From the IMG/VR virus record IMGVR_UViG_2684622775_000005: DNA of 35,878 bases; one strand, given 5' to 3'. Below are positions 1 to 35,878 of the stretch, piece after piece. Source of the DNA: a virus. Taxonomy: Duplodnaviria; Heunggongvirae; Uroviricota; Caudoviricetes. How positions within the stretch are numbered: the stretch's first letter is position 1; every line of letters starts with the position of its first letter. The notes under the pieces were generated by a model. It worked only from the letters and a program-made list of their open reading frames with translations. It was not told the origin of the DNA and did no database searches. The position numbers and the translations under genes are program-made.

Positions 1-318
1 ATGAAAAAGATAGCTGCTATATCATTAATTAGTATTTTTATTATGTCTGGTTGTGCTGTGCATAATGATGAGACAAGTATCGGTAAATTTGGTCTTGCAT
101 ATAAAAGTAATATTCAGCGTAAACTCGATAACCAATACTACACCGAAGCCGAAGCTTCTTTAGCCAGGGGCAGAATATCTGGTGCAGAAAATATAGTAAA
201 AAATGATGCAGCCCATTTCTGTGTTACTCAGGGCAAAAAAATGCAGATAGTTGACCTGAAGACAGAAGGTGCAGGATTACATGGCGTCGCTCGTCTGACA
301 TTCAAATGTGGAGAGTGA
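1..318 (+). CDS. small predicted lipoprotein, host-side flank of attL
   Basis: Complete 105-aa ORF; N-terminal hydrophobic signal ending in lipobox-like IMSGC; AT-rich relative to the prophage backbone. Function unknown. Confidence 0.45.
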   Translation: MKKIAAISLISIFIMSGCAVHNDETSIGKFGLAYKSNIQRKLDNQYYTEAEASLARGRISGAENIVKNDAAHFCVTQGKKMQIVDLKTEGAGLHGVARLTFKCGE

Positions 319-382
319 GAATATTTTTTGGTAAGCGTCAAACATGCGCGTTCTGGTTGTGCTTAGCCGGAACCTGTGCGAG

Positions 383-415
383 CACGATGCCGTTACGTGA
401 AAGGCATCGTGCTAT
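383..415. repeat. perfect 11-bp inverted repeat (agcacgatgcc / ggcatcgtgct) with 11-nt loop
   Basis: Read directly in sequence; no flanking T-tract on either strand, so not an obvious intrinsic terminator. Confidence 0.4.
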
Positions 416-476
416 GAAGGGAGATTCTATCGATGTGGTCAATGGAAGACGGTGACCAGGGATAGGGCTTATGCAT

Positions 477-503
477 AAAAAATAAGCCCGTGTAAGGGAG
501 ATT
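477..503. other. attL core (27 bp)
   Basis: AAAAAATAAGCCCGTGTAAGGGAGATT, identical to the copy at 34346-34372; lies just outside the int 3' end. Confidence 0.85.
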
Positions 504-582
504 TAGGGTGTCACCAGTAGGGGCTTTCAACGGTACAATGCGGGTTTGAGCGGCATAAATTACCACTGAAAGCCCTTAAACG

Positions 583-1596
583 TTACTCTACTGTGGACAC
601 TGTGTGGACACTCTCGGCCTCAGTACCACCTCTTAGCGGATTAAGAGAAATGGCGTCCTGAAGGTACTCTGGCGCAAAATGAGCGTAAACCATCGTTTGC
701 TCAATCCGCGTGTGACCTAGTATCCGTTGTAGCGTGATAATACTTCCTCCATTAATCATGAAATGAGTGGCAAAGCTGTGCCTTAGTGCATGTGTGGCTT
801 GCCCCATTGGCAAATCCGGTTTTATTGCTTTCATTGTTCGTCTGAAGCGAGGGTAATCAGCATCAGGGAATAAAAAACCTCGTTTGTTATCCGCGATCAT
901 TTTGGCAACAGACTCTGAGATCGGGACGGTGCGTGGTTTGTTTGTTTTCGTTTTAACAAACGTGACGCGGTTATGGATGATATTTTCTGCTTTCAAACGA
1001 GCTGCTTCTCCCCAACGTGCTCCTGTACTCAGGCAAAGAATCGCAATCTTTTTATTGTCGCCGTCAAGTGCTGCAAGCAGTAAGGCAATTTCTTCCTGTG
1101 TGAGATAGCCTGTTTCTGGTTTTTCCTCCTTAAGCCTCTTTGTCCCTCTGATAGGGTGCTCACCAAAGAATAACTCCGCTTCAATCAGGGCTGTAAACAT
1201 GCCGCTAATACATGTTAAATCACGATTGATACTCGAAGGTTTAATACCCTGACTTCTTCGGGTGGCGCAGTACTGGCTGATAAGGGATTTCGTGATTTGA
1301 AATGCGCATGGGTCATTCGTTATTTTTGTGAAGATTTCAATTTTTCCAAGATTAGATTTCCCATGCTCTTCGTGTTTACCCTTTAAATCCCACCAGATCT
1401 GTGTCAGTTCCGACAGACGTCGTTTGTCTGTTGGTTTTGATAGCCATTCTTTATTGTGGTGGTTGTACAACGTGTATTTCTCGAAAGCGACAGCTTCGCT
1501 TTTCTTATCAAACTTCCTACGGATGCGTTTTCCATTACGTCCAGTAGGGCGGATGTCCACTTCATATCGACCATCATCGAGTTTTTTGATTGCCAT
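583..1596 (-). CDS. int: tyrosine integrase (P2 Int-like, 337 aa)
   Basis: 337-aa ORF next to attL; C-terminal HxxR...Y tyrosine-recombinase signature region (ATHALRHSFATHF...ITLQRILGHTRIEQTMVYAH); matches recalled P2 Int length and N-terminus. Confidence 0.95.
   Translation of the reverse strand: MAIKKLDDGRYEVDIRPTGRNGKRIRRKFDKKSEAVAFEKYTLYNHHNKEWLSKPTDKRRLSELTQIWWDLKGKHEEHGKSNLGKIEIFTKITNDPCAFQITKSLISQYCATRRSQGIKPSSINRDLTCISGMFTALIEAELFFGEHPIRGTKRLKEEKPETGYLTQEEIALLLAALDGDNKKIAILCLSTGARWGEAARLKAENIIHNRVTFVKTKTNKPRTVPISESVAKMIADNKRGFLFPDADYPRFRRTMKAIKPDLPMGQATHALRHSFATHFMINGGSIITLQRILGHTRIEQTMVYAHFAPEYLQDAISLNPLRGGTEAESVHTVSTVE
593..611. repeat. two direct repeats TGTGGACAC (P' arm, inside int 3' end); candidate Int arm-type sites
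   Basis: Seen directly; a similar TGTGG(T/A)C direct-repeat pair is found in the opposite arm at 34287-34308. Confidence 0.5.
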
Positions 1597-1711
1597 CAGA
1601 AAACCCTCCGAGTGGTGTGTTTTTTTGCGACTACTAATCGCTTTTTTCGTGGTGGCTGAAATTTAGCCACCAATAGTAGGCACTTGTAATGAATATATTC
1701 ACGATGAATTG

Positions 1712-2011
1712 TTAACCAGTCTTTTGACCGGAGTGGGGCGACGTTGTTTCGTTTTGCCCAAAGTGTGCGAGAGCGGGCGCAATTTGCCCGGACTCAGGAG
1801 CGATCTGATTGGTCATGAACCATAAAGTGTATTTGGTGAATTGTGGGGTCTGCAGGATGTTCATCATGACATCTGTTGGAGGTGTTGAACGACCACTTTC
1901 ATAGTAACTCAGCGTGCCATACGGAACCCCTGTTAAATCAGCAAGTTGTTGTCTGCTCAAATACTCTGATTTTCGCATTAAGACTATCTTCTCGCTTATC
2001 GTGTTTGACAT
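1712..2011 (-). CDS. C: immunity repressor C (99 aa)
   Basis: 99-aa ORF divergent from cox and upstream of int; HTH-like segment (LSRQQLADLTGVPYGTLSYYE); matches recalled P2 C. Confidence 0.9.
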   Translation of the reverse strand: MSNTISEKIVLMRKSEYLSRQQLADLTGVPYGTLSYYESGRSTPPTDVMMNILQTPQFTKYTLWFMTNQIAPESGQIAPALAHFGQNETTSPHSGQKTG

Positions 2012-2046
2012 GGTGTTTAGATCTCAATAGTATTTGGTTTAGATGT
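2005..2046 (+). promoter_or_regulatory. early promoter Pe with flanking operator direct repeats
   Basis: TTGACA (2005-2010), 17-bp spacer, TAGTAT (2028-2033); direct repeats TTTAGATCT (2016-2024) and TTTAGATGT (2038-2046) flank the -10, 22 bp apart, as expected for the P2 C operator. A possible leftward Pc -10 (TATAAT on the minus strand, about 2083-2088) would give face-to-face promoters; that part is low confidence. Confidence 0.55.
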
Positions 2047-2125
2047 AGATTGTTTAGTGCTTGGATGTGGGCACTAAAAGGCATTATAAGGCATTAAACG
2101 CAATTCATGAGGGCTGGAGGACGAC

Positions 2126-2401
2126 ATGAGCAAGCAAGTAACACTCATGACTGATGCGATTCCTTATCAGGAGTTCGCAAAACTAATAGGAAAATCGACA
2201 GGAGCGGTTCGTCGGATGATCGATAAAGGAAAGCTGCCTGTAATTGATATGACCGATCCACAATCAGCTTCAGGTCGTGCAGGTGAATATTGGGTATACC
2301 TTCCGGCATGGAATAACGGACTAAAACTGGCTTATGAAAGCCGCCCTAAAGAGATTCGTGACGGCTGGTTGATGTGGTTAGGTCTCGGTGAACCACGTTA
2401 A
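2126..2401 (+). CDS. cox: Cox (excisionase / repressor of Pc, 91 aa)
   Basis: First gene of the rightward early operon, 91 aa, HTH-like; matches recalled P2 Cox. Confidence 0.9.
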   Translation: MSKQVTLMTDAIPYQEFAKLIGKSTGAVRRMIDKGKLPVIDMTDPQSASGRAGEYWVYLPAWNNGLKLAYESRPKEIRDGWLMWLGLGEPR

Positions 2402-2582
2402 GGAGAACCGTATGAATGAGCCGCGTTGTATTGCTCAGTTATTGCGTAACGAAAGCCCCAGGGCGATTGACTTCACCATCACCCACGGGAAGGGACGCAA
2501 GGGAATCATTATCCGCACCAAAAAACAGAGTCCGTTAAAAAAGGCTCTGACCTTTCTGAAAAGCCGGAGGGTCTGGAAATGA
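2388..2582 (+). CDS. small early protein (P2 orf78 position)
   Basis: 64-aa ORF overlapping the cox stop; position-based call only. Confidence 0.5.
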   Translation: MNHVKENRMNEPRCIAQLLRNESPRAIDFTITHGKGRKGIIIRTKKQSPLKKALTFLKSRRVWK

Positions 2583-3079
2583 CAGTGATGACGCTCAATC
2601 TCGTTGAAAAACAGCCAGCAGCTATGCGCCGGATAATTGGCAAGCATCTTGCCGTCCCTCGCTGGCAGGATACATGTGATTATTATAATCAGATGATGGA
2701 ACGCGAACGGCTAACGGTTTGCTTCCATGCGCAGTTAAAACAGCGTCACGCAACGATGCGTTTTGAAGAAATGAACGACGTCGAACGTGAACGGCTGGTT
2801 TGTGCAATTGATGAATTGCGTGGGGCATTCTCAAAACGCCGTCAGGTTGGCGCAAGTGAGTATGCATATATTAGTTTTTTAACAGTCAGTCAGCGTCGTA
2901 CTTTATTTATGCATGCCGGATTGACTGAAAAAGAATTCAACCAGCCATACTGGCGAATTAATGAAGAATCATGTTACTGGCGTGATGCTTTATTCCGTGC
3001 ATTACGTGAATTATTCAGCCTGTTTGAGTATGCACCGACAATTCTGACGTCGGTAAAACCAGAGCAATATCTGCATTAA
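2579..3079 (+). CDS. B: replication protein B (helicase-loader type, 166 aa)
   Basis: 166-aa ORF at the P2 B position with start overlapping the upstream stop. Confidence 0.85.
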   Translation: MTVMTLNLVEKQPAAMRRIIGKHLAVPRWQDTCDYYNQMMERERLTVCFHAQLKQRHATMRFEEMNDVERERLVCAIDELRGAFSKRRQVGASEYAYISFLTVSQRRTLFMHAGLTEKEFNQPYWRINEESCYWRDALFRALRELFSLFEYAPTILTSVKPEQYLH

Positions 3080-3142
3080 GTAATTAACCAGAGTTTTTAA
3101 CGCACTTAATCGTGCGGGGCTTCTTTTTGCCTGGAGAAAGTC

Positions 3143-3367
3143 ATGCATACAGTTTCTGAAAATCAGTGCGGTAAATACGCATTACTGCTGCAACAGGCCA
3201 GAACCGAAGCACAGGCCGACGCAGCGACGCGCTTTTCTTCTCATCTTGACGCCATGATTCGCCACATCACAAAGGCGGAGTTATCCCGCGTGGAGATAGT
3301 CGAGCTGCTCAGTCAGGAGTCGGAAAAATTTCACAATATCGGATTGTCTCGCGGGGAGGTGCTTTGA
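3143..3367 (+). CDS. early protein (P2 orf80 position)
   Basis: 74-aa ORF in the early operon. Confidence 0.6.
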
Positions 3368-3669
3368 TGTCCTGTTCTCGTTCAGTTGTATTACTGAATA
3401 ACGCCTTAAAAATCGCCGTTATGAAAAATGGCGATTTATCTCTTATTCAACTTGGTCTTGATAAAGAAAAACGCGAAATAACTGAGTCTGTTATCGCGAT
3501 TTATCAGAACGAATTAAATCTCCTGTCTGATGTGGTCAATTTACTTGTTAAACGCGCTGTATTTCACAAGAAAATCTCCTCCGTGGATGAACTGACAAAA
3601 TTAACGACAGAAATTGCCAGCTATTGCGCTGATGAATTTAAAAAACTTAACGACAAAAGGAGCTGGTAA
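3364..3669 (+). CDS. early protein (P2 orf81 position)
   Basis: 101-aa ORF, translationally coupled (ATGA overlap). Confidence 0.6.
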
Positions 3670-3893
3670 TGCCGGACAACGTAGATTTTATTCAGGAACA
3701 ACAGGCTGAATTACTGGAGCGTCAGATTAACGCGGCAAGGGTAAAACATTGCGGTGCTTCTGCGCTGGTTTGCGAAGAGTGTGACGCGCCAATACCTGCT
3801 GCCCGTCGTGCGGCTTATCCGTCAGCCACGCGTTGTGTTTCCTGTCAGTCAGTCTTTGAAGCAAAAAACAAACATTACCGGAGAACGGCATGA
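3669..3893 (+). CDS. C4 zinc-finger protein, TraR/DksA-like (P2 orf82 position)
   Basis: 74 aa with CEEC...(17)...CVSC four-cysteine motif. Confidence 0.65.
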   Translation: MPDNVDFIQEQQAELLERQINAARVKHCGASALVCEECDAPIPAARRAAYPSATRCVSCQSVFEAKNKHYRRTA

Positions 3894-4165
3894 GTATTCG
3901 TATTGAAATTGGCGAACGTTATGTCGTTACCAGTGACAGCTTTCAGTTTATTCTCCACGAGAAAAAGAGAGCGGAAAGCGGTAAAAACGCCGGTCAGGAA
4001 TGGCTGGCGGTGGTTGGTTATTACCCGAAATTAAGCCAGCTCGTTTCCGGCCTGATGCATCACGATATTCTGACCGGAAGCGCAAAATCTTTTGCTGATT
4101 TAAACGCGCAGGTTGAGCAACTCAGCAAGCGTTGTTCAGAGGCTTTTGGCTCACATGGACGTTAA
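3890..4165 (+). CDS. early protein (P2 orf83 position)
   Basis: 91-aa ORF, coupled to neighbours. Confidence 0.6.
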   Translation: MSIRIEIGERYVVTSDSFQFILHEKKRAESGKNAGQEWLAVVGYYPKLSQLVSGLMHHDILTGSAKSFADLNAQVEQLSKRCSEAFGSHGR

Positions 4166-6443
4166 AGCCTCCGGGCGTTTTGTCCCTCCGTCAGCATTTG
4201 CCGCAGGCACCGGTAAGACGTTTACCGGTGCTTATGCATGGAACGCGCCACGCGAGGCCGTCGGGCGCGAAAGACCCCTTACACGTGACGAGATGCGTCA
4301 GGTGCAAGGTGTTTTATCCACGATTAACCGCCTGCCTTACTTTTTGCGTTCGCTGTTTACTTCACGCTATGACTACATCCGGCGCAATAAAAGCCCGGTG
4401 CACGGGTTTTATTTCCTCACATCCACTTTTCAGCGTCGTTTATGGCCGCGCATTGAGCGCGTGAATCAGCGCCATGAAATGAACACCGACGCGTCGTTGC
4501 TGTTTCTGGCAGAGCGTGACCACTATGCGCGCCTGCCTGGAATGAATGACAAGGAGCTGAAAAAGTTTGCCGCCCGTATCTCATCGCAGCTTTTCATGAT
4601 GTATGAGGAACTCTGCGATGCATGGGTTGATGCGCATGGTGAAAAAGAATCGCTGTTTACGGATGAGGCGCAGGCTCACCTGTATGGTCATGTTGCTGGC
4701 GCTGCACGTGCTTTCAATATTTCCCCGCTCTACTGGAAAAAATACAGTAAAGGACAGATGACCACGAGGCAGGCATATTCTGCCATTGCCCGTCTGTTTA
4801 ACGATGAGTGGTGGATTAGTCAGCTTAAAGGCCAGCGTATGCGCTGGCATGAGGCGTTACTGATTGCTGTCGGGGAGGTCAATAAAGACCGTTCTCCTTA
4901 TGCCAGTAAACATGCCATTCGTGATGTGCGTGCGCGCCGCCAGGCAAATCTGGAATTTCTTAAATCGTGTGACCTTGAAAACAGGGAAACCGGCGAGCGT
5001 ATCGACCTTATCAGTAAGGTGATGGGCAGTATTTCTAATCCAGAAATTCGCCGGATGGAGCTGATGAACACCATTGCCGGTATTGAGCGTTACGCCGCCG
5101 CAGAGGGTGATTTGGGGATGTTTATCACGCTGACCGCGCCGTCAAAGTATCATCCGACACGTCAGGTCGGAAAAGGCGAAAGTAAAACCGTTCAGCTTAA
5201 TCACGGCTGGAACGATGAGGCATTTAATCCAAAGGATGCGCAGCGTTATCTCTGCCGTATCTGGAGCCTGATGCGCACGGCATTCAAGGATAATGATTTA
5301 CAGGTCTACGGTTTGCGTGTCGTCGAGCCACACCACGACGGAACGCCGCACTGGCATATGATGCTTTTTTGTCATCCACGCCAGCGTAACCAGATTATCG
5401 AAATCATGCGTCGCTATGCGCTCAAAGAGGATGGCGACGAAAGAGGAGCCGCGCGAAACCGTTTTCAGGCAAAACACCTTAACCGGGGCGGTGCTGCGGG
5501 GTATATCGCGAAATACATCTCAAAAAATATCGACGGCTATGCACTGGATGGGCAGCTCGATAACGATACCGGCAGACCGCTGAAAGATACTGCCGCGGCT
5601 GTTACCGCATGGGCGTCAACGTGGCGCATTCCGCAATTTAAAACGGTTGGCCTGCCGACAATGGGGGCTTACCGTGAACTACGCAAATTGCCTCGCGGCG
5701 TCAGCATTGCTGATGAGTTTGACGAGCGCGTCGAGGCTGCACGCGCCGCCGCAGACAGTGGTGATTTTGCGCTGTATATCAGCGCGCAGGGTGGGGCAAA
5801 TGTCCCGCGCGATTGCCAGACTGTCAGGGTTGCCCGTAGCCCGTCGGATGACGTTAACGAGTACGAGGAAGAAGTCGAGAGAGTGGTCGGCATTTACGCG
5901 CCGCATCTCGGCGCGCGTCATATTCATATCACCAGAACGACGGACTGGCGCATTGTTCCGAAAGTGCCGGTCGTTGAGCCTTTGACTTTAAAAAGCGGCA
6001 TCGCCGCGCCTCGGAGTCCTGTCAATAACTGTGGAAAGCCTGCCAGCAGTGATACTTCGTTACTGGCTCCCACGCCTTCTGAACACGCCGCAGCAGTGCT
6101 TAATCTGGTAGATGACGGTGTTATCGAATGGAATGACCCGGAGGTCGTGAGGGCGCTAAGGGGCGCATTAAAACACGACCTAAGAACGCCAAATCGTCAG
6201 CAAAGAAACGGAAGCCCGTTAAAACCGCATGAGATAGCGCCATCGGCCAGACTGACTAGGTCGGAACGAATGCAAATTACCCGTATCCGCGTTGACCTCG
6301 CTCAGAACGGTATCAGGCCGCAGCGATGGGAGCTTGAGGCGCTGGCGCGTGGCGCGACGGTAAAGTTTGACGGACGAAAGTTTATATATCCAATAAGTGG
6401 TGAGTGGAAGCAGTTTTTTAGTGGCTTTGATCTTTTTAAGTAA
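4155..6443 (+). CDS. A: replication initiator A (rolling-circle nickase; ori expected inside the gene)
   Basis: Long ORF at the P2 A position; contains HUH-like motif (EPHHDGTPHWHMMLF) and tyrosine-containing YIAKYISK. ATG at 4155 chosen; the ORF track extends to a TTG at 4113. Confidence 0.9.
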   Translation: MDVKASGRFVPPSAFAAGTGKTFTGAYAWNAPREAVGRERPLTRDEMRQVQGVLSTINRLPYFLRSLFTSRYDYIRRNKSPVHGFYFLTSTFQRRLWPRIERVNQRHEMNTDASLLFLAERDHYARLPGMNDKELKKFAARISSQLFMMYEELCDAWVDAHGEKESLFTDEAQAHLYGHVAGAARAFNISPLYWKKYSKGQMTTRQAYSAIARLFNDEWWISQLKGQRMRWHEALLIAVGEVNKDRSPYASKHAIRDVRARRQANLEFLKSCDLENRETGERIDLISKVMGSISNPEIRRMELMNTIAGIERYAAAEGDLGMFITLTAPSKYHPTRQVGKGESKTVQLNHGWNDEAFNPKDAQRYLCRIWSLMRTAFKDNDLQVYGLRVVEPHHDGTPHWHMMLFCHPRQRNQIIEIMRRYALKEDGDERGAARNRFQAKHLNRGGAAGYIAKYISKNIDGYALDGQLDNDTGRPLKDTAAAVTAWASTWRIPQFKTVGLPTMGAYRELRKLPRGVSIADEFDERVEAARAAADSGDFALYISAQGGANVPRDCQTVRVARSPSDDVNEYEEEVERVVGIYAPHLGARHIHITRTTDWRIVPKVPVVEPLTLKSGIAAPRSPVNNCGKPASSDTSLLAPTPSEHAAAVLNLVDDGVIEWNDPEVVRALRGALKHDLRTPNRQQRNGSPLKPHEIAPSARLTRSERMQITRIRVDLAQNGIRPQRWELEALARGATVKFDGRKFIYPISGEWKQFFSGFDLFK

Positions 6444-6670
6444 TTGTCTTAGAATACCCACGTTACCGCTTGGGAAATCTACCTAGCAATGCTCTTAGTA
6501 TTAGCTTTATACAAAGGGTATAAAGGCTGCCATTGGCAACAATGGTGCCAGCATGGAGATAATCTCATGTTAAGGTTAGTGAATGTACGACAGTACAACC
6601 GCTACCGCTTTGGGCGCTGGGAGACGGTGCGTAAGCACCGTCGTTCTTACCCGAATCGGTAATATGCGGC

Positions 6671-8878
6671 CTAAGCGGTAACATTTACCTCTTCTTCACC
6701 CATCATTGTTAAGTAATGTTTCTCATCACCAGTCATTCTGAATATTTTGTGCAAGAGTTCTAAGTATTTCTCAGGTTCAATATCGCCCATATCTGTTATG
6801 TTTATTGCGTCGGAGTGAGAGCCTCTGTTTATATATCTGTAAAAGGCACGGAAATGGCTGTTATTTTCATCATTTGTTAATTCAGTAAGCTTTGCCTCTA
6901 ATGCGTCAGTTCTATGAACAAATGCAAAGTAATACTCAAGTATATTTCTCATAATATTGGGGATTATTATTTTGTTGATTTTTTTCTCTTTTGCATCTTT
7001 TAATACTTGCCAAAGGGATTGGTATTCATTTTGCACACTTTTTTTATCTATAGCACTAATGGTGCTAAATTCATTTTTGTTTATTCTGCCAAGAAAGTAG
7101 TCACGTTTAAAATTTATTCCTTTTTTAGAGGCGAGTTTTATTAACTCATGGAAGAAATAAAGATTATGGGTGAGGATTATTATTTTTGATGAAATGCCTT
7201 TTTCAATTATGTCATGATGGATCATGGATGCTATGTCGAAAACATAGTTTTGAGATAAACTTGATATAGGATCATCTATAACTATGAGTTTATCACGCAT
7301 ATCAGTATCATTTTCATTTGTTTTACCCTTGCAACATTCTAAAAAATATAGAAACGTTATTAATGTTTTTTCACCTTCGCTTAATGACCGATATACATCT
7401 TGTTTTCTATTGTTTCCATCGCGGGATATTATATACTTATCTTTGAGTTCGGCGTGTTTATCAATGCTAAAACCAGAGATGCCAAGAAATTTAAGTCGTG
7501 AGTTTATTGCATCTATTGTTGCATCTACACTTGATGTTTTATTTCTTGGTTCATTGATTTCATTTGTGTTGATCTCTTCTTTTCTTTTTATTTCCTGCAT
7601 GAAGGATGCAGCGTTTTCATATTTTTCTTGAAAGTTTCTTTCGCAGTCTGATAGTATTTCAAATTCCGCGCTACATAAGTCTCTGATTGCTGCCCACATC
7701 TTTTCGCGAATATCTATTTCGCTATTATTAAATCTTTTTACTTTGTCATTGAACTCGTTAATTTTATTGTTGTATTGTTCTATATCTTCTAATAGTTTTT
7801 CCTCTATCGACTTTTCAAACTCCAGCACAATGCTTATAGATGGATTCTCTATTTTATTATCCAATAGTTTAATGTTTTTTTCTGCAATAGTTTCTAATGC
7901 CTTAACATATGAAAGACTTTTATCTTTTTCGTCTTGGTTTATCACCTCACATGATAAAATGTTACTCTTTATTTCTTCATGATGATTTTTAATGGCATTA
8001 TCATAAGATAGTTTTATTTGTTGTATTTGATCTACTTTTCTTGAGTATGTTTCATCAAAGATAGATTCAATGGCTTTAATAAAATTATCATCTATTGTGT
8101 CCCTTTGGCAAAATGGACAAATTTCTCCATTTAAATATAGCTCTTTGCCTTGTTTAATCCAATCAATATTTTGTAGCTCTTTTATTGCTTCAGATAAATA
8201 GCTGTTGCTAGAGTCAATAATTGGTGTGGATAATGTTTTTTGAGTTTCTTCAGATAAAACATATCCTTTATAAGGAGTTATCAGAGGTATTTCTTTTCCT
8301 TTAAACTCGAGAAGTTTGCTATAAGATTGTATTAATGATTTTATATCAATATCAGTTTGTGGAGTATACTTTTTTAGATGGTAATAGAAAGTGGCTTTGC
8401 TTCCTATTTGACCTTTCATTAATTGTTTTAATTCTGAACTTCTTATGTCTTTGGTCTTATTCCATATGGAATTTATGCATTCTTGCTCTTTTTTGTTTTT
8501 CGCTTCATGGAGTTTTTCGATAAATTCTTTTTTTTCTTTATGCTGATGTGCTAGTGATTTGTTTAGCTCTTCTTTTTCAGATAGTATTTTTTCAATTTCT
8601 GCATTTTTTTGACTGAGGGTAAATATACCTTTTTGCTCTTTTGCATTATAAAAATTATCTTCTATATATTTTGAGTTGTAGACTAGGGTTCGATAATTAT
8701 CGATGGGTTCGCATACACATTCCTTATAGGCGGTGTCTTTAGGATTGTAAAAATAATTTGATATGGTAGATTTTCCACAACCATTTTGTCCATACAATAT
8801 GTTTATTTTTTTGGATAAATCTAACTCAGTAAAATATTCTTTATGATAGCTTGTTACGTTTTTGAGTTTTAATTTCAT
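6671..8878 (-). CDS. cargo gene at the tin/old position: RloC/PrrC-like (AAA_13-type) ATPase with CPFC hook motif and possible C-terminal nuclease; candidate abortive-infection protein
   Basis: 735 aa, strongly AT-rich. Walker A GQNGCGKST near the N-terminus; Lys/Glu-rich coiled-coil-like insert containing CPFC; ABC-signature-like LSEGEKT; Walker B KLIVIDDP; H-loop-like IIILTHN; C-terminal RNILE...H arrangement. Shine-Dalgarno AGAGGG upstream of the ATG. Family assignment is from motif recognition, not a search. Confidence 0.8.
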   Translation of the reverse strand: MKLKLKNVTSYHKEYFTELDLSKKINILYGQNGCGKSTISNYFYNPKDTAYKECVCEPIDNYRTLVYNSKYIEDNFYNAKEQKGIFTLSQKNAEIEKILSEKEELNKSLAHQHKEKKEFIEKLHEAKNKKEQECINSIWNKTKDIRSSELKQLMKGQIGSKATFYYHLKKYTPQTDIDIKSLIQSYSKLLEFKGKEIPLITPYKGYVLSEETQKTLSTPIIDSSNSYLSEAIKELQNIDWIKQGKELYLNGEICPFCQRDTIDDNFIKAIESIFDETYSRKVDQIQQIKLSYDNAIKNHHEEIKSNILSCEVINQDEKDKSLSYVKALETIAEKNIKLLDNKIENPSISIVLEFEKSIEEKLLEDIEQYNNKINEFNDKVKRFNNSEIDIREKMWAAIRDLCSAEFEILSDCERNFQEKYENAASFMQEIKRKEEINTNEINEPRNKTSSVDATIDAINSRLKFLGISGFSIDKHAELKDKYIISRDGNNRKQDVYRSLSEGEKTLITFLYFLECCKGKTNENDTDMRDKLIVIDDPISSLSQNYVFDIASMIHHDIIEKGISSKIIILTHNLYFFHELIKLASKKGINFKRDYFLGRINKNEFSTISAIDKKSVQNEYQSLWQVLKDAKEKKINKIIIPNIMRNILEYYFAFVHRTDALEAKLTELTNDENNSHFRAFYRYINRGSHSDAINITDMGDIEPEKYLELLHKIFRMTGDEKHYLTMMGEEEVNVTA

Positions 8879-9164
8879 TTTATCCCTCTTTTTATTCTTT
8901 TTATATTTAGCCTTAAGTGTTCGAGGTTGCCTTCCTCAACGATAGAGATCTAACCTAACTTTTTGATTTATTCAAGAGAATTTAGTGAGTTATATGTAAA
9001 GATGTGGATGCTTAGCTATGTGGTTGGGGGTTATTTCAGTATGAATTCATTTGATGCATCATTTTGCATGTACCTGTTAGGCATTTTCTAACTTTGCAGT
9101 GTCAGAACTGGCGTACTTTAGGCCATTCATGCAAGTGCATTAAAACCGCCCCATTAAGCGGGCG

Positions 9165-9183
9165 GGCGAGGCGGGGAAAGCAC
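9165..9183. other. cos (cohesive-end site)
   Basis: GGCGAGGCGGGGAAAGCAC matches the recalled 19-nt P2 cohesive end; located between the cargo island and Q as in P2. Confidence 0.8.
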
Positions 9184-9321
9184 TGCGCGCTGACGGTGGT
9201 GCTGATTGTATTTTTTCAGCGTCTCAGCGCGTCGTGACGGCGCTTAGTCTGCCCGTTGAGGCGTTGTGTGTCTGCGGGGTGTTTTGTGCGGTGGTGAGCG
9301 TGTGAGGGGGATGACGGGGTG

Positions 9322-9346
9322 TAAAAAAGCCGCCCGCAGGCGGCGA
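9322..9346 (-). terminator. intrinsic terminator downstream of Q
   Basis: On the minus strand: GCCGCC-tgcg-GGCGGC stem-loop followed by TTTTTT. Confidence 0.6.
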
Positions 9347-9349
9347 TGT

Positions 9350-10384
9350 TCAGTCGTTGTCAGTGTCCAGTGAGTAGTTTTTAAAGCGGATGACCTCCTG
9401 ACCGAGCCAGCCGTTTATCTCGCGGATCCTGTCCTGTAACGGGATAAGCTCATTGCGGACAAAGACCTTTGCCACTTTCTCAATATCACCCAGCGACCCG
9501 ACGTTCTCCGGCTTGCCACCCATCAACTGAAAGGGGATGCGGTGCGCGTCCAGCAGGTCAGCGGCGCTGGCTTTTTTGATATTAAAAAAATCGTCCTTCG
9601 TCGCCACTTCACTGAGGGGGATAATTTTAATGCCGTCGGCTTTCCCCTGTGGGGCATAGAGAAACAGGTTTTTAAAGTTGTTGCGGCCTTTCGACTTGAC
9701 CATGTTTTCGCGAAGCATTTCGATATCGTTGCGATCCTGCACGGCATCGGTGACGTACATGATGTATCCGGCATGAGCGCCATTTTCGTAATACTTTCGG
9801 CGGAACAGCGTGGCCGACTCATTCAGCCAGGCAGAATTAAGGGCGCTGAGATATTCCGGCAGGCCGTACAACTCCTGATTAATATCCGGCTCCAGCAGGT
9901 GAAACACGGAGCCGGGCGTGAAGGCTGTCGGCTCGTTGAAGGACGGTACCCACCAGTAAACATCCTCCTCCACGCCACGGCGGGTATATTTTGCCGGTGA
10001 GGTTTCCAGTCTGATGACCTTACCGGTGGTGCTGTAACGCTTTTCCAGAAACGCATTACCGAACACCAGAAAATCCAGCACAAAACGGCTGAAATCCTGC
10101 TGGGAAAGCCACGGGTGCGGGATAAACGTTGAAGCCAGAATATTACGTTTGACGTAAATCGGTGAGCTGTGATGCACGGCAGCACGCAGGCTTTTTGCCA
10201 GACCGGTAAAGCTGACCGGCGGCTCATACCATCTGCCGTTACTGATGCACTCGACGTAATCCAGAATGTCACGGCGGTCGAGTACCGGCACCGGCTCGCC
10301 AAAGGTGAATGCTTCCATTTTCGGGGCGCTGGCGGTGATTGTTTTTGCCGCAGGTCGCGGTGTTTTCCCTTTTTTCTTGCTCAT
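9350..10384 (-). CDS. Q: portal protein Q (344 aa)
   Basis: Size and position match P2 Q; start overlaps the P stop. Confidence 0.95.
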   Translation of the reverse strand: MSKKKGKTPRPAAKTITASAPKMEAFTFGEPVPVLDRRDILDYVECISNGRWYEPPVSFTGLAKSLRAAVHHSSPIYVKRNILASTFIPHPWLSQQDFSRFVLDFLVFGNAFLEKRYSTTGKVIRLETSPAKYTRRGVEEDVYWWVPSFNEPTAFTPGSVFHLLEPDINQELYGLPEYLSALNSAWLNESATLFRRKYYENGAHAGYIMYVTDAVQDRNDIEMLRENMVKSKGRNNFKNLFLYAPQGKADGIKIIPLSEVATKDDFFNIKKASAADLLDAHRIPFQLMGGKPENVGSLGDIEKVAKVFVRNELIPLQDRIREINGWLGQEVIRFKNYSLDTDND

Positions 10385-12156
10385 CAGTAAAACTCCAGAA
10401 TGGTGGATGTCAGCGGAGTGCTGATACCGGCGGTGAGTGGCTCATTTAACAGGGCGTGCATGGTTGCCCAGGCGAGGTCGGCGTGGCTGGCTTCCTCGCT
10501 GCGGCTGGCCTCATAGGTGGCGCTGCGTCCGCTGCTGGTCATGGTCTTGCGGATAGCCATGAACGAGCTGGTGATGTCGGTGGCGCTGACGTCATATTCC
10601 AGACAGCCACGGCGGATAACGTCTTTTGCCTTGAGCACCATTGCGGTTTTCATTTCCGGCGTGTAGCGGATATCGCGCGCGGCGGGATAGAACGAGCGCA
10701 CGAGCTGGAACACGCCGACACCGAGGCCGGTGGCATCAATCCCGATGTATTCAACGTTATATTTTTCGGTGAGTTTGCGGATGGATTCCGCCTGGGTGGC
10801 AAAGTCCATGCCTTTCCACTGGTGACGCTCAAGTATTCTGAATTTGCCACCGGCCACCACCGGCGGTGCCAGCACCACGCATCCGGCGCTGTCGCCACGG
10901 TGTGACGGGTCGTAACCAATCCATACCGGGCGGGAGCCGAACGGATTGGCGGCAAACGGCGCATAGTCTTCCCATTCTTCCAGCGTGTCGACCATGCAGC
11001 GTTGCAGCTCCTCGAACGGGAACACCGACGCCTTGTCGTCAACAAATTCACACATGAACAGGTTTTTAAAATCGTCGGCGCTGTTTTCACGTTTGAGCTG
11101 CTCAATGTCGAACAGCGTGCAGCCACCTTTCAGGGCGTCCTCAATGGTGACAATCTGCCGCCACTGGCCGTCCGCACAGAGAAGCCCACCGGCAAGGGCG
11201 TTATGACTGACGTCGATTTCCACGCGTTCGGCGGCGCTGGCGCGTCCCCGGTTGAACAGTTCACCTGACCAGAACGGGTAGGCGTCGTGCGCCAGCGTGG
11301 ACGGGGTGGAGAAATAGGTCGAACGCAGGTGACTCTGTGAGGCCATACCTGATGCCACCTTACGCAGTACCTGAAAATTCGGGATCCAGAAAATCTCGTC
11401 GACGTACAGGTCGCCGTTATGGCTCTGTGCGGTGTTGGAGTTGGTGCCGAGAAAAATCAGTTTTGCGCCGTTATTGCCCAGGACAATCGGGTCACCGGTC
11501 AGGTCAACGTCAACCAGACGGGCAAAGGCGATGATGTATTCGCGGAACACATACGCCTGCGTTTTACTGGCCGACAGAAAAATCTGGTTATGGCCGGTTT
11601 TCAGGGCGCGCAGCAGCGCCTCGCGGGAAAAATAAAACGTTGCGCCAATCTGGCGGGATTTCAGTATATCGCGGATGCGGTGCTCAAGCCCGGCGCGATA
11701 CCAGTGCAACTGATAGTCGAAAGACTGCTCAAAGAAAATCTGCTCCAGCTTTTCGATGGCTTCGTCACTGAAAAAATTCTTTTTCGGTTTGCGACGCCCG
11801 CCTTTGTTGCGGTTAGCGACGTTCGGATTAAGGTCTGCCTCGTTGCCGGTCTGACTGTAGCGGTTGACCCGCGCCAGTCGTTCAATCTGGCGTCCCAGCA
11901 GGTCAATTTCCTTGAAGTCACCGCCGGTTTTCTGCGGTTTGATGATGAGCTGGGTCAGCCGCGCTTCCAGGCTCATTTCGACACGGCTGATGGGGGCAAC
12001 GCTGTCCCAGCCGTCGCGCTGTTTCCAGCTCTGCACCGTCGGGCGTTTCATCTGCAACATGGCGGCAATCTGCGGCACGGAAAACCCCTGCCAGTACAGC
12101 AGCGCCGCCTGCCGACGCGGGTCGTGTAAAAGAGTGGTGTCTGTGGTGATGGTCAT
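10384..12156 (-). CDS. P: terminase large subunit P (590 aa)
   Basis: ATG at 12156 gives 590 aa (MTITTD...); the ORF track extends to a TTG at 12186. Walker A-like GDPIVLGNNGAKL region. Confidence 0.9.
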   Translation of the reverse strand: MTITTDTTLLHDPRRQAALLYWQGFSVPQIAAMLQMKRPTVQSWKQRDGWDSVAPISRVEMSLEARLTQLIIKPQKTGGDFKEIDLLGRQIERLARVNRYSQTGNEADLNPNVANRNKGGRRKPKKNFFSDEAIEKLEQIFFEQSFDYQLHWYRAGLEHRIRDILKSRQIGATFYFSREALLRALKTGHNQIFLSASKTQAYVFREYIIAFARLVDVDLTGDPIVLGNNGAKLIFLGTNSNTAQSHNGDLYVDEIFWIPNFQVLRKVASGMASQSHLRSTYFSTPSTLAHDAYPFWSGELFNRGRASAAERVEIDVSHNALAGGLLCADGQWRQIVTIEDALKGGCTLFDIEQLKRENSADDFKNLFMCEFVDDKASVFPFEELQRCMVDTLEEWEDYAPFAANPFGSRPVWIGYDPSHRGDSAGCVVLAPPVVAGGKFRILERHQWKGMDFATQAESIRKLTEKYNVEYIGIDATGLGVGVFQLVRSFYPAARDIRYTPEMKTAMVLKAKDVIRRGCLEYDVSATDITSSFMAIRKTMTSSGRSATYEASRSEEASHADLAWATMHALLNEPLTAGISTPLTSTILEFY

Positions 12157-12329
12157 GAATACCTCGCCGTGATGAATACACGGCAAGGCTACTGAGTCGC
12201 GCCCCGCGATTCGCTAAGGTGCTGTTGTGTCAGTGATAAGCCATCCGGGACTGATGGCGGAGGATGCGCATCGTCGGGAAACTGATGCCGACATGTGACT
12301 CCTCTAATCACTATTCAGGACTCCTGACA

Positions 12330-13184
12330 ATGGCAAAAAAAGTCTCAAAATTCTTTCGTATCGGCGTTGAGGGTGACACCTGTGACGGGCGTGTCATCAG
12401 TGCGCAGGATATTCAGGAAATGGCCGAAACCTTTGACCCGCGTGTCTACGGTTGCCGCATTAACCTGGAACATCTGCGCGGCATCCTGCCTGACGGTATT
12501 TTTAAACGTTATGGCGATGTGGTCGAACTGAAGGCCGAAAAGATTGATGACGATTCGGCGCTGAAAGGCAAATGGGCGCTGTTTGCGAAAATCACCCCGA
12601 CCGATGACCTTATCGCGATGAACAAGGCCGCGCAGAAGGTCTACACCTCAATGGAAATTCAGCCGAACTTTGCCAACACCGGCAAATGTTATCTGGTGGG
12701 GCTGGCCGTCACCGATGACCCGGCAAGCCTCGGCACGGAATACCTGGAATTCTGCCGCACGGCAAAACACAACCCTCTGAACCGCTTCAAATTAAGCCCT
12801 GAAAACCTGATTTCAGTGGCAACGCCCGTTGAGCTGGAATTTGAAGACCTGCCTGAAACCGTGTTCACCGCCCTGACCGAAAAGGTGAAATCCATTTTTG
12901 GCCGCAAACAGGCCAGCGATGACGCCCGTCTGAATGATGTGCATGAAGCGGTGACCGCTGTTGCTGAACATGTGCAGGAAAAACTGAGCGCCACTGAGCA
13001 GCGCCTCGCTGAGATGGAAACCGCCTTTTCCGCACTTAAGCAGGAGGTGACTGACAGGGCGGATGAAACCAGCCAGGCATTCACCCGCCTGAAAAACAGT
13101 CTCGACCACACCGAAAGTCTGACCCAGCAGCGCCGCAGCAAGGCCACCGGTGGTGGCGGTGACGCCCTGATGACGAACTGCTGA
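12330..13184 (+). CDS. O: capsid scaffold protein O (284 aa)
   Basis: ATG at 12330 preceded by AGGA; 284 aa; divergent from P as in P2. Confidence 0.9.
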   Translation: MAKKVSKFFRIGVEGDTCDGRVISAQDIQEMAETFDPRVYGCRINLEHLRGILPDGIFKRYGDVVELKAEKIDDDSALKGKWALFAKITPTDDLIAMNKAAQKVYTSMEIQPNFANTGKCYLVGLAVTDDPASLGTEYLEFCRTAKHNPLNRFKLSPENLISVATPVELEFEDLPETVFTALTEKVKSIFGRKQASDDARLNDVHEAVTAVAEHVQEKLSATEQRLAEMETAFSALKQEVTDRADETSQAFTRLKNSLDHTESLTQQRRSKATGGGGDALMTNC

Positions 13185-13242
13185 CCGGCGTCAGTCAGTC
13201 CGGGAAAACCTTCACGATTAACCCTTAATTTCAGGAAAAACT

Positions 13243-14316
13243 ATGCGCCAGGAAACCCGCTTTAAATTTAATGCTTACCTGTCCCGTGTTGCCGAACTGA
13301 ACGGCATCGACGCCGGTGATGTGTCGAAAAAATTCACCGTTGAACCGTCGGTCACCCAGACCCTGATGAACACCATGCAGGAGTCCTCTGACTTTCTGAC
13401 CCGCATCAACATTGTGCCGGTCAGCGAAATGAAAGGGGAAAAAATTGGCATCGGTGTCACCGGCTCCATCGCCAGCACCACCGACACCGCCGGTGGCACC
13501 GAGCGCCAGCCGAAGGACTTCTCGAAGCTGGCGTCAAACAAGTACGAATGCGACCAGATTAACTTCGATTTTTATATCCGCTACAAAACGCTGGACCTGT
13601 GGGCGCGTTATCAGGATTTCCAGCTCCGTGTCCGTAACGCCATTATCAAACGCCAGTCCCTTGATTTCATCATGGCCGGTTTTAACGGCGTGAAGCGTGC
13701 CGAAACCTCTGACCGCAGCAGTAACCCGATGCTGCAGGATGTGGCGGTCGGCTGGCTGCAGAAATACCGCAATGAAGCCCCGGCGCGCGTGATGAGCAAG
13801 GTTACTGACGAGGAAGGTCACACGACCTCTGAGGTCATCCGCGTGGGTAAGGGCGGTGATTATGCCAGCCTCGATGCACTGGTGATGGATGCGACCAACA
13901 ACCTGATTGAGCCGTGGTATCAGGAAGACCCTGACCTTGTGGTGATTGTGGGGCGTCAGCTACTGGCGGACAAGTATTTCCCCATCGTCAACAAGGAGCA
14001 GGACAACAGCGAAATGCTGGCCGCTGACGTCATCATCAGCCAGAAACGCATCGGTAACCTGCCGGCGGTACGTGTCCCGTACTTCCCGGCGGATGCGATG
14101 CTCATCACGAAGCTGGAAAACCTGTCCATCTACTACATGGATGACAGCCATCGCCGCGTGATTGTGGAAAACCCGAAACTCGACCGCGTGGAGAACTACG
14201 AGTCAATGAACATTGATTACGTGGTGGAAGACTACGCCGCCGGTTGTCTGGTGGAAAAAATTAAGGTCGGTGATTTCTCCACACCGGCCAGGGCGACCGC
14301 AGAGCCGGGAGCGTAA
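13243..14316 (+). CDS. N: major capsid protein N (357 aa)
   Basis: Size and order. Confidence 0.95.
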   Translation: MRQETRFKFNAYLSRVAELNGIDAGDVSKKFTVEPSVTQTLMNTMQESSDFLTRINIVPVSEMKGEKIGIGVTGSIASTTDTAGGTERQPKDFSKLASNKYECDQINFDFYIRYKTLDLWARYQDFQLRVRNAIIKRQSLDFIMAGFNGVKRAETSDRSSNPMLQDVAVGWLQKYRNEAPARVMSKVTDEEGHTTSEVIRVGKGGDYASLDALVMDATNNLIEPWYQEDPDLVVIVGRQLLADKYFPIVNKEQDNSEMLAADVIISQKRIGNLPAVRVPYFPADAMLITKLENLSIYYMDDSHRRVIVENPKLDRVENYESMNIDYVVEDYAAGCLVEKIKVGDFSTPARATAEPGA

Positions 14317-14319
14317 CCG

Positions 14320-15063
14320 ATGACGAGTCCCGCACAGCGCCACATGATGCGGGTCTCGGCAGCGATGACCGCGCAGCGGGAAGCCGCCCCGCTGCGACAT
14401 GCAACTGTCTATGAGCAGATGCTGGTTAAGCTCGCCGCAGACCAGCGCACACTGAAAGCGATTTATTCAAAAGAGCTGAAGGCCGCAAAAAAACGCGAAC
14501 TGCTGCCGTTCTGGTTGCCGTGGGTGAACGGCGTGCTGGAGCAGGGCAAAGGCGCACAGGATGACATTCTGATGACGGTCATGCTGTGGCGTCTGGATAC
14601 CGGTGATATTGCCGGCGCGCTGGAGATTGCCCGTTACGCCCTGAAGTACGGTCTGACCATGCCGGGTAAACACCGCCGCACCCCGCCGTACATGTTCACC
14701 GAGGAGGTGGCGCTCGCGGCCATGCGCGCTCACGCTGCCGGTGAGTCTGTGGATCCCCGCCTGCTGACGGACACACTTGAACTGACTGCCACGGCAGACA
14801 TGCCTGATGAAGTGCGCGCAAAGCTGCACAAAATCACCGGTCTGTTTCTGCGTGACGCTGGTGATGCCGCAGGGGCGCTGGCGCACCTGCAACGTGCGAC
14901 ACAGCTCGACTGTCAGGCAGGTGTCAAAAAAGAGATTGAACGACTGGAGCGGGAGCTGAAACCGAAGCCGGAGCCGCAGCCAAAAGCGGCCACCCGTACC
15001 CCGCGTAAGACCCGGAGCGTGACACCGGCAAAACGTGGACGCCCGAAAAAGAAAGCCAGTTAA
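14320..15063 (+). CDS. M: terminase small subunit M (247 aa)
   Basis: Size and order; basic C-terminal tail. Confidence 0.9.
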   Translation: MTSPAQRHMMRVSAAMTAQREAAPLRHATVYEQMLVKLAADQRTLKAIYSKELKAAKKRELLPFWLPWVNGVLEQGKGAQDDILMTVMLWRLDTGDIAGALEIARYALKYGLTMPGKHRRTPPYMFTEEVALAAMRAHAAGESVDPRLLTDTLELTATADMPDEVRAKLHKITGLFLRDAGDAAGALAHLQRATQLDCQAGVKKEIERLERELKPKPEPQPKAATRTPRKTRSVTPAKRGRPKKKAS

Positions 15064-15162
15064 CAACCGAATGCGCCCCGCGCCAGGGCGGCACGCCGGT
15101 CAGTGAGGGTGAATCACCTGACACTGCACCGGCGTCCACCGCCCGACTTTTCAGAGGTAGTC

Positions 15163-15672
15163 ATGATGACGCTGATTATTCCGCGAAAGGAGGCTCCCGT
15201 GTCCGGTGAGGGTACGGTGGTCATCCCGCAACCGGCAGGCGACGAGCCGGTGATTAAAAACACGTTCTTTTTCCCCGATATCGACCCGAAGCGCGTCCGG
15301 GAACGTATGCGCCTTGAGCAGACCGTCGCCCCCGCTCGTCTGCGTGAGGCCATCAAGTCAGGCATGGCGGAGACGAATGCGGAGCTGTACGAGTACCGCG
15401 AACAGAAAATTGCCGCCGGTTTTACGCGTCTGGCGGACGTCCCGGCGGACGATATCGACGGTGAAAGCATCAAAGTTTTTTACTACGAGCGCGCCGTGTG
15501 TGCGATGGCGACCGCGTCGCTTTATGAGCGTTATCGCGGCGTGGATGCCAGTGCGAAAGGCGACAAGAAGGCTGACAGCATTGACAGCACCATTGATGAG
15601 CTGTGGCGGGATATGCGCTGGGCGGTGGCGCGTATCCAGGACAAGCCGCGCTGCATCGTGAGTCAAATCTGA
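15163..15672 (+). CDS. L: head completion protein L (169 aa)
   Basis: ATG at 15163 preceded by GAGGT; the ORF track begins at an upstream GTG (15103). Confidence 0.85.
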   Translation: MMTLIIPRKEAPVSGEGTVVIPQPAGDEPVIKNTFFFPDIDPKRVRERMRLEQTVAPARLREAIKSGMAETNAELYEYREQKIAAGFTRLADVPADDIDGESIKVFYYERAVCAMATASLYERYRGVDASAKGDKKADSIDSTIDELWRDMRWAVARIQDKPRCIVSQI

Positions 15673-15875
15673 TGAAGACCTTTGCGCTACAGGGCGACAC
15701 GCTCGACGCCATTTGTGTCCGGTATTACGGGCGCACTGAGGGCGTGGTCGAAGCCGTGCTCGCCGCAAATCCGGGACTGGCTGAACTGGGTGCGGTGCTG
15801 CCACACGGCACCGCCGTCGAACTGCCCGACGTTCAGACCGCGCCCGTGGCTGAAACTGTCAATCTGTGGGAGTAA
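15672..15875 (+). CDS. X: tail protein X (LysM-like, 67 aa)
   Basis: 67 aa, order. Confidence 0.85.
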   Translation: MKTFALQGDTLDAICVRYYGRTEGVVEAVLAANPGLAELGAVLPHGTAVELPDVQTAPVAETVNLWE

Positions 15876-15878
15876 CGC

Positions 15879-16160
15879 ATGACAGCAGAAGAAAAAAGCG
15901 TCCTGTCGCTTTTCATGATTGGGGTGCTGATTGTTGTCGGCAAGGTGCTTGCCGGTGGTGAACCCATCCCCCCGCGTCTGTTTATCGGACGCATGTTGCT
16001 CGGTGGTTTTGTCTCGATGGTTGCCGGTGTTGTTCTGGTGCAGTTTCCTGACCTGTCACTGCCTGCGGTGTGCGGCATCGGCTCCATGCTGGGTATCGCC
16101 GGTTATCAGGTGATTGAGATTGCCATTCAGCGTCGCTTTAAGGGCAGGGGGAAACAGTAA
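15879..16160 (+). CDS. Y: holin Y (93 aa)
   Basis: Hydrophobic segments (VLSLFMIGVLIVVGKVLAGG..., FVSMVAGVVLV), immediately upstream of the endolysin gene. Confidence 0.85.
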   Translation: MTAEEKSVLSLFMIGVLIVVGKVLAGGEPIPPRLFIGRMLLGGFVSMVAGVVLVQFPDLSLPAVCGIGSMLGIAGYQVIEIAIQRRFKGRGKQ

Positions 16161-16657
16161 TGCCGGTAATTAACACGCATCAGAATATCGCCGCCTTTCT
16201 CGACATGCTGGCGGTATCCGAAGGGACGGCGAATCATCCGCTGACGAAAAACCGTGGCTATGACGTGATAGTCACCGGACTGGACGGGAAGCCGGAAATT
16301 TTCACCGACTACAGTGACCACCCGTTCGCACATGGCCGACCGGCGAAGGTGTTTAACCGTCGCGGTGAAAAATCCACGGCCTCCGGTCGCTATCAGCAGC
16401 TTTACCTGTTCTGGCCGCATTACCGCAAACAGCTTGCCCTGCCGGATTTCAGTCCGTTGTCACAGGACAGACTCGCCATTCAGTTGATCCGCGAACGCGG
16501 TGCACTGGATGACATCCGGGCGGGACGCATTGAGCGCGCCATTTCACGCTGTCGCAATATCTGGGCGTCCCTGCCGGGTGCCGGTTACGGTCAGCGTGAG
16601 CATTCACTGGAAAAACTGGTCACCGTCTGGCGTACCGCTGGCGGCGTACCGGCTTAA
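16160..16657 (+). CDS. K: endolysin K (lysozyme-like, 165 aa)
   Basis: 165 aa; conserved EG(T/S) lysozyme motif region (LAVSEGTANHP); position after the holin. Confidence 0.9.
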   Translation: MPVINTHQNIAAFLDMLAVSEGTANHPLTKNRGYDVIVTGLDGKPEIFTDYSDHPFAHGRPAKVFNRRGEKSTASGRYQQLYLFWPHYRKQLALPDFSPLSQDRLAIQLIRERGALDDIRAGRIERAISRCRNIWASLPGAGYGQREHSLEKLVTVWRTAGGVPA

Positions 16658-16671
16658 ACGGAGTAAACACC

Positions 16672-17097
16672 ATGAAGAAATTATCCCTTTCACTGATGCT
16701 GCACGTGTCGCTGGCGCTGATGCTGGCACTGTCCCTGATTTACCCGCAGAGCGTGGCCGTCAGTTTTGTCGCCACCTGGGCGATTCTGGCGACGGTTATC
16801 TGTGTGGTTGCCGGTGGTGTCGGGGTGTATGCCACTGAGTATGTACTGGAACGCTACGGACGGGAGCTGCCGCCGGAATCGCTGGCCGTGAAGATTGTCA
16901 CGTCGCTGTTTTTGCAGCCGGTGCCGTGGTGCAGACGGGCAGTGGCTCTGGTGGCGATGGTGGCGACATTTATCTCGCTGGTCGCCGCCGGATGGATTTT
17001 TACCGCGCTGATTTATCTTGTGGCGTCGCTGTTTTTCCGGCTGATACGTAAAGCCTGTCGTCAGCGTCTTGAGGGGCGGGAATTATGTCAAAGCTGA
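16672..17097 (+). CDS. lysA: LysA (membrane lysis accessory protein, 141 aa)
   Basis: Multiple transmembrane segments; order. Confidence 0.8.
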   Translation: MKKLSLSLMLHVSLALMLALSLIYPQSVAVSFVATWAILATVICVVAGGVGVYATEYVLERYGRELPPESLAVKIVTSLFLQPVPWCRRAVALVAMVATFISLVAAGWIFTALIYLVASLFFRLIRKACRQRLEGRELCQS

Positions 17098-17510
17098 TGA
17101 TTGTGCTGGTCGTGTTGTTATCGCTGGCGGTGGCGGGGCTGTTTCTGGCGAAGCATGAAAACGCCAGCCTGCGCGCCTCGCTGGACAGGGCGAACAACGT
17201 CGCCAGCGGGCAGCAGACGACCATCACCATGCTGAAAAATCAGCTTCATGTTGCCCTCACCAGAGCAGACAAAAACGAGCTGGCGCAGGTGGTACTGCGT
17301 CAGGAACTGGAGAACGCCGCGAAGCGTGAAGCACAGCGCGAGAAAACCATCACGAGGTTACTTAATGAAAACGAAGATTTTCGCCGCTGGTACGGCGCTG
17401 ACCTGCCTGATGCTGTGCGCCGGTTGCACCAGCGCCCGGCCTGCACCGACGCCAGTGATTGTCGCCAACGCCTGCCCGAAAGTGAGCCTTTGCCCGATGC
17501 CGGGCAGTGA
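17085..17510 (+). CDS. lysB: LysB (Rz-like spanin component, 141 aa)
   Basis: N-terminal TM anchor followed by coiled-coil-like region; order. Confidence 0.8.
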   Translation: MSKLMIVLVVLLSLAVAGLFLAKHENASLRASLDRANNVASGQQTTITMLKNQLHVALTRADKNELAQVVLRQELENAAKREAQREKTITRLLNENEDFRRWYGADLPDAVRRLHQRPACTDASDCRQRLPESEPLPDAGQ

Positions 17511-17655
17511 CCCGCAGACGAACGGCGATTTAAGTGCCGATATCCGGCAGCTTGAGAACGCGCTGGCACGCTGTGCCAGCCAGGTAAAAATGATTAAACA
17601 CTGTCAGGACGAAAACGATGCTCAAACCCGACAGCCTGCGCAGGGCGCTGACTGA
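17365..17655 (+). CDS. lysC: LysC (Rz1-like lipoprotein, 96 aa) in an alternative frame overlapping lysB
   Basis: Internal ATG at 17365 within tracked ORF 17248-17655; product begins MKTKIFAAGTALTCLMLCAGC (signal peptide plus lipobox); overlaps the 3' part of lysB in a different frame. Confidence 0.7.
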   Translation: MKTKIFAAGTALTCLMLCAGCTSARPAPTPVIVANACPKVSLCPMPGSDPQTNGDLSADIRQLENALARCASQVKMIKHCQDENDAQTRQPAQGAD

Positions 17656-18085
17656 TGCCGTCACGGTGCTGAAAACCAGTCCCGAGATGCTGCGGATATT
17701 CGTGGATAACGGGAGTATTGCCTCCACACTGGCGACGTCGTTGTCATTCGAAAAGCGTTACACGCTCAATGTGATTGTGACCGACTTTACCGGTGATTTT
17801 GACCTGCTCATTGTGCCGGTGCTGGCGTGGCTGCGGGAAAATCAGCCCGACATCATGACCACCGACGCAGGCCAGAAAAAGGGCTTCACGTTTTATGCAG
17901 ACATCAACAATGACAGCAGCTTTGATATCAGCATCAGCCTGATGCTGACCGAGCGCACGCTGGTCAGTGAGGTGGACGGCGCGCTGCATGTGAAGAATAT
18001 CCCGGAACCCCCGCCGCCGGAGCCGGTCACCCGCCCGATGGAGCTTTATATCAATGGCGAACTGGTGAGCAAGTGGGATGAATGA
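17618..18085 (+). CDS. R: tail completion protein R (155 aa)
   Basis: Size and order. Confidence 0.85.
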   Translation: MLKPDSLRRALTDAVTVLKTSPEMLRIFVDNGSIASTLATSLSFEKRYTLNVIVTDFTGDFDLLIVPVLAWLRENQPDIMTTDAGQKKGFTFYADINNDSSFDISISLMLTERTLVSEVDGALHVKNIPEPPPPEPVTRPMELYINGELVSKWDE

Positions 18086-18530
18086 GTTTAAGCGTTTTGA
18101 AGACCGGCTGACCGGACTGATTGAGTCGCTGTCACCGTCAGGGCGTCGGCGACTGAGTGCAGAACTGGCGAAACGTCTGCGGCAGAGTCAGCAGCGCCGG
18201 GTGATGGCACAGAAAGCCCCGGATGGCACACCCTATGCGCCACGCCAGCAGCAGAGCGCCAGAAAAAAGACCGGTCGCGTTAAGCGAAAAATGTTTGCGA
18301 AACTTATCACCAGTCGTTTTTTGCATATCCGCGCCAGCCCGGAACAGGCAGCAATGGAATTTTACGGCGGGAAGTCACCGAAAATCGCCAGTGTGCATCA
18401 GTTTGGTCTGTCGGAAGAAACCCGGAAAGACGGTAAGAAAATTGATTATCCGGCGCGTCCTCTGCTCGGCTTTACCGGTGAGGATGTGCAGATGATTGAA
18501 GAGATTATTCTGGCTCACCTGAATCGCTAG
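18078..18530 (+). CDS. S: tail completion protein S (150 aa)
   Basis: Size and order. Confidence 0.85.
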   Translation: MNEFKRFEDRLTGLIESLSPSGRRRLSAELAKRLRQSQQRRVMAQKAPDGTPYAPRQQQSARKKTGRVKRKMFAKLITSRFLHIRASPEQAAMEFYGGKSPKIASVHQFGLSEETRKDGKKIDYPARPLLGFTGEDVQMIEEIILAHLNR

Positions 18531-18606
18531 CTTTATTGATCTGAGAATATAAGAATGAAATTATTTGATTTAGTATGATTTATTTTGAATCTTTACGTTA
18601 ATAAAT

Positions 18607-18630
18607 AAAAGGCCAGTTATTGGCCTTTTA
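18607..18630. terminator. bidirectional intrinsic terminator between S and the convergent cargo gene
   Basis: AAAAGGCCA-gttat-TGGCCTTTT: stem-loop with A-tract on one side and T-tract on the other. Confidence 0.6.
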
Positions 18631-18633
18631 TCA

Positions 18634-35878: not shown

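Follow-up and report, generated by a model that had tools for sequence, protein, structure and literature searches.

The DNA analysed here, a stretch of 35,878 nt referred to below as the window, is a segment of the Escherichia coli chromosome comprising, in order, the yegR gene, a spacer of 158 nt, an attachment (att) core, a complete P2-like prophage, a second core and yegQ. The small lipoprotein gene yegR (positions 1–318, plus strand) was assigned from its ORF and the YegR annotation. The attL core of the resident prophage (477–503) is a 27-nt sequence that is repeated exactly in the attR core (34346–34372) and is identical to the attP core of P2. It is followed by the P' arm (504–612), which carries two TGTGGACA arm repeats at 592–599 and 603–610 and corresponds to the P' arm features annotated for Cox and Int in the P2 record, and by int (583–1596, minus strand), an ORF of 337 aa in the same position as int in the P2 record. 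The 19-nt cohesive end at 9165–9183 matches that of P2 (GGCGAGGCGGGGAAAGCAC) exactly, and this cos region (9127–9184) served as the reference for the cos-flank relic described below. At the right end of the prophage, ogr (34025–34243, plus strand; 97 % identical to the P2 ogr region) is separated by the ogr terminator from a P arm of the functional type (34283–34345), with arm repeats at 34287–34294 and 34298–34305 and an IHF site at approximately 34313–34346. The terminator of the cyaR sRNA gene (34349–34434, minus strand; Rfam RF00112, 100.7 bits, E = 3.5e-19) constitutes the att core, and the integration site is therefore the cyaR site; yegQ lies beyond the attR core on the minus strand. 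Published occupants of this site are Wphi2, the K-12 ‘ogr-D'’ and ‘P2*B’, and it is empty in strain Crooks (PMC3032704). In the late region of the resident prophage, three overlapping copies of a 220-nt sequence (22732–23215; 132-nt spacing, 84–85 % identity) were also observed, and these are probably a repeat within a structural gene.

The original prediction was that the sequence left of the attL core resembles the phage P arm, and our analysis bears this out. A repeat search identified window 425–464 and phage 34278–34317 as a direct repeat of 40 nt with 75 % ungapped identity, in which 15 identical nt are followed by 7 diverged nt and a further 8 identical nt: the 15-mer TCGATGTGGTCAATG at 430–444 is identical to phage 34283–34297, and the 8-mer GTGACCAG at 452–459 to phage 34305–34312. 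Local alignment of the two regions gave a score of 22, compared with 7.3±1.3 (maximum 13.5) for 2000 dinucleotide-preserving shuffles, none of which reached 22, and the empty-site allele of E. coli HS gave the same score (22) against the P arm. The strings on which the prediction was based are present in the sequence, except that one had been quoted with an A missing and actually reads AATGGAAGACGG.

The relic P arm (425–476, plus strand) contains, as predicted, one intact arm-type repeat, TGTGGTCA at 434–441, corresponding to repeat 1 of the P arm (34287–34294). The position of repeat 2 (444–451) is occupied by GGAAGACG, compared with TGTGGACG in the phage, and the conserved TGG is gone; the consensus for P2-type arm repeats is tgTGGaCa (PMC3448106). 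The part shared by host and phage is exactly the Int ‘P arm’ footprint annotated in the P2 record (gtcgatgtggtcaatgtgtggacgtgac), and the part that is incomplete in the host copy is the annotated IHF site next to it. The shared 15-mer begins 47 nt before the core in the host but 63 nt before it in the phage, a difference of 16 nt and not the approximately 30 bp first estimated. The corresponding deletion in E. coli takes out the TTTCAATTTGTTG part of the IHF site, a part that is kept in the divergent Escherichia lineage L019 (see below). The relic thus shares with the P arm of P2 attP its repeat 1, the flanking 8-mer, the orientation and the side of the core, since it abuts the 27-nt core on the ogr side just as 34283–34345 abuts 34346–34372. 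It differs from a P2-type P arm, in which two tgTGGaCa direct repeats lie about one helical turn apart with an IHF site between them and the core, in that its second repeat is degenerate and its IHF site 16 nt short; nor is there an ogr terminator before the arm. P2-type P arms are bound by the N-terminal domain of P2 Int. With one intact repeat, the second destroyed, the IHF site truncated and the spacing altered, the relic is predicted to be incapable of assembling an Int–IHF complex, and it is probably inert. The final 10 nt of the att core recur as AAGGGAGATT 3 nt upstream of the relic arm (417–426, plus strand). The score of this match was reached by 23 of 3000 shuffles in the window and by 5 of 3000 in L041, where it is 11 nt long; E. 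coli HS has no such match. At this borderline significance the 10-mer may represent a second decayed core, and possibly a further generation of occupancy.

The sequence is not confined to lysogens. Window 300–503 was present at a coverage of at least 80 % in 5376 of 5426 complete E. coli genomes, and the relic arm together with the core (425–503) in 5403 of them. The relic and core run into cyaR in 4206 genomes, in which the site is either empty or holds only a short remnant that the search tool bridges, and into a P2-type P' arm, as in the window, in 817; the site of E. coli HS is empty and retains the relic. As it is found in so many genomes, unoccupied sites included, the relic is not specific to the history of one strain: it is the normal ‘bacterial arm’ of this attB and not a scar of the recent history of this strain. 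Comparison with the empty locus, proposed in the original prediction, thus places the sequence at unoccupied sites, but it has also brought out a wider similarity to P2 arms.

A number of variants and records of this region were noted in passing. A 175-nt segment directly after yegR (1127–1300 in L046, which is E. coli H105, and 2819–2993 in L041) occurs in a minority of E. coli and in L019 and is absent from the window, HS and K-12, and so constitutes an indel polymorphism within the interval. L041 was considered as an outgroup and rejected, since its yegQ is 97.8 % identical and it is an E. coli sequence with assembly frameshifts; it documents only the 175-nt indel. In E. coli E308 (L003, approximately 2571–2656), yegR and about 70 nt of the spacer, up to window position ~369, are fused directly to part of the baseplate J gene from a P2-like prophage; the fusion is another product of ongoing erosion, and has removed the relic arm and attL. 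Two records from the phage collection, AY639599.1 (‘Phage TP’) and ON470606.1 (vB_EcoM-720R8), include the host flank (yegR, spacer and relic arm), and the former appears to represent not a phage genome but an ogr remnant locus of the K-12 type.

The relic arm proved to be one end of a more extensive fossil. When one genome per species was searched with a pattern from the 3' end of cyaR, 19 loci were recovered, from E. coli, E. ruysiae, Shigella, Kluyvera, Enterobacter and one genome labelled Vagococcus. The exact pattern is unmatched by E. albertii, E. fergusonii, Salmonella and Citrobacter, and estimates of age and ancestral state rest on Kluyvera and on L019, the one non-coli Escherichia lineage recovered. 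L019 is labelled E. coli, yet its yegQ and yegS are 92.4 % and 85 % identical, respectively, to those of E. coli, and its spacer has no megablast match in the 5426 E. coli genomes. The distance from the start of yegS to the core is 73–78 nt in three Kluyvera species (L010, L013 and L014) and in an enterobacterial-looking contig (L012), but 874–882 nt in E. coli and approximately 1105 nt in L019; an interval of some 0.8–1.1 kb is therefore absent from the orthologous Kluyvera locus, which has a short spacing of the ancestral type. The contig L012 is labelled Vagococcus sp. and carries enterobacterial yegS, cyaR and yegQ, and is likely to be contamination or a mislabelled public record.

The left boundary of the interval lies approximately 86 nt from the start of yegS, where ATAAAAAGTCAGTTCAAGTATGGAGGATT is followed by CAGTGGTTACCACCAGGAGCTTGCAATGG; the Kluyvera core lies 74 nt from the start of yegS. 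In E. coli HS (L001, approximately 881–940) the boundary aligns with the P2 core and the start of the P' arm with a score of 21.5 (shuffles 9.0±1.3, 0 of 2000 reaching the score), and in L019 the score of the corresponding alignment was reached by 10 of 2000 shuffles; L041 has an equivalent sequence as well. In a multiple alignment at this point Kluyvera runs into cyaR and Escherichia into P'-like sequence. Judged from these alignments, the boundary is a decayed attL, consisting of a degenerate core and about the first 30 nt of a P' arm, situated beyond the left edge of the window. The search for further P2-derived fragments beyond that edge, suggested in the original prediction, was therefore successful: a decayed core and P' arm are found upstream of yegS. 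Direct repeats of the core accordingly stand at both ends of the inserted DNA, decayed near yegS and intact at cyaR. The composition of the interval is also atypical, yegR having a GC content of 36.5 % and the AT-rich DNA 37 %, compared with 50–54 % for the flanking yegS and yegQ. No remnant of a phage protein was detected when all ORFs of the prophage were compared with the interval by tblastn, and neither ogr nor D lies between yegR and the relic arm in the window, the ogr and D of the window being those of the intact resident prophage. Unrelated DNA lies beside the core in other Kluyvera and Enterobacter loci, which identifies the 3' end of cyaR as a general integration hot spot. Two copies of the core 1.9 kb apart, one at cyaR and the other degenerate with four mismatches, in a record labelled Enterobacter hormaechei B56 (L006; positions 499 and 2398) point to a small island at this site.

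Between yegR and the relic arm, window 323–380 (plus strand) is a remnant of the cos-proximal flank at the right end of a 186/P2-like genome, as indicated by BLAST and by alignment to phage 186. Its alignment with the last ~110 nt of phage 186 gave a score of 28 (shuffles 9.4±1.4; 0 of 2000 reached the score). The homology is longer in L019 (approximately 781–900, minus strand), where about 115 nt align with phage 186 with a score of 46.5, and where alignment with the window's own cos region (9127–9184) gave a score of 28 over 58 ungapped nt with 74 % identity, running through the decayed cos site. BLAST matches of the cos-flank relics fall at the extreme right end of 186, SW9, SEN1, PSP3, EtG and 186-like Yersinia phages. 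The host spacer of the window gave a non-significant score of 8 against the cos flank of the window's own prophage, and the E. coli cos-flank relic is recognizable only against 186-type right ends and through L019. The arm repeats of the fossil are thus of the P2 type and its cos flank is closest to 186-type right ends, a combination that requires a mosaic ancestor. The relics of the P' arm, the cos flank and the P arm are collinear, all on the plus strand and in the order attL–cos–attR. Between the cos-flank and arm relics lies a hairpin, read from the sequence, with a perfect 11-bp stem (AGCACGATGCC/GGCATCGTGCT; 381–413, plus strand) and no T-run after it; the predicted fold of 300–476 has a z score of −3.4. 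The hairpin occupies the aligned position of the cos-adjacent or ogr terminator hairpin, with weak similarity. In the P arm of L019 the IHF half is kept (GGGCGTAACCAGAAACAAATCTTTTAATTCAATTGGTTACGT; score 26, 0 of 2000 shuffles) and the repeat half is more decayed; as E. coli has kept repeat 1 and L019 the IHF half, their common ancestor had a full-length arm.

The sole intact ORF within the fossil interval, between the decayed attL and the live core, is yegR. The protein (PF27694) has 83 detectable relatives, mostly from Escherichia, and its distant homologues (47–81 % identity) lie in unrelated chromosomal or IS-rich contexts. The phage collection yielded no homologue, near cos in a live P2-like phage or elsewhere, apart from the records that include host flank; the equivalent position is occupied by orf97 in 186 and by old in P2. 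The low GC content of yegR, together with its place between att boundaries and immediately upstream of the cos flank, fits a prophage cargo gene, which is its probable origin.

Taken together, the homologies indicate that, very probably, an ancestor of Escherichia harboured an ancient P2-like prophage at the 3' end of cyaR and that the stretch left of the attL core is the P arm of that prophage in eroded form. The claim of the original prediction that the site was occupied earlier and still holds a relic arm of a P2-like element is thereby upheld, through the match to the Int footprint, the phage-borne nature of the arm module (see below) and the wider P2-derived relics. The history that we infer is as follows. 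A P2-like phage would have integrated at the cyaR terminator in the Escherichia ancestor, and would then have lost its early region, together with the whole stretch between cos and the ogr terminator, through internal deletions. The remnant of approximately 0.8–1.1 kb would have consisted of the decayed attL, AT-rich DNA with yegR, ~60–110 nt of cos flank, the P arm and the old attR core. It is possible to speculate that one of the deletions was microhomology-mediated, between the G+C-rich hairpins adjacent to cos and at the terminator, which are apparently fused in L019. The old attL core would have decayed as it had no function, and the old attR core would have survived because it serves as the cyaR terminator. 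Later P2-like phages, including that of the window, would have integrated into the surviving core, each new attL thus having the structure relic P arm/core/P' arm. Comparable deletions are seen at the present day in K-12, in which a partial core is joined to D', and in E308, in the junction of window ~369 to the baseplate J fragment.

An alternative explanation is that the relic has been kept as a functional element, its intact repeat binding a P2-type Int and aiding integration or excision at locI, such that attL would be a partial attP. Repeat 1 and the 8-mer GTGACCAG are identical to those of the modern P arm, the relic 15-mer is constant in all good-quality E. coli alleles examined, and the arm is somewhat better preserved (33 of 41 aligned columns) than the cos (~74 %) and attL (~69 %) relics. 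However, the E. coli alleles are so alike overall that the invariance of the 15-mer carries little weight, the arm-repeat part is further decayed in L019, and the E. coli copy itself has lost the conserved TGG of repeat 2, part of the IHF site and 16 nt of the spacing to the core. We consider such a function unlikely. A wider form of this proposal, that the repeat, 47 nt from the core, recruits P2-type Int and that yegR is a domesticated cargo gene of a P2 right end that has become fixed in Escherichia, seems to us equally doubtful. Excision of P2 is notoriously poor. Were Int recruited in this way, locI would be a hybrid, in part attP-like site and attL a pseudo-attP, and this might contribute to the site preference of P2 or to its poor excision.

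The view that an ancient prophage left the arm has also to be set against a more recent event, in which an earlier P2-like prophage in the lineage of this strain left the arm much as ogr-D' was left in K-12. Remnants of the K-12 type do exist at the locus, as do erosion products such as that of E308, but the distribution of the relic among complete E. coli genomes, empty sites included, refutes this explanation, as do its occurrence in decayed form in a non-coli Escherichia and the fact that K-12 possesses the relic in addition to ogr-D'; we regard it as highly improbable. The order in K-12 is relic, partial core fused to D', ogrK, near-intact P arm, core and cyaR. The relic predates ogr-D' of K-12 and forms a separate element. 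The original prediction likened the relic to this remnant; the comparison is apt inasmuch as a comparable remnant lies at the same locus, but the relic is older and distinct, K-12 carries both, and the relic is nearly universal in E. coli. The K-12 element (‘cryptic prophage PR-X’, ogrK/yegZ) has the same polarity, and it too has had its left part deleted and has kept its right end beside cyaR. PR-X, which occurs only in K-12-like strains, still contains ogr, a fragment of D and a near-intact P arm, whereas no phage gene is left in the relic. In MG1655, PR-X (2167183–2167811) spans only the region from the core to yegZ; the relic and yegR lie outside it, the relic being to its left.

An origin in an ancient prophage also presupposes that the sequence passed from phage to host. 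Phages that carry flanking host DNA after aberrant excision are known from the gal and bio transducing derivatives of lambda, and by the same process an ancestor of P2 could have captured the host B arm. However, the module consisting of the ogr terminator, two arm repeats and IHF site is common to Wphi, fiAA91-ss and pro483, phages with unrelated cores and integration sites, and as far as the IHF site the arms of pro483 and P2 are identical, so the arm is phage-borne and the direction of transfer was from phage to host. The repeats of the module agree both with the P' arm repeats and with the consensus for the family; in Kluyvera, the orthologous locus has no host copy of the arm. As capture of host DNA would in addition leave the P', core and cos relics of the host interval unexplained, we consider it very unlikely indeed. 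Chance resemblance can be dismissed for practical purposes. Although the exact matches are short (15 nt and 8 nt), none of the 2000 dinucleotide shuffles reached the alignment score (z ~11). The host and phage copies also agree in strand and in their placement relative to the core, and in L019 the similarity carries on into the IHF region.

Integration hot spots in tRNA and sRNA genes harbour grounded or cryptic prophages and arrays of decayed att repeats, and a cryptic prophage remnant at an att site of this type is a known kind of element, the younger remnant at the cyaR locus being a textbook case. The fossil resembles such elements in that direct repeats of the core bound AT-rich acquired DNA at the 3' end of a small RNA gene, and in that different insertions are found at the cyaR site in Kluyvera and Enterobacter. 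It differs from typical cryptic prophages in its extreme erosion, only cis-acting sites (att arms and cos flank) and one small cargo-like ORF being left, and in that the remnant is now the ‘bacterial’ arm of the classic P2 attachment site. We found no mention of a P-arm-like B arm at locI, or of yegR as a phage remnant, in the accessible full-text literature, the primary locI papers lying outside that search. The older layer, that is, the locI B arm as a relic P arm and the position of yegR within decayed att boundaries, was thus not found described, although it may have been noticed before.

The finding has a number of implications. For annotation, the ‘PR-X’ of K-12 covers only the younger layer at this locus, and programs that call prophage boundaries from the similarity of att flanks could be misled by relics of this kind. 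For yegR, a gene of unknown function, it provides a probable origin as prophage cargo with defined att boundaries. The locus also offers a natural series of alleles with which the effect of the bacterial-side arm on recombination by Int could be studied, E. coli having repeat 1 without the IHF site, L019 the IHF site without the repeats, and Kluyvera neither. Finally, the textbook bacterial arm of the preferred P2 site (locI, the cyaR terminator) would itself be phage-derived, and the locus would record at least two successive generations of occupancy by P2-like phages, and three in K-12.

Follow-up and report, generated by a model that had tools for sequence, protein, structure and literature searches.

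The island between P2 gene A and cos

The window, a 35,878-nucleotide stretch of viral DNA, carries between its homologue of P2 gene A and cos/Q an island of 30% GC, bounded and organised as follows.

Ends at 6443: P2 A homologue, the left edge of the island.
6671-8878, minus strand: ATPase gene of putative ABC (Rad50-like)-HEPN type, 735 aa with an ATG start, assigned from its open reading frame and its AAA_13 and PDC-S06 matches.
8884-8888, minus strand: Shine-Dalgarno sequence GAGGG of the ATPase gene, read from the sequence.
8879-9164, minus strand: AT-rich leader from cos to the ATPase start, GC 0.374.
9165-9183, plus strand: P2-type cos 19-mer GGCGAGGCGGGGAAAGCAC, at which the hotspot ends on the right, read from the sequence.
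9350-10384: portal gene Q.

A preliminary description of this DNA had placed a single AT-rich minus-strand gene of 735 codons, with its own Shine-Dalgarno sequence, between A and cos. The gene is borne out by its open reading frame, its composition and the GAGGG lying 5 nt before the ATG, with GC falling to ~0.28–0.31 over 6800-9000 against 0.52–0.59 in the flanks, and with a GC of 0.301 for the ATPase CDS against 0.504 for the window. P2 gene A flanks it on one side and cos/Q on the other, hsd and other restriction-modification (R-M) genes being absent, and no hsd genes were found among the called genes in the other ATPase contexts examined. The ATPase gene is presumably transcribed from a promoter within 8879-9164, a leader that is not conserved among 71%-identical variants of the gene and in which a consensus scan of the minus strand found no consensus promoter.

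The flanks also agree with the proposal that this is the anti-phage hotspot of P2, where Rousset 2022 lists system #5 as ‘AAA_13, RloC-like’ (‘RloC-like’ in Table S5B) and counts it 420 times in 18,150 P2 hotspot loci (~2%). The clade is common, and the wider family comprises thousands of clusters at 50% identity. The core of the cos 19-mer recurs in the cloned P4 sequences of the same study (Table S2A), and a megablast search of a phage collection with this DNA returned no match.

The ATPase and its class

The 735-aa protein corresponds to RefSeq entry WP_028132552.1 (‘AAA family ATPase’) and matches PHROG 2801, with its motifs and domains encoded at the following positions.

8765-8791, minus strand: Walker A GQNGCGKST (aa 30-38, including K36), with G30 and K36 in 148/148 sequences.
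8108-8119, minus strand: CPFC (aa 254-257), candidate zinc-hook motif in the helical insert, with C254, P255 and C257 in 148/148.
7163-7384, minus strand: C-terminal half of the ABC head, with S500, E503, D535, D536 and H571 in 148/148.
6695-7036, minus strand: all-helical C-terminal domain (aa ~615-728), a putative HEPN-type RNase.

Every motif quoted in the preliminary description is present, the C-terminal half of the head containing the signature LSEGEKT (aa 499-505), Walker B LIVIDDP (aa 531-537) and the H-loop ILTHN (aa 568-572), and MRNILEY at aa 643 holding R644-x3-E648. The insert described there as rich in Lys and Glu spans aa ~90-447 (~360 aa), with K and E together making up 27% of aa 90-449. 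The histidine assigned to the C-terminal motif has to be moved, having been placed about 30 residues after R-x3-E; the conserved H688 sits 40 residues after E648, and the nearer H655 lies outside the conserved columns. The residues of note in this domain are N641, R644, E648, S687-H688 and H721, with N641, R644 and H721 kept in 148/148 diverse sequences, H688 in 147/148 and E648 in 145/148.

The profile search suggested earlier places the protein in Pfam AAA_13 (PF13166) along its full length, with an E-value of 9.6e-103 and a score of 345.6 bits (cut-off 36), aa 16-713 aligning with profile positions 9-712 of 713. The PADLOC model PDC-S06 fits as completely (E 4.2e-254; aa 2-728 on positions 4-724 of 727), and the PADLOC PrrC model matches at E 4e-16 over aa 481-716 only. 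Pfam and PADLOC searches revealed no TOPRIM or other effector domain, the presence of which the preliminary description had named as contrary to its assignment. ATPase-TOPRIM systems of the OLD, Gabija GajA and PARIS type were accordingly rejected, with no TOPRIM fused or adjacent and a helical C-terminal domain, and a PADLOC match to AriA (E 9e-5) reflects generic ATPase similarity. The PD-T4, PD-T7 and PD-lambda models (Vassallo 2022) are not among the PADLOC matches, and NCBIfam holds no specific model for the ATPase.

An AF2 model of the ATPase (pLDDT 82) comprises an ABC head, long helices (aa 90-141 and 403-447) and an all-helical C-terminal domain, in answer to the earlier suggestion that the structure of the C-terminal part be predicted. 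Over the full length it is closest in structure to Rad50, SMC, LmuB and PtuA, with Rad50 at the top, and the C-terminal domain alone gave weak matches in a fold search. In the PDB, a search with the single ATPase sequence gave no match, and one by profile retrieved nothing beyond SMC/Rad50 heads and coiled coils. Counting against a HEPN RNase, the arginine of the canonical Rx4-6H motif is not conserved: R681-x6-H688 is present, yet R681 occurs in only 63/148 sequences whilst H688 is almost always kept, and the arginine that never varies, R644, is located on another helix.

The layout originally described as RloC/PrrC-like, a split ABC ATPase with a helical CxxC insert and a small nuclease-like C-terminal domain with R/E/H, stands. 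Judged by its sequence, the protein is an RloC-type, putative ABC-HEPN protein and not a PrrC, since it has 735 aa and a coiled-coil/hook insert, lacks R-M neighbours, and matches the PrrC profile only at aa 481-716. RloC of Geobacillus kaustophilus (GkaRloC; COG4694, ‘wobble nucleotide-excising tRNase’) shares its ABC ATPase motifs (Walker A, signature, Walker B and H-loop), and likening the two by motif rather than by sequence alignment pairs the Walker A lysine K44 of GkaRloC with K36. The Walker B aspartate D572 is likewise paired with D535/D536, and C291, of the CxxC in the helical insert between Walker A and signature, with C254/C257. The C-terminal R/E/H domain and the absence of R-M linkage are also common to both. 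The JGI applies the RloC name to homologues at 28–31% identity. RloC excises the tRNA wobble nucleotide, its ATPase being stimulated by DNA ends, and GkaRloC has an internal switch and works without a partner. The ATPase described here differs from RloC in sitting in a P2 prophage hotspot and in having beside its clade a small gene on a structured RNA, a partner undescribed for RloC.

PrrC, from the prr locus of E. coli, is homologous in the C-terminal half of its ABC head and in its nuclease domain, and for both proteins, each with an R/E/H triad, a role as abortive-infection RNase has been proposed. R644, E648 and H688 probably correspond to the anticodon-nuclease triad of PrrC and RloC, judging from the PrrC profile match and the literature. 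In contrast to the ATPase with its ~360-aa insert, however, PrrC is compact (~400 aa) and has no coiled-coil/hook insert, and its gene always lies within a type Ic R-M locus (hsd/prr) that keeps it silent, T4 Stp being the trigger, whereas no R-M genes are present here.

The class had already been catalogued, by Rousset 2022 and by Anantharaman 2013, the latter describing prophage ABC-HEPN proteins of a PrrC/RloC/APECO1_4465 group and predicting R-M-independent defence. APECO1_4465-type proteins, PDC-S06 and Rousset system #5 match the present ATPase in family and prophage setting, and their sources describe a single gene, with neither a partner gene nor an RNA. APECO1_4465 itself is presumably the L002-type gene that APEC O1 contains at 100% nucleotide identity, the L002 product being 58% identical to the window protein. 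The literature that could be searched yielded no functional test of this ATPase clade, system #5 not having been tested by Rousset et al., and no validation of the candidate PDC-S06 has been reported. By itself, the ATPase is ordinary, a catalogued RloC-like candidate at a well-known hotspot.

A small gene on a structured RNA

The island does not hold a single gene, as had been described. A second conserved gene lies on the plus strand, inside 227 bp (6444-6670) earlier called non-coding, and is carried by a structured RNA.

6427-6455, plus strand: sigma-70-like promoter TTGATC-17-TAGAAT, found by consensus scan just 5' of the P1 arm.
6459-6682, plus strand: structured RNA of ~220 nt carrying the small gene, recognised by covariation and folding, its ends inferred.
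6462-6474 with 6670-6682, plus strand: closing helix P1, pairing the 5' and 3' ends.
6505-6525, plus strand: hairpin P2.
6529-6546, plus strand: hairpin P3.
6555-6558, plus strand: Shine-Dalgarno sequence GGAG of the small gene, which together with the AUG lies inside a weaker hairpin.
6567-6662, plus strand: conserved small gene of 31 codons plus stop, MLRLVNVRQYNRYRFGRWETVRKHRRSYPNR, supported by PHROG 21154, a coding signature and tblastn.
6670-6682: overlap of the P1 3' arm, CCTAAGCGGTAAC on the plus strand, with the end of the ATPase gene, as the complement of GTT ACC GCT TAG (V T A stop).

The 31-aa peptide matches PHROG 21154, a family of unknown function, at E 1.5e-9, its reading frame is intact in 29/29 sequences tested (the window and 28 loci), and the variable columns fall 14/12/26 by codon position with a dN/dS of ~0.13. 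With 9 Arg among its 31 residues it is strongly basic and hydrophilic, and it is far better conserved than the ATPase, with identities of 97% against 61%, 81% against 44%, and 59–66% against 40%. Pfam returned nothing for the peptide and NCBIfam has no specific model for it; five RefSeq records inspected carry no CDS at the site, and sources other than RefSeq list the gene only as a hypothetical protein. A longer, 57-aa reading from the ATG at 6489 was rejected because in-frame stops occur upstream in L003, L005 and other copies, and in Pfam this extended reading reached E 0.14, which is chance level.

The RNA is well supported by covariation. Helix P1 has 15 pairs, 11 of them altered on both sides, and is 87.7% paired; hairpin P2 is 98.9% paired, and the P1 and P2 values were matched in 0/500 shuffles, with slid controls 33–50% paired. 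Hairpin P3 forms in 17/17 sequences despite different letters. The minimum free energy is -98.9 kcal/mol, with a z of -7.7 on the plus strand against -4.2 on the minus strand. The hairpin around the Shine-Dalgarno sequence (68.9% paired) and another within the reading frame, GACGGTGC/GCACCGTC (76% paired), are kept only within sub-clades. In the enterobacterial form the closing helix uses the last ATPase codons. The -35 element of the promoter overlaps the end of gene A, and copies from E. coli, Serratia and Pantoea show, on inspection by eye, comparable -35/-10 hexamers in the corresponding position, with a TAGCAT-like -10 at the equivalent place in the Pseudomonas copy.

The region of hairpins P2 and P3 and the Shine-Dalgarno sequence (6503-6574, plus strand) also matches Rfam RT-6 (RF03027), at 23.1 bits. 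Identity with RT-6 was rejected, given a gathering score of 46.7 and no match in 8 related loci, and there is no RT gene here. No literature on RT-6 was found, and the RT-6 consensus core has 4 matches in viral contigs, in unrelated, apparently coding DNA, none of them with an Rfam match.

Type I toxin-antitoxin systems such as hok/sok likewise place a short ORF on a compact fold-back mRNA with paired ends and a structured Shine-Dalgarno sequence and start codon. The small gene recalls this arrangement in its fold-back mRNA with paired 5' and 3' ends, however type I systems combine a small hydrophobic membrane peptide, rather than a hydrophilic, Arg-rich one, with an antisense RNA encoded in cis or trans, and, unlike hok/sok, the present element is linked to a putative RNase gene. 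A hok-like identity was rejected, with only the fold-back mRNA in common.

Linkage and proposed function

The small gene is genetically linked to the ATPase clade. Found beside ATPase homologues by tblastn, it is present in 11/11 contexts checked from the ATPase side, and from the peptide side the ATPase clade lies next to it in 17/20 genome loci and 22/26 evaluable viral loci. Adjacency thus holds in 50/57 evaluable contexts overall, in Enterobacterales and Pseudomonas, inside and outside P2, and in convergent, tandem and divergent orientations. The earlier term ‘stand-alone’ is not supported in view of this linkage, and what databases list as a single-gene system looks, for this clade, like a module of two genes. 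Because hhalign showed no similarity of the ATPase profile to the L015 HEPN-like protein or the L021 210-aa protein, a general rule that the small gene pairs with HEPN proteins rests only on the PADLOC RTasHEPN match of its L015 neighbour.

We favour reading the island, within the A-cos hotspot of P2, as an abortive-infection RNase module of two parts, at a probability of roughly 0.6. That the ATPase is an ABC-HEPN RNase acting in defence is probable, and the small gene is likewise probably coupled to it functionally; whether the RNase targets the tRNA anticodon loop is an even call, and a role of the small gene as a negative regulator can be put forward only tentatively. By analogy with RloC, the ATPase/hook region would hold the RNase off until infection is sensed, for example through damaged DNA or DNA ends in combination with ATP, upon which the released RNase would cut tRNA anticodon loops or other RNA, stopping translation and aborting the infection. 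Our preferred guess for the 31-aa basic peptide is a regulator of the RNase, either a continuously made silencer or an adaptor. Against the regulator idea, it is not obvious how a basic peptide would inhibit an RNase by mimicking RNA. If coupled as suggested, the small gene would offer a handle on how partner-less PrrC/RloC-type suicide RNases are silenced and switched on, and the large ORF cloned alone may yield toxic or inactive constructs.

The main alternative is a stand-alone RloC-like abortive-infection ATPase, with the small gene and its RNA an independent neighbour that has no role in ATPase activity and might serve addiction or stabilisation, or be a moron carried along that marks the cassette border. 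The internal switch of GkaRloC needs no partner, about 7 loci (L015, L021, L026, L053, L054, L057 and L059) hold the small gene without this ATPase, and distant ATPase homologues (≤31% identity) lack the small gene, all of which also count against a two-part module. The GC of 0.48 in the small gene compared with 0.30 in the ATPase gene suggests separate histories. Independence is nevertheless unlikely, given the adjacency across taxa, P2 and non-P2 settings and three orientations, and the enterobacterial closing helix made from ATPase codons.

A stronger form of the two-part module, in which the ABC-HEPN (PDC-S06) clade depends obligatorily on a second component made up of the small gene and its fold-back RNA, is possible but doubtful. 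In one version the RNA would be a message kept locked until the RNase, activated by infection, cuts it open and so frees an effector peptide rich in Arg; in the other the peptide would be a highly conserved silencer or adaptor that links the RNase to a conserved target in the host, for instance tRNA or the ribosome. If true, single-gene PDC-S06 clones would misreport activity, and either version would amount to a way of controlling PrrC/RloC-type nucleases of which no description was found.

Less likely than an independent neighbour is that the small basic protein is itself the effector or toxin, its mRNA kept inert by the 5'-3' helix and by pairing of the Shine-Dalgarno sequence and AUG until opened by the activated ABC-HEPN RNase. 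The strongly covarying fold-back architecture, the hairpin enclosing both translation signals in the window RNA and the putative RNase nature of the partners are all in keeping with such a toxin, as are Neisseriaceae prophages in which the small gene stands alone behind HTH + M78 (CapH/CapP-like) regulator pairs and could be regulated cargo. However, the hydrophilic, Arg-rich peptide is unlike typical type I toxins, the pairing of the Shine-Dalgarno hairpin is only partly conserved, and the invariant R/E/H triad fits enzymes that kill by tRNA cutting on their own. An ATPase acting on DNA like Lamassu, Wadjet and Septu, with the C-terminal helical domain a dimerisation or regulatory module, would suit the Rad50, SMC, LmuB and PtuA matches and the weak fold search, but is improbable with DNA nuclease domain and partner gene absent, the PrrC profile reaching into the C-terminal domain, and R644, E648 and H688 invariant or nearly so at the positions that probably form the PrrC/RloC triad.

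The island between gene A and cos

The window holds a P2-like prophage. E. coli STW0522-31 carries a copy of it beside yegR, 99.9% identical, with the gene order of that copy being integrase, C, cox, ..., A (replication endonuclease), an "AAA family ATPase" (WP_028132552.1), portal Q, and terminase P. The cassette described here lies in the P2 defence hotspot, in an AT-rich island with the following features:

Features of the island and its borders
up to 6443: gene A homologue (end)
6427-6455, + strand: sigma-70-like promoter TTGATC-17-TAGAAT, ending a few bases 5' of the closing-helix 5' arm
6462-6474 and 6670-6682: arms of the RNA closing helix, GTTACCGCTTGGG pairing with CCTAAGCGGTAAC in the window sequence
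6567-6662, + strand: small gene, 31 codons; every-third-base substitutions in the variant alignment, stop position conserved
6671-8878, - strand: large ORF, 735 aa
9165-9183: P2 cos 19-mer
9350-10384: portal Q

The preliminary description of a strongly AT-rich, minus-strand gene with its own Shine-Dalgarno is borne out by the large ORF, with a GC content of 0.301 compared with 0.504 for the whole window, and GAGGG upstream of its ATG. However, the island had been described as carrying a single gene, and a second, conserved small gene was found on the plus strand.

A Peptidase_U32 gene occupies the end of the window (34517-35878, - strand), and yegS and yegR lie beside the integrase in L001, a related locus from another genome, which together locate the prophage on the chromosome next to yegR. 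A second P2 variable locus (25213-27140), following tail-fibre genes H and G at the Z/fun position of P2, encodes a 242-residue ORF with no Pfam or PADLOC match and a convergent 256-residue DUF5677 protein, both possibly additional accessory or defence cargo.

A small gene under selection on a covarying RNA

Among 5,426 E. coli genomes, 94 contain the 227 bp between the stop codons of A and the ATPase gene (6444-6670) with 80-100% identity, whereas the adjoining ATPase genes are far more diverged (51-64% protein identity, at most 71% DNA identity). No annotation was present in this interval in the five RefSeq contexts inspected. The small gene has a GGAG 8 nt upstream of its ATG and encodes MLRLVNVRQYNRYRFGRWETVRKHRRSYPNR, with the ORF intact, at 30-39 codons, in all 29 sequences (27 distinct) used in the coding test. 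At the first, second, and third codon positions, variable columns total 14, 12, and 26 of 27, with mean pairwise differences of 4.8, 4.6, and 15.1 respectively, and an NG86 dN/dS of ~0.13. A longer, 57-residue reading of the ORF was rejected, as the extension is not conserved. The peptide belongs to PHROG 21154, which has no assigned function, and appears in public databases, on at least 1,000 contigs, only as a "hypothetical" or "uncharacterised" protein. Its conservation is far above that of the ATPase (97% versus 61%, 81% versus 44%, and 59-66% versus 40%).

The small gene lies within an RNA unit of ~220 nt with pairing ends, and this element has a GC content of 0.48, unlike the ATPase gene. 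Covariation was scored on a 22-sequence alignment, with slid partners and 500 shuffles as controls. In this alignment the closing helix comprises 15 pairs, 11 of them altered on both sides (87.7% paired), and leader hairpin P2 is 98.9% paired with three pairs altered on both sides; pairing over the structure as a whole reaches 84.5%, compared with 33-50% for slid partners, and none of the 500 shuffles attained the observed values. A third hairpin, built of differing letters, can be drawn in 17 of 17 sequences, and the SD/AUG and in-ORF hairpins are supported in sub-clades only. Helix mismatches are G-U when read on the plus strand, which assigns the RNA to the same strand as the small gene, and folding agrees (MFE -98.9 kcal/mol, z -7.7 on the plus strand; -76.9 kcal/mol, z -4.2 on the minus strand). 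Promoter hexamers similar to those of the window were read by eye at the same place in other clades.

The 3' arm of the closing helix is complementary to the final codons and stop of the ATPase gene (V-T-A-stop). Many enterobacterial homologues terminate in (V/A)TA-stop (alignment A1), and as these codons form the helix arm on the other strand, there is mutual constraint between the ATPase C-terminus and the RNA helix. Acidic residues (EEE...) directly precede this terminus. Rfam RT-6 gives a sub-threshold match over the leader hairpins (6503-6574, + strand; 23.1 bits, where the gathering score is 46.7), with no accompanying RT gene present.

Linkage to the ATPase and alternative neighbours

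For homologues sharing 39% identity or more, the small gene lies beside the ATPase 3' end in 11 of 11 contexts; these belong to E. coli, Serratia, Pantoea, Pectobacterium, and Morganella, with some of them located in P2-like prophages and several within unrelated islands. No small gene adjoins two distant homologues, whose identities are 31% and 29%. Conversely, the ATPase gene adjoins the small gene in 17 of 20 loci from a search across 100,044 species genomes, and in 22 of 28 loci in IMG/VR, where two more are cut by contig ends. The genes are convergent in Enterobacterales, divergent in one case, and in tandem in Pseudomonas, with the ATPase upstream and ~300 bp between them.

In L003 (3935-7433; E. 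coli RM14723, a P2-like prophage), the cassette is decaying: an inserted IS481 transposase separates gene A from the small-gene element, and the ATPase is annotated as frameshifted. In L018, from Halopseudomonas pelagia, two strong matches to the radC RNA motif (Rfam RF01754; 291-441 and 4514-4659, 83 and 107 bits) flank the pair.

Loci carrying the small gene without the ATPase are thin but informative. In L015 (2842-4804; Pantoea sp. Mb-10), the small gene is flanked by an HNH_5 protein (335 residues) and by a convergent 216-residue protein matching PADLOC "RTasHEPN" (E = 2.8e-8), which by sequence appears to be a different RNase-type partner, and in L021 it is followed by a 210-residue protein without family assignment. 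Five Neisseriaceae-type prophage loci (L026, L053, L054, L057, and L059) lack the ABC-HEPN gene and carry a longer, Cys-rich variant of 39-40 residues (MTCNCNCTG...WEIVCTHCRSLP..; matches at ~3501-3590 or 4001-4090), directly after an HTH (Xre-like) and M78 peptidase pair resembling CapH/CapP; its additional Cys and His residues point to a mini-protein that may bind zinc. Profile comparison showed no similarity between these alternative neighbours and the ATPase.

Family and proposed mechanism of the large protein

The large protein is a member of AAA_13, as previously proposed, and of PDC-S06, with Pfam AAA_13 spanning its entire length (E = 9.6e-103) and the PADLOC candidate family matching at E = 4.2e-254; its PHROG (2801) has no assigned function, and NCBIfam holds no specific model for it. 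At 50% identity the family forms 9,253 clusters at E ≤ 1e-3 and 2,837 at E ≤ 1e-30, with more than 150 being full-length relatives of ~720-750 residues. The motifs originally quoted are all present, at residues 30, 254, 499, 531, 568, and 643. Residues K36, C254, P255, C257, S500, E503, D535, D536, H571, N641, R644, and H721 are invariant among 148 diverse sequences, with H688 kept in 147 and E648 in 145 (Asp in the other three); the conserved His, H688, lies 40 residues past E648, rather than about 30. In the AlphaFold2 model (pLDDT 82), an ABC head is accompanied by a helical insert bracketed by long helices (residues 90-141 and 403-447) and an all-helical domain at residues 618-725, with structural matches of the full-length model led by Rad50 (E ~1e-6), followed by SMC, Lamassu LmuB, retron/Septu PtuA, and AriA heads. 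The protein joins an ABC/Rad50-like ATPase, in which a CxxC is invariant, to a helical C-terminal domain that carries an invariant R/E/H set and matches the PrrC profile. No TOPRIM or other effector domain, which the preliminary description had set against its assignment, was detected in Pfam or PADLOC.

Whilst the protein had been called RloC/PrrC-like, only the former holds: it is RloC-like by every sequence-level criterion tested, and is not PrrC, as the insert is present, R-M linkage is absent, and the PADLOC PrrC model matches only residues 481-716 (E = 4e-16). HEPN membership is plausible. Anantharaman et al. [quoted passage not shown] The gene of locus L002, whose product is 58% identical to the window protein, is present in APEC O1 at 100% nucleotide identity and the same P2 site, and is probably APECO1_4465 itself. 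The locus was rightly called a recognised anti-phage hotspot, with system #5 of the P2 A-Q hotspot in Rousset et al. 2022 being "AAA_13" (noted as "RloC-like", 420 occurrences); its printed representative sequence is visibly homologous to the window protein, and the system is absent from their cloned set. Vassallo et al. 2022 make no mention of such an ATPase, an E. coli AAA-ATPase with the PADLOC call PDC-S06 is mentioned, untested, in a 2025 preprint as probably a true defence protein, and no functional test of the clade was found in the literature searched. The ABC ATPase in the P2 hotspot is essentially already in catalogues; the linked small gene and RNA are what the present analysis adds, and turn a single-gene candidate into a two-part variant.

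By analogy with RloC and PrrC, the ATPase/hook module would act as a switch for the C-terminal domain, a putative metal-independent RNase that would cut tRNA anticodon loops and so abort infection. We favour the small gene as a regulatory partner, silencer or adaptor, because PrrC needs an external silencer (EcoprrI) whilst this ATPase clade has no R-M partner; alternatively, its fold-back mRNA could be a locked message that the RNase opens. The strong conservation of the peptide, set against the fast evolution of the enzyme, points to a conserved contact, which could be the active site, tRNA, the ribosome, or a protease.
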